From: a virus
Virus record (IMG/VR): IMGVR_UViG_3300022752_000036
Span: 31,646 to 95,645 of that record
Length of the DNA stretch: 64,000 nucleotides
Strand: one strand, 5' to 3'
A model generated the notes under the pieces. That model saw only the letters and a program-made list of their open reading frames with translations, did not search any database and was not told the DNA's origin. A program made the position numbers and the translations under genes. Each line of letters starts with the position of its first letter. The first letter of the stretch is position 1. Of the stretch, positions 1-64,000 are shown in pieces.

Positions 1-1
1 T

Positions 2-244
2 AACCAGCTCAATTAATGTGCCAGACTCTCCACAAGAAGGATTAAAACAAAGCCAAGCGCCTGTACTTTTATTAATACAGCATGAAGCAGTATGCCTATT
101 AGAATGAAATGGGCAGTAGAACATAACCTCATTACCTGGTTCCGCCGTTATATCAAGACCTAAGCCTTTTATTATTGACTTGATATGGTTGGGCGCATAC
201 TGCGTGGAATCAACTTTCCTTGCGTTATACCCTCTGACTGCCAT
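2..244 (-). CDS. dnaG: DNA primase, N-terminal CHC2 zinc-finger part (runs off window start; absent from ORF track)
   Basis: Manual translation from ATG 244: MAVRGYNARKVDSTQYAPNHIKSIIKGLGLDITAEPGNEVMFYCPFHSNRHTASCCINKSTGAWLCFNPSCGESGTLIELV; CPFH...WLCFxxxCG is the primase Zn finger; two genes downstream of DnaB. Confidence 0.85.
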   Translation of the reverse strand, partial: MAVRGYNARKVDSTQYAPNHIKSIIKGLGLDITAEPGNEVMFYCPFHSNRHTASCCINKSTGAWLCFNPSCGESGTLIELV

Positions 245-471
245 GCCTTTTTCTTTCCTACATATACTCCGTAAAGTGTCATTAAGAACACCCACGTTTG
301 TCCATCAAATTCTACCGAAAAGTTAGTGTCTATGTCAAGAACCCTTGCATATCCCTTGCCTCTCATATCGTGAGTAAGCAAGCTTTCATACTGATATTTT
401 AATCTTGGGATTCCTGCATCATCATCAAACTCAACTCTTACTTGAAATCTTTTGATCTGTTTGTGATTCAT
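172..471 (-). CDS. Hypothetical protein between helicase and primase
   Basis: 99-aa ORF overlapping both helicase end and primase start. Confidence 0.6.
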   Translation of the reverse strand: MNHKQIKRFQVRVEFDDDAGIPRLKYQYESLLTHDMRGKGYARVLDIDTNFSVEFDGQTWVFLMTLYGVYVGKKKAWQSEGITQGKLIPRSMRPTISSQ

Positions 472-1696
472 TTTGGAATGGATTCTCGTAAATTTCTTTT
501 ACAATGCCTCGATTAATATCCCAATCTAAATAGAAATTAAAATCATGACCATGTCTATTTTTTCTAGAAACAATCTCAATCATATTTGTTTGTGGATATC
601 TATGAACAGCTAACGCCATGTCAGCATCGTATTCGATAGCCTTTGACCAAGCCACTTGGCTCATCATTGGCGGATTATCTTGGTCCGATATATCGTCTGC
701 CGTTGCAGCGGTGATATCGATAATCGGAATATTATTAGATACAGCAAGCATTTTAAATTCACGAGAAACATTTCTATTTCTTTCAACTTCAGAATTGCTA
801 CGCTTGTTATCATTAAACAACTGATGATAATCTAAAATTACTAGATCAGGTTTATGCTGATCTATCTTTCCTTGTATTGTTGCAGGAGTTACTTCAGAAT
901 TACCTTCATTAGAAACTAATATAAAACTATTTTTTCCTTCAAACTTTTTGCTTCCCCAAGACCTAAAATCATCAATACTAATATCTCCCTTTGACAAATC
1001 GCTTGCACGAAATATTCCAGAGCCGAGCATTGTAAATATACGGTCACGCATATTTTCTGGAGACATTTCAAGAGATACAATCATTGGCTTAAATCCTTGC
1101 TCCCATGCCTTGCATGCTAAATAAGCTGTGAACCAAGTCTTACCTTTTCCTGGCCAACCAATAGCAACAATTAAATGTCCTGGTGCCATACCTGTAGGGT
1201 ATGCTTTATCAATAGCAGAAAATCCAGTAAGGATTCCTGGGGCTCCGCCCATCATTGCAGATCTATCTTTTACAGACTGATAATGCCTTGCAGCATTTTC
1301 AACATCAATAATGTCTAAGTCTCTTACGTTATTTGTATATCTGCTTAGATTTGCTAGGTCGCTTTGCATCTGTGCAAGCACTCTTGAGGCAGCATCTTCT
1401 TTTAATGCAGAACCTCCACGAATAATAATAGACTTTAGTTTTGCAGATATAAATTCATTTTTTAGTTGGTCTAAATAATATCCTGTTTCTGCTTTAACAT
1501 CTGTAGGTTCAAAGTCCTTATGTCGTTCTACTAAAACACCAGCCTCTGGAACTGCTTTGAACTTATAGTAATAGGTCTTTAGACTTTCCCAAATATCTCT
1601 ATGTGATGTAAATAGTTCATCTACATTGTCGGCAAGTAGTGTGCTTATATCTTTATTTTTACATACAGCAGATATAACCGTTGCTTCTATATTCAC
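431..1696 (-). CDS. dnaB: DnaB-like replicative helicase
   Basis: Walker A GWPGKGKT, SLEM, LVILDY Walker B, IEYDAD and KNRHG motifs. Confidence 0.95.
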   Translation of the reverse strand: MNIEATVISAVCKNKDISTLLADNVDELFTSHRDIWESLKTYYYKFKAVPEAGVLVERHKDFEPTDVKAETGYYLDQLKNEFISAKLKSIIIRGGSALKEDAASRVLAQMQSDLANLSRYTNNVRDLDIIDVENAARHYQSVKDRSAMMGGAPGILTGFSAIDKAYPTGMAPGHLIVAIGWPGKGKTWFTAYLACKAWEQGFKPMIVSLEMSPENMRDRIFTMLGSGIFRASDLSKGDISIDDFRSWGSKKFEGKNSFILVSNEGNSEVTPATIQGKIDQHKPDLVILDYHQLFNDNKRSNSEVERNRNVSREFKMLAVSNNIPIIDITAATADDISDQDNPPMMSQVAWSKAIEYDADMALAVHRYPQTNMIEIVSRKNRHGHDFNFYLDWDINRGIVKEIYENPFQNESQTDQKISSKS

Positions 1697-2010
1697 TCTT
1701 CGCCCTCAACCATTCTTCTTGTTTGATCCAGCAGTATGCTGCGATTAATCTTGTCTTTTTCAATCTCTTTGTACAATACATCTATCCTATCAAAATTATT
1801 ATAGAAAAAGTTTAAAGGATGTCCTAGTTTATTAGTAGAGAAATAATAAACAAGCAACTCCTTAGCTCGATCATATCCTACACTATCTATGACATCTTGC
1901 ATAGCCCACTTCTCACGAAACTTATTTATACGTGGTTTTTTATCATACTTTTCTTTGTATAAATTCTCGTATACCCCGATAAGTATGTAGGGAGCTCTCT
2001 CATTTGCCAC
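1693..2010 (-). CDS. Hypothetical protein (possible helicase accessory)
   Basis: 105-aa ORF with ATGA overlap to dnaB. Confidence 0.6.
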   Translation of the reverse strand: MANERAPYILIGVYENLYKEKYDKKPRINKFREKWAMQDVIDSVGYDRAKELLVYYFSTNKLGHPLNFFYNNFDRIDVLYKEIEKDKINRSILLDQTRRMVEGEE

Positions 2011-2203
2011 GTTTTAGCTCTTCCTCCACCTCTCGTGTTTTCTGCACAAGTTTATTTTCTACAAACTTATATACACGCTCTGTTGCGGAATCAACATTTT
2101 CTCCAGCCCTGACGTCATCTTCTACGCCAATGCCAATTTTAATACTTTCATAATTGCCAAGGTTTCTAGTAAAAGACAAATCAACCTTTACCTTTGTTGT
2201 CAC
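2000..2203 (-). CDS. Small hypothetical protein (TRNLGNYES motif)
   Basis: 67-aa ORF, GTG start overlapping upstream stop. Confidence 0.65.
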   Translation of the reverse strand: MTTKVKVDLSFTRNLGNYESIKIGIGVEDDVRAGENVDSATERVYKFVENKLVQKTREVEEELKRGK

Positions 2204-2310
2204 TTATGCTCCGCCTTTCTATGTCTTGATAGTGCATCGTGTCCAAATATACCCCAACGCAATTCTATTTCTTTACTGCATATATCGCATACAACTACTC
2301 TGCTAGCCAT
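2200..2310 (-). CDS. 36-aa C2H2-type zinc-finger microprotein (absent from ORF track)
   Basis: MASRVVVCDICSKEIELRWGIFGHDALSRHRKAEHK*; TAATG overlap upstream, GTGA overlap downstream; exactly fills the gap. Confidence 0.75.
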   Translation of the reverse strand: MASRVVVCDICSKEIELRWGIFGHDALSRHRKAEHK

Positions 2311-2792
2311 TATTCCGCCTTCCATACTGGTACAAAACCGTTATCGGTCTTAGTATACAATATAATGTTGTGTTTGAAAAGACCTAATAATTCTGCCCTA
2401 GAAGGTATATTGTTTGAATGTCCAGCATCTAATATATATTGGTGGATGTCCAATATGTCCGATTCGCTAAACAAATATTTAGACCAATTTTTATTATCTG
2501 GATTACTAATTGAATATATCTTTTTAGGCTGGCGCACCTTACCCTCAAGAATATAATCTTCAATTGTAATCCTATGTTTGTTTAACATAGAAGAAACTTC
2601 AGATATAGAATATGCTTTTGACATATTTTTTTCAACTTGAGAATATGAATACAAAACTCTTTTTTTGCTTTCATAGTGCCAGGCAATAACTTCGTCCTTA
2701 GACCTTGATGCCTTAAGAACTTTATGTATTTGATCGTTTAAGAAGAAATACCGTAGTTCTTTGAGTTTTGATTTTCTACGTTTTCTAGCCAT
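2310..2792 (-). CDS. HTH (MerR/excisionase-like) DNA-binding protein
   Basis: AYSISEVSSMLNKHRITIEDYILEGKV resembles a MerR-type HTH. Confidence 0.7.
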   Translation of the reverse strand: MARKRRKSKLKELRYFFLNDQIHKVLKASRSKDEVIAWHYESKKRVLYSYSQVEKNMSKAYSISEVSSMLNKHRITIEDYILEGKVRQPKKIYSISNPDNKNWSKYLFSESDILDIHQYILDAGHSNNIPSRAELLGLFKHNIILYTKTDNGFVPVWKAE

Positions 2793-2926
2793 CTGCCGAA
2801 AGCACTCGTTTCTTTATTAATCATATTTCTTTTGCCACATAATATGCAAAACAACTCAACATGTAGTTTTTGAGAAAAAACTCTATCAACAAAAACTCTT
2901 CCATTACATTTACCGCAAGTCATCAT
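2738..2926 (-). CDS. Zinc-ribbon protein
   Basis: CGKC...CILCG in 62 aa. Confidence 0.7.
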   Translation of the reverse strand: MMTCGKCNGRVFVDRVFSQKLHVELFCILCGKRNMINKETSAFGRWLENVENQNSKNYGISS

Positions 2927-3726
2927 AGCTTAAACAACTTCCCATCTACCACACAAGAATAATCTGGTGATACGTGGATCATCTGAATGTGTGGATATTC
3001 TCCATTTTCAATATGAGCAATAGCAAAACCTTTTTGCCAGTCGTGATGCTGAGTATACTTCATTCCTGGACCCTTTTCATCACACATATGTCCAATCTCG
3101 TAACCTCTTAATGTTTCGCCATTACCATTGTTTCTTAGCTCATAAGTTACCATGTGTGAAGCAATTCTATGGGAGTGCCCACGAATTAGAGATACCTGCA
3201 TATCTTCCATATCTTTTCTAACAGATCCTGTGGCAGAAATTGAAATTCCATGATGTACATGTATATCTCCAAATCTACGCTTAGGCAAAGAATCATAGAA
3301 TATATATTCATAACCTAGAGAATCGAGAGACCAAAGAGCTTCTGGTGTTACCTCGTTAATATAATCTGGCAACTTAGAATCTACATAGTTAAAGATTCTT
3401 ACATCGTGATTACCTAAAGCTGAAAAAAGTTGAGCGTCTGGAAGCATATCTCTTGTTTTAGCATAGAAGTCTCTTGCTCCTTTTGCCTCATGACGCATTG
3501 TTGGAACAATTAAATCTTTGCTATCTGTTTTGTGAAGATTTAAAAATTCTGCTGATCTGCCTTCTGTATACTTACTATAGCATGCCTGATCATCAGTATC
3601 TCCAAGATAGTCTACAACATCTGGCTTAAACCATTTCATTACTTTAAACCATAGTTCAATCATCTTGTCATCTTGATATGGAAATTGCTGATCAGATGAT
3701 AGCATCCATTTTAAATCGTTTGTCAT
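2923..3726 (-). CDS. Calcineurin-like metallophosphoesterase
   Basis: SDxQ, LGD, GNHD, HHG, GHSH motifs; start placed at MTNDLK (3726). Confidence 0.85.
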   Translation of the reverse strand: MTNDLKWMLSSDQQFPYQDDKMIELWFKVMKWFKPDVVDYLGDTDDQACYSKYTEGRSAEFLNLHKTDSKDLIVPTMRHEAKGARDFYAKTRDMLPDAQLFSALGNHDVRIFNYVDSKLPDYINEVTPEALWSLDSLGYEYIFYDSLPKRRFGDIHVHHGISISATGSVRKDMEDMQVSLIRGHSHRIASHMVTYELRNNGNGETLRGYEIGHMCDEKGPGMKYTQHHDWQKGFAIAHIENGEYPHIQMIHVSPDYSCVVDGKLFKL

Positions 3727-3745
3727 TAAATACCTTAATACGTAA

Positions 3746-3767
3746 AAAGTCGCAGGCATGCGACTTT
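3746..3767 (-). terminator. Hairpin with T-tract (intrinsic terminator or attenuator)
   Basis: Minus strand AAAGTCGCA-TGCC-TGCGACTTT continuing into TTTTT. Confidence 0.6.
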
Positions 3768-3778
3768 ATGTTACAGTA

Positions 3779-3806
3779 ATTGTAACATAATGTTTTAGAT
3801 TGTCAA
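3779..3806 (-). promoter_or_regulatory. Sigma70/SigA-type promoter for the replication cluster
   Basis: TTGACA (3806-3801), 16 nt, TACAAT (3784-3779), with TG extension. Confidence 0.7.
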
Positions 3807-3809
3807 TAT

Positions 3810-4271
3810 CTACTCTGTTAAACTTGCAGTATTTCCTGAAGCAGTCCAATGAATTTTAGCTGTTGTAATAGACTTAGTTCCTTTTGGAGCTCTACATATT
3901 ATACTAAACTTATCTTTACTTGCATTAATAATATATGGAGTATATAGTGCACTTGCATCTGCTGATGCTGCATATTCAATAGTAACATTAATTGATGGTG
4001 TTTCAATAAATCCTATTGTAGGAAAGTTTACTGGAAAAGGCTTCATGTCTGTCTTTAAAGTTTTACCCGCAAAAATTCCACCAATTGTTGTATTAAATCC
4101 TTTTACCTCAATTACTTTACCACCATTAATTGTTGTACTTTCAATTTTAACTGGAGTAACGGTTTCGCCTTTAGCAATAATATTAATATTCTCAACTATC
4201 TTACGTAAGACGTCGGCTGTTACTGGATCCCCGTCTCCTATAGTTACTGGTGTTAGATTATTAAATGCCAT
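3810..4271 (-). CDS. Minor tail or fibre protein with C-terminal H-type-lectin-like beta sandwich
   Basis: GDPVTADVLRKIVENI anchor, VNFP..F.ETPSINVT...IHWTASG pattern; follows tail fibre genes. Confidence 0.5.
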   Translation of the reverse strand: MAFNNLTPVTIGDGDPVTADVLRKIVENINIIAKGETVTPVKIESTTINGGKVIEVKGFNTTIGGIFAGKTLKTDMKPFPVNFPTIGFIETPSINVTIEYAASADASALYTPYIINASKDKFSIICRAPKGTKSITTAKIHWTASGNTASLTE

Positions 4272-4273
4272 AT

Positions 4274-4432
4274 TTACTCCTCAGTATTTTTAGACTTTTC
4301 CATTTCTTCTATTTTATCCGATAGCTGCGTAATTTCAGCACGAAGAATTGCCACGGTTGTCTCATATTGTGAGACAAGATCTCCAATTCTTTGTTGAAGA
4401 GCATTTACAACTAATTCAATTTTTTCTGCCAT
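4274..4432 (-). CDS. Small coiled-coil protein
   Basis: MAEKIELVVNALQQRIGDL...; GGAGA RBS; TGGTATACT extended -10 at 4455-4463. Confidence 0.65.
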   Translation of the reverse strand: MAEKIELVVNALQQRIGDLVSQYETTVAILRAEITQLSDKIEEMEKSKNTEE

Positions 4433-4463
4433 TTTATCTCCTTGATAGATAAACAGTATACCA

Positions 4464-7388
4464 TTATGACTCCAGGGCGTCAAGCCTATTTAATATTCTA
4501 GCAACTACTTGTGCTAGAACTACTGAGAGTCCTGCATAGTTTACTGAGTCTGGTCTGCCCTCTTCGTCATACTGTACTAACAGTTCTAGGCCCGCTATTT
4601 CTGCAACTTCTTCTGCAATTAATCCAGTGTACCAAGTATTGTCCCCACGTTCCATATCTTTTATTCCATGGTATTTAACTGGTCTCAAAAGTTTTATAGA
4701 TTCGTCTGGATAAAAAACAGATTCTATATCAGTCTTATATCTTCTAGAAGATGTAGATCTTGCTATTAAACCTGAAGTAGAGTTGATAAATGTATTAGCG
4801 GTAGATGCTGTAGTATCACCAGACCTCATGTAAAAGCTTCCTACGGTATCTGTATAAATACCACCGCTACCAAATATTCTTGTTGTGTTGTCAATTCCAT
4901 TAAACAACATAGAAGTCGAAGCACCGCCCGCTATAGAAGCTACGCTTGCTGCAACATAAACTCTTCCATAAACCGCTCCCGTAGAGCTTGGAGCACTTGA
5001 GCCACCCTGTAAAATCATAGCCCCACCGCTTAAGTTTACTCCGTAAAGGTGGCCTACTGTAGTACCACTTAATGTAACTTGTAAACTATCTATACCTGAA
5101 TTTTGTAATTTAACATTTGTACTACTGGTACTTGTTTGAACTATTGCGCCAGTAATGGTTCCACCAGTAATTGTGTTTGCTTCAAATTTTGAGGCAGTAA
5201 TTCTTCCACCTTGTATAGTTCCATTCCAGCCGTCTAAAACTAACTTACTATATCCTGATGTGTAAAAACTTCGTGATGTTATATACTGACTATCTACTGT
5301 CCATCCAAAAGTAGGATCTCCTAAAGAAATAGTTCCTGATGAAGAAATATTTAATGTTTGGGATCCTCCGCTTGTTGCACGAATTCCATTTGCGTCTATA
5401 ACAAATCCATTATAGCCTGGAGTTCCACCAGCAATATTTAATCTTGCAACATCAATTGTTCCAGTGGTTATTCTGCTTCCGTTAATTACTGTTGTATTAA
5501 GATCTAATACTGTATTGATATCAGATGCCGCCATTTTTAATGCTGCTGCGTCTGATGCGGCTTGTGCGGCATTTGCTGCTGCTTGAGCGCTATTTCCTGC
5601 AGCTATTGCCTGATTGTATGCCTCATCTCCCCTAGCTTTTGCAATTGCTGCTTGGCTTGCTGCTGCGCCAGCATCAGTTATACCTTGTAAAGCATTTGCC
5701 TTAACTGTATCAATTGTAGTTCCGTCTGAAAGTTGTGTTCCTACTGTTAATGTTCCATAAAATGTAGAGTTTCCATTAATTGTTGCTCCAGATGCTATGA
5801 GAGCTCCCTCTTTTGTAACTCTAAATGGAGCTGTAGATGAAGAATTTCTTCCAATCCAAAGCCTGTAGGTTGCATCATTTGCATCAAGTCTAATTATATT
5901 ATCTGTGTTTGAAACGCCAAGCTCAATTACTCCAGTGCTATCTAACCTGGCATTATTTTTAGTAAGCTTGGTTCCATCTAATGTCCAGCCTGCAATTTGT
6001 CCCTTGGTTGCAGTCATTAAGCCATCCGAAGATTGTAGCTTAAATGTTTCACCGCTTGCATCGTATCCAAAAATACCTTCGCTATTAAATCTTACTCTTG
6101 TACCGCTTGTAGGAGAAGCCCCTGCATAAAGAACTCCGCTTGTTGTTGCCCCTGCTGGTATAGCCAACTGAATGTTGCCTGTAAACTTTCCGCCAGTGGC
6201 ATTTATATTTCCAGTTAGGTATAGGTTGGTTCCATTCCAATACATGAACTCTGTTGGGTTTCCAACTCTAAATTGTCCTGTTGTTAGCCAAAAATTGTTT
6301 CCAACATTTGTGGTAGATTTATTTAAAATAATTCCGTGATAGGTTCCATTTGTTAATGATGGAGTTGTTAATGGTTCTGTATTTAAATTAATTCCTTGAG
6401 AAATTCCTGTTCCAATTTTAAATAGATCTTGGGATGCTCCACCTATTGCAATATATGATTTAAGTCTTGCCAAGGCTCCAGCTGCCGTTCCATCTGCATC
6501 TGAAGCTATAAATGTTCCCGAAGCGGCTCCAGTCCAGTTTACCACGTCGTAAGGAGTAGTCGAAGCAACCTGATAGTAATATGTTGTGTTTGGAATTAAA
6601 CCTGTAGCCGTAAAAGAAGTTGTTGATCTTCCAGAAACTGATGCATACTCCCATAAAGGGGTTTGTACTGTAGATGGATCATTAGTAGACCACCGTATAG
6701 CATAACCAGCAGTTTTTGTATCCGTGGACTGTGCCCACGATATTGTTGAAACTAAACTAAATCCGCTTAGGTCAGAAGGATCTATAGATGCAGAAGCGCT
6801 AGTGCTTCCTGGGTTTGCTACGGTAAATGTTGTGTCTGGGTCAGCAGTTTTTATTGTTATTGGTCCTGCAACCGTACCCTTTTTATGTGCTTCTCTAAAT
6901 ATATCTCTATGAACAACATATACCCACTTGTTATTGTAATCAGAAGTAATAACACTGCATTGAGTATCTGTGCCTACAAAAACTACCTTAGAAGAAGAGT
7001 TGAAAGAGTTTGTGTTGCTTTCATATACTATAGTGTCGCCATATGTTTTAAATGTTGGCTTGTCCCATGAAACTGTGTATGAAGAAACTCCACCGACTGC
7101 TACAACATTTGTTGGAGCTTCTGATAAATCTGGTATTGTCAGCTCAATTGAATATGTTGCTGAAGGTGGCCCAAGCACTGGGGTTGTTTGAGTATCGTCT
7201 GGATTTTTATAATAGTAGTTAAATACAAAATTATATTTTCCTACAAGCTTTACTGGCAAGTTTTCAATTGTGACAGAATAAGAGTCTTTAGACAAAACAC
7301 TATTTGACGTATCTACGCCTTGTGCATTTTTTTGTAAGTCTGCTGTACCTACTACTTTATCGTCTAAACCATCGTAATCTGGTCTCAT
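4464..7388 (-). CDS. Tail fibre with FN3 domains and C-terminal S74 intramolecular chaperone
   Basis: FN3 motif (ATGLIPNTTYYYQV), Ala-rich coiled coil, SSRRYKTDIE...GLIAEEV...SVNY autocleavage chaperone. Confidence 0.85.
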   Translation of the reverse strand: MRPDYDGLDDKVVGTADLQKNAQGVDTSNSVLSKDSYSVTIENLPVKLVGKYNFVFNYYYKNPDDTQTTPVLGPPSATYSIELTIPDLSEAPTNVVAVGGVSSYTVSWDKPTFKTYGDTIVYESNTNSFNSSSKVVFVGTDTQCSVITSDYNNKWVYVVHRDIFREAHKKGTVAGPITIKTADPDTTFTVANPGSTSASASIDPSDLSGFSLVSTISWAQSTDTKTAGYAIRWSTNDPSTVQTPLWEYASVSGRSTTSFTATGLIPNTTYYYQVASTTPYDVVNWTGAASGTFIASDADGTAAGALARLKSYIAIGGASQDLFKIGTGISQGINLNTEPLTTPSLTNGTYHGIILNKSTTNVGNNFWLTTGQFRVGNPTEFMYWNGTNLYLTGNINATGGKFTGNIQLAIPAGATTSGVLYAGASPTSGTRVRFNSEGIFGYDASGETFKLQSSDGLMTATKGQIAGWTLDGTKLTKNNARLDSTGVIELGVSNTDNIIRLDANDATYRLWIGRNSSSTAPFRVTKEGALIASGATINGNSTFYGTLTVGTQLSDGTTIDTVKANALQGITDAGAAASQAAIAKARGDEAYNQAIAAGNSAQAAANAAQAASDAAALKMAASDINTVLDLNTTVINGSRITTGTIDVARLNIAGGTPGYNGFVIDANGIRATSGGSQTLNISSSGTISLGDPTFGWTVDSQYITSRSFYTSGYSKLVLDGWNGTIQGGRITASKFEANTITGGTITGAIVQTSTSSTNVKLQNSGIDSLQVTLSGTTVGHLYGVNLSGGAMILQGGSSAPSSTGAVYGRVYVAASVASIAGGASTSMLFNGIDNTTRIFGSGGIYTDTVGSFYMRSGDTTASTANTFINSTSGLIARSTSSRRYKTDIESVFYPDESIKLLRPVKYHGIKDMERGDNTWYTGLIAEEVAEIAGLELLVQYDEEGRPDSVNYAGLSVVLAQVVARILNRLDALES

Positions 7389-8332
7389 TAGAATGTCAAT
7401 CCTATTCTATACTCAACATCCATTTCTCTGCCGTAAGATTTAGATATTGCATTTGTTAAAACAGATCTACTAATAATAGAAGCAGAAGAATTAAATGAAT
7501 CTTCATCATTAATTCTAAGGCCATCAAGAAGAACGGTAGTGCTTCCTGAGCTTTTAGCCTGAGCTCCTACAGATACTTGTATGATAGATTCTGCATCTGG
7601 AGTTCCTGCTCCATATCCTGATGCATATAAATTATCTAATGTTTTTGCAACAATCTTGTTATTTGTAGACGAATCTCCTGGATATCTTATTTCAAAATAA
7701 CTGTTTGTTGTACTATAAAATCTAACAAACACATAATCAAGATTTGTGTCTTGTTGTTTAAAAGCTAAAGTTAAACTGTCATTCTGACTGTAACCAGAGA
7801 GATCGAAGTTTGTCAATAAATTATATTTTGTAGACTGGTTTGCAGGAGATGTTAAACTAAACCAGGTATTTCCTATTCTTGGAGTTGGAGAATACGTTGT
7901 TACTGCTGGAGAACCTGCGTCATTTAACCAGCTAAGATTGTTTTCAAATGTAGAAATAAATCTACTTGAATAGTCTGTATTACCTTCTGTTGCACTTGCA
8001 AATAAACCAACTTCTTTTATTGTTCCAACAATATCTGTTGGCAATGTTGTTTTATATACTACTGCATATGTGGATGCCTGTGTGCTTGGATTTGTTTGAA
8101 TATCTATGCTTCCCAAACTAACTGCTGATCGATAAAATTCAAAATCAAGTTGAGTATTATTTACAGATGGAGTACTGTTACCTATTCCAACTGCTATGCT
8201 TTTATTATCAAAAGTAACTGCTCCAGCAAGATAAGAAGTTAAAAATCTTTTGCCAAATCTTGTTAGGATGTTTGAATGCCTGGCTATTTCCTTGCCATTT
8301 TCATAAAAGACATATTCTCCTACGAGATTCAT
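7388..8332 (-). CDS. Baseplate or minor tail protein
   Basis: HSNILT..GK, IAVGIG, IKEVGLFA, ISRSVL...EYRI motifs; start at MNLVGE with GGAGG RBS. Confidence 0.65.
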   Translation of the reverse strand: MNLVGEYVFYENGKEIARHSNILTRFGKRFLTSYLAGAVTFDNKSIAVGIGNSTPSVNNTQLDFEFYRSAVSLGSIDIQTNPSTQASTYAVVYKTTLPTDIVGTIKEVGLFASATEGNTDYSSRFISTFENNLSWLNDAGSPAVTTYSPTPRIGNTWFSLTSPANQSTKYNLLTNFDLSGYSQNDSLTLAFKQQDTNLDYVFVRFYSTTNSYFEIRYPGDSSTNNKIVAKTLDNLYASGYGAGTPDAESIIQVSVGAQAKSSGSTTVLLDGLRINDEDSFNSSASIISRSVLTNAISKSYGREMDVEYRIGLTF

Positions 8333-8333
8333 T

Positions 8334-8687
8334 TTAGCCTCCCTTTCCATATACACCAATTACGTCTTCTCCAGCACTATTTTTAACATTAAAAATAAAT
8401 CTTGCTTTTGGTATATTTTTTTGATCAAAATATATTTCAGATTTTACAACTGTAATATCTTCAAGATTGGGAGCTTTTAGTTTATCCTTATTTGGATCCT
8501 CGTCTGGCTCGTCATCATTCTCTCCAACATTTACTTCAAATTTAAACTTATTGTTTGGAAGGCTGCCTGCAGGATCTTCGTTTATTTGAAAAGAAAATGG
8601 GTCTAGTTCGTCCCAATGTTCTTTTTTAATAACCTTGGTTAATGGATCGTCTGCAAAAAGCTTTAGCTTTGGATTATTAGTTGCCAT
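8334..8687 (-). CDS. Hypothetical tail-region protein
   Basis: 117-aa acidic ORF; TGGTAGAAT ends 6 nt before ATG (leaderless). Confidence 0.6.
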   Translation of the reverse strand: MATNNPKLKLFADDPLTKVIKKEHWDELDPFSFQINEDPAGSLPNNKFKFEVNVGENDDEPDEDPNKDKLKAPNLEDITVVKSEIYFDQKNIPKARFIFNVKNSAGEDVIGVYGKGG

Positions 8688-8704
8688 ATTAACATTCTAC
8701 CATT

Positions 8705-11700
8705 TCAATTAACATAAATCGACCTACACAGAATCTTGGTTGATGGTCCATCTACCCAATCATGATTTAAATCTAGCACTATATATTTACCTATAGCAGA
8801 TCCTGACGGGATAGAAGAATCTTCGCTAGAATAAAGTCCAGCCTTTGGGTATGATACTTCTACTATATCCCCTATCTGTAAAAGTGGATTAAAGAAAATG
8901 GACATTTCAATAATGGTTTGTTGTTTTGACCATTGTGTTTTCATCCAGTCCGCTAGTGCTTTTGCTTCTGACTCTTTTTGAATCCAGTTTGAATCGAAGG
9001 CAAACTGTTCTTGTTTTTCTTCTTTTGTTAAATTTGGATCCATATATTCAAATGAGTCTGATTTTACTATACTGTCTCCAATTACCTTAAAGAATTTTGT
9101 TTCTCCATCACTTAACATTGTATATGTTCCTGAATTATTTATAATGTAGGCTTCCATTGTAAAGGCATCAATATTAGATCCCACAATGGTTGCAAAAGGA
9201 TTCATTGTAATTACAGGATATCTTGGAATTGCTGGTATATTATCGCCAGAAGTTATTCTAGAAGAAATCTTTAATATTTCTCTGGCGACTGGGCCAAACT
9301 CTTCCATATACCCTATCTCTTCTGGCATCGAACTTTTAGACAAAATAAAATTTGAAAATTGTTTTACTAAAAATGAATTCTGTCCTAGGTACCCTTTATA
9401 TGGATTGTATACTTCTTTAGTATTAAATTCTGCATCTGTAATAGGTGAAGTATACATGTAATCATATCTTACTGTTCCGATTCCAGCTACAAGTCCAGCA
9501 ATTTCTGTTGTAGGTATAGGGCTTTTATCAATAGCTAATATTTCTGTATTATCAATCATAAGCTTAAATGTTTTAAATGTTTCTGTATTATTTGTAGTAG
9601 TGTTAACCTTTAATTGAATATTATACATCTTACCGCCTTGAATACTTTGAAATTGATTTTGATCAGTCTGACTATCGGTAAGAGTTGTTGCTACTCCATT
9701 TACAACCTTAATTATTTTTACACATCGCTCTTTTAGATCTCTAGCAACTGCACTTTGTACTGGTTCTACATGCACAATATATCCCGTTGTGTGAGCAGCA
9801 TTAAGACATACCGCAATTCCTCCTACACAAATTTGATTTCCGCTAGCTGTGCCATCTGAGTTTTTAGCAATTGGAAAATACATACTAGTGCTTACTACAA
9901 AATTATTATATCCAGATTTTATAGTTTTTGCAGTTGTGCTGCTAATAGTATATTTAGTTGGGGAAGTGGCAGTAGGTGTAGCAGTAATTAAAGAGTTTAC
10001 TGTGAGCATAGATCTTGGAGTTTTTAAGCTACTTGAGTCTGTTGATTCTAAAGTCATTAAATTATTATTTAATGTTGTTGTTTTTGCATCTTTATCATAA
10101 ACATATGTTGACCATCTTGATTTAATTGCTACAAGATTAACCTCATGTCTTGCTGGAGCAGGCAATAATCCAAAAGCATTACGTTCTTTAATTCTAAATT
10201 CCCCAGTAGGCTTAAAAGTTCCTGGCTGAGCAAGACCTTGATATTTAGCAATATCTATATCTGATGTTATCCATTGCTCTGCAGTTGTGCTTTGACCTAA
10301 AACTTGATATATATATCTAATTGCATCAAACTCTATAATCTCTTTATTAATTAATAAGAAACCAGCTTTTTGATAAAATACATGATCTACTGCTGATTCA
10401 TATACAGAAACAGGCTCAGTAAATATTGATCCTCCCGCTCCTGTAGATGCCTCTAGGGTTTTAGTTAAAGCTGCGGCACCTAGCTTAATGATTCCAGATT
10501 CGTAGACTGGATCTGCTGAGTATGTATACTGAGAAGTTAATTGTGGAGTATATCTAACCTTAACTGCTTTTGCAGAAGGAACAACTGTCTTTTTTAGATC
10601 TATAATATTTGGTAAATTTTCTCCATTTGTTCCCTTTGCATCATATCTAAATTTAAATACAGAATCTTTATTTTGAAATAAATATTCTCTTGTATAAAAC
10701 TGTAGAACATCATATTCATCAAATACAGCAATCATTTGAGTATCATTACACAAATCTTGAATATGCTCCCATACTGTTCTTGTGCTGTCTGTATAATAAA
10801 ACATTGGTGTAACCGTAGAAGAATCAGTTGATGTTGTATTAAAATTATAATTAGTAAATCCTACGCTATCAAGCAATCTTCTTATAATTGCTTGTGAGGA
10901 GTAATCTCTCATTAAGATATCTGGAGCCATTATTTTTTGTAAGTATCCTGCTCCATCTAATGCTGATATATTTATATCTCCATATTCGCTTAAGCTAAAT
11001 TCTTCTGTTGAATAAAAAACTCCATAAGGGATCTTATCAGAATTTTCAATTGTAATAAAAGGCTCAATGACAATATTTTTGTATAAATTAATTTTATTCT
11101 TATCAAATGGAAATGTCTTATCATATATAAATCCTGTTCCATCATAACAATTTAAATCTAAAGACAATGAGTTTGCTGTAACCATTCCAACTGGAGTTAT
11201 ACCATCAGATGAATTTGAAGACTGTTTTCTAACATCAAAAGTAACCAGTCTGTCTGTAACATCTTTTATACACTTTGCTGCTATTTCAATTATGCCTATG
11301 TACTCGTTTGCAACACTTACTGCTGTAACCTCTAATTTTATTTCAGATATTCCTACTGGCTGTGATGGAGTAGAAAATTTAGTTGTAGTCCATGCTGTAC
11401 CATTATAATATAAATCTACAACTCCATTATTTGGAACAACAGCATTAGTTGAAATTGTAGACTCTACCCCACTTAAATTTTTTATCTTAACTGTCCATGC
11501 TGTTGGCTTTGAATGTGAAGTTTCAAATTTAATTGTTATCTTGTTTGCTGCTGCTGTTTTAGCAGCTGGGTAGGTTACGGTTAGCAAACATCCAGAAAGG
11601 GATGTGACTATTGCTCTCTTGCTTACCCAATACTTGTACTCTGTTTTTTCTCCTGGGTAATAAAGTCTGTATGTTTGATTTGTTGAGGTAGAGTAAATTG

Positions 11701-11965
11701 TAGGATACTGATTTACGCTATTATTTAAAATTAAATATTTAATACCTGCGGTCTTTGGTCTTCTTGGATCAATAATAGACTTTACTGGAAACAACTTTTT
11801 AAATGGCAGTGTGTCTCCTGAAGAAGATGTGACATCTGTTGATGCGGTTACATTAACTCCATCAATTAATTCATTCATATTATACTCTAGCCAGCAGCCT
11901 GGAACAGAGGTATATGAAGTTGATTTATTTATAGCATTAAGTGCATTAGTATATCCAGATAGCAT
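8705..11965 (-). CDS. Large minor tail (hub/baseplate) protein
   Basis: ~1086 aa, two genes after TMP; C-terminal NPLLQIGDIVEV hub motif; TAATG coupling at 11965. Confidence 0.7.
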   Translation of the reverse strand: MLSGYTNALNAINKSTSYTSVPGCWLEYNMNELIDGVNVTASTDVTSSSGDTLPFKKLFPVKSIIDPRRPKTAGIKYLILNNSVNQYPTIYSTSTNQTYRLYYPGEKTEYKYWVSKRAIVTSLSGCLLTVTYPAAKTAAANKITIKFETSHSKPTAWTVKIKNLSGVESTISTNAVVPNNGVVDLYYNGTAWTTTKFSTPSQPVGISEIKLEVTAVSVANEYIGIIEIAAKCIKDVTDRLVTFDVRKQSSNSSDGITPVGMVTANSLSLDLNCYDGTGFIYDKTFPFDKNKINLYKNIVIEPFITIENSDKIPYGVFYSTEEFSLSEYGDINISALDGAGYLQKIMAPDILMRDYSSQAIIRRLLDSVGFTNYNFNTTSTDSSTVTPMFYYTDSTRTVWEHIQDLCNDTQMIAVFDEYDVLQFYTREYLFQNKDSVFKFRYDAKGTNGENLPNIIDLKKTVVPSAKAVKVRYTPQLTSQYTYSADPVYESGIIKLGAAALTKTLEASTGAGGSIFTEPVSVYESAVDHVFYQKAGFLLINKEIIEFDAIRYIYQVLGQSTTAEQWITSDIDIAKYQGLAQPGTFKPTGEFRIKERNAFGLLPAPARHEVNLVAIKSRWSTYVYDKDAKTTTLNNNLMTLESTDSSSLKTPRSMLTVNSLITATPTATSPTKYTISSTTAKTIKSGYNNFVVSTSMYFPIAKNSDGTASGNQICVGGIAVCLNAAHTTGYIVHVEPVQSAVARDLKERCVKIIKVVNGVATTLTDSQTDQNQFQSIQGGKMYNIQLKVNTTTNNTETFKTFKLMIDNTEILAIDKSPIPTTEIAGLVAGIGTVRYDYMYTSPITDAEFNTKEVYNPYKGYLGQNSFLVKQFSNFILSKSSMPEEIGYMEEFGPVAREILKISSRITSGDNIPAIPRYPVITMNPFATIVGSNIDAFTMEAYIINNSGTYTMLSDGETKFFKVIGDSIVKSDSFEYMDPNLTKEEKQEQFAFDSNWIQKESEAKALADWMKTQWSKQQTIIEMSIFFNPLLQIGDIVEVSYPKAGLYSSEDSSIPSGSAIGKYIVLDLNHDWVDGPSTKILCRSIYVN

Positions 11966-12423
11966 TATACTTCTTCCAGACCTATGCTGACGTCCCAAAA
12001 TTCTTGAGCAGCATCTGATGATTTAGACTTAACATTTCTTTTAACAAGCGTATGACTACACTCAGAAAATATAACATTAATAACTTCATCTCTTGCAGTA
12101 ACTGCATTATAAGAAATTTTTAGTTTAAAAGAACCTTTCCCTTTATTATGATAAAAAGTTTTTAAATCAATTGCTCCATATCCGCCATCTATTGTCATAG
12201 AGCTATATGAAGGAAGCATTCTCCAGTTAGTAGAAATTACTTTTTTATCTGCAGTAAATAATTTACGCATTGTTCCATTTGCCATTCTTTGCTGTTTTTC
12301 AATTCTGTTATTTCCTAGACTTACTGGCTCTCTATTATGCTCAGTTAATTTAGCCCATACTGGATTGTCATCAGTTGATGTATCTATATATAAAACAGAA
12401 CCTACGGGTAATGTTATTGCCAT
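11965..12423 (-). CDS. Distal tail (Dit-like) protein
   Basis: Immediately after TMP; RMANGTMR motif, ends WDVSIGLEEV. Confidence 0.65.
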   Translation of the reverse strand: MAITLPVGSVLYIDTSTDDNPVWAKLTEHNREPVSLGNNRIEKQQRMANGTMRKLFTADKKVISTNWRMLPSYSSMTIDGGYGAIDLKTFYHNKGKGSFKLKISYNAVTARDEVINVIFSECSHTLVKRNVKSKSSDAAQEFWDVSIGLEEV

Positions 12424-15400
12424 TATGACCTCCTTGGACCCATTTCTGAAATAGATCTTCTATTTCCTTTTTCTAAAACCTCTATGGTTGCTGTTGTTAC
12501 TTTTCTTACTAAGGCATCCATATTTTCTCCTTCAGCCTGCATAATTGTTTGATTTAAAACAATTGGTTGCTGAGGTGCAGATTGAGAAGCTAAGTTTGCA
12601 AAATTCTTTTGTCCAGTTTGTACATTGTATGTTGGTGTGGCATATGGCATATTATTAATATCTGGAATAACCATATTGCCAAACAACATTTCTGGTCCGT
12701 TATCTCCAACTATTGTAGGAATATTAGGATTAATATGTGTTAATCCTTTTCCAGCTTTAACTACAGAGAATCCAGCATATCCAGCTTCTCCTGTAACCCG
12801 CCATCTTTGTCCATTTTTATCTGTAAATGTAGAACCTACCCACGTTCCAGTTCTATCCCCAGCTCCTCTAAATTGTTTTTTAGCTCCTGACTTTTCTAAT
12901 TCTGATGCTGTTACATATGTTCCTCCAGCATACTGACCAGACTTCTTTGGGTCATCAGAAAACTTAGCTGGAGTTGCTGGTGTAGGACCTGCTGAGGCTT
13001 TCATGTAATCGATATAATCTTTTCCGCCAATAATAAGCCTGTCTGCAGTTATTGACTTAGATGCTAGATCTCCTGCTTGATCTGGCTTGCTAGAACCACC
13101 ATTTGGCAAACCATACCATTGACCATTAGCACCCTTCTTTGGTCCCAAATTAACTCCTGCGGCCTCTGTAGGAGCAACTAATCCAGCAAGCAAATATTTT
13201 CCAGTTTCAGTTTTTCTAAAATCTGCTTCTGTCATTCCTGGATTCTCATCTAAAAACTTTACAAGATTTAAATTGTATGCAGTTTGAGCAGCATTTAAGC
13301 TATCAATAGTTTTATTTAGTGCAGCTATCTTTTTATCAAGTGTTGCTAGGTTCTCTCCAGCTGCGGCTGCTGCATCTGCAAGCTTTTGATTTGCTTCATT
13401 AATCTTTTCAACTTCAGCAATAAGAGGCGCATTTGCTTTATCTCTTGCTGCTTCAATTGCTCTTGTTTGTCCTAATGTTTGAAGATTTTGTACAGCGGAT
13501 TCATATCTAAGCCTTGCCTGTGCTTCCTGTTGTGTATTGCCAGTAGATTGTGCAAACTGCACTTCGAGTCTTGCTGACTCCATTTCACGATTAAGATCAG
13601 CATCTTCTTTTGCTGCATTAAGAGCCTTAATACGTGCATCAGCTAGTTTATTTGTAGCATCAATCTGTTTTTGAAGAGCTTTAATTCTATCTCTTGCAGA
13701 TATTTGATCTTTAACACTTTGTCCTTTTGCTTGAGTTGCAAGTTTTTCTCTTTGAGCTTTTAGCTTTCCTAGCTGATCGTATTCATCAGCCAAAGCCCCG
13801 CCTACTTGCTTATTAGCATCAATAACCTTTTGCTGTATAATCATTCCCATGTTATACAGTGCTTGAGTTTGAGCAGCGTTAAGTTGAGAAAGATCTCCTT
13901 GTAGTCCCAAAGCTTGTAGTCTTAGCTTTTGCCATACGCTTACTACTGTATCTGATGTATTGGCAAGCTCTTTAATTGCTGGGTTGGCTTTTGCCATTTC
14001 TTTAATAGTTGCAGCAGTTAATGTTGTTTGTTTATATTGACTTTGATTTAAATAATCCATCATTTGAATTTCAGCTTGATACATGCTAATTTTTTCAGTT
14101 TTGCCAGTCTTATCTTTCTTTGCAGCCTCTTCACTCTTTTTAATAATTTCTTCAATTCCAGCATCTACTGCCGTTAATGCAGTATTAAGTGCTGCAGCTT
14201 GTGATTGTGCATTGCCTAGCCTTGTAGCAGTATCAAATGATTTTAATGAACCTGCTGCTGCGCCCTTTGCATCTTGTATAGCGCTAAAATCTTTATTTCC
14301 TACAGTAGATATTGCTGCCATATCTGCATTTTTAGACAAAGCAAACATTGCATAAATTTTCTTTGTAGCTTCATCAGCAGACATTCCTGCAGCAATAAAT
14401 TGCTGTTTAAATCTAACTGCTAGATCTCCAAGTTCTGCTTTCTTCGTAGAATTAATTAATTTAATCTGTTCATCAAATGCACCCTTAACTTCTTCTTTAA
14501 GTTTACGATACTCAGTGATAGTCATCTTAATAGGGATGCCTGCTTGTGTCATGCTTTCATACGAAAGCTTATTTGCCTCCATTAAGTCTTTCGATCTTTG
14601 AATACTATCTTTAATTTTTTGATTATAGTCTACAAATTTTATTCCTGCTTTTTGAGCTGCTTCTGCTGTAAGACCATATCCTAAAGCATTAAGTTTTTGT
14701 TGCTCTTGATACTTTTTAAATACAGTAAATCCTGCTGTTAATGCAGTAGTTATTCCAGTAATTGCTAGTCCGAGAGGGGTAGCGGAAGCAAGAACTCTTC
14801 CAAGAACTGGCCCTAACTTTGACATAACTGCACCAGCTTGAGATCCAGCTTTACCCATATTAATTAAATTAGCTGATGTCTGTGCTAATGGTTTTAATGT
14901 TGATGTTGCTCCTTGAGGAAGTTTACTTGTTAGACCTCTTGTCATTCCTCCCATTGCACCCATAGGAAGTAAGAATGGAAGTATGTTAGATACATTGCTT
15001 ATTGCTGCTCCAGTTGTTCCACCGACCTTGTTTCCAAGCATGTTTCCAAGTAGCGGTATTCCCATTGCAGCTAGTAATCCTGCTACTAAGCCTCCGCCAC
15101 GGTATCCTTTAACTGGACCGCCATTTTCATATCCCATAGGACCAGATGATCCTCCTATATAGCCTCCGCTAGCTTTTCTTGGAGCACCCATAAATTTTCT
15201 TGATGCTAACAGGTCTTCAAAAATACTCTTTCTAAATTTCTTTGTTCCACCTGTGACATGAGAAGCTTTTTGTCCAGTAATTGGATCTGTTGTAATTACA
15301 GCAGATTTACCAACTTTGCCTGTAGGAGAATCTGGAAGTTGATAGTAATAAGGATCTGTTCCTGCTGCTGCTTTTGCTTGTGCAGTAGGCATTTGTCCAG

Positions 15401-18400
15401 ACGATGGTTTATCTTTAAAGCTATCTGCCCTAAACATAGCAGGCTTTTGAGCTTTTGCTATAGCAGATTCTATTTCTGTTCTTGCGCCTTTTGGTAATTT
15501 ACCTAAAGAGTCTTTTGTCATTCCCCAAATTGCAGATAAATCATTATCATGATATATCCTATTATTTGGAAGCATTACTGCGTGTCTTAACAATAACTTT
15601 TGTAATTCTTTTTTAGCTTTAGGAGAAAGGTTTTTAAAATATTTAGTATTAAATATTTTTGGAGATTGTAATGCACGTAGCAATTCATTTCGTGTTAGAC
15701 CACGTTTGCCTTGCCTTAAATATTGATTTTCTTTATCTGTTAATGAAAGTGTTTGTTCATCATATACTTGAACTCCATGTTCTGGCATTGATGCAATTAA
15801 AGCAGAAGTTCCTTTTGGAAGATGGTCTCCAAATGCTGTTCCTAATTCTGCAGCAGTCATTGGAACCGATTGACTTACATGAGAAGCCTGTCTAGGTCTT
15901 GATGCGCTTTGTCCATCTGCAATGCTATTTAATTTATCAAGAAGTGGAACTCCAAGCTTGTCTACTGCAGATTTCTTTAATACATATTCTCCTTCGGTAA
16001 GCCATGCTGGGACTGTATCTGTACCACTTGGTCCACCGCCTGCCATATATACTGGACCGCCCGTAGCCATACGTCTAGGTCTTGTTGTTTCAATACTGTA
16101 TGGAGCACCAAATGTTTTTACCTTAAGGTTTTGTGCAATTCTATTTAGAAGACCTCTTGTTCTACCTGGTCTTGAAAGTTCTTTCATATTACTTTTACCA
16201 GTAACTGGATCTACTACTGGCTGATTAAGTAATGGAACATTTGTAAGATTAATACTTCTTCCTTGTGCACCTGCAATATCTGTTGCTGCGGCAGCCATCA
16301 TTGCTTCTACTTCAGCATTTAAAGCCATTATTTTTGATCTAGCTTGATCAACTGTTATCTTTCCAGCTTGTAGTTCAGCAACAATTGCAGCAGATGCTTG
16401 TGCAGCATTTGAAGTTAATTCTGTCATCTTAGGCAAAAGTGCTTGATATGAATCAGAAAGTTCTGATGTTATTAGTCCAGTTCTTTCAACTTCAGTCTTT
16501 AATGTTTTAATTTCTGCGTCTGACTGCATTGCTAATGCGGCTGTCATAGAATGCCATTTTGCTGCTTCTTCTGCAACTACACCAGTTGAAACTCCTTTTA
16601 CAGATGTTATTCCTTCTATTTTTGGAAGATCTTCAGACATATAAATTTGTGGTGTTCCACCAATTTTTTGATTTACTTTAGGGGCTCCTGGAACAACTCC
16701 AAATATAGTTTGTCTTATTTTTTCATCCGTAGTCATCTTTGATACTGGATTTAAATGAGACATTGATCTTGTATCAGTTGGACTTAATAGTGGATGATTT
16801 GGATTTACTTGTCTTCCTCCGCCAGCTACAATGGTACCGCCCATTGTTGTAAACATTGGAGTTGTTGATATTTGCCCGCTCTTTGCTTTTGCTTCTAATA
16901 TTGAAAGCTCTGCTATAAGCCCTTCAACAGCAGTTTTTAAAACAGTAGCTGCTTTTGCGTCACTATAAAAAGTTTGTTCAATTAGTGTTCCTGCTTTTTG
17001 TGCAGCCATCATTTCTGGAGTAAGCATCTTCCAGCCTTCTCCGCCTTTAAAGAATGCCTTAAATGCTGCTGCTCCCTTAACTATATAGCCAAAGAAGTTT
17101 GCAAGAACACCAGTTAACATAATGACTGGACCAATTATTGCTGTAAGTCCCGTTACAAATGTTAAAATTGTTTTAACTGGAGCAGGTAATTTATTTACAA
17201 ATTTAACTATGCTATCTACAACATTAACAAAAAATGTTTGTACCTTTAAAAATTCTTCGCCAATTCCAGCTAGATCTGCTTTTAATGATTCTACAGCTCT
17301 CTTATACTTTCCAGATGCTGACTCTGTAACAAGATTTAATTCTCGTGCTGCTACAGAAGCTAAGTCTTGTGAGCTTGCCTTCATCAAATCTAATACTTGA
17401 AGTGTTTGACTTCCTTCTTTTCCTAAGTTTTCAAATAGCGCTTGCATTCTTGCAAATTGAAACTTACCAAATAACTGCTCGATAGCTTGAGATTTTTGTA
17501 AAGGATTTAAATTATCTAGAGCGCCTTGAAGCTCTAGTATCATGCCAGTTAGATCTCCAGCATTATCTGTAACTATTCCCTTTAAATCAATTCCTAGTTC
17601 TGCAAATTTTTCTGTTGCAACTTTTGTTGGATTAATTAATGATGCAAGCGCTGACTTTAAAGCATTTGCTCCTTCTGTTGCATTAACTCCACCTTCACGC
17701 ATAGCAGTTAGATATAAAGCTAAGTCCTTTACGCTTCCGCCTAATCCTTGAATAACTGGACCAGCTTTTGGAATAGCTTCAATTAAATCTGCTAAACTTG
17801 TTGAAGTTTGGTTTTCAACTGAGTTTAAAAAGTTAATTGATTCTGTTAGTTGTTCAGTATTTTGCTTAAATGCAGTTTGAATTGCTAAAGTTGCTTTCAT
17901 TGCATCTTGGCGATCAACTTCTCCAAGTACTGCAAGACGACTTGTTTCTTTTACCGAACCTATAAGTTCAGCTCCCTGTTGTCCAGTTGCAGCTATATCA
18001 GCTGCTAGCTGAATTGTTTCTTTAAATGATGTTCCATATGCTGCAGAAAGTTCTTTTGCTGTTGCAGAAACATCTTTTCTAATTGCTGCAAGATCTGCTG
18101 CAGATGTAGCAGCAACTCCACCATAGACCTTTGTCAATCTTGTTAATTCGGCATCTGCTTCTCTAAATGCTTTTGCTGCAGCTGCACCAAATGCTGCTAA
18201 TGGTACTGTTAGTCCTACTGTTAACTGACGACCAGCCCACTGAGTATTTTTACCCCAGTTAATTAATTGAACTCCGCCATCTTGAATAACCTTATTCATA
18301 ATAGCAAGCTCTTGTCTTGCTAAAGCCGTCTTATTTTTTATCGCATCTAATCCTTGTGGAATATGTACGTTATATTGCATAAGCCCTTGAGCATTTTTGC

Positions 18401-18779
18401 CCAAGGGTTGAACTATTGCATTTTGTAGCGCTACTTGCTGTTTAGCAAGCTCTCTAATTAATCCGCCAGATGTTTTTGTATGCTCTTGAAATGTTCTAAA
18501 GTAGTCTCTTAGTTTTAGTTTTCCACCGTCTAAGTTTTTACCAAACTTTTCTACGTCAGAGCTTAGTGTTACAAAGTGTGTTGAGAATTGACCAGTTCTT
18601 CTTAAATTTTCTGCAAATGATCTATTCATTACAGCAATCTGATTTGCTAATTTTGCATCAGATTGTATTAACTGGGTTTGTAATTTAGATAGAGAGGCTG
18701 TTACCCTATTGACATCTGCAATAAGGTTTGAAAAATCCGCATTGGCAACTATATTAGTTACAATGTTTTCATCAGCCAT
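12423..18779 (-). CDS. Tape measure protein (TP901-like core)
   Basis: 2118 aa Ala-rich helical protein; EGANALKS, EQLFGK core; GPSGTDTVPAWLTEGEYV motif; follows tail chaperones. Confidence 0.95.
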   Translation of the reverse strand: MADENIVTNIVANADFSNLIADVNRVTASLSKLQTQLIQSDAKLANQIAVMNRSFAENLRRTGQFSTHFVTLSSDVEKFGKNLDGGKLKLRDYFRTFQEHTKTSGGLIRELAKQQVALQNAIVQPLGKNAQGLMQYNVHIPQGLDAIKNKTALARQELAIMNKVIQDGGVQLINWGKNTQWAGRQLTVGLTVPLAAFGAAAAKAFREADAELTRLTKVYGGVAATSAADLAAIRKDVSATAKELSAAYGTSFKETIQLAADIAATGQQGAELIGSVKETSRLAVLGEVDRQDAMKATLAIQTAFKQNTEQLTESINFLNSVENQTSTSLADLIEAIPKAGPVIQGLGGSVKDLALYLTAMREGGVNATEGANALKSALASLINPTKVATEKFAELGIDLKGIVTDNAGDLTGMILELQGALDNLNPLQKSQAIEQLFGKFQFARMQALFENLGKEGSQTLQVLDLMKASSQDLASVAARELNLVTESASGKYKRAVESLKADLAGIGEEFLKVQTFFVNVVDSIVKFVNKLPAPVKTILTFVTGLTAIIGPVIMLTGVLANFFGYIVKGAAAFKAFFKGGEGWKMLTPEMMAAQKAGTLIEQTFYSDAKAATVLKTAVEGLIAELSILEAKAKSGQISTTPMFTTMGGTIVAGGGRQVNPNHPLLSPTDTRSMSHLNPVSKMTTDEKIRQTIFGVVPGAPKVNQKIGGTPQIYMSEDLPKIEGITSVKGVSTGVVAEEAAKWHSMTAALAMQSDAEIKTLKTEVERTGLITSELSDSYQALLPKMTELTSNAAQASAAIVAELQAGKITVDQARSKIMALNAEVEAMMAAAATDIAGAQGRSINLTNVPLLNQPVVDPVTGKSNMKELSRPGRTRGLLNRIAQNLKVKTFGAPYSIETTRPRRMATGGPVYMAGGGPSGTDTVPAWLTEGEYVLKKSAVDKLGVPLLDKLNSIADGQSASRPRQASHVSQSVPMTAAELGTAFGDHLPKGTSALIASMPEHGVQVYDEQTLSLTDKENQYLRQGKRGLTRNELLRALQSPKIFNTKYFKNLSPKAKKELQKLLLRHAVMLPNNRIYHDNDLSAIWGMTKDSLGKLPKGARTEIESAIAKAQKPAMFRADSFKDKPSSGQMPTAQAKAAAGTDPYYYQLPDSPTGKVGKSAVITTDPITGQKASHVTGGTKKFRKSIFEDLLASRKFMGAPRKASGGYIGGSSGPMGYENGGPVKGYRGGGLVAGLLAAMGIPLLGNMLGNKVGGTTGAAISNVSNILPFLLPMGAMGGMTRGLTSKLPQGATSTLKPLAQTSANLINMGKAGSQAGAVMSKLGPVLGRVLASATPLGLAITGITTALTAGFTVFKKYQEQQKLNALGYGLTAEAAQKAGIKFVDYNQKIKDSIQRSKDLMEANKLSYESMTQAGIPIKMTITEYRKLKEEVKGAFDEQIKLINSTKKAELGDLAVRFKQQFIAAGMSADEATKKIYAMFALSKNADMAAISTVGNKDFSAIQDAKGAAAGSLKSFDTATRLGNAQSQAAALNTALTAVDAGIEEIIKKSEEAAKKDKTGKTEKISMYQAEIQMMDYLNQSQYKQTTLTAATIKEMAKANPAIKELANTSDTVVSVWQKLRLQALGLQGDLSQLNAAQTQALYNMGMIIQQKVIDANKQVGGALADEYDQLGKLKAQREKLATQAKGQSVKDQISARDRIKALQKQIDATNKLADARIKALNAAKEDADLNREMESARLEVQFAQSTGNTQQEAQARLRYESAVQNLQTLGQTRAIEAARDKANAPLIAEVEKINEANQKLADAAAAAGENLATLDKKIAALNKTIDSLNAAQTAYNLNLVKFLDENPGMTEADFRKTETGKYLLAGLVAPTEAAGVNLGPKKGANGQWYGLPNGGSSKPDQAGDLASKSITADRLIIGGKDYIDYMKASAGPTPATPAKFSDDPKKSGQYAGGTYVTASELEKSGAKKQFRGAGDRTGTWVGSTFTDKNGQRWRVTGEAGYAGFSVVKAGKGLTHINPNIPTIVGDNGPEMLFGNMVIPDINNMPYATPTYNVQTGQKNFANLASQSAPQQPIVLNQTIMQAEGENMDALVRKVTTATIEVLEKGNRRSISEMGPRRS

Positions 18780-18786
18780 ACGCTAT

Positions 18787-19155
18787 CTACTCCTTAACAT
18801 ATCCTAGTCCCGCCCCTATTCCAAAGCCAGCTTCTTGAGCCAGTGGTCCCTGCAGAGAAAGTATATCGCTATCATCTGCATTTATTCCTAGTGCTCTCTT
18901 TCTGACTTCTTCAAAACTAGAACTGTTTTCTTTTTCTTCATCATCTTCTAAGTTTATACCCTTAAGGCTTGCAGTAAATTTTCTTTTTTCTGATTCCTTT
19001 TTAGATATTGATTTTAGTGTTTGAATAAGTTCTGGCATTGAGAGATTTGATTCTAGTTCATCGTAATTCCGCCAATGTCCTAGAAGAAACACTTCTCCCT
19101 CTAAGGCAGCTAGATCTAGTTCATCCCAGCTAGAACCGCCGCCTGAGTTAAATTT
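18787..19155 (-). CDS. Tail assembly chaperone, -1 frameshift extension (gpT-like)
   Basis: -1 frame open from slippery site: NSGGGSSWDELDLAALEGEVFLLGHWRNYDELE... Confidence 0.8.
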   Translation of the reverse strand, partial: KFNSGGGSSWDELDLAALEGEVFLLGHWRNYDELESNLSMPELIQTLKSISKKESEKRKFTASLKGINLEDDEEKENSSSFEEVRKRALGINADDSDILSLQGPLAQEAGFGIGAGLGYVKE

Positions 19156-19454
19156 GCGTTATCATCATCCATCTTAATTCCACCACAGACTTCTAGAATT
19201 CTGTTGATTGTTGGAATGTCAAGTGCTGCTTCTAGCGCATCTTTATCTTTTACCAGGTTTGGAAGTTGGCCTTCAAGCGCCACTCCGCATGCCTCAATTA
19301 ACAGATCAAGCGATTGTGATTGTTCTGTAACATCTGCAGTTTTGGTAATGACTGCCATAAACTTTCTTAGTTCTTTAATAGATAACGGCTTCAATTTTGC
19401 TATTGAGCCATCTTGTAGAGTAACTTCTTCTACGTTATATACTGTAGTTGCCAA
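19116..19454 (-). CDS. Tail assembly chaperone (gpG-like)
   Basis: Between major tail and TMP; LKPLSIKELRKF; TTG start with AAGGAGG RBS. Confidence 0.85.
   Translation of the reverse strand: MATTVYNVEEVTLQDGSIAKLKPLSIKELRKFMAVITKTADVTEQSQSLDLLIEACGVALEGQLPNLVKDKDALEAALDIPTINRILEVCGGIKMDDDNANLTQAAVLAGMN
19149..19155 (-). promoter_or_regulatory. Programmed -1 frameshift slippery heptamer A AAT TTA
   Basis: X XXY YYZ in the correct frame (GCA AAT TTA), joining the two chaperone ORFs. Confidence 0.8.
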
Positions 19455-19480
19455 TTTATCCTCCTTGGATAGTCTTAATT

Positions 19481-19489
19481 ATTATAGCA
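19481..19489 (-). promoter_or_regulatory. Extended -10 promoter for chaperone/TMP genes
   Basis: TGCTATAAT just downstream of the major tail terminator. Confidence 0.65.
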
Positions 19490-19513
19490 TAATGATATTA
19501 CAGACACAATAAC

Positions 19514-19537
19514 AAAGCCCCCTAAAAAGGGGGCTTT
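19514..19537 (-). terminator. Intrinsic terminator after major tail gene
   Basis: AAAGCCCCC-TTTTTA-GGGGGCTTT then GTTATT. Confidence 0.8.
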
Positions 19538-19552
19538 ATTATCTTAATTTAA

Positions 19553-20236
19553 TTAAGCTGGGGTCCAAGTACGGTCAATAATCTTTCCGTACTCTGATCC
19601 TACGTAACCTGCGTCTGGAAGAAGACGGAATGTTACTGGGAAAGATGTTGGTGTATTACGAGCAAGTGAGAATTGTGACTGTTGTACAGACAATACACGA
19701 CGTGCATAGTAAATACGCTCTGAGTTTGGTGTTACATCTGTTGGAGCTTGTCCAATAGCTACGAGCTGACGCTCTGTTGGAGCAACACCGAGAGATCCTG
19801 CTTCAAGTCCAAGAGTCTTTCCTGAATTTGTAAGAGTTGATTGTCCCTGTCCGAAAACTACAAGAACGTTCTCAAGTGTTCCTTCTGCCATTTCTGTTGC
19901 GATCATAACTTCCATCGCAGACTTAAATAGCTTTGCTGTATCCAGCAACTGGTCAACAGTTACTGAATCGTATGTTGGGTTATAAGTGATCTGAAGACCA
20001 TTGTTAGTAAATCCAACGTTACGGTAAGCATTGTTTGCTGTTGACTGTGCAGCATCTAGTGTTGTACGATAAGAAGCTGTAGCAGCAAATGCTGGAACGC
20101 CATCTTTTGCAGATGTACCAGTTCTTGCTACTCCTGGCTCTGTATTTTCGACATAACCTGATACAGTAGAGTCAGAATTCGAGATGTAGAGCGGTGAAGC
20201 TCCCACAAGAATATTTTTGGCTGAGTTAAATGCCAT
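19553..20236 (-). CDS. Major tail (tube) protein
   Basis: NILVGA, VGFTNNGLQITY, VTVDQLLD, FPVTFRLLPD motifs; AGGAGG RBS; own promoter and terminator. Confidence 0.85.
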   Translation of the reverse strand: MAFNSAKNILVGASPLYISNSDSTVSGYVENTEPGVARTGTSAKDGVPAFAATASYRTTLDAAQSTANNAYRNVGFTNNGLQITYNPTYDSVTVDQLLDTAKLFKSAMEVMIATEMAEGTLENVLVVFGQGQSTLTNSGKTLGLEAGSLGVAPTERQLVAIGQAPTDVTPNSERIYYARRVLSVQQSQFSLARNTPTSFPVTFRLLPDAGYVGSEYGKIIDRTWTPA

Positions 20237-20333
20237 CTTTGTTTTTCCTCCTGTTTCAAAAAAATATATATATATATTTTGTTGCTGTCAATCTTTGAAT
20301 CTTTGGCTGGCTAGGCCCTTTCCTCTATATCCA

Positions 20334-20362
20334 ATTATAGGGAATTATGCCCCTTAAGGCAA
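20334..20362 (-). promoter_or_regulatory. Promoter TTGCCT-N17-TATAAT for major tail gene
   Basis: Same hexamers and spacing as the capsid-operon promoter at 26006-26034. Confidence 0.7.
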
Positions 20363-20363
20363 A

Positions 20364-20888
20364 TTAATCAAATCTGCCTGCTGTGTCAACATTACGGGCA
20401 TATTTAACTTCTAGTATAACGTCTGAAGAGAAGAACCCAGCTAGTTCTTCAGAGGGGGTGGTCGGAGATATATCAGCTATAAATACGCTATAGAACTTAA
20501 ATTTTTCAGATAACACTGAATAATCTCTATTTATTTCAGTAGCCGTCTCGTCCATTCTTCTATATACGTCAGTCATCATATTTCGAATTTGAACTATGTC
20601 TGAAATATCTGTAGAATATATTGTAAATAAAATTTGTTCGCAACAAATAACCCAGTTTTCTTCATAGGATAACCCTATCTTGTCATAGACTATATGCTTT
20701 TTACCATTTAAAAATTGATTCATTTCTGGCAATTGTTGAACTGGTATTATAGGAATTAACTCTTCTCCTAGATTATCGCTATAATAATCTTGTGGATTAA
20801 ATAGGTCTGCTTCTAGCAATTCCTGCCAAAGATGCGATCTTAAATCATACATTACATCATGTTTATAATCATTAACTGACGGGCTCAT
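20364..20888 (-). CDS. Tail terminator or completion protein
   Basis: Position immediately upstream of major tail; 174 aa acidic. Confidence 0.6.
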   Translation of the reverse strand: MSPSVNDYKHDVMYDLRSHLWQELLEADLFNPQDYYSDNLGEELIPIIPVQQLPEMNQFLNGKKHIVYDKIGLSYEENWVICCEQILFTIYSTDISDIVQIRNMMTDVYRRMDETATEINRDYSVLSEKFKFYSVFIADISPTTPSEELAGFFSSDVILEVKYARNVDTAGRFD

Positions 20889-21667
20889 TAAATTCCTCCA
20901 AATGCTGATGCCACTGCAGAAGTTGCTTGTAAATCTACAGTATTAGGCGAAAATGAGTATCTAACTTTTTTAATATCAACAGGAAGCTTCATTGCTTTTG
21001 TTAAAGAAGAATTGAATATTTGCTGGAACCCTGATTTCTTGATAGATAAATTTACAAGATTGCTTGTAAAAAATCTTGCATATGCAATTTGAAATCTATT
21101 TGTTGCTTTTCCTCCACCTGGTTTTTTAACAGTAACTGCTGCTCCCTTTGGCATTCTAATAACTCTTTCATCTATTTCAAATACAAGTCTTTCTGCTGCA
21201 CGTGGACGTATTACAACTGGATCTCCAGCTTCCATAACTGCTGCTTTATTTTTAAAAACGTGACGTGATTTTCCATAGTTTGTAGGCACCATTGATTTTG
21301 AATCTTTAAATGAATATCCTAATCTAAAAGATAAACCTATTGATTCTCTAATTTCTAGAGCAAATAATCTAGATGTTTTATTTCCCGTCTTTTTCCATTC
21401 ATACACATGATGAAGTGTTGATGGATTTATTCTTGCCTGTGCATCTATATATTCTCCAAAATCTTTTTGAATTTGAGAAAATATAACGCTACGAAATTTT
21501 TCTTGAAATTGTTTATTTGTTGTAAGTTTAGACATTACTTTAGATTGATAATATACTGCAGCAGAAACTTGTGCTACTGTACTATCTTTTAATACAATGC
21601 CAGAAGTACCAGACATGTACTTATGTAGTCCGCTGGCTGCTTGTACCAATACTGCACTAGAGTCCAA
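20888..21667 (-). CDS. Neck or tail-completion protein
   Basis: Basic 259-aa protein in head-tail block (LHHVYEW, VFKNKAAVMEAG). Confidence 0.55.
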   Translation of the reverse strand: MDSSAVLVQAASGLHKYMSGTSGIVLKDSTVAQVSAAVYYQSKVMSKLTTNKQFQEKFRSVIFSQIQKDFGEYIDAQARINPSTLHHVYEWKKTGNKTSRLFALEIRESIGLSFRLGYSFKDSKSMVPTNYGKSRHVFKNKAAVMEAGDPVVIRPRAAERLVFEIDERVIRMPKGAAVTVKKPGGGKATNRFQIAYARFFTSNLVNLSIKKSGFQQIFNSSLTKAMKLPVDIKKVRYSFSPNTVDLQATSAVASAFGGI

Positions 21668-22085
21668 TTACCTGGTTCTCCGATCTTTTAATTGTAGTGT
21701 TATAACCAACAACCACTCCAAACAAATCTGTTATAGGTGTTGTTCCCATAACTTCAAAAACAGTAGGTGTATCGGTTGGAAAGTTTTGTTCTACCCATAT
21801 TACTGTTCCTTCTGCGTCACGTAAATTAGTTATTTTTTCACGATATCCAATTTTACCTATTGTTCTAATTTGTATGATTTGCTCATTAGTATATTTATTA
21901 CTTAAAACTTGCTTGTCTCCGCTTCTAGAAGAAGAAGAATTAGATATGACTCCTTTTGCATGACAAGGTATACTTCTATCATATTGCCATTCTTTTTTTA
22001 ATTGTCCGCTGTCAGGATCTTGATAGTCTATTTGTTTATAGACGTCCATATTCATGCTTAATATAGAATCTATTAAATCATTCAT
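21657..22085 (-). CDS. Head-tail stopper or adaptor
   Basis: Size, position and beta-rich pattern (DPDSGQLKKEW...FEVMG). Confidence 0.6.
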   Translation of the reverse strand: MNDLIDSILSMNMDVYKQIDYQDPDSGQLKKEWQYDRSIPCHAKGVISNSSSSRSGDKQVLSNKYTNEQIIQIRTIGKIGYREKITNLRDAEGTVIWVEQNFPTDTPTVFEVMGTTPITDLFGVVVGYNTTIKRSENQVIGL

Positions 22086-23059
22086 TATATTACTACCATT
22101 TGGCTTAGCACGTAATCTGCAAGCAAATTATCAACATATAAATTTCCTGTTGTTTTATGTGCATCTGGCGTATATTCAAAATCCCAGTCAAATGTTGATA
22201 TTGATTTAATATATTTATTTCTCCAGATTCTATCTTTTGAGAAATAGTCTTTCATGAGTTCTATACATGCTGTTTCTATATCATTTGGAACATGTGTCCA
22301 GCCAAATCTTCCTTCAATTTTGTAAGCCTGATCTTTAACAAATGCTCCTTGATATGAATCATTGATAGAAGGTGGCACTAAACCGTTAGCTGAATATACC
22401 AAATTATCCAGCGAGCTTGCTCTATTGATTCTAACTCCAAATCCAGATTCTGATATTTGTGTTTGATATATCCAATTATTAGAGTTGCTTATATTATCTA
22501 AAACAAGAACGTCGTTTTGATATATTCTATGTATTGTGCTAATTTTTGCTGGCAAAGGAAGAACATCTGATCCAGAACCGTATACGGTAACAGTGTCTAG
22601 ATATGGATAAAATTTTTGAGTTGTAAAACTTTCAATTGTTTTTCTTGCATATCTTTCTGCTTGAACAATTTGAAAATATGTTTTATAGTTAGGGTCTGAA
22701 GGATCTGAGCCTAAACCTAGCTCTTCCCCAGCCTGTGTTATGTCTACATATGGAGTTACAACAATAAGGTCATCTGTTTTTTCTAAGCTTTCTCCGTTTA
22801 CAGAATACTCCCATTTAATAACCATTCTTCTATCTCTATTTACAAGAGAAATTGGTGGATATACTTCGTAAACTCCAATATCTGTTTCAATTTTTGTAGA
22901 AACAAGGGTAGACAAAACTGTTCCTGGATTAATATTGTAAAGAGGATCTAAAGTTACATCATATATCTTAGCTGTAGGTGTAAAATCAGCATCTGCTGGA
23001 GCACCTCTCCAATATACTTTATGCTTTATTGGTGCATTGGTCCCTACTAATATCTCCAT
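22085..23059 (-). CDS. Head-tail connector (adaptor) protein
   Basis: ARKTIESFTTQKF, GRFGWTHVPNDIETACIEL, TGNLYVDNLL motifs typical of adaptors. Confidence 0.7.
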   Translation of the reverse strand: MEILVGTNAPIKHKVYWRGAPADADFTPTAKIYDVTLDPLYNINPGTVLSTLVSTKIETDIGVYEVYPPISLVNRDRRMVIKWEYSVNGESLEKTDDLIVVTPYVDITQAGEELGLGSDPSDPNYKTYFQIVQAERYARKTIESFTTQKFYPYLDTVTVYGSGSDVLPLPAKISTIHRIYQNDVLVLDNISNSNNWIYQTQISESGFGVRINRASSLDNLVYSANGLVPPSINDSYQGAFVKDQAYKIEGRFGWTHVPNDIETACIELMKDYFSKDRIWRNKYIKSISTFDWDFEYTPDAHKTTGNLYVDNLLADYVLSQMVVI

Positions 23060-23069
23060 TTAGTAAAGA

Positions 23070-23477
23070 TTATCCGTAATACTCCTGTACTTCCTTTGGG
23101 GTAGCTAAACGGAAACCTTCCTCCTTGTCAAAAATTTCTTGAGCTTGATTTTCATTCATTGCAACAAACGGATGCTCTTTTGTAAATGTAAAACCAAGAA
23201 TATCATATCTAAAATTTTCTCTAGTCATTCTAACTAGTACTGTATCCTCTGCATTAATTGATTTTGTATCAAGCCTTGGAAGAACTTCTTCTGATGCAAA
23301 AGCGTCCTCGTTAGCCTCTTTAACTGTATCAAGTGTCTTTTGATATACTGACCAGGTCACGCCTTCTTCTGCTAATGCGGCAATTATATTTGCCTTGCTT
23401 TTAATTCCGTCAGTATCTACTGCAAAGTTCTCTGCAATTTCTCTGAGTTCTGCGACTTTTAATGTCTCAAATGACAT
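23070..23477 (-). CDS. Protein with N-terminal Rho-N/HeH-like domain
   Basis: LKVAELREIAENFAV...KSKANIIAAL; AGGAG RBS; TGCTATAAT at 23506-23514. Confidence 0.6.
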   Translation of the reverse strand: MSFETLKVAELREIAENFAVDTDGIKSKANIIAALAEEGVTWSVYQKTLDTVKEANEDAFASEEVLPRLDTKSINAEDTVLVRMTRENFRYDILGFTFTKEHPFVAMNENQAQEIFDKEEGFRLATPKEVQEYYG

Positions 23478-23530
23478 GTATTACTCCTTCTACTAGGTAT
23501 TAACAATTATAGCATTGTTAAATTAAAATG

Positions 23531-23565
23531 AAAAGCCCCCCAAAAATTTATTTTGAGGGGCCTTT
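23531..23565 (-). terminator. Intrinsic terminator after capsid gene
   Basis: AAAGGCCCCTCAAAA...TTTTGGGGGGCTTTT. Confidence 0.8.
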
Positions 23566-23586
23566 AGCGGATCTAAATCCTATATA

Positions 23587-24642
23587 TTAGGAAGCGACCT
23601 TAACGTTCTTGACAACTACCCAGCAGTCTGCCTGCTCGATTTGAACTCCTACACGAGTATACATTGTGTACTCAATAGAGTCCTTACGTGGCCAGAAGAA
23701 ACGATAAACTGTGACATCACGCTTAATACCAACAACAATGTTGTTAGGGAATGTCAAGTGTACATCTCCATGGCTTCCTGAAGCTCCTGTGTGGGTTCCT
23801 GTCTGTGTTTCTGGAAGTAGTGGAACTTCAACAATTGGAATACCAAATGCGAATGGTGCCACAAATCCTGCTGGACCACCTAGACCAGGCTGAGCTCCAC
23901 GGATAACGCTTGAAGCGATATCTTGTGGGTTAGCTGAACCATCTGAACCCAACTGTGATGTTGAGTATAGATAATCCTGGATCAAGTTTGAACCAGCAAG
24001 GAAGCGAAGGTCTGCACGGCGCTGCTTGTACTTACGTGGCATTGCCTTAAGTGCCTTGTTGAATACTTCACGAGAAATAGTTGCTCCTGTTGCATCAACA
24101 ACACGACCTGTTGCCTTTGACTTCTTTACAACGCCATCGAATGACTTGTAAAGTGCGTCTGATGTTAGAGATGTATCTCCATTTAGAAGAACATCTTCAA
24201 TGTCATTTCCTGCTTGTGTTGCCATCAAACGTGCAATATGATCTTCGAGATCTGCACCTTCGATGTTGTCCTCAAGGGACTCTGTTGAAAGCTCCCAGTC
24301 CATGCGGAGTTTCTTTGTTGTAAGAGAGATCTTTGAGAAGGTTACTGCTGAGTTAGCAGCTGTGTTTTCTCCTTCAGAAGCGAGCTTCATAAGCTTCTCG
24401 CCAACTGACATACGATCAATTTCTGCTGTATCTGACTTCAATCTTACTGTACGTGCGACCTTGCCGATTACGGTTGCGTCGAACATATAGTCAAGGAAGC
24501 GAGCAGATTGCTCTGGGTTTAGAAGACCGCCGTTGCCTGATTCGGCTGCACGGTGTACTCCACCAGCAGCGGTATCAGAAGCAAATGTGCCAGTTACTGT
24601 TGTACCAGCTGCGGCAGCTTTTTCTAATAGTTCATTGCTCAT
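23587..24642 (-). CDS. Major capsid protein (HK97 fold)
   Basis: GGLLNPEQSARF, ESLEDNIEG, LLNGD, FGIPIVEVP motifs; after protease/scaffold. Confidence 0.92.
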   Translation of the reverse strand: MSNELLEKAAAAGTTVTGTFASDTAAGGVHRAAESGNGGLLNPEQSARFLDYMFDATVIGKVARTVRLKSDTAEIDRMSVGEKLMKLASEGENTAANSAVTFSKISLTTKKLRMDWELSTESLEDNIEGADLEDHIARLMATQAGNDIEDVLLNGDTSLTSDALYKSFDGVVKKSKATGRVVDATGATISREVFNKALKAMPRKYKQRRADLRFLAGSNLIQDYLYSTSQLGSDGSANPQDIASSVIRGAQPGLGGPAGFVAPFAFGIPIVEVPLLPETQTGTHTGASGSHGDVHLTFPNNIVVGIKRDVTVYRFFWPRKDSIEYTMYTRVGVQIEQADCWVVVKNVKVAS

Positions 24643-24657
24643 TGTTTTTTACCTACC

Positions 24658-25998
24658 TTAGTTAAATATTTCGTTCACGGAACCGAGGAAAGAACCGTTC
24701 CATTTAGATTTCTTGATTGTTACCTCTTCTGATCGGCCAAGATCGGAAGACTTCTTAATTGCTGTTTCTGCCTCAACGGCATCTACACGCTTTTGTACTC
24801 CTGAAAGAGTACTTTTTACTTCATTTACAGCATTTGATAATGCTGTGTGTTGTTCTGCCAACTCTGTAATTCTAGCATCTACGCTCTTGCTGAATGTCTC
24901 AACTGTTTCCTTAATTGATGCAACTTGAGCAGCATTTGATTCGGATGCCTTTGTCAAAGTATCCGAGAAAAAGCCTTTTAGTTCGCCCAACATTTTTGCA
25001 AAATCAGGTTCTGCATTGACCTCAACTTCTGATACGTCGGCTGCTTTCTCCAGAGTTTCGGCAGGAGCGTCTTCTGCAGGTGCTTCTGCTGCGGCTGGAG
25101 CCTCTGCTTCAACTGCAACTGCTTCGGCTGGAGCCTCTGCAACTGGAGTTGTCTCTTCTGCAGCTACGGCAGTCTCTTCGACAACTGCTACTGCTTCTGT
25201 ATTTTCTGACACTTCATTACCTCCTTCTGCGTTTGCCTGTTTTGCTAATTGTGTATCAGGCAACGTAAATCTTGATTGCTTATATGCATCAAGAATCTTA
25301 TCTATCTCTTTTGACTTATTAACATCTGAGCTTTCAACCCATCCAATAAGTTCTGCTGGCTTTCCAGATACTGGAGAGTCATAAGTTTTTTCTGTTGAGA
25401 TAAAAACAGAATCGCTTTCTTCGCAATAAAAAATATTTTCAATTTTTGTTTCTGCAGCAATTCCTTTAAACACAAGTTGACCATTCATCTTTTGAATTGA
25501 CAAAATGTTGCATAACTCATTTGCTGGAGAATCTACAATTGAAAGTTCAAGCAAAGAATATTCTTTAATAAATCTAGTTGTTTTTCCTGTTGCTTTATTT
25601 ACTTCATTATCAGATTCTGTAATCTTTCCGCCAATTGAGAATCCAGATAGTGTGCCATCCAAAACTTTTTCCCATGTGTCTTGTGCACCCTTAGATATGT
25701 ATGCGTCTACATACACTCCATTATAAAATTCTTTTGTTCTTGGATCATAGTATGTTTCTGGTTTAAAAGAAATCATTTTGCCTACAGCATTTGATCCATG
25801 CATCTCACGAATATTTCCACGGAAAGATTCAAAAGCTTTAATTGATGCTTCTGCTGTTACGACATCGCCTGTTTGATCCAAATTATCTAGGGTAGCAAAT
25901 CCAGATACAGTTCTTTTTTCACGGTTGACCTTAGTAAAAGGAACCGAGAGAGAAATGCTGTTTCCATCGCTGGACCACAATGATTTTTCAATATTCAT
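24658..25998 (-). CDS. Prohead protease fused to scaffold
   Basis: VSGFAT, IREMH, GFSIGG, ELSIVDSPAN protease motifs; Ala/Glu/Pro linker and C-terminal coiled coil. Confidence 0.9.
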   Translation of the reverse strand: MNIEKSLWSSDGNSISLSVPFTKVNREKRTVSGFATLDNLDQTGDVVTAEASIKAFESFRGNIREMHGSNAVGKMISFKPETYYDPRTKEFYNGVYVDAYISKGAQDTWEKVLDGTLSGFSIGGKITESDNEVNKATGKTTRFIKEYSLLELSIVDSPANELCNILSIQKMNGQLVFKGIAAETKIENIFYCEESDSVFISTEKTYDSPVSGKPAELIGWVESSDVNKSKEIDKILDAYKQSRFTLPDTQLAKQANAEGGNEVSENTEAVAVVEETAVAAEETTPVAEAPAEAVAVEAEAPAAAEAPAEDAPAETLEKAADVSEVEVNAEPDFAKMLGELKGFFSDTLTKASESNAAQVASIKETVETFSKSVDARITELAEQHTALSNAVNEVKSTLSGVQKRVDAVEAETAIKKSSDLGRSEEVTIKKSKWNGSFLGSVNEIFN

Positions 25999-26005
25999 AT
26001 GCTTA

Positions 26006-26034
26006 ATTATAGGTTTTTATATATCAAAAGGCAA
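26006..26034 (-). promoter_or_regulatory. Promoter TTGCCT-N17-TATAAT, leaderless, for protease-capsid operon
   Basis: -10 ends 7 nt before ATG 25998; no SD. Confidence 0.7.
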
Positions 26035-26051
26035 ATAGTAGTTGAGTGAGG

Positions 26052-27635
26052 TTAGTCAACCTGTCTTCCGTCTCCCTTGGTATTTCGGCCTTCCCCAGAA
26101 ACGTCTGGAGAGTTTGCCTGCCTTTCTTGAGACCTTTGTCTACTATTCATGGCCTGAGATTTAATTTCTGCTGCCTTTGCCTGTAAATCTACAACGTCAT
26201 CTCCGCCCTCAATTGGAATCATTCCCTTTCTAATTCTAACTTCATTAGGGGTAATTACCTGCATTCTAAGATATCTTTCGTCAATCTTAGACTGGGTATC
26301 TTCATCTGTAAGGGTCAATTCATTAAATTTAAGAAGTAAGGCATCTGTTTTTTCTTCAAATATTCTATTAATTTTCTTTTCAAGAATCATTTGTGCTGGA
26401 CGGCAAACTTGCTCTTTAAACATCTTATCTGCATCACGAGCCACTGCAAGATTAACTCCCTCTGGAGTTCCTATTTTATTAATAGGTACACGATGAGCAA
26501 GCAAAATTTCATCTCTATTAGATTTACGATATTTTTCAAACGAGCCCTCTTGACTGCCTGCCTCAATAGGATCCATTTTAAATTCTACTTTAGAATCTGG
26601 AGAATCTGCTGGAAGCGGAACATATAGAGATCTGTGGTTCTTGCCTTTTAGGCCTACCTGGAAAAATTCTAATAGTTTTCTTTCAGATTCTGCAGATAGC
26701 TTTGCTCCCTTAACAGTAATAATGTATCTTGGAACTGCCTTATTTTCAAAATAATCTATGTTGTATCTGCCAGATAGTTCGTTTCCAGCTAATGCTACCT
26801 GTGCAGCAATAATATCTGGAACGCCATAATAATTATTCATAGGGGTATATTTCTTTAAATGAATAATTTCATTTGGTCTTTCTTCTTGACTTCCAATTGG
26901 ATTTTCTGTTTCTGTGTCTCCAAAGTTACGGAAAAATACTGCCTTACCATATAACAACTGAACAAAGCCATCACGAAGTCTACGCACTCTCATTGTCTTT
27001 GCTGGAATATGACCAATATAGCCAATGTTTCCTGCTGTAGTTCTTCCTATTTCAATATAACCATTTCCAGTAGCTTCTAGATCAGTATATGCCTTAATTA
27101 AGGTTTGTGTAAATGTATCTTCTTGGTTTGTTGAATCTACCCATAAGTGCATATCTTGTCTTAGCTTATTGAGTTTTCTACGAGCTCTCTCTAATTGTTT
27201 ATCATCTGTAATTGAATCAAATGCATCATTTGTTTTTTTAGTTTCAATAAAATCATAGCCCAATCCTACAATATTTGCAACCTTTGCATTAATTGCAGCA
27301 TAGTTATATGTAGAAATTTCATAAACCTTAGAAAGATATTCAAGATTATATGGTGGCTCAATTAGATCAAATAGTGCATATCCTGTAATAGCCTGTGCTA
27401 GCTGTATCTGTTGGGTTTTTGTATCTTCGATTCCGTCAAAAGATTTTGCTAGCTCTCTATTTACTTTTCTTCTAAAAGCTGGTCCTAGTCCTCTGACCTT
27501 TTTTAAATCTTCTAGCCCTGCAGCAAATGGATCATTACTTACTTGAGTTTCTTTTTTAAAAGAAAACCAATCGGCTGTATTTGATATATCAATAATATTT
27601 TCTGAACTATTGTCATCAAGAAATTGCACTGTCAT
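26052..27635 (-). CDS. Portal protein (PBSX/HK97-like)
   Basis: DLEATGNGYIE, EIIHLK, YYGVPD, ILLAHRVP, ITPNEVR motifs. Confidence 0.92.
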   Translation of the reverse strand: MTVQFLDDNSSENIIDISNTADWFSFKKETQVSNDPFAAGLEDLKKVRGLGPAFRRKVNRELAKSFDGIEDTKTQQIQLAQAITGYALFDLIEPPYNLEYLSKVYEISTYNYAAINAKVANIVGLGYDFIETKKTNDAFDSITDDKQLERARRKLNKLRQDMHLWVDSTNQEDTFTQTLIKAYTDLEATGNGYIEIGRTTAGNIGYIGHIPAKTMRVRRLRDGFVQLLYGKAVFFRNFGDTETENPIGSQEERPNEIIHLKKYTPMNNYYGVPDIIAAQVALAGNELSGRYNIDYFENKAVPRYIITVKGAKLSAESERKLLEFFQVGLKGKNHRSLYVPLPADSPDSKVEFKMDPIEAGSQEGSFEKYRKSNRDEILLAHRVPINKIGTPEGVNLAVARDADKMFKEQVCRPAQMILEKKINRIFEEKTDALLLKFNELTLTDEDTQSKIDERYLRMQVITPNEVRIRKGMIPIEGGDDVVDLQAKAAEIKSQAMNSRQRSQERQANSPDVSGEGRNTKGDGRQVD

Positions 27636-27973
27636 TTTAGACCACCTAGTTTTTTTATTTCGTCTTTATAATTTCCTATATCCAAAGGATCTGGAATTAG
27701 TCCCCATTTAAGTCTTTGCTCTTGCTCTGCATACTCTTCATCTGTAACTTTTCTTCTTGCTGAAAGAAATTTAGGCCCGCCCTCATATATGCCATACGTG
27801 CGAACTTCTCTAGCCAAAGCATCGATTCTGGATCTATTGCCTTTTTTTGACGTAATTGAAAGATAGTTACCCTCATCATCACCAATCCAACGCCCGTCTG
27901 GCATTTCCCATACATATACACCAAGTGGGCTTTCTTCTTCTAAAGTCTTATAGTTAATCTTATTAATATCCAT
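27632..27973 (-). CDS. Hypothetical protein coupled to portal
   Basis: 113 aa, ATGA overlap; TGGTAAAAT at 27982-27990. Confidence 0.65.
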   Translation of the reverse strand: MDINKINYKTLEEESPLGVYVWEMPDGRWIGDDEGNYLSITSKKGNRSRIDALAREVRTYGIYEGGPKFLSARRKVTDEEYAEQEQRLKWGLIPDPLDIGNYKDEIKKLGGLK

Positions 27974-28010
27974 ATGTCTTTATTTTACCATTATTATTTA
28001 CACAAGTCCA

Positions 28011-28039
28011 GAGTTTTGTCAAACAGAATGACAAAATTC
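28011..28039. repeat. Inverted repeat TTTTGTCA-N7-TGACAAAA upstream of portal promoter
   Basis: gagttttgtca aacagaa tgacaaaattc. Confidence 0.55.
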
Positions 28040-29866
28040 TTAAATACTAGCCGATTGATATTCAGTATTATTGATTAAATAGGCTGTTCCGTCATTGCCT
28101 AGGTCAGACTCAGTTAAAGATATAGAGGAATCTGTAATAGACAGCACATATTGGTGGGTATATAGCTGATAGTGATTTGTTGCCTGTTCTAATGTGAGGG
28201 CATCTGGATATGTGGCCAGATTGCTGTATACGTTTGATCCCCCTGATACTGATCCTGTTTGATTATAGTTAAATCTAATATTACTTGTAGCGGCTGAAGA
28301 TAAAACTAATACTATGTGATGCGGCATACCCCTTGTCAAAAATTCAGACACATTTGTAGCAGAAGAATGATTAACTCCATTTACATATACTCCAGAAATA
28401 TCAGATTTGTTTATTACCCCTGCTGCACTCCATTCAAATATTTTACTATTGCTTGAAAATAATACATTTTGTAATGATCCTGAAATTGATGGAGTAAACA
28501 CCATTTCAATAGATCTTATAGAGTTATTTGAATCAAGATTAAATCCTCCGCCATTAAACATCCTAAGTCCATTGTAGTCGTTATAAGAAATAATAGGATG
28601 GTTATATCTAGATAGTCCGTAATCGCTAGACGAGTAGATTCTATCTGATGAATTGTCTGCATAAAAATCATTATTAGAAAATAAATCAAGAGATAAAGAC
28701 TTTAATACTGGTAAATCTTTAGACGTATCTGAAGAAGACATTGTTACACGTAAGTAAACAAGACCATTTGTGATACCATCATTTTTATTAAAGAATGGTA
28801 TAGGACTATTATTTTTACAATTCTGCCAAGATGTTCCGTCTTGACTTACCTGTACTATTATATTTTCTACATCATCTTCCCAAGATACTTGAGATGTTAC
28901 TACGCCTAAAGAACTTGGAATAATTATTGTTTCTGTAAAAGAAAATGTTTTTGTTCCTGAAGTATTAGTTTTAGCAAATGTAATATATGATTGATCAGTT
29001 GACATAACTGCATTTTCATTAATAACTTCAGACCATAACTTTGTTCCTGGATAATAATATCTGGCTACTGGTCTCATTTTAGAATGATTTAAGCTAAATA
29101 ATGAGCCACCGTCTGGATAAACAATTTGAGAATAATCTAATTCTTTAATTCCCTCTATATAATGTTTTGCTATTTTTGAATCACTTAATATGTATCTATA
29201 AAAAGAAACAGAGTCTACTACAAAATAATTATTTGCTAGTGACGGTCCTGTAATCCATTCTGTTGTTGTATTTGTAAATATAAATTTATCTAGCGATAGT
29301 GATTGAACTTTGTTGCCATTTATATATAAAAATAAACCATTTTTTGTATATGTGCATACAATATGAATTGCTTTGTTGTTTGAATATTTATATCTTAATT
29401 CATTTGAATATACTTTAAAAACAATATCTCCATTTTGATAAAACAATCCTATATCTTTAAATGGATCTCCAAGTACTGTTACCTCTGAAGAGCTGTTGTT
29501 AGGCAGCTTTACCCATATTTCTAATGAAAAAGAATTATCTGAGTAATATTTATTTGCTAATCCTGGCACTTCGTATGATATTGTAGTCTCATCAGAAATT
29601 AATGTTCCATAAATTCCACCCGCAACTAATGGCATTATTTTAGAACCAGATATTCCAGAAACTGTTCCATTATTTAAATTACCTGAATAATCTAGGACTG
29701 CTTGACCAGATATTTGTTCATATGAAGTAAATGCGTCTCTTACTGCCTGATATGTTGGATACGTTGAAAGTATTTGATTATAATAATCAAATGTTCCAGA
29801 TTTTACTTCATCTAAAGTATAATACGATATAGGAGAATCAGCCAGTACGGTTCTAAAGTATGACAT
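28040..29866 (-). CDS. LamG/concanavalin-A domain virion protein
   Basis: DSPISYYTLDE, DYSGNLNNG, FSLEIWVK, HIVCTY...LYING, DSVSFY. Confidence 0.8.
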   Translation of the reverse strand: MSYFRTVLADSPISYYTLDEVKSGTFDYYNQILSTYPTYQAVRDAFTSYEQISGQAVLDYSGNLNNGTVSGISGSKIMPLVAGGIYGTLISDETTISYEVPGLANKYYSDNSFSLEIWVKLPNNSSSEVTVLGDPFKDIGLFYQNGDIVFKVYSNELRYKYSNNKAIHIVCTYTKNGLFLYINGNKVQSLSLDKFIFTNTTTEWITGPSLANNYFVVDSVSFYRYILSDSKIAKHYIEGIKELDYSQIVYPDGGSLFSLNHSKMRPVARYYYPGTKLWSEVINENAVMSTDQSYITFAKTNTSGTKTFSFTETIIIPSSLGVVTSQVSWEDDVENIIVQVSQDGTSWQNCKNNSPIPFFNKNDGITNGLVYLRVTMSSSDTSKDLPVLKSLSLDLFSNNDFYADNSSDRIYSSSDYGLSRYNHPIISYNDYNGLRMFNGGGFNLDSNNSIRSIEMVFTPSISGSLQNVLFSSNSKIFEWSAAGVINKSDISGVYVNGVNHSSATNVSEFLTRGMPHHIVLVLSSAATSNIRFNYNQTGSVSGGSNVYSNLATYPDALTLEQATNHYQLYTHQYVLSITDSSISLTESDLGNDGTAYLINNTEYQSASI

Positions 29867-29886
29867 AGTATTCTCCTAAAGTATTA

Positions 29887-30087
29887 TTAAATAAGTGCTG
29901 CTATTTGTGCTTCTTTTTCTGCAATAGATGCTGTTAAAGTAGCAACAGTTTCTGCAGTTGGAGTTGGCTTTGCATTTTCTGCAATTAGCTGAACTTCAAG
30001 TGCATACATTTGATACTCAAGATTTCTAATTTCTGCTTGAGCAATTGCTGTTTTTTCATCTTCTGTCAGTCTTGTATATGTTGGCAT
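29887..30087 (-). CDS. Small helical-hairpin protein
   Basis: 66 aa, AGGAG RBS. Confidence 0.65.
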   Translation of the reverse strand: MPTYTRLTEDEKTAIAQAEIRNLEYQMYALEVQLIAENAKPTPTAETVATLTASIAEKEAQIAALI

Positions 30088-30096
30088 TTTTTCTCC

Positions 30097-30282
30097 TTAT
30101 TGTAATTCAGCCAGTAGTTGGCTGTAAGTATCTCTTTCTGATATTAAATTATCGTAGACTTGTTGATTAGACATTTTGCCTTCAATATTACCTGTCCACG
30201 ATAAATCTATTAAAGAAATAGTCTCGTCTATTCCCTCTATCATTCTAGTTAATATTATAATCTTTTCTTCTAATGTTATCAT
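30097..30282 (-). CDS. Small helical protein
   Basis: MITLEEKIIILT...; similar layout to 29887-30087 (LTEDEK). Confidence 0.55.
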   Translation of the reverse strand: MITLEEKIIILTRMIEGIDETISLIDLSWTGNIEGKMSNQQVYDNLISERDTYSQLLAELQ

Positions 30283-30284
30283 AT

Positions 30285-32144
30285 TTATGCCCATGCCGTA
30301 GATTGTGCTGTTGATGTGCCGCCACTATTTGTTGCCGTTACCGAAACCCATCTAGCCCATGTATATGTAGAGCTATTTCTAGTAACGGTTACGCTACTTG
30401 CTGATGCCCCCCAGGTTCCATTTCCTGTATTTGAAGCTAATACTGTTCCTCCATTTGAGTTTGCAAATTGTATTCCCCAATCATAACTGGTTGGCCTTGA
30501 TCCTCCAGTCCAAGTTATTGTGAGAGTCCATGTAGAAACTCCGCCTGGCGAACTAAAAGCATTTGAAGCTGTAATTGTTGGTTTTGTTACTGTAGGGGCC
30601 GAGTCTGTAGTTGATGAGGTAACAGATGACCATGTTGACTTTAATCCTGTAGATCCTACTGCTCTAACCCAATAGTACCTTGTTGTTCCAGCTGACAGTC
30701 CGCTATTTGTATATGATGTGCTTGTAGTTGAAAAGTCTGCAGCAACAGAATCAGATGGAGTTGAATTGCTACCTAGCCAATATATTTCATAAGAAGCTGC
30801 TCCAGATACAGCATTCCAGGAAATTACTATTGCAGTTTGTCCGCTTGCATAAGATGTAACGCCTGTAGGAGTTCCTGGAGCAACAATTGGTTGTTGAAGT
30901 GGACCACCTTCTGTTCCAGCTGCATAAGCAGATGTTCCTCCTGCATTTGTAGCAGAAGCATATGGTCTATAGTAATATCTTCCTGTTCCATCATAGTCCG
31001 AAGATGGAATTAAATATGTAGACGATGTAACATTTCCTGGAGCAGCAACTAGTGTTTCGCTCATTACAACACCTGGGGTTCCTCTATAAAGTCTTAAATC
31101 ATAACTAGTAGGACTATTGCTCCATGAACCGACTCCGTATGTTAGTGTAGTTGAGTTTGCAGTATATGATCCTGTTGGAGAAAGTGTTGGTGCAGAAGTA
31201 TTTACTGGAATTGGATTTGAAAGAGTTGCATTACCACTATTACCATATCCTGAGTATTTAGTTGATGCTCCAACTGCTGTTCCATATTGAACTCCATATC
31301 CTTGATAGTTAGTACTTCTTGGATAAACTGTAAATGTTCTTGTACTTGTATCTGGAGGACTATAAGTATAAGAGCTTAATGTAGTATTAGTAAAATAACT
31401 TCCATTTATATAAATATCATATGAAGATGCGCCAGGCGCCGAACCCCAAGATAGACCTATTGTATATGAAGTATTTACTGATCTAACATCTAAACTAATT
31501 GTGCCTGCTGTTCCTGTTCCAGAAACTGTTCTGGATGAATAATTAAATGAAGGTGTTCCAGCTGTTCCATTCATTACGCCTTCGTATGTTGTAGCATTTG
31601 CTGCTGCATTCCAAGAACCAGAATATGTTAGATCGCTTGTACTTAAAGCATTTACTGAAGGAGTACTTGGAGTAGCAGTAGTATCAGAAACTGTTAAAGA
31701 ATTAACTATTGGTAACATAATTATTCCAGAACTTACATTTACAGTAGTAGACCCTCTAAGATTAGTTGCTGTTACTTTACATCCTATAATAGTTTCAACA
31801 TCTGCAGCAGTTGTTTGATATGTATTTAAAGTCTGCCCTGATATATCTGATCCATTTCTTGTCCATTGATATGAATAAGAAGTTGGAATATAAGGATCTG
31901 ATGAATCCCATGATCCAGTAGTTACTACATACTGACATCCAATTCTTCCGCTTGGATAAGATGGTGTGTTGACAGATAATGTTGGAGAAGATGTATTAGA
32001 TGGAAATTCTGGATAGTTTATTACCCAATTTGAACCATTAAATATCCATGCCTGTTTTGCTTTATACCAGTTTGCGTCTGTATGGAATATCCTAAACGAT
32101 TTTGCATTTAGCCAAGTTGAACCATCGAATATTTTTATTGTCAC
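30285..32144 (-). CDS. Ig/FN3-repeat Ser/Thr-rich adhesin or fibre protein
   Basis: NTSxPTLS...YSYQW Ig repeats; FN3 (ISWNAVSGAASYEIY...TTRYYWVRA); Trp-rich N-terminal docking segment. Confidence 0.8.
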   Translation of the reverse strand: MTIKIFDGSTWLNAKSFRIFHTDANWYKAKQAWIFNGSNWVINYPEFPSNTSSPTLSVNTPSYPSGRIGCQYVVTTGSWDSSDPYIPTSYSYQWTRNGSDISGQTLNTYQTTAADVETIIGCKVTATNLRGSTTVNVSSGIIMLPIVNSLTVSDTTATPSTPSVNALSTSDLTYSGSWNAAANATTYEGVMNGTAGTPSFNYSSRTVSGTGTAGTISLDVRSVNTSYTIGLSWGSAPGASSYDIYINGSYFTNTTLSSYTYSPPDTSTRTFTVYPRSTNYQGYGVQYGTAVGASTKYSGYGNSGNATLSNPIPVNTSAPTLSPTGSYTANSTTLTYGVGSWSNSPTSYDLRLYRGTPGVVMSETLVAAPGNVTSSTYLIPSSDYDGTGRYYYRPYASATNAGGTSAYAAGTEGGPLQQPIVAPGTPTGVTSYASGQTAIVISWNAVSGAASYEIYWLGSNSTPSDSVAADFSTTSTSYTNSGLSAGTTRYYWVRAVGSTGLKSTWSSVTSSTTDSAPTVTKPTITASNAFSSPGGVSTWTLTITWTGGSRPTSYDWGIQFANSNGGTVLASNTGNGTWGASASSVTVTRNSSTYTWARWVSVTATNSGGTSTAQSTAWA

Positions 32145-32152
32145 GATAGCTC

Positions 32153-33451
32153 CTAGTAATAGACGTATAAATCGCCAGCTGCTGTACCCGTTGGTGGTGT
32201 TCCAGTTTGATTATAAAATATTTTATTTGTGTTAGCAGTATTTGTGCCATTTGAATAAGCTGTTGCTACTCCTGCCGCACCTGTAGCGCCTGTAGCTCCT
32301 GTTGGGCCTGTTGCACCTGTAGCACCAACACCAGTTGGTCCAGTTGCTCCTGTTGGACCAGTAGGGCCTGCTACTGTGCTTGCTGCGCCTGTAGGGCCAG
32401 TTGCCCCAGTAGGGCCTGTTGGACCTGCTACTGTGCTATTAGCACCTGTTGCGCCAGTTGCTCCAGTAGGGCCTGTAGGACCTGCTACTGTGCTTGCTGC
32501 GCCTGTAGGGCCAGTTGCCCCAGTAGCACCAGTTGCTCCTGTCGGTCCTGTTGGGCCTGCTACCGTGCTATTAGCACCAGTTGCTCCAGTCGGTCCTGTT
32601 GGGCCTGCTGAGCCTGTTGCACCTGTAGCACCTGTTGGACCAGTAGGGCCTGCTACTGTGCTATTAGCACCTGTTGCGCCTGTAGCACCTGTAGGGCCTG
32701 TTGGACCTGCTACTGTGCTATCAGCGCCTGTAGCGCCTGTAGGGCCAGTTGCTCCTGTGGGACCTGCTACACCTGCTGGACCTGTTGGACCTGTAGGTCC
32801 TGCTACTGTGCTATTAGCACCTGTTGCACCTGTAGCACCTGTAGGGCCTGTTGGGCCTGTAGTGCCTATTGGTCCTTGAATATTTCCTACGTTATCCCAT
32901 TCAGAGTTAATGCTATCCCAAACATACAAATCTCCTTGAATTAGATATGCATCACCTGGAGATGCTGTTGGATGTGCTGATTGTAATGCTGCTAAAGAAT
33001 TATAAGAACCAAGAATTGTTACTCCAGTTCCTTGTGCTCCTGTTGCACCAGTTGGTCCAACTAATCCTTGAGGACCTGTAGATCCATTTGCTCCTGCAGC
33101 ACCTGTTGGGCCTGTTGGGCCTGTTGAGCCAGTTGGGCCTGCTGTACCATTAGATCCTGTTGCGCCTGTAGGGCCAGTAGGTCCAGTTGCGCCTGTAGCG
33201 CCTGTAGCGCCTGTTGCGCCTACGCCTGTAGCGCCTGTAGAGCCTGTAGGGCCTGTAGGGCCTGTAGCGCCTGCTACGCCTGCGCCTGTAGCGCCTGTGG
33301 CGCCAGTAGGGCCAGTGGGTCCTGTTGGGCCTGGATGAGCAGTTAGGTAATCGTCTATATCTTGAGCCAAATATCCTAAATCTCTAGGTATGTCAGGAGA
33401 CATATCCAGAGATGGATATCTAAAATTCTTAGGCGTCAAGTTGCTAGGCAT
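32153..33451 (-). CDS. Collagen-like (GPT/GAT) fibre protein
   Basis: Long Gly-X-Thr repeats with one globular interruption; ends GDLYVYY. Confidence 0.9.
32260..32880 (-). repeat. Degenerate tandem repeats encoding GPT/GAT triplets with 7 GAxSTVA interruptions
   Basis: Recurrent cctgctactgtgct... units on the plus strand. Confidence 0.8.
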
Positions 33452-33453
33452 TT

Positions 33454-34527
33454 TTAAATTATACCACTTTCACGGTTCTGAGCACTATGATAGAACCCTA
33501 AATTATCGTGCAATCTTTGATCATCGCTATTAAAAGATATTGCTATTTCTCCATGCCTTGAAGCATCCTCAAATAGGCCTAAATTATAGCTTGCTAAAGC
33601 TAGCAAATCATGTGGCTTCCAACCCCAAGCATCAGCTTCACAAAAATAATCAAGATATTTATCCTTGATGTTTAAAGCTAACTCTGAATATTCTTTTACT
33701 TTATTCCAATCTTGCATGTTATAAAAATGTTGTGCAAGATCAACATAAGGTTCTCTTCTTTGTGGACATTCTGCAATTGCTTGTCTTAACCAAAATTCTT
33801 CGTTCATTGGTTCACATTTTGCAATGTATCTCATAGACTCACATCTTTCTGGCTTCCATTGTGATAATGGCAAAGATAAATGTCTTTTAAATTCTTCTGC
33901 TGCTTCTTTATATCTAGCATGAAAAAATAATTCTCTTGCATAATAATGTGCACATCTGTCGCTTGCAGGATCTTCTTTTGCTGCCATTTCTAAAAGCGGA
34001 AGATATTGTCCTCTTGATTTATTATTATCTGGCAAATGATATATTTTTACATTTATCTTTTGTCTTATTTCATCTATTCCATAATAACTTACAGATTCAT
34101 GAATAGGAAATTTCCACCTATGACCGTGGCGAGCATGCATTCTTAATGCATCAAACTCTACACCTGGTTGTCCAGCCTCTGTTATGTGAGTTACTAAAGT
34201 ATGTATTGGTCTAGTAACATTAGATCCTTCTAAAGATTCTAATTCTTTTCTCCAGCCTTCAGATAAAACTTCATCCATATCTAAAGATATGCAGTAGTCT
34301 ATATCTGATGGAAGTAAAGACAAAGCCGCATTTCTAGCGTCATCAAATCGCCAAGGGGATATAGATATTTGGAATACATTGATTCCTAATGACTTTGCTA
34401 TTTCTGCGGTTTTATCTGTTGATCCTGTATCTGCAATTAAAAGATAATCTGCATCTTTAGCAGACTGATACCATCTTTCAACAAACTGCTCTTCATTTAA
34501 AGCAATTGTATATACTGCTATTTTCAT
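33454..34527 (-). CDS. GT2-family glycosyltransferase with C-terminal TPRs
   Basis: [26 protein letters not shown] (DxD), IHE; TPR helices. Confidence 0.88.
33458..33466 (-). promoter_or_regulatory. Leaderless extended -10 promoter for collagen gene
   Basis: TGGTATAAT ends 6 nt before ATG 33451. Confidence 0.6.
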
Positions 34528-34553
34528 TTATTTCCTTGATGAGGTAATAAACA

Positions 34554-36944
34554 TTAACCAATTATGGTAAATGTGCCCTTCATTGATGAATGGAATTGAC
34601 ATATATAATACAAAGTATTTGGAGCATCAGCAGGAACAATCCATTTAATTCCTCCGACATCGTCTCCATTATTAGTTACTCCAGAATTATATTGATCACC
34701 TGTTCCAATTGTTTGTGCTGTTTTAATCCAGAATGGATGCCCTGCAGCATTTACTGTAAAGAAATATGCTTGTCCACGAACCAAGGTTAGTGTTGGATTG
34801 TCTAATCCATTTATTGTATAAGCTCCAGAACCAGTATTTACTACTTGATAATTTTGAATAATTGCTATTCCATCCGCCCCAGTTGGTCCTGTTGGACCTG
34901 TAGGACCACCTGATGGACCTGTTGGACCTGTAGGACCTGTTGCTCCTGTTATACCTGCTCCAGTAGCCCCTGTTGCGCCTGCTGCACCTGTTGGTCCTGT
35001 TGCGCCTGCTGGGCCTGTAGGACCTTGAATGCTTGATCCATTTGCACCAGTTGGTCCTGTTGCGCCAGTTGGACCTGTTGCGCCAGTTACGCCTGCTGCA
35101 CCAGTTGGTCCTGTTGCGCCTGCTGGGCCTTGAATACTTCCTACATTTGTCCAGGCTGAACCTGTCCAAACATATAGGTTGCCTTGAATTAAATATCCAT
35201 CTCCAAGCTGACCAGTTGGTTTTGCAGTTTGTAATTCTGCTAAAGTATTATATGTTCCTAATATTTTAACGCTTGTTCCATCTGCACCAGCAACTCCTGT
35301 TGCTCCCGTAGGGCCTGTTGCACCTGTTGGTCCTGTTGGGCCAGCAACGGTTGATGCTGCACCTGTAGCACCAGTTGCACCAGCAGCTCCTGTTGGGCCT
35401 TGCTTAAGAGTAAAATTAAGAACTAAATCTGTTGTTGTTCCACTATTTTGAATTGCAGAAGTACCTGTTGGTCCAGTATCTGTGACTGTTCCTATTGTTA
35501 TTGTTGTTGGTCCTGCTGGACCAGTAGCTCCTGTTGGACCTTGTTTAAGAGTAAAGTTTAATATAGCAGCATCAGTAGTTCCACTATTTGTAACTGTTGC
35601 GTTTCCAGTTGGACCTGTGGATGTTACTGTTCCAACATTAACTGTTGCTACTACTCCAGTAGGTCCTGTAGGTCCTGTTGGACCTTGTTGCAAAGTAAAA
35701 TTAAGTAATGCATTTTGAGATGTTCCAGCATTTGTAACTGATGGCGTTCCAGTAGGACCAGTTGCTGTTGTTGTTCCGACTGAAATTGTAGCAGGACCTG
35801 TGGCTCCAGTTGGACCTTGAAATTGTCCAGCATCTACCCATACTGTTCCGTCCCATACATACAAATGCAAATCTGTTAATACAATCCACGAATCACCATT
35901 TGTATTTCCTGTTGAAGGAAGTGCAGCAACATTTGCTTTTGTTCCTTTAATATTAATTGATCTTCCAGCCGCTCCTGTTGGGCCTGTTGCTCCAGTAACG
36001 CCTGTAGCTCCTGTTGGGCCAACTGCTCCAGTAGGGCCTGTAAATCTTCCGCCATTAACCCATGCTGTTCCACTCCATATATATAATTCGCTTGTATCTT
36101 GAACTAAATATGTAGCCCCTAAAGGACCTGATACTGGAAGTGCTGCTAAATTAGCAACTGTTCCTTGTAAAGTAAGTGATTGTCCAGTAGCGCCTGTTGC
36201 TCCAGTTGGGCCTGTTGCACCTGCAACGCCATTTGCTCCTGCAGCACCTGTAGGCCCAGTTGCGCCTGATGAGCCTGAAGTTCCTGGATTACCAATTACA
36301 GCAAAAACCCAATCTGCTAAAGTTCCAGATCCATTTTTAGTATCTACGCTTACTGATATGCTTACATTTTTAACAACTTGTGTAATTATACCTTCTACAT
36401 AAGTTGTAACATTAAGAGGATTAATTACACGAACTCTTTGTCCTGCTGTATATGCTCCGCTATTGTTTACATAAAATACTTTTAGACCAGTGCTCACTTG
36501 AATAGATGTTGTTGATGTTACATCTGAGTATCCTGCTCCCGTTGCGCCCGTGGTTCCTCCGCCACCAGTTCCAGCTGAAAGGGTACCAGACATGTCTATT
36601 CCAGATATTGTAAGAGAAAAACAATTTGGAGTGGTTGTCACTGCTGCAATTGATTCTCCTGCAGCCAATATCAATGAATGCTCTAGTCTTAAAGTTGTAT
36701 TATTTGGAACATTTACATTTCCATAAAGAGTATATGGATCAAGACTTGATCTGTTTACATTATAAAGGTTTATTACCTGATCACCATTTTCACCAAGCAA
36801 GAATATGCTAAATGGTAATGTTGAACCACTAAAATTTGTTACAGTAAACTCTTTAATAATAATTGGAGATACTGCAGTGTATATTTTTGCTGGTGATGAA
36901 GGTATTAATGATGGTCCAGCAAATCTAATTGGAGCATATGACAT
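34554..36944 (-). CDS. Collagen-like fibre with globular beads and C-terminal cupredoxin-like domain
   Basis: GPT/GAT repeats; GHPFWI...[13 protein letters not shown]. Confidence 0.85.
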
Positions 36945-36958
36945 TAGCTAAACCTCCC

Positions 36959-37675
36959 TTAGACTATAGACCACTTAGATATTAGATCCTTTTCAACAGT
37001 TTCATATTCAGAAAACTGTAAGGCTCTATCATAAATCAGAAATTCTCCAATTTTAAAGTTGCCATAGCTAGAAACATATCTTCCTATTGCTTGTCCAGTC
37101 ATTGAAGCAACTGAACCTGCAGATACTGCACGAGAAACTTCTACTCTATTTCTTCTTACTGTTCTTTGGTTGTTTGTAAGATCATAAACCATGGTATAAA
37201 TTTCTGTTGTTCCAGATGCAGCAGCGGTTACTATAGAACCTTGATCATCATTATAAAATCCAAATCGATGTGTATTTGCAGTTAAATTTCCTGCAAATAA
37301 ATTTGTTCTTGTTCCAGTATTTGTTCCGCCAAATATCCAAGTATTGTTATTGGCTGGTTTAGATGCAACATAAATAATTGTAAATGATTTTCCTGCAATA
37401 TATGCAAGTGTTTGATCAGAAAATGTCATAAAATCATCTGAACCATCAAACTGAAGTGCTCCTAGTCCTCCGAGACCAGTTGCAAGAAATAATGGCTTAT
37501 TTGCTTGTGTTGCTTGAACCATATGTCTAGATGCACCTGATTTATCGCTCCATTGTGAAACAAAATTGCTTCCATCTCTAATGCATGTAGCTGGTAGTGA
37601 AGCATCTAAATGTAGACGAAGACCTACTGTGGTAAATCTTGCTCTACGAAAATTTGAACGCTGATTAGGTAGCAA
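36959..37675 (-). CDS. LamG-like lectin domain protein
   Basis: LRLHLDAS, VSQWSDKSG, LQFDGSDD, IGEFLIYDRAL, LISKW. Confidence 0.75.
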   Translation of the reverse strand: MLPNQRSNFRRARFTTVGLRLHLDASLPATCIRDGSNFVSQWSDKSGASRHMVQATQANKPLFLATGLGGLGALQFDGSDDFMTFSDQTLAYIAGKSFTIIYVASKPANNNTWIFGGTNTGTRTNLFAGNLTANTHRFGFYNDDQGSIVTAAASGTTEIYTMVYDLTNNQRTVRRNRVEVSRAVSAGSVASMTGQAIGRYVSSYGNFKIGEFLIYDRALQFSEYETVEKDLISKWSIV

Positions 37676-38119
37676 TTAATTATCTCCTGTTCCACCGTAA
37701 ACTACTGGTTTTTCAGGCCATGTTACTTCTGAAATACTTGAATAAGACTTAAGTAGCTCTAGTTTATCTCTATAGTTTTTCCAAGCTTGTTTATGTGCTG
37801 AAGAAAGATCTTCTTTTGTATCAAGACCTTCTGTTGAAATTAATTCAAATTCAATATGTGCAAGAAGTTCATCTTTTTTATCATCTACAGATAAAATTTC
37901 TTTCTTAACAACATATACTTTTCCGCTTTTAATATAAGGCTCACAAAAAACAAGTCTTTCATTTGCTGAATTAAATTCAATATGATCTACTACTTCTTTA
38001 ACATTATTTTCTATAAGAAAATCTTTGTAATCGCCATTAGCTGGAAAAGAAGTAGCAGGGAATAGGATTGCCAGTTCTCCAACACTAACTACTTGATTAT
38101 TTTCAACTATTGCGTACAT
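37676..38119 (-). CDS. Tail fibre assembly or chaperone-like protein
   Basis: LFPATSFP, C-terminal AWKNYRDKL...VTWPEKP. Confidence 0.6.
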   Translation of the reverse strand: MYAIVENNQVVSVGELAILFPATSFPANGDYKDFLIENNVKEVVDHIEFNSANERLVFCEPYIKSGKVYVVKKEILSVDDKKDELLAHIEFELISTEGLDTKEDLSSAHKQAWKNYRDKLELLKSYSSISEVTWPEKPVVYGGTGDN

Positions 38120-38140
38120 GATTCTCCTTTAAACTATTTA

Positions 38141-38578
38141 TTAAACGTATAGATCGGCGAATGCATATCCACCATAAATTGTTGTTCCACCGTCTCTTGT
38201 GTAGAAGTTTAGAAGTGTTGTATTTGTTGATAGAAGTGGTGCAACGTTTGCTGCTCCGCCACCATCCCACTTAACTCCTCCAGGCCAAGTGACTGTATAT
38301 GAGCCACCATTTTTAATTTCTACTTGCCAAAATGCTGCTTTTGCTGTTGATGGGAAATTTGAAAATACAACTGTTAAGTTTCCATTAGCATTGATTCTGA
38401 AAACTCCTGCTGTAGCAAGATTGCATGTAGCTGTTCCTCCAGCGTTGATAGTTCCTCTATCTGAATATTCAACTGGTATGTTGAAATATGTATATCCTTG
38501 ACCATTGATTGGTGCTTGAAGATATGTATATGTCCACAAAGCTGGCGTTACTGCAGCTGGTGTCATTGATACTGGCAT
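38141..38578 (-). CDS. Fibre-tip beta-domain protein
   Basis: GSYTVTWPGGVKWDGG..P.L, FYTRDGGTTIYG motif. Confidence 0.6.
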   Translation of the reverse strand: MPVSMTPAAVTPALWTYTYLQAPINGQGYTYFNIPVEYSDRGTINAGGTATCNLATAGVFRINANGNLTVVFSNFPSTAKAAFWQVEIKNGGSYTVTWPGGVKWDGGGAANVAPLLSTNTTLLNFYTRDGGTTIYGGYAFADLYV

Positions 38579-38592
38579 TTTATTCTCCTTGT

Positions 38593-39528
38593 TTAGCTTG
38601 ACTTGATGTAATATGTAATTATGCAGATACCACTTCCGCCGTTGTTTCCGCCTCCGCCGCCTCCGCCTGAGCCTGTATTAGGTGTTGCGTCTGCTCTAGG
38701 TGTTCCTACGTAGTCTCCGTGACCTGTTCCTCCACCGTTAGATCCTCCGCCGCCTGAAGCTCTTCCAGATCCTCCGCCTCCGCCTGCAAGACCAAATTCT
38801 CCAGCGCCGCCTTTACCGCCCATTGGGTGTCTTCCAGAGTCATTTGAGTTTGCCCAACCTGGGCCACCACCTGAAGAACCTTCAGAAGCATATCTACTTC
38901 CACCAAAATATCCAGAGTATCCTCCAGAGTTTGGCATAACTAGTCCGTATTCTCCAGCTCCGTTAGCTCCACCGCCGCCTCCGCCAGCGCCCCAAGAATT
39001 AACCCAGGCACCTTGTCCTCCGCCACCTGAGCCTCTTCCTGTAATGTTCTGTGCTCCAGGGCCGCAGTCTCCTGACTGCCCATCGCCTTGTGTAGAACCT
39101 CCACCATATGCAACCATATAAAATGGCTGACCGCTAGTTCCGAATGTTGAGTTACCACCTTGATTGTTGCATGATCCGCCATTTGCAATTCCTATTGAAA
39201 TAGAAGAGTTTACTGGAACTGAAGATATGTCAAGTTTTCTTCTTAGAAGCTGTCCTGCTCCTCCACCACCGTGATTTGTTGATCCATTAGAGCATCCGCC
39301 GCCTCCGCCGCCTCCAACTAGTAGAACATCAATGTATGGAGCACTATTAACTGGTCTTGTCCAAACTCCGCTACTTAGAATTGATACTTGATATGAGTTA
39401 TAAAATCCTGAAAGGTTTGCAGCAATCAAAGGAACCGCAACAGATGTTGACAATGTTGTTGTTGCGCTTTGTATTTCTGTATCTAGTCCTGGGACATAAA
39501 TTTGATTAATCGTTCCATATGTTGGCAT
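38593..39528 (-). CDS. Glycine-rich adhesin (gp38-like polyglycine) protein
   Basis: SSGVWTRP, LLVGGGGGGG, repeated GGGGG blocks, NTGSGGGG, GGSGICII. Confidence 0.75.
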   Translation of the reverse strand: MPTYGTINQIYVPGLDTEIQSATTTLSTSVAVPLIAANLSGFYNSYQVSILSSGVWTRPVNSAPYIDVLLVGGGGGGGCSNGSTNHGGGGAGQLLRRKLDISSVPVNSSISIGIANGGSCNNQGGNSTFGTSGQPFYMVAYGGGSTQGDGQSGDCGPGAQNITGRGSGGGGQGAWVNSWGAGGGGGGANGAGEYGLVMPNSGGYSGYFGGSRYASEGSSGGGPGWANSNDSGRHPMGGKGGAGEFGLAGGGGGSGRASGGGGSNGGGTGHGDYVGTPRADATPNTGSGGGGGGGNNGGSGICIITYYIKSS

Positions 39529-39773
39529 TATTGTACCTCTATCTCAATATAATCATCTAATCCTCTATGCTCTGGCAATGGTCTTAGATGTTCTGGTGCT
39601 GTAAACTTATTACCTTCTAACTTCCACATTATACCTGGTTGTGGATTGTATTCTGTAATATCAATTCTTTCAAGTTGAGACCAGTCTGGATGCTCTGCAA
39701 TAAAATCTTCATCAGCAACAATAACATTACCTATTACATTGTCTGGTGTTAGGAGTGCCCATGTTCTTGACAT
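39528..39773 (-). CDS. Small adhesin-partner protein
   Basis: WALL..DNVIGNVIV...GIMWKLEGNKFTAP; TAATG coupling. Confidence 0.6.
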   Translation of the reverse strand: MSRTWALLTPDNVIGNVIVADEDFIAEHPDWSQLERIDITEYNPQPGIMWKLEGNKFTAPEHLRPLPEHRGLDDYIEIEVQ

Positions 39774-40051
39774 TACTCATTACCTCCTGCTAGTTCATCT
39801 GCAACTGGCTCAAGAATTTCAACTAGATGTTCTGGAATAACTGGTGGAATTGAAGGTGGAGTATAGTGTGTCCACTCTTCTGTATCTTTATTATATGTTG
39901 ATTGAGGTCCTGGCTTTGTTTCCCAGTCTGTGTAATCAAACCAAACTTTATCTTTGTAGTCAGGCATATCATTAATAACATCTAAACTTCTTACATTTAG
40001 AACATTATAGACGGTGCCGTCTTCATTTAAAAATACTACGTCTCTAAACAT
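39773..40051 (-). CDS. Small adhesin-partner protein
   Basis: VVFLNEDGTVYNVL...YNKDTEEWT; similar to neighbour. Confidence 0.6.
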   Translation of the reverse strand: MFRDVVFLNEDGTVYNVLNVRSLDVINDMPDYKDKVWFDYTDWETKPGPQSTYNKDTEEWTHYTPPSIPPVIPEHLVEILEPVADELAGGNE

Positions 40052-40053
40052 AA

Positions 40054-41055
40054 TTACGCTTTAACGTACCATTCAATTATGGCTACGCCGCTACCTCCTC
40101 TGTTTCCTCCGCCGCCTGAGTGGTTATTTCCTCCACCACCAGCGCCTGTTCCATTTCTACCTTCTCCGCCCCAATTATCGACTGTCTGAGATCCTCCAGC
40201 GCCACCGCCTGCTGATCCTCCGCCACCAGCGCCGCCTCCGCCACCGCCTCCGCCTGCAAGACCGTACATTCCAATTCCACCACGTCCGCCACATCCAATC
40301 CAAGATGTCCAGCTATGGTTACTTCCATGTCCTCCACCTGATGCACCTGGACCCCAACCAAATCCTCCTGGGTATCCTGCAGCACCACGACCATTTTGCA
40401 ATGTTGTATTAATAGCATTTTGTCCAGCGTCGCCAGCTCCGCCACCGCCACCGCCTGCTCCATACTGATAGTCTCCGCCTGCGCCTCCGCCACCGCCTGA
40501 GCCTCCACCAGTCATATTTCCCATTCCTTGACCCATTGATCCGCTGTTTCCGCTATTACCAGTTCCGTATGGATATCCTCCACCGCCACCGCCGTATGCA
40601 ATACAATAATAAGCATTTCCATTTACACCAAATGTTGAGTTTCCTCCATTGTTACCATTTGAGTTTCCAGTTACTGCTGGTCCGCCATTACCAATTGTTA
40701 CTGGAATTGTTCCGCCAACTGGAACTGCAGAAATGTCTAACCATCTTTCAATTAATTGTCCTGCTCCGCCGCCACCTGAACCATTGTGTGACCATGAATA
40801 ACCGCATCCACCTGAACCGCCACCGCCAATAAGTATTAGTTTAATGGCTGGTCCTGAGTTTGCTGGTCTTGTCCAGTTTCCTGAGCTATATATTCTTGTT
40901 TCTCTAGGAAGATACATTGAACTAACACCACCAGCAGCGATTGCTTCTGCTGTGATTCCAGCATTCAAACCAGCTGTAATTGCAGCATTAATAGTTGTCG
41001 ACAACCCTGGTAGATATGTTGACTGTGTCGACGTGTTGACTGATACGTTAGTCAT
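40054..41055 (-). CDS. Glycine-rich adhesin protein (paralogue of 38593-39528)
   Basis: SSGNWTRPANS, ILIGGGGSGG, IAYGGGGG, GGSGVAII. Confidence 0.75.
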   Translation of the reverse strand: MTNVSVNTSTQSTYLPGLSTTINAAITAGLNAGITAEAIAAGGVSSMYLPRETRIYSSGNWTRPANSGPAIKLILIGGGGSGGCGYSWSHNGSGGGGAGQLIERWLDISAVPVGGTIPVTIGNGGPAVTGNSNGNNGGNSTFGVNGNAYYCIAYGGGGGGYPYGTGNSGNSGSMGQGMGNMTGGGSGGGGGAGGDYQYGAGGGGGGAGDAGQNAINTTLQNGRGAAGYPGGFGWGPGASGGGHGSNHSWTSWIGCGGRGGIGMYGLAGGGGGGGGAGGGGSAGGGAGGSQTVDNWGGEGRNGTGAGGGGNNHSGGGGNRGGSGVAIIEWYVKA

Positions 41056-41071
41056 TTAATTACTCCTTAAA

Positions 41072-41392
41072 TCAAGATGTTGTTATTTTTACGCCAGAGA
41101 TAAACATTGAAACTGCTGAGTTATTTGATGCAGTTACTAGAATGCTTTCTGCTGTATTGAGAACTTGCTTAATGTCTAGTGTTAAAAATGTTTGTGGAGG
41201 TAGGCTTAGCTGATATGCCAAGAATACTCCTGCCATTTTAACATTGAATGTCTGTGCGACAAGTGTAAGATTTTGCACTGTAATTGATGTAATTACATCT
41301 GTCTCTGCTGCTGGAACTGTCCAAACACCTGTTTCGGCATTTGTCAAAATTCCTGCATAAAAACGTGCTGGCAAACTGACTGTTGTTGGCAT
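41072..41392 (-). CDS. Small beta-sandwich structural protein
   Basis: WTVPA, ITSITVQN, VLNTAESI, MFISG; similar to N-terminal domain of 34554-36944. Confidence 0.6.
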   Translation of the reverse strand: MPTTVSLPARFYAGILTNAETGVWTVPAAETDVITSITVQNLTLVAQTFNVKMAGVFLAYQLSLPPQTFLTLDIKQVLNTAESILVTASNNSAVSMFISGVKITTS

Positions 41393-41393
41393 T

Positions 41394-41726
41394 TTATATT
41401 ACTCCCATGTTCTGATAAATTGTAAAGTTATTTAATTCATTTGCAACAGCTGCTACTTGTGTTGCTCCTGCTGCTGCTACCGCAGCTACTTGTGTACTTC
41501 CTGCTGATGTAACTGTTGTGACTGCGCCAGTTACTGCAGTTGAGATATCGTTGAGTTTTGTATTTGTAGCTGCCAAAACATCGTTGACTCCCAAAAGATT
41601 TCCCATTGATTCAATTGCTTTTGCTAAATAAACCAATTCTTGTGCGCCAAGGGTGGATCCGCTAAGGGCTGAGACCTTAGTCTTAAAAAGATCTACCTGT
41701 GCTGTTAAACTTGCATAATCTGGCAT
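41394..41726 (-). CDS. Short helical fibre or anchor protein
   Basis: N-terminus MPDYASLTAQV...LGV paralogous to 43103-43774; TGCTATACT at 41747-41755. Confidence 0.6.
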   Translation of the reverse strand: MPDYASLTAQVDLFKTKVSALSGSTLGAQELVYLAKAIESMGNLLGVNDVLAATNTKLNDISTAVTGAVTTVTSAGSTQVAAVAAAGATQVAAVANELNNFTIYQNMGVI

Positions 41727-41763
41727 TATTTCATCACCTCTGTATTAGTATAGCATAACAACA

Positions 41764-42171
41764 TTATAATGTAGGCTCTACTGGGTAGACTATATTATGA
41801 TTTGTTACTGTTTCTGGAAGGTCTCTAAGAGCTTGTCTATAAACCCTCCATTCTTCTCTTTTTTCCTCAGACATAGGAGCAGTTTCGGTCCAGTCTGATA
41901 ATTTTAATAGGCTGTCTCTTCTAGCTCTGGCAACATTTAAAGCCCCTGTATATTCAATTGCCGCTTCCCACTCTGCATATTCTTCTTCAGTCATAGCACG
42001 TGGATTTCCATTATTATAAATTAGATGCTTTGTATCTGGAAATAGAGAATCTACCTCATACCATACTGAGCCATCTTCTGTATTACGAGTTGGCTTTTCT
42101 AGTGCTTGAGAGGTTTCAACCTGAATTCCTTCTCCATTAAATCTAGCGTATAGCTTTATTCCGTCATCCAT
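41764..42171 (-). CDS. Phage tail-fibre assembly chaperone
   Basis: RARRDSLLKLSDWT...WRVYRQALRDLP...YP motif. Confidence 0.8.
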   Translation of the reverse strand: MDDGIKLYARFNGEGIQVETSQALEKPTRNTEDGSVWYEVDSLFPDTKHLIYNNGNPRAMTEEEYAEWEAAIEYTGALNVARARRDSLLKLSDWTETAPMSEEKREEWRVYRQALRDLPETVTNHNIVYPVEPTL

Positions 42172-43103
42172 TATCTATCTCCATATAGTGTTGCTGCATG
42201 ATTCCAAATCTTATAAGAATCAATTGTTGATGTATAGTTAGCATTATTTACTTCTGCATAAGTTAATGCTGCTTGAGTTAGTCTCAAATCTGGCTGAACA
42301 AAGTTATTTGACCCAGTAAATGTTCCTTGTAGGTTATAGAATGCATTATTTTCATTCCAGTGATACTGGTTTCCTGTATCAGTCCAGTAGTAAAATGTAT
42401 TACATAGAAGGACTACGCAAGATTCTCCAGCATTTAAAGTAAAGCTTCCTGAAATACCAGCATTTGTTGGGCTACCGCCTGTATATGTAGCAAGGTTTGT
42501 CCATGACATGCCGTTAGCTGCTGAATATTTTGTTCCTGTTGTGTATGTTGGTCTTCCAACTTGAAGACCTGCACCATCGTATCCGCTGCACCAATATGTT
42601 GATATTAGTCCCCATACTGAAACTGTTTGTTGAGTTGTTCCAAAGTTTCTAAGGAACATCACACGAGAACCGAAAGGTCCATAGCAGGTAGTTCTTGGGT
42701 GCGTATGCATACGTGAATTTGATGTCCCGCACATATTATTTGTTGCAAAATCTAAACGCTTATAAGCGGCAGACCAGAATGACTTTCTGTTTTCATTCAT
42801 ATTTCTATATCCACCTAAAGCATACCAAAATGCTCTTTCAGCATCCCATGGCTGTGTTCCAGTTAAATATGTGTAGAAGTTTGTCCAGTCATCTGAGTTA
42901 TCCCATGAATAGTTATTCATGAAAGCATTTCCACGATGATTTACAGAATAAATAGAAGGAATAGTATATGGTCTTCTTGATCCATCTGTTACCTCTTTAA
43001 ATACATCTAGAGCTGGAGTTATTCCAAGTGAGGCTGCTGTTATCCCCAAAGAGCTTGAAGAAATTCCATTTGTTTGTAAATATAAAGAATCATAATTTGC
43101 CAT
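42171..43103 (-). CDS. Aromatic-rich receptor-binding or adhesin candidate
   Basis: TAATG-coupled to upstream fibre; W/Y/N/T-rich; followed by chaperone. Confidence 0.55.
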   Translation of the reverse strand: MANYDSLYLQTNGISSSSLGITAASLGITPALDVFKEVTDGSRRPYTIPSIYSVNHRGNAFMNNYSWDNSDDWTNFYTYLTGTQPWDAERAFWYALGGYRNMNENRKSFWSAAYKRLDFATNNMCGTSNSRMHTHPRTTCYGPFGSRVMFLRNFGTTQQTVSVWGLISTYWCSGYDGAGLQVGRPTYTTGTKYSAANGMSWTNLATYTGGSPTNAGISGSFTLNAGESCVVLLCNTFYYWTDTGNQYHWNENNAFYNLQGTFTGSNNFVQPDLRLTQAALTYAEVNNANYTSTIDSYKIWNHAATLYGDR

Positions 43104-43774
43104 TATAGTAGTACCCATCCTCTTGTAGCGTTAACATAAACTAAAGTAATTGAAGCTCCAGGTACGTTAACGATTAGATCTTCTTGTAGCCCTTGTATTC
43201 TTTCACTATTTCTTGCTATTGTAAATCCTGGTGTTGTTGTATTTACTGTTCCTCCTGTTGCTTCAACAAATTGAACTGTCATTCCTGCTGAAGGTCCTAA
43301 AGGTAGCGTTACTGTAATGCCTTGTGTTGTAATAAATCTTCTGTGACCATTTGCTGCAGTATATGAAGTATTTTGAAGTGCCCAGGCTGCTGGAACATTT
43401 GCAATTGATGTTTGAAGAGCAGATACTGTTGACTGAAGTGTTGTATATTGTGTTGAATTTGTAGAAACAAATCCTTCAATGTTTGTTACTTTACCTTCAA
43501 GTGTGGTGATCTTTCCTTCTGCAGTTGTTAATCTTGATCCATTAGTTCCACTATTAAATGCTGTAATTGCAGCATCTTTATTGGTATTAATAGTTGCTAC
43601 TCCATCAACTACCGCATTATTTATATCTGCAACTCCTAGTGTATTTGCTATTGAATTTAAAGCCGCTCCAACTAGTTGCAAATCGTTTGGGCTTAATGTG
43701 CCACTCGTCATAAGAGCTGATGCGGCAGTTTTAAACTGTGTGATCTGCGATGATAATGATGAGTAATCTGGCAT
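43103..43774 (-). CDS. Fibre protein: coiled coil plus T4-like fibre repeat domain
   Basis: RLTTAEGKITTLEGKV coiled coil; ITVTLP.GP..G, TIARN..RIQG, LVYVNATRGW. Confidence 0.7.
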   Translation of the reverse strand: MPDYSSLSSQITQFKTAASALMTSGTLSPNDLQLVGAALNSIANTLGVADINNAVVDGVATINTNKDAAITAFNSGTNGSRLTTAEGKITTLEGKVTNIEGFVSTNSTQYTTLQSTVSALQTSIANVPAAWALQNTSYTAANGHRRFITTQGITVTLPLGPSAGMTVQFVEATGGTVNTTTPGFTIARNSERIQGLQEDLIVNVPGASITLVYVNATRGWVLL

Positions 43775-43777
43775 TTT

Positions 43778-46700
43778 TTAGGCCTGCGCTTCTGTCCATG
43801 ATAGCGTTGCTGAAATATTAGCCGCCGATGAACCTAGATTTGTTGCAACAATTGTTAGAATATCTGGAGCATTTGGGAATCCTGGACAAGCAGTGCTTCC
43901 ATCTCCATTTAGAATTGAGTTTCCAAGATCTCTAACTTTTGTAAGGTCTACACGAGTTACTGAGTAGTTTGTACCACCAGCGTTATCTGTGTAGAATGCG
44001 AACACACGGTCTCCTCCAGATACGGTATTTGTAGGAGATAGAACTGGAGATCCTGGTACACCTGTTCCATCGTGATAAATAATTTGTGCAAGTGAACCTG
44101 AACCCACACGGCTACCTGCCCATGCTGAAGGAATACTTACACCGTTTAGCGACTGTGCATTAAGAATTCCTTCAATAAGGAACTGACCCTGTGAAAGAAT
44201 GTTAATATTAAACAGTTTTAGCTGCATCGTATTCATAAGTTCACGAAGACCAAAGTTACGTCCAGTACCATTATCTACAGATGGCGCTACTCTAAGTGAA
44301 ATTAGAGGACGTGCCTGCTGTGTAGCTCCGAATGTCTGAACAACACCTCCGTTTGGAGTTACGCTTGAAGATGCTTCATCTGCTTGAGCTAAGGCGTAAG
44401 AAATTGTATTTGATGTAACGTTTGCTATTAAAAATGTTCCATTGAAATAACTTGAAGTTGTTGCTGTTGCACCAGCTCCTACTGCTGTAAATGGAATATT
44501 TGTTGATGTTCTAGAGAACTGTATTGTTGTAGAAGTTGTTCCAGTAATGGTCCATGTACCATTAAATACTGAGTCTACTCCAGTAATTACAACTGTTTGT
44601 CCAGTTCTATGTTTATGTGCTTGAGATGTAGTAATGCTTGCAATATTTGAAGTTAATTGCTTATATGTAATTACTGATATATCATCTACACCAGAAATTG
44701 TTGCATTATAACCTGCAAGTAATGAGTGTGGTGCTGATGTTGTAAGTGTTGCTACACCTGAACTTCTAACTCTTGATACGATTGTTGCTGAAACCGATCC
44801 AGAACCACCGACCTGTAGATATCTCTGCATACCTGCTGTAAAGATGAAGGAAGCATCATCATCGAAGCCTCCGTCCATGATAACAGAAGATCCCCAGTGA
44901 GCCATAACTGGAGCACACTCTTGTGAGATTACCTGTACAGAAACCTGTGCTGAGCCTGAGCCTCCTGGAATTGTTGCATCTGGTCTGAATGTTGCTGCTG
45001 TATATGTACCATTTAAGCTAATTCCTTGACCGCCGTAGTATGTTACATAAGGTTGTCTACGTATCAAGTTAATAGCGTATCCTTTTGCAACATTGCTATA
45101 TGCGCCAATTGAAGTGTATCTTGCAATTTCACAATAATTTTCATCTGAAATTCTTAGATATCCATCTGAAGGCCAGTAGTCGACATTTTCAACATACATA
45201 ACGGTATCTTGTGGAAGTAGATTTGATCCTCTTACTGCAGTTCCGCCTGCTACTAACTTAGAAAACTTTGTTGGCTCATTAATTGCTTCATAACGTGCTG
45301 GCAAGTTACCTGATCTTTGGTAAGCTTGTACATTTACGTTATTGTGAGAAATTTCATGACACCAAGTAATCTTTCCACCTTGACCTCTAAATCCGTAGCG
45401 GATTGTTCCAGCTCCGTACCATGAGTAATCAATATATGTCATCTGCATCTTTGATGGATCAAAGATATGTCCTGAAGGCCCTGTTCCATCAAATTTGTCT
45501 AGAATCCAGTCCTTCTGCGGTATCTTAACAATTTGAGTTTTGCGATACTTAACGCTTGACTGTGTAGCTCCACGGTATGCGGGTGCAATTGTCATAGAAG
45601 TATCTGATGCAATTTGAATAACTCTATATGATTGTCCACGGATTACAATTTTATCTCCAGATACAAGCTGTTTTCTAAAAATTGTTCCAGATCCAGTTAC
45701 TGTGCTGTTATATTTTGTAACAGAAATGTTTCCTCTTAATTCTTGTGTTGACCATTGACGACAAGCATATATTCCCTGTCCATCATATTCAAAGAAAAAT
45801 CCGTCCTGCTCTGAATATAGTCCTGCTCTTGTGGAAGCGCCTTTCCACTTATATGCAGTTACATATGTATTAACTCCACCTGGAATTTGATCAATTGCAG
45901 AAATTGGCGAAGCAAAATTTACATTATATTTAAATGTAGTTGCATCAATAACAGATGTAACTAGATGGATACCATTGAATGGATTATATTCTCCAGATAC
46001 TTCAACCCCTTCAACTTTTACATATGCGCCTGGCTGCAAATTATGTGAAGAAAGAGTTGTTACTGTAATATCATTTGATCCAATAGTAATTCCATTAGAA
46101 GCAATATACTCAACTTCAAATGTTGGAGTAAATTTTGTTCCTGTTGAGAACTGAATTGATTTACCTGACTGATAGCGGAAGAATCTACGTGACTGACGTA
46201 TTGTTTGAGTTCCGCATACGTTATTACCAGTAGACATAATAACTCCGCCGTCCATTGGTCGGTGGTTAACATATCCTTCTGGTTTTGCATAGAATCCTTG
46301 ATCTGTTGTATTGATTGGATTCAAAATTTGAGAAGCTGCCATAAATGACATTGAGTTTGGTGTTGCTACCGTATCAATGAAAAAGCTTCCAAAGAAATTG
46401 CTTCCTTCTTTTTGTGTAATAAGAATTGGGGTTCCTGGCAAAAGTCCGTGTGGCTTTGATGATACAACTGTAATTCTTGATGGCGTTGCCTGATCAGATA
46501 CTGCAGAGAATGAACCTAACTGTCCTACAATTCCACCCATAATATGAGCATTATCAAAAATTCCTCCACCATAAATAGATGTTAGAGTACCATCTTGCAC
46601 ATCTCCATTTACAATACCTTTTGCTGTATATGTAAATGTATTTGCTCCTGTTGGAAAAACTAAAAATGTTCCATCAGCATTGTCGTTAGTTGTTTCTTGT

Positions 46701-47263
46701 ACAGAAATAACATCTCCTGAGCTCAAACCATGTGGGCTATTACATGTTACTGTAACTGTTGAAAGCGGAGATTGTCCTCCACCTATAATAAACTGAACAT
46801 CAAGAGCATTTCCTCCAGAGGCTCTGCCAAAGAAGCCTGGATAGTTTTGAATCATTGTGAGTGTTTCCCACTTTGAGTTCTGAATACCATATTCAAAGTC
46901 TGTATCAATAAGAGACTTAGGAGAAGCAACTCTTAGCTTTCCGACGGCGTCCACCATATAGTCTGCTGGCTCAAATCTTTCATTATTTTCGTCATAAACA
47001 ATCTGCCATGAATCTGTTGTCAACATGTTTGCAGTATTATATTTTAGAGTTAACTTAGTTGCACCATGTGCTGGATCTGTTGTAGTATCTACAGAGTAAT
47101 TATATAGTCCTAGGGAAGGATCGGCAAAATTGTAAACAACCTTGTTGGCTGTAGTATTAGTAATTAGGAGAAGTTTTTCTCTACGAATAATTTGAGGGAT
47201 CGTTAATTCGCCAGTTCCTGGTACAAATTTCAATCCTGTAAGGTTTACAATTTTTCTTGCCAT
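43778..47263 (-). CDS. Large virion structural protein with repeated TxxxxHGLxxG (FCCH-like) domains
   Basis: SPHGLSSGD, KPHGLLPGT, SSHNLQPG, APHSLLAG, QAHKHRTGQ repeats; FRYQSGK, YSWYGAG core. Confidence 0.7.
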   Translation of the reverse strand: MARKIVNLTGLKFVPGTGELTIPQIIRREKLLLITNTTANKVVYNFADPSLGLYNYSVDTTTDPAHGATKLTLKYNTANMLTTDSWQIVYDENNERFEPADYMVDAVGKLRVASPKSLIDTDFEYGIQNSKWETLTMIQNYPGFFGRASGGNALDVQFIIGGGQSPLSTVTVTCNSPHGLSSGDVISVQETTNDNADGTFLVFPTGANTFTYTAKGIVNGDVQDGTLTSIYGGGIFDNAHIMGGIVGQLGSFSAVSDQATPSRITVVSSKPHGLLPGTPILITQKEGSNFFGSFFIDTVATPNSMSFMAASQILNPINTTDQGFYAKPEGYVNHRPMDGGVIMSTGNNVCGTQTIRQSRRFFRYQSGKSIQFSTGTKFTPTFEVEYIASNGITIGSNDITVTTLSSHNLQPGAYVKVEGVEVSGEYNPFNGIHLVTSVIDATTFKYNVNFASPISAIDQIPGGVNTYVTAYKWKGASTRAGLYSEQDGFFFEYDGQGIYACRQWSTQELRGNISVTKYNSTVTGSGTIFRKQLVSGDKIVIRGQSYRVIQIASDTSMTIAPAYRGATQSSVKYRKTQIVKIPQKDWILDKFDGTGPSGHIFDPSKMQMTYIDYSWYGAGTIRYGFRGQGGKITWCHEISHNNVNVQAYQRSGNLPARYEAINEPTKFSKLVAGGTAVRGSNLLPQDTVMYVENVDYWPSDGYLRISDENYCEIARYTSIGAYSNVAKGYAINLIRRQPYVTYYGGQGISLNGTYTAATFRPDATIPGGSGSAQVSVQVISQECAPVMAHWGSSVIMDGGFDDDASFIFTAGMQRYLQVGGSGSVSATIVSRVRSSGVATLTTSAPHSLLAGYNATISGVDDISVITYKQLTSNIASITTSQAHKHRTGQTVVITGVDSVFNGTWTITGTTSTTIQFSRTSTNIPFTAVGAGATATTSSYFNGTFLIANVTSNTISYALAQADEASSSVTPNGGVVQTFGATQQARPLISLRVAPSVDNGTGRNFGLRELMNTMQLKLFNINILSQGQFLIEGILNAQSLNGVSIPSAWAGSRVGSGSLAQIIYHDGTGVPGSPVLSPTNTVSGGDRVFAFYTDNAGGTNYSVTRVDLTKVRDLGNSILNGDGSTACPGFPNAPDILTIVATNLGSSAANISATLSWTEAQA

Positions 47264-47275
47264 ATTTGTTTTCTC

Positions 47276-47896
47276 CTAAAATATCATGCTTGTTGCTAAA
47301 AGCGTAGCATTGTTTTGTGTCATGTTTGTTAAGAATTGATACTTTGGATAATAAACTCCAAGGTTTAAAACTTGGTCTGCTTTCCAAGAGTTTAATTCAT
47401 TAATTACATTTTGAACTGCTGTTTCACCAGCTGGTCCTGTAGCACCAGTTGGTCCCGTGACTCCTTGTGCTCCGTTATTTCCTGCTGGACCTTTTAAGTT
47501 TCCTTGAAGGACCCATGTACTGTTGTTAGAATTATACTGAAATAAATCTCCAGTTGTTGTATTTAAATATGTATCTAGTCCAGCTTTATTTGCTGGATTA
47601 TTTGAAGTAGGATTATTAATTCCTACAAACGTGTAAGTTCCTCTTGCTCCCGCCACACCTTGTGCTCCAGGTGCACCAGCAGGACCAGTAGGTCCTTGAG
47701 GAATTTGAAAATTAAATATTGCAGCACTAGATGTTCCGCCATTTGTAATTTGTGCTGGTGTTCCTGCTGCAACAGTTGTTACTGTTCCAACAGAAATAGT
47801 TGCTGCTGGTCCCGTTGGTCCAGTAGCACCTTGGGGTCCTGGTCTTGATCCTGCGACTGTTACCCAAGAGGATCCGTTCCATCTTTTTAGTGACAT
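47276..47896 (-). CDS. Short collagen-like protein
   Basis: GXY stretches, ISVGTVTT...FNFQIPQG bead, N-terminal LKRWNGSSW; TGGTATACT at 47920-47928. Confidence 0.8.
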   Translation of the reverse strand: MSLKRWNGSSWVTVAGSRPGPQGATGPTGPAATISVGTVTTVAAGTPAQITNGGTSSAAIFNFQIPQGPTGPAGAPGAQGVAGARGTYTFVGINNPTSNNPANKAGLDTYLNTTTGDLFQYNSNNSTWVLQGNLKGPAGNNGAQGVTGPTGATGPAGETAVQNVINELNSWKADQVLNLGVYYPKYQFLTNMTQNNATLLATSMIF

Positions 47897-47934
47897 ATTT
47901 TCATACCCCTCCTACCTAAAGTATACCAGAATGA

Positions 47935-50814
47935 TTATTCAAATCCCATCCAGGCGAGTGCTTTTAGGTCTTCAAATACTGTCGAATTTGAAGTTATTAT
48001 TGAGTTTATATTATTTGCTGTTACAATGGCAAGCCATTGTCCTTGACTTCTAACATACGCTAAACCAGTGGAGGCGTCGGCAGCGACAAATCCATTAGGA
48101 GCGTTTGCTGGAAAATCTGCTTGTGTTGCATAGTTAGTAAAAGTTAAATCCTTATAATAAGAAGGAGTTTCATTATCATTAAGGTCTACCCATAATTGAA
48201 CATTGTTTGGGTTTGGAGCTTCTGTTCCAAATTCTAAAATTGCTCCATCATAATCATCAGTATCAATCCATAATTCTCCTGCATACGATGGGGTCGCTGG
48301 CTCATTTGCGCTATAAATTAATTCTTGAATTGGCTCAACATTATCAACCCAAAATTCATATTGCTGTGGATCTGGAGCTACTCCTCCAGTATAGAATTGA
48401 TTAAATGGAGTATCAATATCATCAACGTCAATCCATAAATCTCCATTTGCTGTTGCGCCAACTGGTGGAGCTACTAATCCAACAAAGAATGTGCTTGGAG
48501 GAGCAGTAACATCTGTAGGAATTAATGTAAGGCCTCCACCACCGCCGCCAGAACCTTGAATGTCTTGCCATAACAAACCATCCCAAACCTTAAGCTTATC
48601 TAATGGTTTGTTATAATAAATTTGTCCATGTACTGGACTTGCTGGTGGTCCATCTAGTCCAATAATTACACCATTTGTATAAGTATTTTTAGATGTCCAA
48701 GTATTTGTTGTTGAAAGAGAAAGATCTGTTGCTACATATTCCCAAGTAGATGACAATGCATTCCATACCTTTAGCGATCTTGTATTTCCGCTTCTATATT
48801 CATCTGTATCAAACCAAAAAGCTCCGTCTGCTGGGTTTGTTGGAGCAGAAGCAGACATTATTGCTTTTGAAGGAGGAATAATTGTTTCTAAAATTAATCG
48901 ATTATTTGTATCGTCATATGTTGCTACTATATTTGGATTTTGGCCATGTGTAAAAAGCGGTGCTATATAATCTTGAGCTTGTTCTTGTGTAAGCTGAGCA
49001 GTAACAGCAAGATTAATTCTATTATTTACATCGTCATATGTTGCTGTAACATTTGAATGATTTGAGTGTGTGAACAAAGACGATACTGAGTCTTGTGCTG
49101 CTTCTGTAAATCCAGGCAGGTTGGCAGTTGTAATGTCAAAGTTTAATTTTCCTGTAGCATCATCATATGTAGCACTAAATCCTGTAGGTTCTGTATTTCC
49201 AGATACCATGCCGCCTGCAACATCTTGAATTTTTTCGTCTGCATTAGTTAATGCTAGATAGGTGCTTGCCGCATCAACTATACTTAGCTTTGTAGCAAGT
49301 GCATTTGTAATAGTTGTTACAAAATTAGAATCGTCCCCGATAGCTGCAGCTATTTCATTTAATGTATCAAGAAGTGCTGGTGCTCCATCTACAAGGTTAG
49401 ATATCGCTGTGTTTACATAAGATTGAGTAGCAATAGAATTTGTGTCTACTCCTATTGTTATTGTTTGTGAAAAATTATAAAGTGTCCATGAAGCATTGGG
49501 AGCTCCGCCTGGCTCTGGTGGATATCCTGGATTTGATGGATTTCCAGTTCTAATAAAATAAGATCCTACTATTCCGTATGGGCTTCCCTCTGGAATACTT
49601 ACAACATCATTTAATGCATAACTGTATCCGTTGTTGTAGTCTCCAAGATAGTTAGGTGGAGTTGATGATGATGTTTTTGTTATTCCAGTTCCTGCAGTTA
49701 ATGCAGTAGCAATTGCAGATATTGTTTCTGCTTGATCATAAGTTGCTGTTAAGCTAAGTTTTGCTGCTGTATCGTCATATGCAACTGTAATATTATAATG
49801 TGTGCCATCTGTAATTAATTTAGCAGCCTTATCTTGAATTCTTTCATCAATGTCTAATTGCGACTGTGGCACAAATCCATTTTCATCAAGTTCTGCTACG
49901 CCATCTACCGCTCCCATTAAATTAAGTGGTATATATGTTGCTGCAGATGTATTGCTTAATCCAGATACTGCTGTATCGACGTATATTTTTGATGCCATTG
50001 TGTCTGTATTTGTCCACAGACCAGTTGTGGCGTTATATATTAAAACTTCTCCTGTTGCTGGAGCTGTTATTTTTACATTATGTAGCTCTTGTAGCTCAAA
50101 TCCATTTTGGATCTTAACAAATATTTCACCATTTTGTGGATGAGCTCTAGTTACAATTCCAATAAATACAAGATGATTTGGAGCCGATGGTTTATTAGTA
50201 AGTCCATATATAAGAGTTCCATTTGGACCTAGCCATACTGGGTCTCCCGCCGTTGCAGAAGAAGTATTTAAACCTGGCAACAATCCTTCTGAAACAACAA
50301 ATCCAGAGTCGTTTATAGCAAGACTCTGTCCCATTAATCCTAAAGTTTTAGAAGATGTAGACTCTGCAGAATACGAAGCTGCAGTAACTATCATATTTGT
50401 TCCAGTTGCTCCTGAAACGTATACTGGCTGTCCTATGCTTAATGCTTGTCCAGCTTTTACTATATGCTTAACCTGTGCTGCATATCCTGCTGCTGGTACT
50501 TGAGAAACATTTAAAACAATTCTATCTGCTACCTGGTTCCAGGTTGCAGTTATGTTTTGATGGTCAGTATGGTTAAGTAGGCTAGCTGCAAGATCTTTAA
50601 TTTCTTCTGGATCTTGAAAATTTAATTCTAGCTGTGTTACTTTATAGTCAAGCGAATTTGGGTCAGTTGAATTATTAACACCGACCTTTTGTTCAAGGGC
50701 TTCAATTGCGTCATTTGCATTAGCATGCTGGGCGGCATGCGAAACTTCCTTGACAGAATCCGTACTTTGAGGATTTACAAGTTCGTCTAAGCTAGTTGGA
50801 AATGACGTTGCCAT
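47935..50814 (-). CDS. Multidomain fibre or decoration protein
   Basis: MATSFPTSLD anchor, GQPVYV...FIGIV domain, YDD repeats, APALLDTLNEIAAAIGDD repeat, P..GxxWxD repeats; TATAAT 7 nt before ATG. Confidence 0.75.
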   Translation of the reverse strand: MATSFPTSLDELVNPQSTDSVKEVSHAAQHANANDAIEALEQKVGVNNSTDPNSLDYKVTQLELNFQDPEEIKDLAASLLNHTDHQNITATWNQVADRIVLNVSQVPAAGYAAQVKHIVKAGQALSIGQPVYVSGATGTNMIVTAASYSAESTSSKTLGLMGQSLAINDSGFVVSEGLLPGLNTSSATAGDPVWLGPNGTLIYGLTNKPSAPNHLVFIGIVTRAHPQNGEIFVKIQNGFELQELHNVKITAPATGEVLIYNATTGLWTNTDTMASKIYVDTAVSGLSNTSAATYIPLNLMGAVDGVAELDENGFVPQSQLDIDERIQDKAAKLITDGTHYNITVAYDDTAAKLSLTATYDQAETISAIATALTAGTGITKTSSSTPPNYLGDYNNGYSYALNDVVSIPEGSPYGIVGSYFIRTGNPSNPGYPPEPGGAPNASWTLYNFSQTITIGVDTNSIATQSYVNTAISNLVDGAPALLDTLNEIAAAIGDDSNFVTTITNALATKLSIVDAASTYLALTNADEKIQDVAGGMVSGNTEPTGFSATYDDATGKLNFDITTANLPGFTEAAQDSVSSLFTHSNHSNVTATYDDVNNRINLAVTAQLTQEQAQDYIAPLFTHGQNPNIVATYDDTNNRLILETIIPPSKAIMSASAPTNPADGAFWFDTDEYRSGNTRSLKVWNALSSTWEYVATDLSLSTTNTWTSKNTYTNGVIIGLDGPPASPVHGQIYYNKPLDKLKVWDGLLWQDIQGSGGGGGGLTLIPTDVTAPPSTFFVGLVAPPVGATANGDLWIDVDDIDTPFNQFYTGGVAPDPQQYEFWVDNVEPIQELIYSANEPATPSYAGELWIDTDDYDGAILEFGTEAPNPNNVQLWVDLNDNETPSYYKDLTFTNYATQADFPANAPNGFVAADASTGLAYVRSQGQWLAIVTANNINSIITSNSTVFEDLKALAWMGFE

Positions 50815-50835
50815 ACTTGCTATTATACCCCCAGA

Positions 50836-51576
50836 TTAGTTATATTTCTTTCTGTTCCAGTATTTCCTTTTATAGTAACCTATAGAGCCTTTTTCATGAG
50901 ATTTACTGTCAATCTTGTTTCTAGACATTAAAATCTTACTAACTTGCATTTCCCAGTCTTGTCTCTTAAAAGGAAGCAGTTGTGCAATAGGGGTATTTTT
51001 TTTAATAACCCCTTCAAAATCTTCTCTTAGAAAAAATGGAATATTTCCACTTGGCACCCACCCATCACTATCTATTATTCCAGACAATGTTGTAAATGGT
51101 AGATCGTGTCTATTGAATGGATGCGTTACTAAAACAGAGTATCCTCTTGGGACCTTCCAGCCCCATTTTCCAGACCATACAAAATGATTTTGCATATGTC
51201 CTGCTGGTCTTGGAATTGTTGAGCCTGTAGATGACTTTCTTTCATTAATAAGTCTGCTGACTATTTGATTTTCTTCAACCTTATGATTGTGAGAATGTCT
51301 TTTTTTGTACGGCTCAAAAGATCCGTCCTCTTTAAGAACGCCATCTTCTATATATAAAACTCCATCTTCTTTATATATTCTAACATCATCAATTGTTGTC
51401 AAAACATATCCAGATAACATTACGTCTAAAAATGGTACGCAAGTTTTTAATGCTGCGGAACCATGTTCATCATATGTTTCTCCATCTTTATACCACTGAG
51501 GTATATGATTTTTTACTGGAGACGGAACAATTATATTTTCCAACCCTATAGATGGAACAAATTTAATTTTTTTCAT
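50836..51576 (-). CDS. dUTPase-like beta-fold protein of unknown function (paralogue family, DUF6065-like)
   Basis: IPQWYK, KTCVPFLD..LSGY, GYSVLVTHPFNR.DLPF.TLSGIID, TPIAQLLPFKR; family name from recall, needs HMM check. Confidence 0.6.
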   Translation of the reverse strand: MKKIKFVPSIGLENIIVPSPVKNHIPQWYKDGETYDEHGSAALKTCVPFLDVMLSGYVLTTIDDVRIYKEDGVLYIEDGVLKEDGSFEPYKKRHSHNHKVEENQIVSRLINERKSSTGSTIPRPAGHMQNHFVWSGKWGWKVPRGYSVLVTHPFNRHDLPFTTLSGIIDSDGWVPSGNIPFFLREDFEGVIKKNTPIAQLLPFKRQDWEMQVSKILMSRNKIDSKSHEKGSIGYYKRKYWNRKKYN

Positions 51577-51584
51577 TTACAATC

Positions 51585-51863
51585 TTAAACTGGTGGAGTA
51601 AATGTAGTTCCATCATAAGACCAGTCTTGGCTGATTCTTACTTGAGATGTGGATCCGTCTTCATGCTGAATATCTGGGAATGTTATTCCAGTAATATCTA
51701 CAATTGTTGGATTGCTCAAAATAATAGCCCACATTCTCTCGTCAGTAGATAGCGTTTGAACAACTTTTCCATCAATCACATAAGCTAACTTTTTAATATT
51801 TTCAGCTGGCTCTGCTGGTGGAAGCTGTTGTGTTGCTAACCATGCCTCGTATGCTGTTGTCAT
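51585..51863 (-). CDS. Small adhesin-partner protein
   Basis: LAYVIDGKVVQTL...SNPTIVDIT...WSYDGTTFTPP; ATGA overlap. Confidence 0.65.
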   Translation of the reverse strand: MTTAYEAWLATQQLPPAEPAENIKKLAYVIDGKVVQTLSTDERMWAIILSNPTIVDITGITFPDIQHEDGSTSQVRISQDWSYDGTTFTPPV

Positions 51864-52102
51864 ATTATTTCCTCCTCTATTTTTTGTTGATTCCATTTTC
51901 CAATGGGACATGATGCATTAGGAAGCTTTACTTTAGCTGTCATTATGCAACCACATTTTTTACATTGGGTTGTAGGCTTTATGAAAAATTCACAAGCCCT
52001 ACAAATTTCCATTCTTTCATTTGCAGTTAGGTTATCAACACGACCTATTTTTTTATTATATAGGTCCCATGGTCTGGCTGGCCTTTCAAAAGGATCAGTC
52101 AT
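51860..52102 (-). CDS. Small 6-Cys protein (DUF6171-like)
   Basis: RMEICRACE...CKKCGC.M.AK...ASCPIGKW; family name from recall. Confidence 0.7.
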   Translation of the reverse strand: MTDPFERPARPWDLYNKKIGRVDNLTANERMEICRACEFFIKPTTQCKKCGCIMTAKVKLPNASCPIGKWNQQKIEEEII

Positions 52103-52475
52103 TTGTAACCTCTAAATCTGTAAACTGAAAGAAATCTTTTTCTTGTTCGTTGTATATCCAAGGGTGTTTTTCGTTTAAATTCATTTTATCTTTTTGCTCA
52201 TGATTAATTTCAATAAATATTGGTCTCATTTTTAATAAGTTTCCAAATTTAGGATTAGTTGTCATTATGTCTTCAACAATTAATGAGTCTGGATCTAAAA
52301 TGGCTACGTGCATTCCTAGTTTAGATTGATCTGGAACAAAGGCATGATCTTTTGGAGCCTTATATCCAATCTTTATTTTATGTCTTATAAAGTTATGTAT
52401 CTTATCTTTTGTATAGATATTAATATCTTTAATAGAGTTTTTTATATTTTGAATAAAGCTTATTTTATTATTCAT
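52095..52475 (-). CDS. Small adhesin-partner-like protein
   Basis: VAILDPDSLIVEDIM...RPIFIEI...WIYNEQEKDF, similar to 51585-51863. Confidence 0.55.
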   Translation of the reverse strand: MNNKISFIQNIKNSIKDINIYTKDKIHNFIRHKIKIGYKAPKDHAFVPDQSKLGMHVAILDPDSLIVEDIMTTNPKFGNLLKMRPIFIEINHEQKDKMNLNEKHPWIYNEQEKDFFQFTDLEVTND

Positions 52476-53822
52476 TTAATTTACCCTAAATTCGTCAATA
52501 GTGTACCCTTGGCTTGCATTTGAAGCTCTTGAAATTATACCATGCTCTTTTGACTTTTGTCCAGAGTGGGTTGCTGTTAAATCTGAACCAACCTGAGAGG
52601 TTAAATTAGTATCTGAATAAGCTTTAGCTGTAATATTATCTCCGCTTAATGTAACCTGTATTCCCTTAATATCTGTGGTCAAATTAGTTGTAGATCCTAC
52701 AACTGTTTCTGTGCCAGAAACTTTTTTAACTAAGTCTATTTTATGATGGTCTTGGCAACTGCAATTAAATGTGTAATAAGAAGCGCAACCGCAGCTAGAA
52801 TTAGGTCCGTATGAATATCCACTACAATATGTGCATTGGTTATATGCAGCACATACTGTACAGGGTGTATATCCATTGCAGTATGTACAGTTATTGTTTA
52901 CAGAACATATAGTACAACTTGTATAAGAAGTGCAGCAACTTTGTTGTGCGTATCCATTACAAACTGTACAAGTTCCATATCCAGTACAATATAGACATGG
53001 TCCATATCCTAAACAAGTTGAAACTACACATGTTGTATACCCTGCACAAGCCTGACATGCTCCATATGCGCTACAACTTGTTACTGCACAAAGATAGTAT
53101 GTTGAACATATAACACCGCCTTTATATGCATTATAAGTATAAGCAGCACAGCAAGAATATGAATAATATGTATATTGACTTGTACAACATGTGTAAGTAT
53201 AATAAGAAGAACAGCAAGTATAATAGTAATCTGAATATCCTGCTGAACAACACGCATAATATCCATATGATGTACAACAAGATTGAGTTGTATATGAGTT
53301 ACAAACAGTACATGTTCCATACCCGTTACAACAAGAAGTTGTTGTATATGAAGCACATCCACAACTAGAATGCTGTCCATATGCATATGAATTACAGCAT
53401 GATGTTGTTGTATAAGAAGCACAGCCACAACTTGAATCTGATCCGTATGAGTATGAACTGCAATATGAGCAGCTATTATAAGATCCACATGCGGTACAAG
53501 TTTGACATAAATTTGTAGTATTTTTAACTACTGCCCAGTAATTGCCAGAATCTGTTACCCAAAAAGCAGGGCCTACTCCAGATGCTGGATTTTTAGCTTT
53601 TAGTACTGCATCTGTTGAAGAAAACATTGTAGATATTAAGGAGCCAATTGACGAGGTTGTGCCTTTCCCGCCTGAAACTCCCCATCCTGAAACTACCGTT
53701 CTCCATTTGGCAGATGTAGATCCAGCATTTTCTAATGTGGCTCTAGAAAAATTTTCTACAAGAGAAAGCAATGCTTTTAGTCTAGAAGCAATGACATTTA
53801 CTCTTCGTTTTTTTGCTGGCAT
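52476..53822 (-). CDS. Beta-sandwich adhesin with a 50-Cys, Tyr-rich mirror-repeat insert
   Basis: TAATG-coupled start MPAKKRR; lectin-like flanks (AFWVTDSGNYWAV / IQVTLSGDNITAKAY...HGII...IDEF) around Cys repeats at 52755-53507. Confidence 0.8.
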   Translation of the reverse strand: MPAKKRRVNVIASRLKALLSLVENFSRATLENAGSTSAKWRTVVSGWGVSGGKGTTSSIGSLISTMFSSTDAVLKAKNPASGVGPAFWVTDSGNYWAVVKNTTNLCQTCTACGSYNSCSYCSSYSYGSDSSCGCASYTTTSCCNSYAYGQHSSCGCASYTTTSCCNGYGTCTVCNSYTTQSCCTSYGYYACCSAGYSDYYYTCCSSYYTYTCCTSQYTYYSYSCCAAYTYNAYKGGVICSTYYLCAVTSCSAYGACQACAGYTTCVVSTCLGYGPCLYCTGYGTCTVCNGYAQQSCCTSYTSCTICSVNNNCTYCNGYTPCTVCAAYNQCTYCSGYSYGPNSSCGCASYYTFNCSCQDHHKIDLVKKVSGTETVVGSTTNLTTDIKGIQVTLSGDNITAKAYSDTNLTSQVGSDLTATHSGQKSKEHGIISRASNASQGYTIDEFRVN

Positions 53823-55255
53823 TATGCAGTTGTATCTCCTGTAATGTACCAAGAATTAGTTGAATGTTTTTCTGCTACAATTGAAGAATACTGGACTCTG
53901 GTTTTAAATCCGCTATCTGCTGCTACTGCGGTGGCTGGGCTTGTAACAGAAATTGTTACTTGTCCTGTGCCCATTTGTCTAATTTCAAAATATGATCCTA
54001 TTGGAAATATTGTATCTCCAACATCATTTGGAATAGTAATTGTAACTGGCGAATTAGATGATGAATGAATTATTTTATATAGATCTGTTGCCGCAATAGT
54101 TCTTGTTGTTCCAGATTGACTTATATATTGCAATTTATCATCAGATTTTAAATTTAAAGCTGTTTGAGTTGCTGTTGATATTGGTTTATTAGCATCAGAT
54201 GTATTATCTACATTTGATAGATTTGCTATTGCTTTTGCTGTAGCAGATCTATTTCCTACAAATATTGTGCCTGCCATTGATGCGTGATATTGACATGCAT
54301 AAAATAAGCTTGGCTCTGGTGCAGACTGACTCAGTTCTACTAAAATAGAACCATTATCTGTTCCGTTGTTTGTTATTCCTGTTGAATAAACATTTCCAGA
54401 ACTATAGGCTCCCGAAACAGTTTGAATCCAAAATGGATGCCCTGGTGCATTAACAACTATTCTATATCTTTTACCTTTTTCAAAATAGAGTGTTCCATTA
54501 GCTATACCATTAACTGTATATGATCCCATTCCAGCATTTGTTATATAGTAATCTATTGAAGCTTCTGTTTTTGGAACATATGTAGCTGTAGCTGTAGAAG
54601 TATCTAGCTTAGTTCCAAGTGATGTTGTTACAGTTGATGCAAATGAAGCATCATCATTTATTGCTGCCGCCAATTCATTTAAAGTATCAAGCGTAGATGG
54701 AGCAGAATCTATAAGATTTGCTATTGCAGTTGAAATTGCTGTATTTCTATTTGTAACTTCTGTAGATATTGCTGAAGATAATTCTGAGTCTCTAGTTATT
54801 CCAGGTGGCAACTGAGAATTAGGAACATATCCGTCTCCGTCAAGTTCTGCTACACCGTCGGCATTACCCATAAGAGATAATGGAATATATCCTGTAGTTA
54901 TGGTATTAGAAAGACCATTAATTGCTGTGTCTACATATGTTTTATTTGCAATTACAGATGTATCTACATCAATTGTAAGTGTACCTGGATTAGATCCTTG
55001 ATCATCATAAGTTAAATCTATTCCTGTTCCACCTATTAATGTATCTCCTAAATAATCTTGAACTAATTCAAGCAGTTCTGCTGGAGTTGTATTTATATAA
55101 GGCAAAACCTGCCATCTTGAAGTTGCATCATTTGCAATTCCTACTTTAAATTTTTTATTTGTTGTATCATAACCCATTTCTCCTGCCTGCAAGATTGGAT
55201 TATTTGTTGTCCAGTTTGACGCTGTATCTCTTCTTATCTGTATTCTAATTGCCAT
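53822..55255 (-). CDS. Fibre protein: Mtd-N/hyaluronidase-like N-terminus, cupredoxin-like domain, C-terminal tip domain
   Basis: IQIRRDTASNW...NPILQAGEMGYDT; GHPFWI...LFYACQYHASMAG; RVQYSS...WYITGD. Confidence 0.8.
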   Translation of the reverse strand: MAIRIQIRRDTASNWTTNNPILQAGEMGYDTTNKKFKVGIANDATSRWQVLPYINTTPAELLELVQDYLGDTLIGGTGIDLTYDDQGSNPGTLTIDVDTSVIANKTYVDTAINGLSNTITTGYIPLSLMGNADGVAELDGDGYVPNSQLPPGITRDSELSSAISTEVTNRNTAISTAIANLIDSAPSTLDTLNELAAAINDDASFASTVTTSLGTKLDTSTATATYVPKTEASIDYYITNAGMGSYTVNGIANGTLYFEKGKRYRIVVNAPGHPFWIQTVSGAYSSGNVYSTGITNNGTDNGSILVELSQSAPEPSLFYACQYHASMAGTIFVGNRSATAKAIANLSNVDNTSDANKPISTATQTALNLKSDDKLQYISQSGTTRTIAATDLYKIIHSSSNSPVTITIPNDVGDTIFPIGSYFEIRQMGTGQVTISVTSPATAVAADSGFKTRVQYSSIVAEKHSTNSWYITGDTTA

Positions 55256-55554
55256 TATGAAACTCCTCCATCAATTCCTGTTTGAGAATTATATTGCTGA
55301 CCAGAGTTTCCGCCATCAAAAATAGTTAATGCTGGATTATATGCCCCAGCATAAACTGTATGAATATCTCCATCATATGTATGTATATGATTTTCAAGAA
55401 TATATTGAGAAGCGTTTACTGGGACCCAGTCTGACCCTGTATGCATCATTAGGGCATTTGTTGTGGTGTTAAAATATAAAGAACCAGACGTTCCTGTGGT
55501 TGGATTTTGTGATAGTGACGGCAGCGACAGTGTTGCTAGAAATTGTCTTGCCAT
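55255..55554 (-). CDS. Small structural protein
   Basis: MARQFL.., GSLYFNTT, HIHTYDG, FDGG; N-terminus resembles next gene. Confidence 0.65.
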   Translation of the reverse strand: MARQFLATLSLPSLSQNPTTGTSGSLYFNTTTNALMMHTGSDWVPVNASQYILENHIHTYDGDIHTVYAGAYNPALTIFDGGNSGQQYNSQTGIDGGVS

Positions 55555-55556
55555 GA

Positions 55557-56765
55557 TTATCCTGTGATAACTACTCTATATGCTCCACTTGCTGGCGCCG
55601 TAGCAAATCTCAATGTAATTGTATTTAGAGATGTGCGCTCTACGTCTGTTTCGACAAGTGCCTTTGATCCGCCTGTTTCATAGACATTAACAGTTACATC
55701 ATCTGTATTAAGGTTATGTGTAATAACAAAAGATGTAGCATTTGTTGTATTAGCTATATCTGTTGCATATTTTCTTGTTATAGCATGATATGTTCCACCA
55801 ACTTGACCAATTTGCCAAACGTCTGATGTTTCATTCCATAACAGTTCGGCATCTGGAGAATCTCCACGCTCTACACGAATTCCAGCATCAGCAACTGGTG
55901 TTCCTGTAAATGCTGAGTTAAGATTTATCTTATTATCTTGAACGTTAATTGTTGTTGTATTAACAGAATTAACTTTACCAGTTACATTTAAATCTCCGCC
56001 AACTGTAAGGTTGTTGGTAATTGTTACATCATCTGGAAGACCAATTGTTACTGTTGATCCCTCTCCTGATGTTGGAGATACTGTAATTTCGTTTGCAGTT
56101 CCTAAAATGTTTTGTACATAATCACCTGTAGTTTGTGTCCCAAGGTTTACATTCTTGATTGTAACTTCGCCATTTGTTACTGTAAAATCTGCATTAGCAA
56201 AAGACGCTATACCTTTATTTGTAGTACTTGCATCTTCTCCAGCAATTGTAATTGTATTATTTGTTACAGTTGTATCAATTCCTTCTCCCGCTGCAAATGT
56301 GAGAGTATCGGTTAGAAGGTTTACTGTATCTGTTGTTCCAGATTCTGCAGCAACTGAAAGTGTTGTTGCTACATTTACTGTTCCTGCTGCGGTTAATTGA
56401 CCTTGAGCATTAACTGTAAATGTTGGAATTTGTGTATTAGAACCATATGAACCAGCTGTAACACCAGTATTTGTAATAGAAATTGTTTCTGTGCCTGCTG
56501 GATCGCCATAAGTTGCGGTGATACCAGTTCCGCCAATAATTGTTGAACCAATTACATCTTGAATAACTTCTGTAGAAGCACCCATAGGCATCCATGGGCC
56601 ATTTGGTGCGGCTAATCCATTGTAGTAATAAAGAACATTATCGCCAGTATTGTAGTATAGTTGTCCTGTTACTGGATTTGAAGGTGCTGAACCTAATCCT
56701 TGAATTCGAGCATTAAGAAGTTCATTTTTATTGAGATCTATACTCGTTACAAATAATCTTGCCAT
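55557..56765 (-). CDS. Fibre or structural protein
   Basis: [28 protein letters not shown]...[26 protein letters not shown] motifs. Confidence 0.75.
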
Positions 56766-56777
56766 GTTTTAATCTCC

Positions 56778-57218
56778 TTAAGACAGGTACGCTGTCCCTG
56801 AGAATGGTTGAGCCATCGTCAGTGTAATTTGGTTAACACTATTATAGTCTATTCCTGTTTCTAATATATCGCCAGCGCTGGTTTTAACCGTTACATTAGG
56901 ATGATATCCTAAATTGTGGTTAATTACTAAAGACCATATGCCGTTTGAAGGACCTGCTACCTGACCCATCGAAAAGGGATATGTAAGGGTTCCAGTTGAT
57001 AGGAAGTAGCTTGTTGCTCCTGCCCATGTCAGGTCATTTAGTTTTGGACCATAGAATTTTGTAGTATTTTTATCATAATAAAAATCGCCTTCAACACCTA
57101 AAGAGTTTGCTGGGGCTCCAACTCCATTAAGGATTGTTTTACCTCTTGGACCTTGAGGGCCTGGGGCGGATATGACTACGTCATTTTTAACTTCTGTTAC
57201 TATAATTTTTTCTGTCAT
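56778..57218 (-). CDS. Structural protein with short collagen and HNLG domain
   Basis: GPQGPRG, GDFYYD, INHNLGYHPNVTV, FSGTAYLS. Confidence 0.7.
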   Translation of the reverse strand: MTEKIIVTEVKNDVVISAPGPQGPRGKTILNGVGAPANSLGVEGDFYYDKNTTKFYGPKLNDLTWAGATSYFLSTGTLTYPFSMGQVAGPSNGIWSLVINHNLGYHPNVTVKTSAGDILETGIDYNSVNQITLTMAQPFSGTAYLS

Positions 57219-57562
57219 ATTGTTACCGACCTACTTAAAGTAATATATCCCTCAAGCAATTTTGTCTTATTTCCGTTAGAGTCTGTTATCATAATATCGT
57301 ATGAAGACTTAGGATAAAAAAGAGAATTTGTTTGTGCTGGAGTCATTTTTATATTTAGTTGTCCTAAAGATTCGTTTATTGTTATACCAGAAAGCGGGGA
57401 AGTAAGAGTAAAGGCTAACTTTGATCCGCCCTTTGTATCTCTAACCTGCATTTTAGCTGATGCATTTGTTAAAGCTATAGGTTGATCATTACTGTCTCTA
57501 TATTCTACAACAAAAGAAAATGTTGTATTTTGATCTATTTCAAAATTCTTCTGGGCTGCCAT
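57215..57562 (-). CDS. Beta-sandwich virion attachment protein (BppU/gp6-like)
   Basis: IDQNTTF, ALTNASAKMQVR, YDIMI, KLLEG motifs; first gene of the fibre block. Confidence 0.65.
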   Translation of the reverse strand: MAAQKNFEIDQNTTFSFVVEYRDSNDQPIALTNASAKMQVRDTKGGSKLAFTLTSPLSGITINESLGQLNIKMTPAQTNSLFYPKSSYDIMITDSNGNKTKLLEGYITLSRSVTI

Positions 57563-57579
57563 AAATCTCCTAAAATAGG

Positions 57580-57609
57580 AAAACTCCTATGCCCATTTTA
57601 GCATAGGAG
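57580..57609 (-). terminator. Terminator after holin-like gene, overlapping an extended -10 (TGCTAAAAT, 57595-57603)
   Basis: CTCCTATGC-TAAAATGG-GCATAGGAG-TTTT. Confidence 0.65.
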
Positions 57610-57628
57610 CAATCCTAATTGAAGTTAA

Positions 57629-57859
57629 TTACTTCTTTGTAAACCCAAAACTTGATTCGTTTGGATTCAACGCCTTTAAAATCACTGGGAGACATGCTGC
57701 AATTCCACCTTTAATCAAATCTCCTGGGTCAGTGTTTCCAGTCATGTAAAGAGCAATAGCCGCACCTAGAAAGTGACGACCATAGCTTGCCAACGCTGCT
57801 AGAATTTTCTCTTGCATTGTTACCTTTCCATCATTATTAAGATCTTGTTTTGTTGCCAA
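57629..57859 (-). CDS. Holin-like small membrane protein
   Basis: Two hydrophobic segments, LKALNPN..FG C-terminus, N-terminal DLNNDGKV; TTG start, AAGGAGG RBS. Confidence 0.6.
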   Translation of the reverse strand: MATKQDLNNDGKVTMQEKILAALASYGRHFLGAAIALYMTGNTDPGDLIKGGIAACLPVILKALNPNESSFGFTKK

Positions 57860-57932
57860 TTTAGATCCTCCTTATTTCTGGGCATTGTGCCCAGGAATTT
57901 TGGGTGTTAACCCAATATCTATTATATACCTA

Positions 57933-59867
57933 TTATGCGGAAATGTCTACAATCTCACAATTTCCGTCTGAAGTGCAGGCTAGCGTCTGAGTTCCACTAG
58001 TTCCATCTTCCGTTTCATAAAAAGATAAATCTTCCCAACGAATACTTGATGGCATTTTAGCAAGAAGCTCTAGATACTCTGTTTCGGTAACTTCTTGATA
58101 AGGGGCTTGCTTATATGAGTGGTCTGAATATGGTAGGAATGAAATTCCAGACACCTCATCAAAATGCTCCCATACCCATGCGCCTACCGCCATCCATTCG
58201 TCATCACGAACAGATACAGTAATTGAAGGTTTGTGCTCACACCATGCTCGTTGATAAACAAGCCATGTATTTAAATGATCGATTGCAGTCAAGTCATTTC
58301 TGAGTACAGCACCTTCTGGTGCTTTTACTGGGAATGAGAATACATATGTATCGGTTGGTTTCATAAAATCATCTTCTACTGGAATTCCAACCTCTTTAAG
58401 AAATGTTGATAATGGATCTTTCTTGTCTCCACGAACTGTGCGAATATAATACTGTGAATGCCAAGGATGCATTCCTGAAGATACACCTACAAGTTGTGAT
58501 ACTGTTCCTGAAGGCTTAACACATGTAATTGCGGTGGATTCTTGAATACCAATCTTTACAGCCTCTTCTTTATTTGTAGTCCTAGCATATTCACGTAGAC
58601 CGTCTAGAGTTTCTCCAAGCTTTTTCAAGTCTTCTTTACCTGAGAAAAACTTATTACCAAATTGTCCAGTTAAAGATACTCCCAATAGACGCTCTTCTTC
58701 TGTATTGTCTTTCCAGATTTTGCGAAGATATTTGAAATCCGTAAGAGTTGATTGCCATGTTCCAAGAATAGTGGCTAGTCTTACTTTTTCTGCCACCGTC
58801 TTAGGGGTATCGTTTTCACGAATTACAACTTCGGATAAATTACAAAATTGATAAGGTCTAAGGATAATTTCTGAGCATGGGTTAGTTCCATAGTGGATTT
58901 CTGGATCTCTACGTCCCCATCTTGCTGCTTGCTTTTGAGCAGCGGCAACATTGTATATGCCACGCTCACCTGATTTTGAGTCATACAGGTTTTTCCATTC
59001 CGCAATAAACTGTTCCATTTCTGGCTTACGAGAATATGCTACTGAATTATTTGATAGTGCTCGTTGAGAATTGCTTTCCCACCAGTTACCTGATTTTGCT
59101 GCTGCCATCTCAATATCGTTAATATTAGAAAGAGAAATCATTGCAGATCTGCGAACTCCGCCAACAACTACAACTTCACCAATCTTACACATTATATCGT
59201 GAGCCTCAATAGGCTTCAACTGACGACCTGCAGCACCTTTGAACTTTGCAATTGTAAAATCAAAAAGATTAACTAACGGCTGTGGTCCAGATGAACGACC
59301 ACCCATAGTCTTAAGACGTGCACCTGCTGGACGAAGCTTTGAAACATCAATTGAAGGAATCTGACCAGCCCATAGCATAGCAAGGAGTTCACGATAAGCC
59401 TTTGCCCAACCGTTCTTTGAATCTTCAACTACAATTACTGTTGTAGACTTTTCAAATGATTCTGGGACGGTAGGAAGTTTATTAACATACTTATATTCAA
59501 CAGAGAATCCAACACCTGTTCCACACATCAAAATATACATTGTTTCATCAAATGAACGAGGTGAATCTACTGGAACGAATGAGCAGTTATATCCTGCAAC
59601 ATGGTCTCTATCAAGAGCAGCACCTGCAGTCATTACTGCTCGCATTGACGGCATTACATTTCTATCATATACTGCTTTTTTTAAGTCTTCTACAAGTTTT
59701 GCTTCTGGCTCATAGCTATAGTTTTTAAATAGATGATCTAGCATAAAAGCAAAGTATCTATCTACTGTTTCTCCCCATGTTTCACGTCTATTTTCTTCTG
59801 GCATCCAACGTGCATAACGAGATAAAGCAATAAAGTTTTCATATGGATTTTGAATAATCCTTGACAT
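57933..59867 (-). CDS. nrdJ: Class II (adenosylcobalamin-dependent) ribonucleotide reductase
   Basis: YNCSF, GTGVGF, GGVRRSA, TNPCSEI, FCNLSE, VKPSGTVS, C-terminal CTSDGNC pair; no beta subunit nearby. Confidence 0.93.
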   Translation of the reverse strand: MSRIIQNPYENFIALSRYARWMPEENRRETWGETVDRYFAFMLDHLFKNYSYEPEAKLVEDLKKAVYDRNVMPSMRAVMTAGAALDRDHVAGYNCSFVPVDSPRSFDETMYILMCGTGVGFSVEYKYVNKLPTVPESFEKSTTVIVVEDSKNGWAKAYRELLAMLWAGQIPSIDVSKLRPAGARLKTMGGRSSGPQPLVNLFDFTIAKFKGAAGRQLKPIEAHDIMCKIGEVVVVGGVRRSAMISLSNINDIEMAAAKSGNWWESNSQRALSNNSVAYSRKPEMEQFIAEWKNLYDSKSGERGIYNVAAAQKQAARWGRRDPEIHYGTNPCSEIILRPYQFCNLSEVVIRENDTPKTVAEKVRLATILGTWQSTLTDFKYLRKIWKDNTEEERLLGVSLTGQFGNKFFSGKEDLKKLGETLDGLREYARTTNKEEAVKIGIQESTAITCVKPSGTVSQLVGVSSGMHPWHSQYYIRTVRGDKKDPLSTFLKEVGIPVEDDFMKPTDTYVFSFPVKAPEGAVLRNDLTAIDHLNTWLVYQRAWCEHKPSITVSVRDDEWMAVGAWVWEHFDEVSGISFLPYSDHSYKQAPYQEVTETEYLELLAKMPSSIRWEDLSFYETEDGTSGTQTLACTSDGNCEIVDISA

Positions 59868-59925
59868 TTTGAGTAATACCTTTCGTCCGCCTTACGGTTA
59901 ATAATAAAAAATAAGTAAGTGCTCT

Positions 59926-59934
59926 ATTCTATCA
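59926..59934 (-). promoter_or_regulatory. Extended -10 promoter for nrdJ
   Basis: TGATAGAAT in intergenic region. Confidence 0.5.
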
Positions 59935-59958
59935 AAGAATTATTTAAAAGAGAAGAGG

Positions 59959-60960
59959 TTATAAAAACTTTTTTGAAAGTCTTTCAAATGCATTCTTAGT
60001 CAACTGATCCCAGTTATACTCCTTATGTATTTGCTCTGCTTGTGCATAATAATAACCAAAATAAGGCTTACTATTTATAACTACATCATACATTAAATCT
60101 TCTAAATGTTGATTATCTGGCTTAAACATTTGTCCAACATGTGGATCTCCTACAGCTTTAGGTAAAGTATCACTTGTTAGTTTAGACTTTAATTTAAGTG
60201 GCCCTATAAACTTTTTATAATGTGACCAATCATATGTTGAAATTACTGGCATTCCTGTTGCTAATCCTTGTATTGGAATAAATCCAAATCCTTCTCCCCA
60301 TGAAGGATAAACTAAAGCATGATGGCGGTGGAATAAAGAAACTAAATCCTGTTCTGAATATTCTTCTGTAATAACAGTAATATTATTATATGCTTTATCT
60401 GGATTTACAAATTCATTATTTCTATCATATACTCTAATTGTGCTAAAGCTATGTGCTTTTATAGTTAAATGATAATCTGGGTTATTACCAAACAATTTAA
60501 TGAAAGTATCTACTACTAATTGTCCGTCTTTTCTTGGAGATGGTTCGCCTACATGTAAAAACTTAAACGGTTCTCCTTGTTTTAAAATTCTTTTTTTAGG
60601 TTTCCAAATATCCTCTACTCCGTGTGGATAAACATATATTGGTTTAGTTACACCGTTATTTCTAAAGACTTCTGCAACCCAATCTGAGGTTGCCCATACT
60701 TCATCACAAAAATTAAATTTTTCTACCCAGTCCTGCCTCATAGACGTGGACTCCCATGGAGTATATCCAATTTGATATTGATTTCTGTGTAGCTTAAAAT
60801 GATGAGGTTGTGTAAAGTTTAATTGAATATCAGATTTTGGATTTGCAAATGAAACTTCATATCCTAAATTATTTAAAGATCTAACTATATTTTTCCCAGC
60901 GTAGCCAAAACCAACTGCTGGATTGAGCCCTGCTTTAATTGTATAATAGGATATTTTCAT
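59959..60960 (-). CDS. GT4 (GT-B) glycosyltransferase
   Basis: YTPWEST, YPHGV, RKDG, YPSWGEGFGFIPIQGLATGMPVIS. Confidence 0.88.
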   Translation of the reverse strand: MKISYYTIKAGLNPAVGFGYAGKNIVRSLNNLGYEVSFANPKSDIQLNFTQPHHFKLHRNQYQIGYTPWESTSMRQDWVEKFNFCDEVWATSDWVAEVFRNNGVTKPIYVYPHGVEDIWKPKKRILKQGEPFKFLHVGEPSPRKDGQLVVDTFIKLFGNNPDYHLTIKAHSFSTIRVYDRNNEFVNPDKAYNNITVITEEYSEQDLVSLFHRHHALVYPSWGEGFGFIPIQGLATGMPVISTYDWSHYKKFIGPLKLKSKLTSDTLPKAVGDPHVGQMFKPDNQHLEDLMYDVVINSKPYFGYYYAQAEQIHKEYNWDQLTKNAFERLSKKFL

Positions 60961-60981
60961 TTATTTTCTTAGTCAACTGGC

Positions 60982-61011
60982 TTGACAGCTATTGCCAAAC
61001 AATGTTATTAT
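60982..61011 (+). promoter_or_regulatory. Promoter of plus-strand unit (TTGACA-N18-TATTAT, TG extension)
   Basis: TTGACA 60982-60987; overlaps a minus-strand TATAAT at 61007-61012 facing the GT4 gene. Confidence 0.6.
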
Positions 61012-61038
61012 AGTAGTTCGTTATCTCTAGAGGAGGAA

Positions 61039-61602
61039 ATGCCAATGGAGAGAATCAAACAAAGTTTGAGCGATGTTGCTCATAACTGGTCATTTATAGC
61101 AATGATAACATTATTTCTATTTACTGTCCAGCCTGGTCCAACAATATCTCAAGCTTTACCAGCGGTTACGGAAGTAACCAAAACCGAAAGACAACTAAAG
61201 AGAGAAATACTGAATAAGTTCAGTAATGATACTTATAAGCACTCAGAAATGCTTACGCCTAAAGATTTAAAAGATTTACTATGGGCAGTAGGTTTTGAGG
61301 GAAAGGCTTTAAAAACAGCTTGGGCTGTTGCAACGGTAGAATCAAATGGGAGACCTATGGCTCTAAACGATAACAGACGAACTGGAGACAAATCTTACGG
61401 AATTTTTCAGATCAATATGCTGGGAACACTCGGTGTAGATCGGCAAGAAAAATTCGAATTAGTTTCAAATAAGGAATTATTTGATCCAGTAACTAACGCA
61501 GAGATAACGTACTACATGACCAAAGGCGGCACAGATTGGTCGTCTTGGCCTAACTCAATCGGTAAGGCCAGGAACCTCATAGCTGAGTTTCCAAAAAATT
61601 AA
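61039..61602 (+). CDS. SLT/lysozyme-like transglycosylase with N-terminal signal or TM segment
   Basis: AVATVESNG (catalytic E), SYGIFQIN, LFDPVTNA, GGTDWSSW; GAGGAGG RBS before ATG 61039. Confidence 0.85.
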   Translation: MPMERIKQSLSDVAHNWSFIAMITLFLFTVQPGPTISQALPAVTEVTKTERQLKREILNKFSNDTYKHSEMLTPKDLKDLLWAVGFEGKALKTAWAVATVESNGRPMALNDNRRTGDKSYGIFQINMLGTLGVDRQEKFELVSNKELFDPVTNAEITYYMTKGGTDWSSWPNSIGKARNLIAEFPKN

Positions 61603-61611
61603 GGAGGGCTT

Positions 61612-61833
61612 GTGCAAAAGATACAATACGTATCTAAATACATAGCCCTATCAGAGGAAGGCCTTGTTCCTAGACTTATTTGTCCTATGGATCAGGGCCT
61701 TCTTCTATGTAATATGTCTATCAACGAAGAAATATTTTTATACTGTATATCATGTAATTATAAACAATATCTTGGTAATGCTATGTATGATAAAATAGTA
61801 GCCCTAGTAGAAAAGAATTTAAATGAAGCCTAA
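61612..61833 (+). CDS. Zinc-ribbon-like hypothetical protein
   Basis: CPMD...YCISCNY; GGAGG RBS, GTG start. Confidence 0.65.
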   Translation: MQKIQYVSKYIALSEEGLVPRLICPMDQGLLLCNMSINEEIFLYCISCNYKQYLGNAMYDKIVALVEKNLNEA

Positions 61834-62533
61834 AAAGCTACAATACGACGTATACCATCCTGTGTTCGAACCCATAACATACATGAAGAATGTTATGCCA
61901 GAATGGTTTAAGAAAATTGATAAATTCCATGGCGGAAAATTAAGCATTGTACCTTACAACACAATAACAGTAAAAAGCTGTGCTCCATTCATGGATGCTT
62001 TTTTAACTGGATATTGCATGCCTGCGCCCGTAGACTTTTTAGTAGAACAAACACCAATGGGTCCAAAAATAAGTTGGAGCTGGTTTGATGTAGATGAAAT
62101 ATATAAAGAAACAGATTTTGTAATTGAACGAGATAAGAATATGATTCCCACTTTGCCAATACCAAAGGGATATCATGACAATCATTTTTCTTGGGGAACA
62201 AAACAAATATTAAAAGTAGAAGACGGCTATAGCCTTTTGATCACCCACCCTTTAAACAGGGATGATCTGCCTTTTAGGACACTTTCAGGAGTAGTTGATG
62301 CTAACTATGCAATGAACGGTGGAAAATTGCCATTCCTCCTCCAGGAAGGTTTTGAAGGCATCATAAAGGCTGGCACACCGATAGCTCAAATCATTCCTAT
62401 AAAAACAGAATCTTGGGTTTTAGAAAGAAATGAAAATTTATTAAAAGAAGCAAAGCTGGCAAGAAATGAATCAGTAAAAACAATTATTGGTTGGTATAAA
62501 AATAAATTCTGGAAGAGAAAGGAATACAACTGA
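61823..62533 (+). CDS. dUTPase-like beta-fold protein (paralogue of 50836-51576)
   Basis: MPEWFK, KSCAPFMDAFLTGY, GYSLLITHPLNRDDLPFRTLSGVVD, GTPIAQIIP, YKNKFWKRKEYN. Confidence 0.65.
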   Translation: MKPKKLQYDVYHPVFEPITYMKNVMPEWFKKIDKFHGGKLSIVPYNTITVKSCAPFMDAFLTGYCMPAPVDFLVEQTPMGPKISWSWFDVDEIYKETDFVIERDKNMIPTLPIPKGYHDNHFSWGTKQILKVEDGYSLLITHPLNRDDLPFRTLSGVVDANYAMNGGKLPFLLQEGFEGIIKAGTPIAQIIPIKTESWVLERNENLLKEAKLARNESVKTIIGWYKNKFWKRKEYN

Positions 62534-62736
62534 TGAGCGACGGATGCTGCGGTGGTTCATGTGCATGTGGTCAAGGAATTCAAATAGAGACATATAGTGC
62601 AAGTGCCGAAAAAAGTGAAAATTTCAGTGCGGCGGGACTAGAAGAACCCATATTCGAATCACATAATTCAAATTTAAACAATGAGTGGAGAACTCCACAA
62701 ATTTATCCCCTTACAGATGGAGCTATAAATGAATGA
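62533..62736 (+). CDS. Small protein with N-terminal CCGGSCAC motif
   Basis: TGATG coupling. Confidence 0.55.
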   Translation: MSDGCCGGSCACGQGIQIETYSASAEKSENFSAAGLEEPIFESHNSNLNNEWRTPQIYPLTDGAINE

Positions 62737-62968
62737 AGAACAATTACCTGATGGAGCAGTAATTAAAGAAGCAGGTTCAATTGAAGAGAATCTGCCTATG
62801 GTTACATATATCATGCTTCACAGAATCTATGATCTACTCTCGCTAATTGCCAACAAAGTGGCGGGAAGCGAAGAGACAGCAAAAATGGTGGGATATCATG
62901 ATCAAGGGTATCTATTAGGCCCAGAACCTTCATATACACCTAGAGATGTACAGGTGGGGGAAGAATAA
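62729..62968 (+). CDS. Hypothetical protein
   Basis: NLPMVTYIMLHRIYD; GGAG RBS. Confidence 0.6.
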   Translation: MNEEQLPDGAVIKEAGSIEENLPMVTYIMLHRIYDLLSLIANKVAGSEETAKMVGYHDQGYLLGPEPSYTPRDVQVGEE

Positions 62969-63267
62969 TGGCATATACACAAGATCAGATGGAATTTGCC
63001 CATATGGTAGTATTTCGTCTAAAGGAGATACTTAAGGTATGTCCTAATGTAGACGACAATTACTCATGTATGACAATTAGCCAGAAAGCTCACCAAAGAT
63101 GTTATGACCTTATGGTCTTACTAGCTGAAATTACTAATCTACCAGAGTATCTGCAATATCTTGGTAATCATCCTGATACTAAGACCAATCCGTATGGGTA
63201 TATAACCCAACTTCCTCCCGCCCGAAAAATAGTTGAAGAAACTGTTGACTTAGAAAACGAAGTATAA
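62968..63267 (+). CDS. Hypothetical protein
   Basis: 99 aa, TAATG coupling; C-x7-C and H-x2-C. Confidence 0.6.
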   Translation: MAYTQDQMEFAHMVVFRLKEILKVCPNVDDNYSCMTISQKAHQRCYDLMVLLAEITNLPEYLQYLGNHPDTKTNPYGYITQLPPARKIVEETVDLENEV

Positions 63268-63273
63268 TACAAT
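63245..63273 (+). promoter_or_regulatory. Promoter TTGACT-N17-TACAAT
   Basis: Near-consensus, with no downstream ORF before the terminator. Confidence 0.7.
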
Positions 63274-63279
63274 ATGAGT

Positions 63280-63371
63280 GTGTAGGTTGAGACATTCCCG
63301 TGTCTCCCTATATAATGTATAGCAATATACTAGAAAATCCCAATCGGATCCGCCTCTGATTGGGAATTTTT
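63280..63371 (+). ncRNA. Candidate ~90-nt three-hairpin small RNA
   Basis: Promoter, stem-loop 63281-63312, GCAA tetraloop hairpin 63317-63330, terminator hairpin 63338-63365 plus T-tract. Confidence 0.5.
63334..63371. terminator. Bidirectional intrinsic terminator
   Basis: AAAA-TCCCAATCGGA-TCCGCC-TCTGATTGGGA-ATTTTT between convergent units. Confidence 0.8.
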
Positions 63372-63388
63372 CTTTATATAGTATTATT

Positions 63389-64000
63389 TTAGTCGACTAG
63401 ATTATTTTTGATTTCTTTAAGAACAAGCTTATCCATTTTAGACTTTGTAAATATATCGTACTTCTTTTGCAATCCTAGCCATCTTCCAAAGTATCTATGA
63501 GAATCAACACAGCTATCTGCATACTCAATTAAAGCTTTAGACATAGCAAATCTTTTTAGCTTAATTGGTCTATCAGTAATAAATTCTACTGTAAATAGAG
63601 GTTCACCTTCTTCAATTTTAAAGGTTCCAACCTGTTCCCACATTTGAACTTCAAATACATGTGGTCTAAACCATTTCGATATGTCGAATGCTCCAGGAAC
63701 TGAGGTCCCATAGTTCATATACTGTGGTCTAAACATTACAGGTGGACCAAATAATGGAGTAATCGACTCTTCTGAAAATAACATATGCTTAATAGAGAAG
63801 CTAATGATTGCAGCATCCTTAATTACTGATTTTCTATTTACCTTTGCAGCAAAATAACCTTCAGTAATATTCCATACTTGAGGATTCTCAGGATCTGAAA
63901 AGTCATAGCCATATTCCATAGTGAAAGGAGCTTTAAATACCCACATATTTTTAAGTCTAGCTGATGCTGCAGGACATGACATATATGTTTGAATGGATCT
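63389..64000 (-). CDS. Divergent dUTPase-like beta-fold protein (probably 5'-truncated by window)
   Basis: SCPA, VPGAFDISKWFRP, IEEGEPLFTVEF; frame open to window end. Confidence 0.55.
   Translation of the reverse strand, partial: RSIQTYMSCPAASARLKNMWVFKAPFTMEYGYDFSDPENPQVWNITEGYFAAKVNRKSVIKDAAIISFSIKHMLFSEESITPLFGPPVMFRPQYMNYGTSVPGAFDISKWFRPHVFEVQMWEQVGTFKIEEGEPLFTVEFITDRPIKLKRFAMSKALIEYADSCVDSHRYFGRWLGLQKKYDIFTKSKMDKLVLKEIKNNLVD

Follow-up and report, generated by a model that had tools for sequence, protein, structure and literature searches.

A cysteine-runged stalk protein with a predicted lectin-like base encoded in a viral tail-fibre module

The locus and its gene products

The window analyzed here is a stretch of 64,000 nucleotides (positions 31,646 to 95,645) of the IMG/VR virus record IMGVR_UViG_3300022752_000036, and all positions given below refer to this window. 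On the minus strand, a gene encoding a Cys-rich protein, termed ladder protein in the following, is located among tail-fibre genes and overlaps the stop codon of the upstream fibre gene (53822-55255). The flanking genes match tail-fibre and minor-tail PHROGs and Mtd_N, as is characteristic of a tail-fibre module, and the gene cassette is kept in 12 related viral contigs. The locus comprises the following features:

52476..53822, minus strand: gene of the Cys-ladder lectin protein, 448 aa, ATG at 53822, stop codon included
53508..53822, minus strand: N-terminal part of the putative base, residues 1-105 (entropy 0.61 bits; fold matches; equivalent part of the relative P0047 modelled with pLDDT ~97)
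53148..53507, minus strand: N arm of the stalk, residues 106-225, 25 Cys (from the sequence pattern)
53326..53483, minus strand: 66-nt tandem duplication within the N arm, two copies with 77% DNA identity
53109..53147, minus strand: distal turn AAYTYNAYKGGVI, residues 226-238 (positions conserved in close relatives)
52755..53108, minus strand: C arm of the stalk, residues 239-356, 25 Cys (from the sequence pattern)
52479..52754, minus strand: C-terminal part of the putative base, residues 357-448, with the remaining lectin-sandwich strands (entropy 0.63 bits)
53825..54214, minus strand: conserved C-terminal domain of the upstream fibre, ~95-130 aa (homologous domain in 55/83 loci)
51860..52102, minus strand: 80-aa protein with six invariant Cys (CxxC...CxxCxC...CP), DUF6171-like, below the Pfam cut-off

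The longest ORF at this position (52476-53852, minus strand) is initiated by TTG. Initiation almost certainly occurs at the ATG in position 53822 (MPAKKRR...), which forms a TAATG overlap with the upstream stop codon and is preceded by AGGAG 14 nt upstream; the equivalent Met is also the start in relatives of the protein. Translation from there yields a conserved basic or amphipathic N-terminus, followed by the first ConA-like sandwich strands with the family motif GVGPAFWVTDSGNYW. The core of 251 aa (52755-53507), for which the initial annotation had given the right coordinates and which is encoded on the minus strand, contains 50 Cys, 44 Tyr, 40 Ser and 35 Thr. Its two arms are 119 and 117 residues long. 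The N arm consists chiefly of CC doublets at intervals of 7 or 10 residues and two YGxxSSCG units, and the element duplicated within it is a pair of a 13-mer and a 9-mer unit. The C arm is mainly composed of Cx5C-x2 nine-mers and Cx5C-x4 eleven-mers. Within the turn, residues Y228, Y230, Y233, K234 and G236 are kept among close relatives, and the final 28 residues of the protein are nearly invariant.

Two neighbors accompany the gene in many loci. In 55 of 83 loci the ORF directly upstream ends in a domain homologous to the C-terminal domain of the fibre, irrespective of the length of this ORF (123-1666 aa), and the domain is a candidate docking partner on the strength of this co-occurrence. 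Sequence-level searches (Pfam, PDB) gave no support for the upstream fibre being a cupredoxin. The gene for the 80-aa protein with six Cys lies on the same strand and at most 3.5 kb downstream of the ladder gene in 61 of the 63 loci with enough sequence.

At 50% identity the family falls into 149 clusters, and it is represented by 200 loci in IMG/VR. No family in Pfam (E <= 0.1) or PHROGs was matched by the ladder protein, and a tblastn search of 50,697 GenBank phage records was without a match. Among 185,579 species genomes of cellular organisms one hit was obtained. The only MAG contig found in cellular genome contigs is labelled Bacteroidetes and is probably a mis-binned phage contig; one relative bears an Actinobacteria MAG label.

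Correspondence between the two arms

Translation of the core confirmed the mirror-like arrangement described in the initial annotation, with 25 of the 50 Cys on either side of AAYTYNAYKGGVI. All eleven unit pairs listed there are present and complementary, and in each of them exactly one partner is of the Cx5C type. Likewise, the two 12-mers are positioned opposite the two 11-mers and the three YGxxSSCG units opposite the three N-x-C-x-Y units, and the two coherent swaps of polarity occur at pairs 6 and 11. With the units as given, the two non-Cx5C units of the C arm and its two 11-mers would face their partners by chance with a probability of 1/(55 x 36), or ~5e-4. The comparative evidence for pairing is far stronger than this placement figure.

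In the comparison of homologues that the initial annotation had suggested as a check, units proved to be gained and lost symmetrically. In 40/40 sequences (the query and 39 relatives) both arms contain the same number of Cys; many of these sequences are closely akin, so that about ten independent evolutionary events rather than forty are represented. The number per arm is 14, 15, 16, 17, 18, 20, 21, 24 or 25, and indels, polarity swaps and Cys losses strike both arms jointly. Relatives of 408-409 aa, for example, are 22 aa shorter on the N arm, where one copy of the duplication is missing, and 18 aa shorter on the C arm, where two 9-mers are missing, with both gaps located at the same rungs. 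In P0005 and P0016 the polarity is swapped on both arms simultaneously, and the Cys losses that were traced (171+296, 212+256 and 203+265) took one Cys off each arm every time. Nesting of the Cys from the turn outward yields the gap-pair classes 1/6, 6/1, 7/1, 2/6, 8/3, 3/8, 11/3, 11/5, 5/11, 9/9 and 11/11 and no others.

The coupling extends to the wider family. An even number of Cys was found in 135 of 141 full-length members (binomial 4e-33, shared ancestry ignored) and in 82 of 84 IMG/VR genes. Among 116 cluster representatives the lengths of the N and C arms are correlated with r = 0.95, and the median difference in arm length is 9.9% versus 21% with shuffled gaps; the observed figure was not attained in any of 500 shuffles. 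A shuffle of the cumulative register gave p<0.05 in only 29 of 153 cases; this test has too little power for highly periodic sequences and is not valid where a member has a central knot, and Cys counts and gap classes were relied upon in its place. Nested cross-arm pairing of Cys, as in cystine ladders, was thus found on comparative evidence only. The family also includes the Cys-free members P0129 and P0194, and the staples are therefore dispensable for the family architecture.

Independent tandem knots, in which each arm would be a granulin-like stack held by local disulfides and the two arms would mirror each other only incidentally, are strongly disfavored by these data and in our estimation very improbable. 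The CC-x7-CC-x7-CC pattern of the N arm does resemble the Cys framework of granulin (PMC7463432), but purely local bonds are contradicted by the odd number of Cys per arm (25 here; 15, 17 or 21 in relatives), by the equal arm counts in 40/40 sequences and by the coordination of indels, swaps and losses between arms more than 100 residues apart. In addition, no hit to the Pfam granulin family (PF00396) was obtained.

Base fold, variability and a probable role in host recognition

The conserved ends of the protein (residues ~20-105 and 357-448) are predicted to form jointly a ConA-like lectin/CBM beta-sandwich. The base of the query itself, with its shallow alignment, was modelled poorly by AF2; the homologous base of P0047, to which it is 35% identical, was modelled with a pLDDT of ~97 and a pTM of 0.74 and adopts the two-sheet antiparallel jelly-roll of about 160-230 residues typical of the ConA-like lectin/glucanase (CBM-type) fold. 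Foldseek assigned this base a lectin-fold probability of 0.99-1.00, and in BFVD it matched minor tail and tail-fibre proteins of actinophages. With VIA-align, Z scores of 16.8 for the Douge gp20 central fibre, 16.0 for CBM66 and 14.9 for the receptor-binding domain of TM4 gp23 were obtained, and of ~12 for legume lectins. The P0047 model and both structural searches hence agree with the view that a lectin-like sandwich bears the stalk. The same view had placed it as an insert in a fibre adhesin, and this part has to be corrected: the base is a stand-alone ConA-like lectin domain whose gene lies just after the fibre gene.

Conservation is distributed unequally along the protein. Entropy is ~0.6 bits in the base versus 1.48 bits at non-Cys positions of the core, with a peak at residues 181-290, so that the distal half of the stalk is the most variable part. 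Values of dN/dS range from 0.05 to 0.2 in the base and from 0.15 to 0.72 in the distal core, and never exceed 1; therefore the variability may reflect relaxed constraint together with recombination rather than positive selection. Exchange by recombination is also suggested by dS, which for some pairs is several-fold higher in the distal core.

The ConA-like fold is shared by receptor-binding heads in the tail proteins of actinophages, and the ladder protein is probably a host-recognition part. Alternatively, it might be an accessory that is absent from the virion or serves structure alone (a factor for fibre assembly, a decoy or a protein that binds a matrix, for instance), and its variability would then mirror weak constraint. 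The dN/dS values below 1 would be compatible with such a role, as would the finding that neither a shaft nor a known virion-attachment domain was detected in Pfam and PHROGs. We nevertheless rate it as quite unlikely, since the base shares its fold with receptor-binding heads of phages, translation of the gene is coupled to that of a fibre gene, the gene follows a conserved fibre C-terminal domain in 55/83 loci, and the Cys scaffold is strictly kept while the loops vary.

Geometry and chemistry of the rungs in comparison with known systems

From an alignment of the query and 39 relatives AF2 predicted a single hairpin with strands at residues 95-230 and 237-368 (pLDDT 70-88), a model which supports the topology only and not the bonding. 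The strand register deduced from the DSSP string runs through i+j = 467, 465, 461, 457 and 461, and neither class of Cys pairs is exactly opposite. The nested pairs themselves alternate between i+j = 462-464 and 467-469; therefore a regular flat ribbon can bond only half of them. Of the long antiparallel hairpin envisaged in the initial annotation, the topology is thus upheld by the AF2 hairpin and the equal arms in 40/40 sequences, and an extension over tens of nanometers is unlikely given the alternation of registers. If all rungs are bonded, the stalk would measure at most ~19 nm and not ~40 nm, with the short sides setting the limit. A Foldseek search of the PDB with the full-length model gave nothing significant, the nearest shapes being long hairpin stems of pore-forming toxins. 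When PDB sequences were searched with a profile, the only matches, to domain II of alphavirus E1, were weak (E 0.011) and were treated as Cys/composition noise, and in the ESM Atlas only unnamed viral and actinobacterial clusters were matched.

A flat ribbon of 40 nm would require a regular two-stranded beta-structure in which the in-register Cys bond within the chain and the other half link subunits or other virion proteins. The AF2 strands are indeed almost unbroken and equal in length on both arms, the arms measure 119 and 117 residues, the primary rungs have the same spacing on either arm, and many receptor-binding proteins are trimers. However, when off-register Cys disappear, they do so in pairs across the arms (171/296, 212/256 and 203/265), as expected of partners within one chain, and G-Y-G turns are frequent in the x5 loops. 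By geometric reasoning, the two off-register residues would also point to opposite faces of a regular sheet, and the constant offset of 5 would be incompatible with a cyclically symmetric hairpin barrel. We therefore consider the ribbon unlikely. Regular-sheet oligomers satisfying both classes of Cys were rejected on side-chain parity, by reasoning and not by computation.

In the build that we favor instead, two adjacent strands of the sandwich would extend into a 251-residue out-and-back stalk, the arms of which would be joined by 25 Cys-Cys rungs in nested order; these are most likely disulfides made once the virion reaches oxic water. The rungs obey a grammar in which a short gap (CC, CxC or CxxC) on one arm is always placed opposite a long gap (Cx5C, Cx7C or Cx10C) on the other, or else the gaps are equal on both arms (9/9 or 11/11). 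The spacing of primary rungs is about 9-12 residues on each arm, and they are never lost; auxiliary rungs, which pair the second Cys of a CC doublet with the inner Cys of Cx5C, are lost solely as a cross-arm pair. With all rungs bonded, a rod of ~24 small disulfide-closed loops would result, bulging alternately from each arm and each bearing a Tyr three residues past its Cys. The conserved root and base would serve as anchor, possibly on the C-terminal domain of the fibre encoded directly upstream, and the fast-evolving, exchangeable distal half, rich in Tyr, Ser, Thr and Gly, would be the likely surface for host contact.

The initial annotation had left the choice between disulfides and a row of Cys4 metal sites, and the former are favored here. 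In a metal ladder, the four Cys of a node (CC + Cx5C, or CxxC + Cx7C) would bind Zn or Fe. Most nodes of this protein have four Cys, 11 CxxC motifs are present, a zinc-ribbon-like protein with six Cys is encoded downstream and co-occurs with the ladder gene, and folding takes place in a reducing cytoplasm. On the other hand, 50 is not divisible by 4, and among the 141 members Cys counts that are 2 mod 4 are nearly as frequent (59) as multiples of 4 (76). Even counts without a multiple-of-four bias favor disulfide pairs over Cys4 sites. Furthermore, rungs with one Cys per arm (11/11 and 9/9) occur up to five times consecutively, and Cys vanish in twos, leaving viable two-Cys rungs. The resemblance of some units to DnaJ turned out to be a single chance match to CxxCxGxG at residue 276, and neither the DnaJ-type zinc finger (PF00684) nor any other Pfam zinc finger was hit at E <= 0.1. 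A metal ladder hence appears improbable. Since the host cytoplasm is reducing, the 25 disulfides would need to form after lysis or with help.

The sequence pattern, the evolutionary coupling of the arms, the fold of the base, the synteny and the variability profile are shown by the data. We think it reasonably probable that the gene encodes a tail-associated, likely receptor-binding protein with a lectin base and a Cys-runged stalk, for which we infer disulfides, loop-out geometry, a location in the virion and receptor binding. A more far-reaching proposal is put forward tentatively: the protein may represent a new architecture, a length-adjustable rod of dozens of small disulfide-closed loops whose antiparallel arms use two complementary repeat "languages" (short gap facing long), which could act as a recombinable, antibody-like, Tyr-rich host probe on a lectin base in uncultured aquatic phages, with the co-inherited 6-Cys partner possibly aiding folding or oxidation. 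If true, this would be a new way to build a phage host-recognition organelle, coming from a large and wholly unannotated family, and a genuine cross-arm disulfide ladder of 25 rungs would be by far the longest known to us. The design rule, with complementary repeat types on the arms and a length that grows by one unit per arm, might lend itself to rigid, protease-resistant display scaffolds. It also raises the question how a virion part assembled in the cytoplasm gains 25 disulfides and whether the conserved 6-Cys neighbor is involved.

In agreement with the initial annotation, our literature search found no published description of a phage adhesin of such a build. Disulfides in the virion are documented for the freshwater phage Pam3 (PMC9942802), and another case is reported for the soil phage Milano (PMC10811340). 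The base shares its two-sheet jelly-roll with Douge gp20 (8zdp/8zdq), the C-terminal RBD of TM4 gp23 (9n6a), the J-1 Dit CBM2 (5ly8) and CBM66 (4b1m), at Z 14.9-16.8, 149-169 aligned residues and an rmsd of 2.5-2.9, with a sequence identity of only 4-16%. Like the ladder protein, phage lectin RBDs are found in tail/fibre gene clusters. They form the C-terminus of a fibre, however, whereas the ladder protein is a separate polypeptide, and they are without the Cys-laddered insert of 75-400 residues that the ladder family has between two strands of the sandwich. A separate adhesin gene adjoining the fibre gene, as in the case of the ladder gene, is present with gp38 of T-even phages and S16. The glycine-rich domain of gp38 and of Pam3 gp24 (PMC9942802) consists of a Cys-free polyglycine-II lattice; the base fold differs and there is no homology to the ladder protein.

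Granulin is a stack of four beta-hairpins with six local disulfides (PMC7463432). Granulin/epithelin and the stalk have in common CC doublets 5-8 residues apart and small beta-hairpin loops stacked along a disulfide rod, and granulin may by analogy illustrate the local geometry of the stalk well. Its bonds, however, are local (I-III, II-V, IV-VII...) within one chain of ~55 residues, whereas the ladder partners are on two distant arms, and sequence homology is lacking (no Pfam hit). Theta-defensins, protegrin and tachyplesin are cystine-ladder beta-hairpins of 17-18 residues with 2-3 rungs. The term "cysteine ladder" has been used for theta-defensins (PMC13408038). As in the stalk model, two antiparallel arms are pinned in these peptides by parallel cross-arm disulfides; the stalk differs from them in having 25 rungs over 251 residues, unequal loops between the rungs and a position as an insert in a folded domain.

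The ladder gene, its cysteine pattern and its family

Counted from a TTG, the ORF encoding the Cys-rich ladder protein covers 52476-53852 on the minus strand. The gene probably starts at the ATG at 53822, resulting in a product of 448 aa, since this codon and the stop of the upstream fibre gene overlap (TAATG), an AGGAG is located 14 nt upstream of it and the first residue of the relatives is the equivalent Met. Translation of 52755-53507 (minus strand), which encodes the stalk, yielded 251 aa with 50 Cys, 44 Tyr, 40 Ser and 35 Thr. The initial annotation had described a mirror pattern of complementary units around a central turn, and this was confirmed: 25 Cys precede and 25 follow AAYTYNAYKGGVI in the core, and all unit pairs listed were found on translation. 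With units of this composition, the C arm (the stalk half behind the turn) would have its two non-Cx5C units and its two 11-mers opposite their partners by chance with a probability of about 5e-4.

Features of the ladder locus
53326-53483: 66-nt tandem duplication inside the N arm (the stalk half before the turn), 2 copies, 77% identical, repeating a unit pair of a 13-mer and a 9-mer
53822-55255, minus strand: upstream fibre with Mtd_N (major tropism determinant N-terminal domain) at residues 5-39, E 4e-13
53825-54214, minus strand: conserved C-terminal domain of the upstream fibre, last ~95 aa, consensus ...FPIG...Q.G.GQ.T...K.R.QWS...W...GD.TA
51860-52102, minus strand: 80-aa protein with six invariant Cys, R..xCxxC...T..CxxCGC.M..K..L....CP..KW
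50836-51576, minus strand: 246-aa protein, phrog_7084, nearest ESM Atlas clusters DUF6065-like

The two 9-mer pairs that match these copies on the C arm share only 67% identity at the DNA level, so that the growth of the two arms goes back to separate events.

Among 5.8 billion proteins searched, 71 relatives of the ladder protein were detected, and HMMER, run in full over 1.84 billion cluster representatives, yielded 149 clusters at E <=1e-3. The relatives derived exclusively from metagenomes or uncultured phages, none of them named. In IMG/VR 200 loci with a ladder relative were present, whereas among 185,579 prokaryote species-representative genomes there was a single one, encoded on a 12-kb MAG contig; hence the family is viral in essence. 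An N-terminal domain of ~105 aa, which contains the motif G-x-G-x-AFWVTD-x-x-NWW, and a C-terminal one of ~92 aa are common to all members; they enclose a core of ~75 to ~400 residues, and the number of Cys ranges from 0 to 50. The Cys-free members P0129 and P0194 have cores of Tyr-rich repeats (PPSYYAG; YTYSYTY), so that the base with a variable Tyr-rich insert can exist without any staples.

Coupling of the two arms and the probable bonding of the cysteines

Alignment A1 comprised the query, i.e., the ladder protein, and 39 relatives with 51-94% identity. Asymmetric indels in homologues had been named as evidence against the proposed hairpin, but the symmetry withstood this comparison: the arms before and after the turn contain equal numbers of Cys in 40/40 sequences (14, 15, 16, 17, 18, 20, 21, 24 or 25 per arm), and all sequence differences are two-sided. 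The Cys were paired outward from the turn, and the gap between successive rungs (nested cross-arm Cys pairs) was read on each arm. In most gap classes a short side faces a long one (1/6, 6/1, 7/1, 2/6, 6/2; 8/3, 3/8, 11/3, 3/11; 11/5, 5/11, 10/5), and equal classes are 9/9, 11/11 and 11/12. Forms of 408-409 aa have four rungs fewer and lack 22 aa on the N arm, which are one copy of the tandem duplication, and 18 aa on the C arm. In P0005 and P0016 both arms have their unit types swapped at the same rung, and in the P0027-P0040 group the polarity is opposite throughout, while single-Cys 11-mers vary from two to five jointly on both arms. Each of the traced Cys losses affects one Cys per arm and converts 3/8+6/1 or 1/6+8/3 into 9/9. 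Roughly ten independent coordinated arm changes were found, with zero exceptions.

The symmetry also holds in distant relatives with another "dialect", like P0057 (five C..VPGN units, the turn and five C..xYP units) and P0130 (seven Cx3C facing seven Cx4C). Among 116 cluster representatives the arm lengths correlate with r = 0.95, and their median difference is 9.9% vs 21% for shuffled gaps. Exclusively local, granulin-like bonding does not account for the odd per-arm counts and the coupling over >100 residues.

The initial annotation had proposed disulfides or a row of Cys4 metal sites, referring to DnaJ-like units. An even Cys number was found in 135/141 full-length family proteins and in 82/84 IMG/VR genes. 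It is improbable that the stalk Cys hold metal instead of disulfides: the counts are even yet not multiples of four throughout (76 multiples of four vs 59 at 2 mod 4), two-Cys rungs stand in tandem and Cys are lost in pairs. Moreover, no zinc-finger profile matched the ladder protein, and CxxCxGxG, the resemblance in favor of metal, occurs a single time, by chance. For these reasons the sequence data favour disulfides. Virion disulfides reportedly occur in Agrobacterium phage Milano. They are documented as well for the freshwater cyanophage Pam3, the tail fibres of which are released by DTT (PMC9942802).

Predicted fold and stalk geometry

With A1, AF2 predicted the full-length query as a single long hairpin with strands 95-230 and 237-368 (pLDDT 70-88 over the strands; mean 68). 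A PDB shape search with this model gave nothing significant, the nearest structures being the long stem hairpins of pore-forming toxins. For the short relative P0047 a deeper alignment of 128 sequences (A2) was used, resulting in a confident base built by both termini (pLDDT ~97, pTM 0.74) and a core of low confidence. As modelled, the base folds as a ConA-like lectin/CBM sandwich: with VIA-align, gp20, the central fibre of mycobacteriophage Douge, scored Z 16.8, CBM66 16.0, the receptor-binding domain of TM4 gp23 14.9 and legume lectins ~12, and the Foldseek probabilities were 0.99-1.00. BFVD matches outside the family were minor tail and tail-fibre proteins of Arthrobacter, Gordonia, Rhodococcus and Mycobacterium phages. 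The lectin-like sandwich postulated initially is thus supported by fold matches; it is not part of a fibre, however, but a free-standing lectin domain with an insert.

For the nested Cys pairs of the query, i+j alternates between 462-464 and 467-469. A regular antiparallel ribbon can bring just one of the two classes face to face, with the other lying five residues off register on the opposite face. The AF2 register derived from the DSSP string (i+j 467, 465, 461, 457, 461) satisfies neither class, and the model is taken as support for the topology only. The out-of-register Cys are exactly those lost as cross-arm pairs (171 with 296, 212 with 256, 203 with 265), which speaks for bonds between them. 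In this case, every Cx5C (often x-G-Y-G-x), Cx7C and Cx10C segment would have to loop out, and the axial rise would be set by the short sides, i.e., 56 residues or <= ~19 nm. The stalk would then be a disulfide rod, with ~24 small loops protruding from the two arms in turn. Of the long hairpin proposed initially the two-arm topology is retained, but a flat ribbon, ~40 nm long for the same stalk, cannot bond both Cys classes.

Neighbouring genes, variability and comparison with known systems

The window derives from a 95.6-kb IMG/VR viral contig (estimated completeness 88%) with genes for a portal, a protease, a long tail-protein and many fibres. The order fibre (477 aa, Mtd_N at the N-terminus), ladder protein, 126 aa, 80-aa 6-Cys protein, 108 aa, 246 aa (DUF6065-like) and fibre (959 aa) is kept in 12 related contigs. 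In a survey of 84 diverse loci the ORF directly upstream of the ladder gene ended in a domain homologous to the ~95-aa C-terminal domain of the fibre in 55/83 cases, the respective ORFs spanning 123 to 1666 aa; the ladder protein may dock onto this domain. Downstream on the same strand, 61/63 diverse viral loci having enough sequence, including L015, the ladder protein of which is only 28% identical, encode a homologue of the 80-aa protein, which matches a DUF6171-like profile below the Pfam cut-off (E 4e-5). The 80-aa protein might act as a partner in folding, oxidation or assembly, or its presence may be plain synteny. Co-inheritance of both elements with the ladder gene may mean function or merely lineage synteny. 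The gene of the 246-aa protein, which had no Pfam or PDB sequence match, was co-located in 62 of the fetched loci. A cupredoxin match in the upstream fibre at 54251-54583 (minus strand; GHPFWI ... CQYHASM) was found neither in Pfam at E <=1 nor in a PDB sequence search.

Base and ladder root are conserved (entropy ~0.6 bits), whereas non-Cys core positions have a mean entropy of 1.48 bits with a peak at residues 181-290. The base has a dN/dS of 0.05-0.2, the distal core one of 0.15-0.72. In some gene pairs the distal core exceeds the base several-fold in dS, for the ladder genes of the loci L006, L009 and L013 up to ~6-11x in the same pair (e.g., 1.19 vs 0.18), which suggests recombinational exchange of distal stalk segments between phages. 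Based on the conserved scaffold with variable Tyr/Ser/Thr/Gly loops, the receptor-binding-head fold and the adjoining fibre gene, the ladder protein is probably, though by no means certainly, a host-recognition part.

A literature search on cysteine-rich or disulfide-laddered phage tail proteins revealed nothing like the ladder protein. New are the rung-gap grammar, the two-register argument with the resulting length bound, the dispensable Cys pairs, the conserved upstream C-terminal domain and the dS heterogeneity. We assign the protein, as a probable member, to the known phage lectin-type receptor-binding proteins, extended by a structural module without description. In its local picture the disulfide rod would be like the granulin hairpin stack (PMC7463432), unlike which it would be built from two arms.
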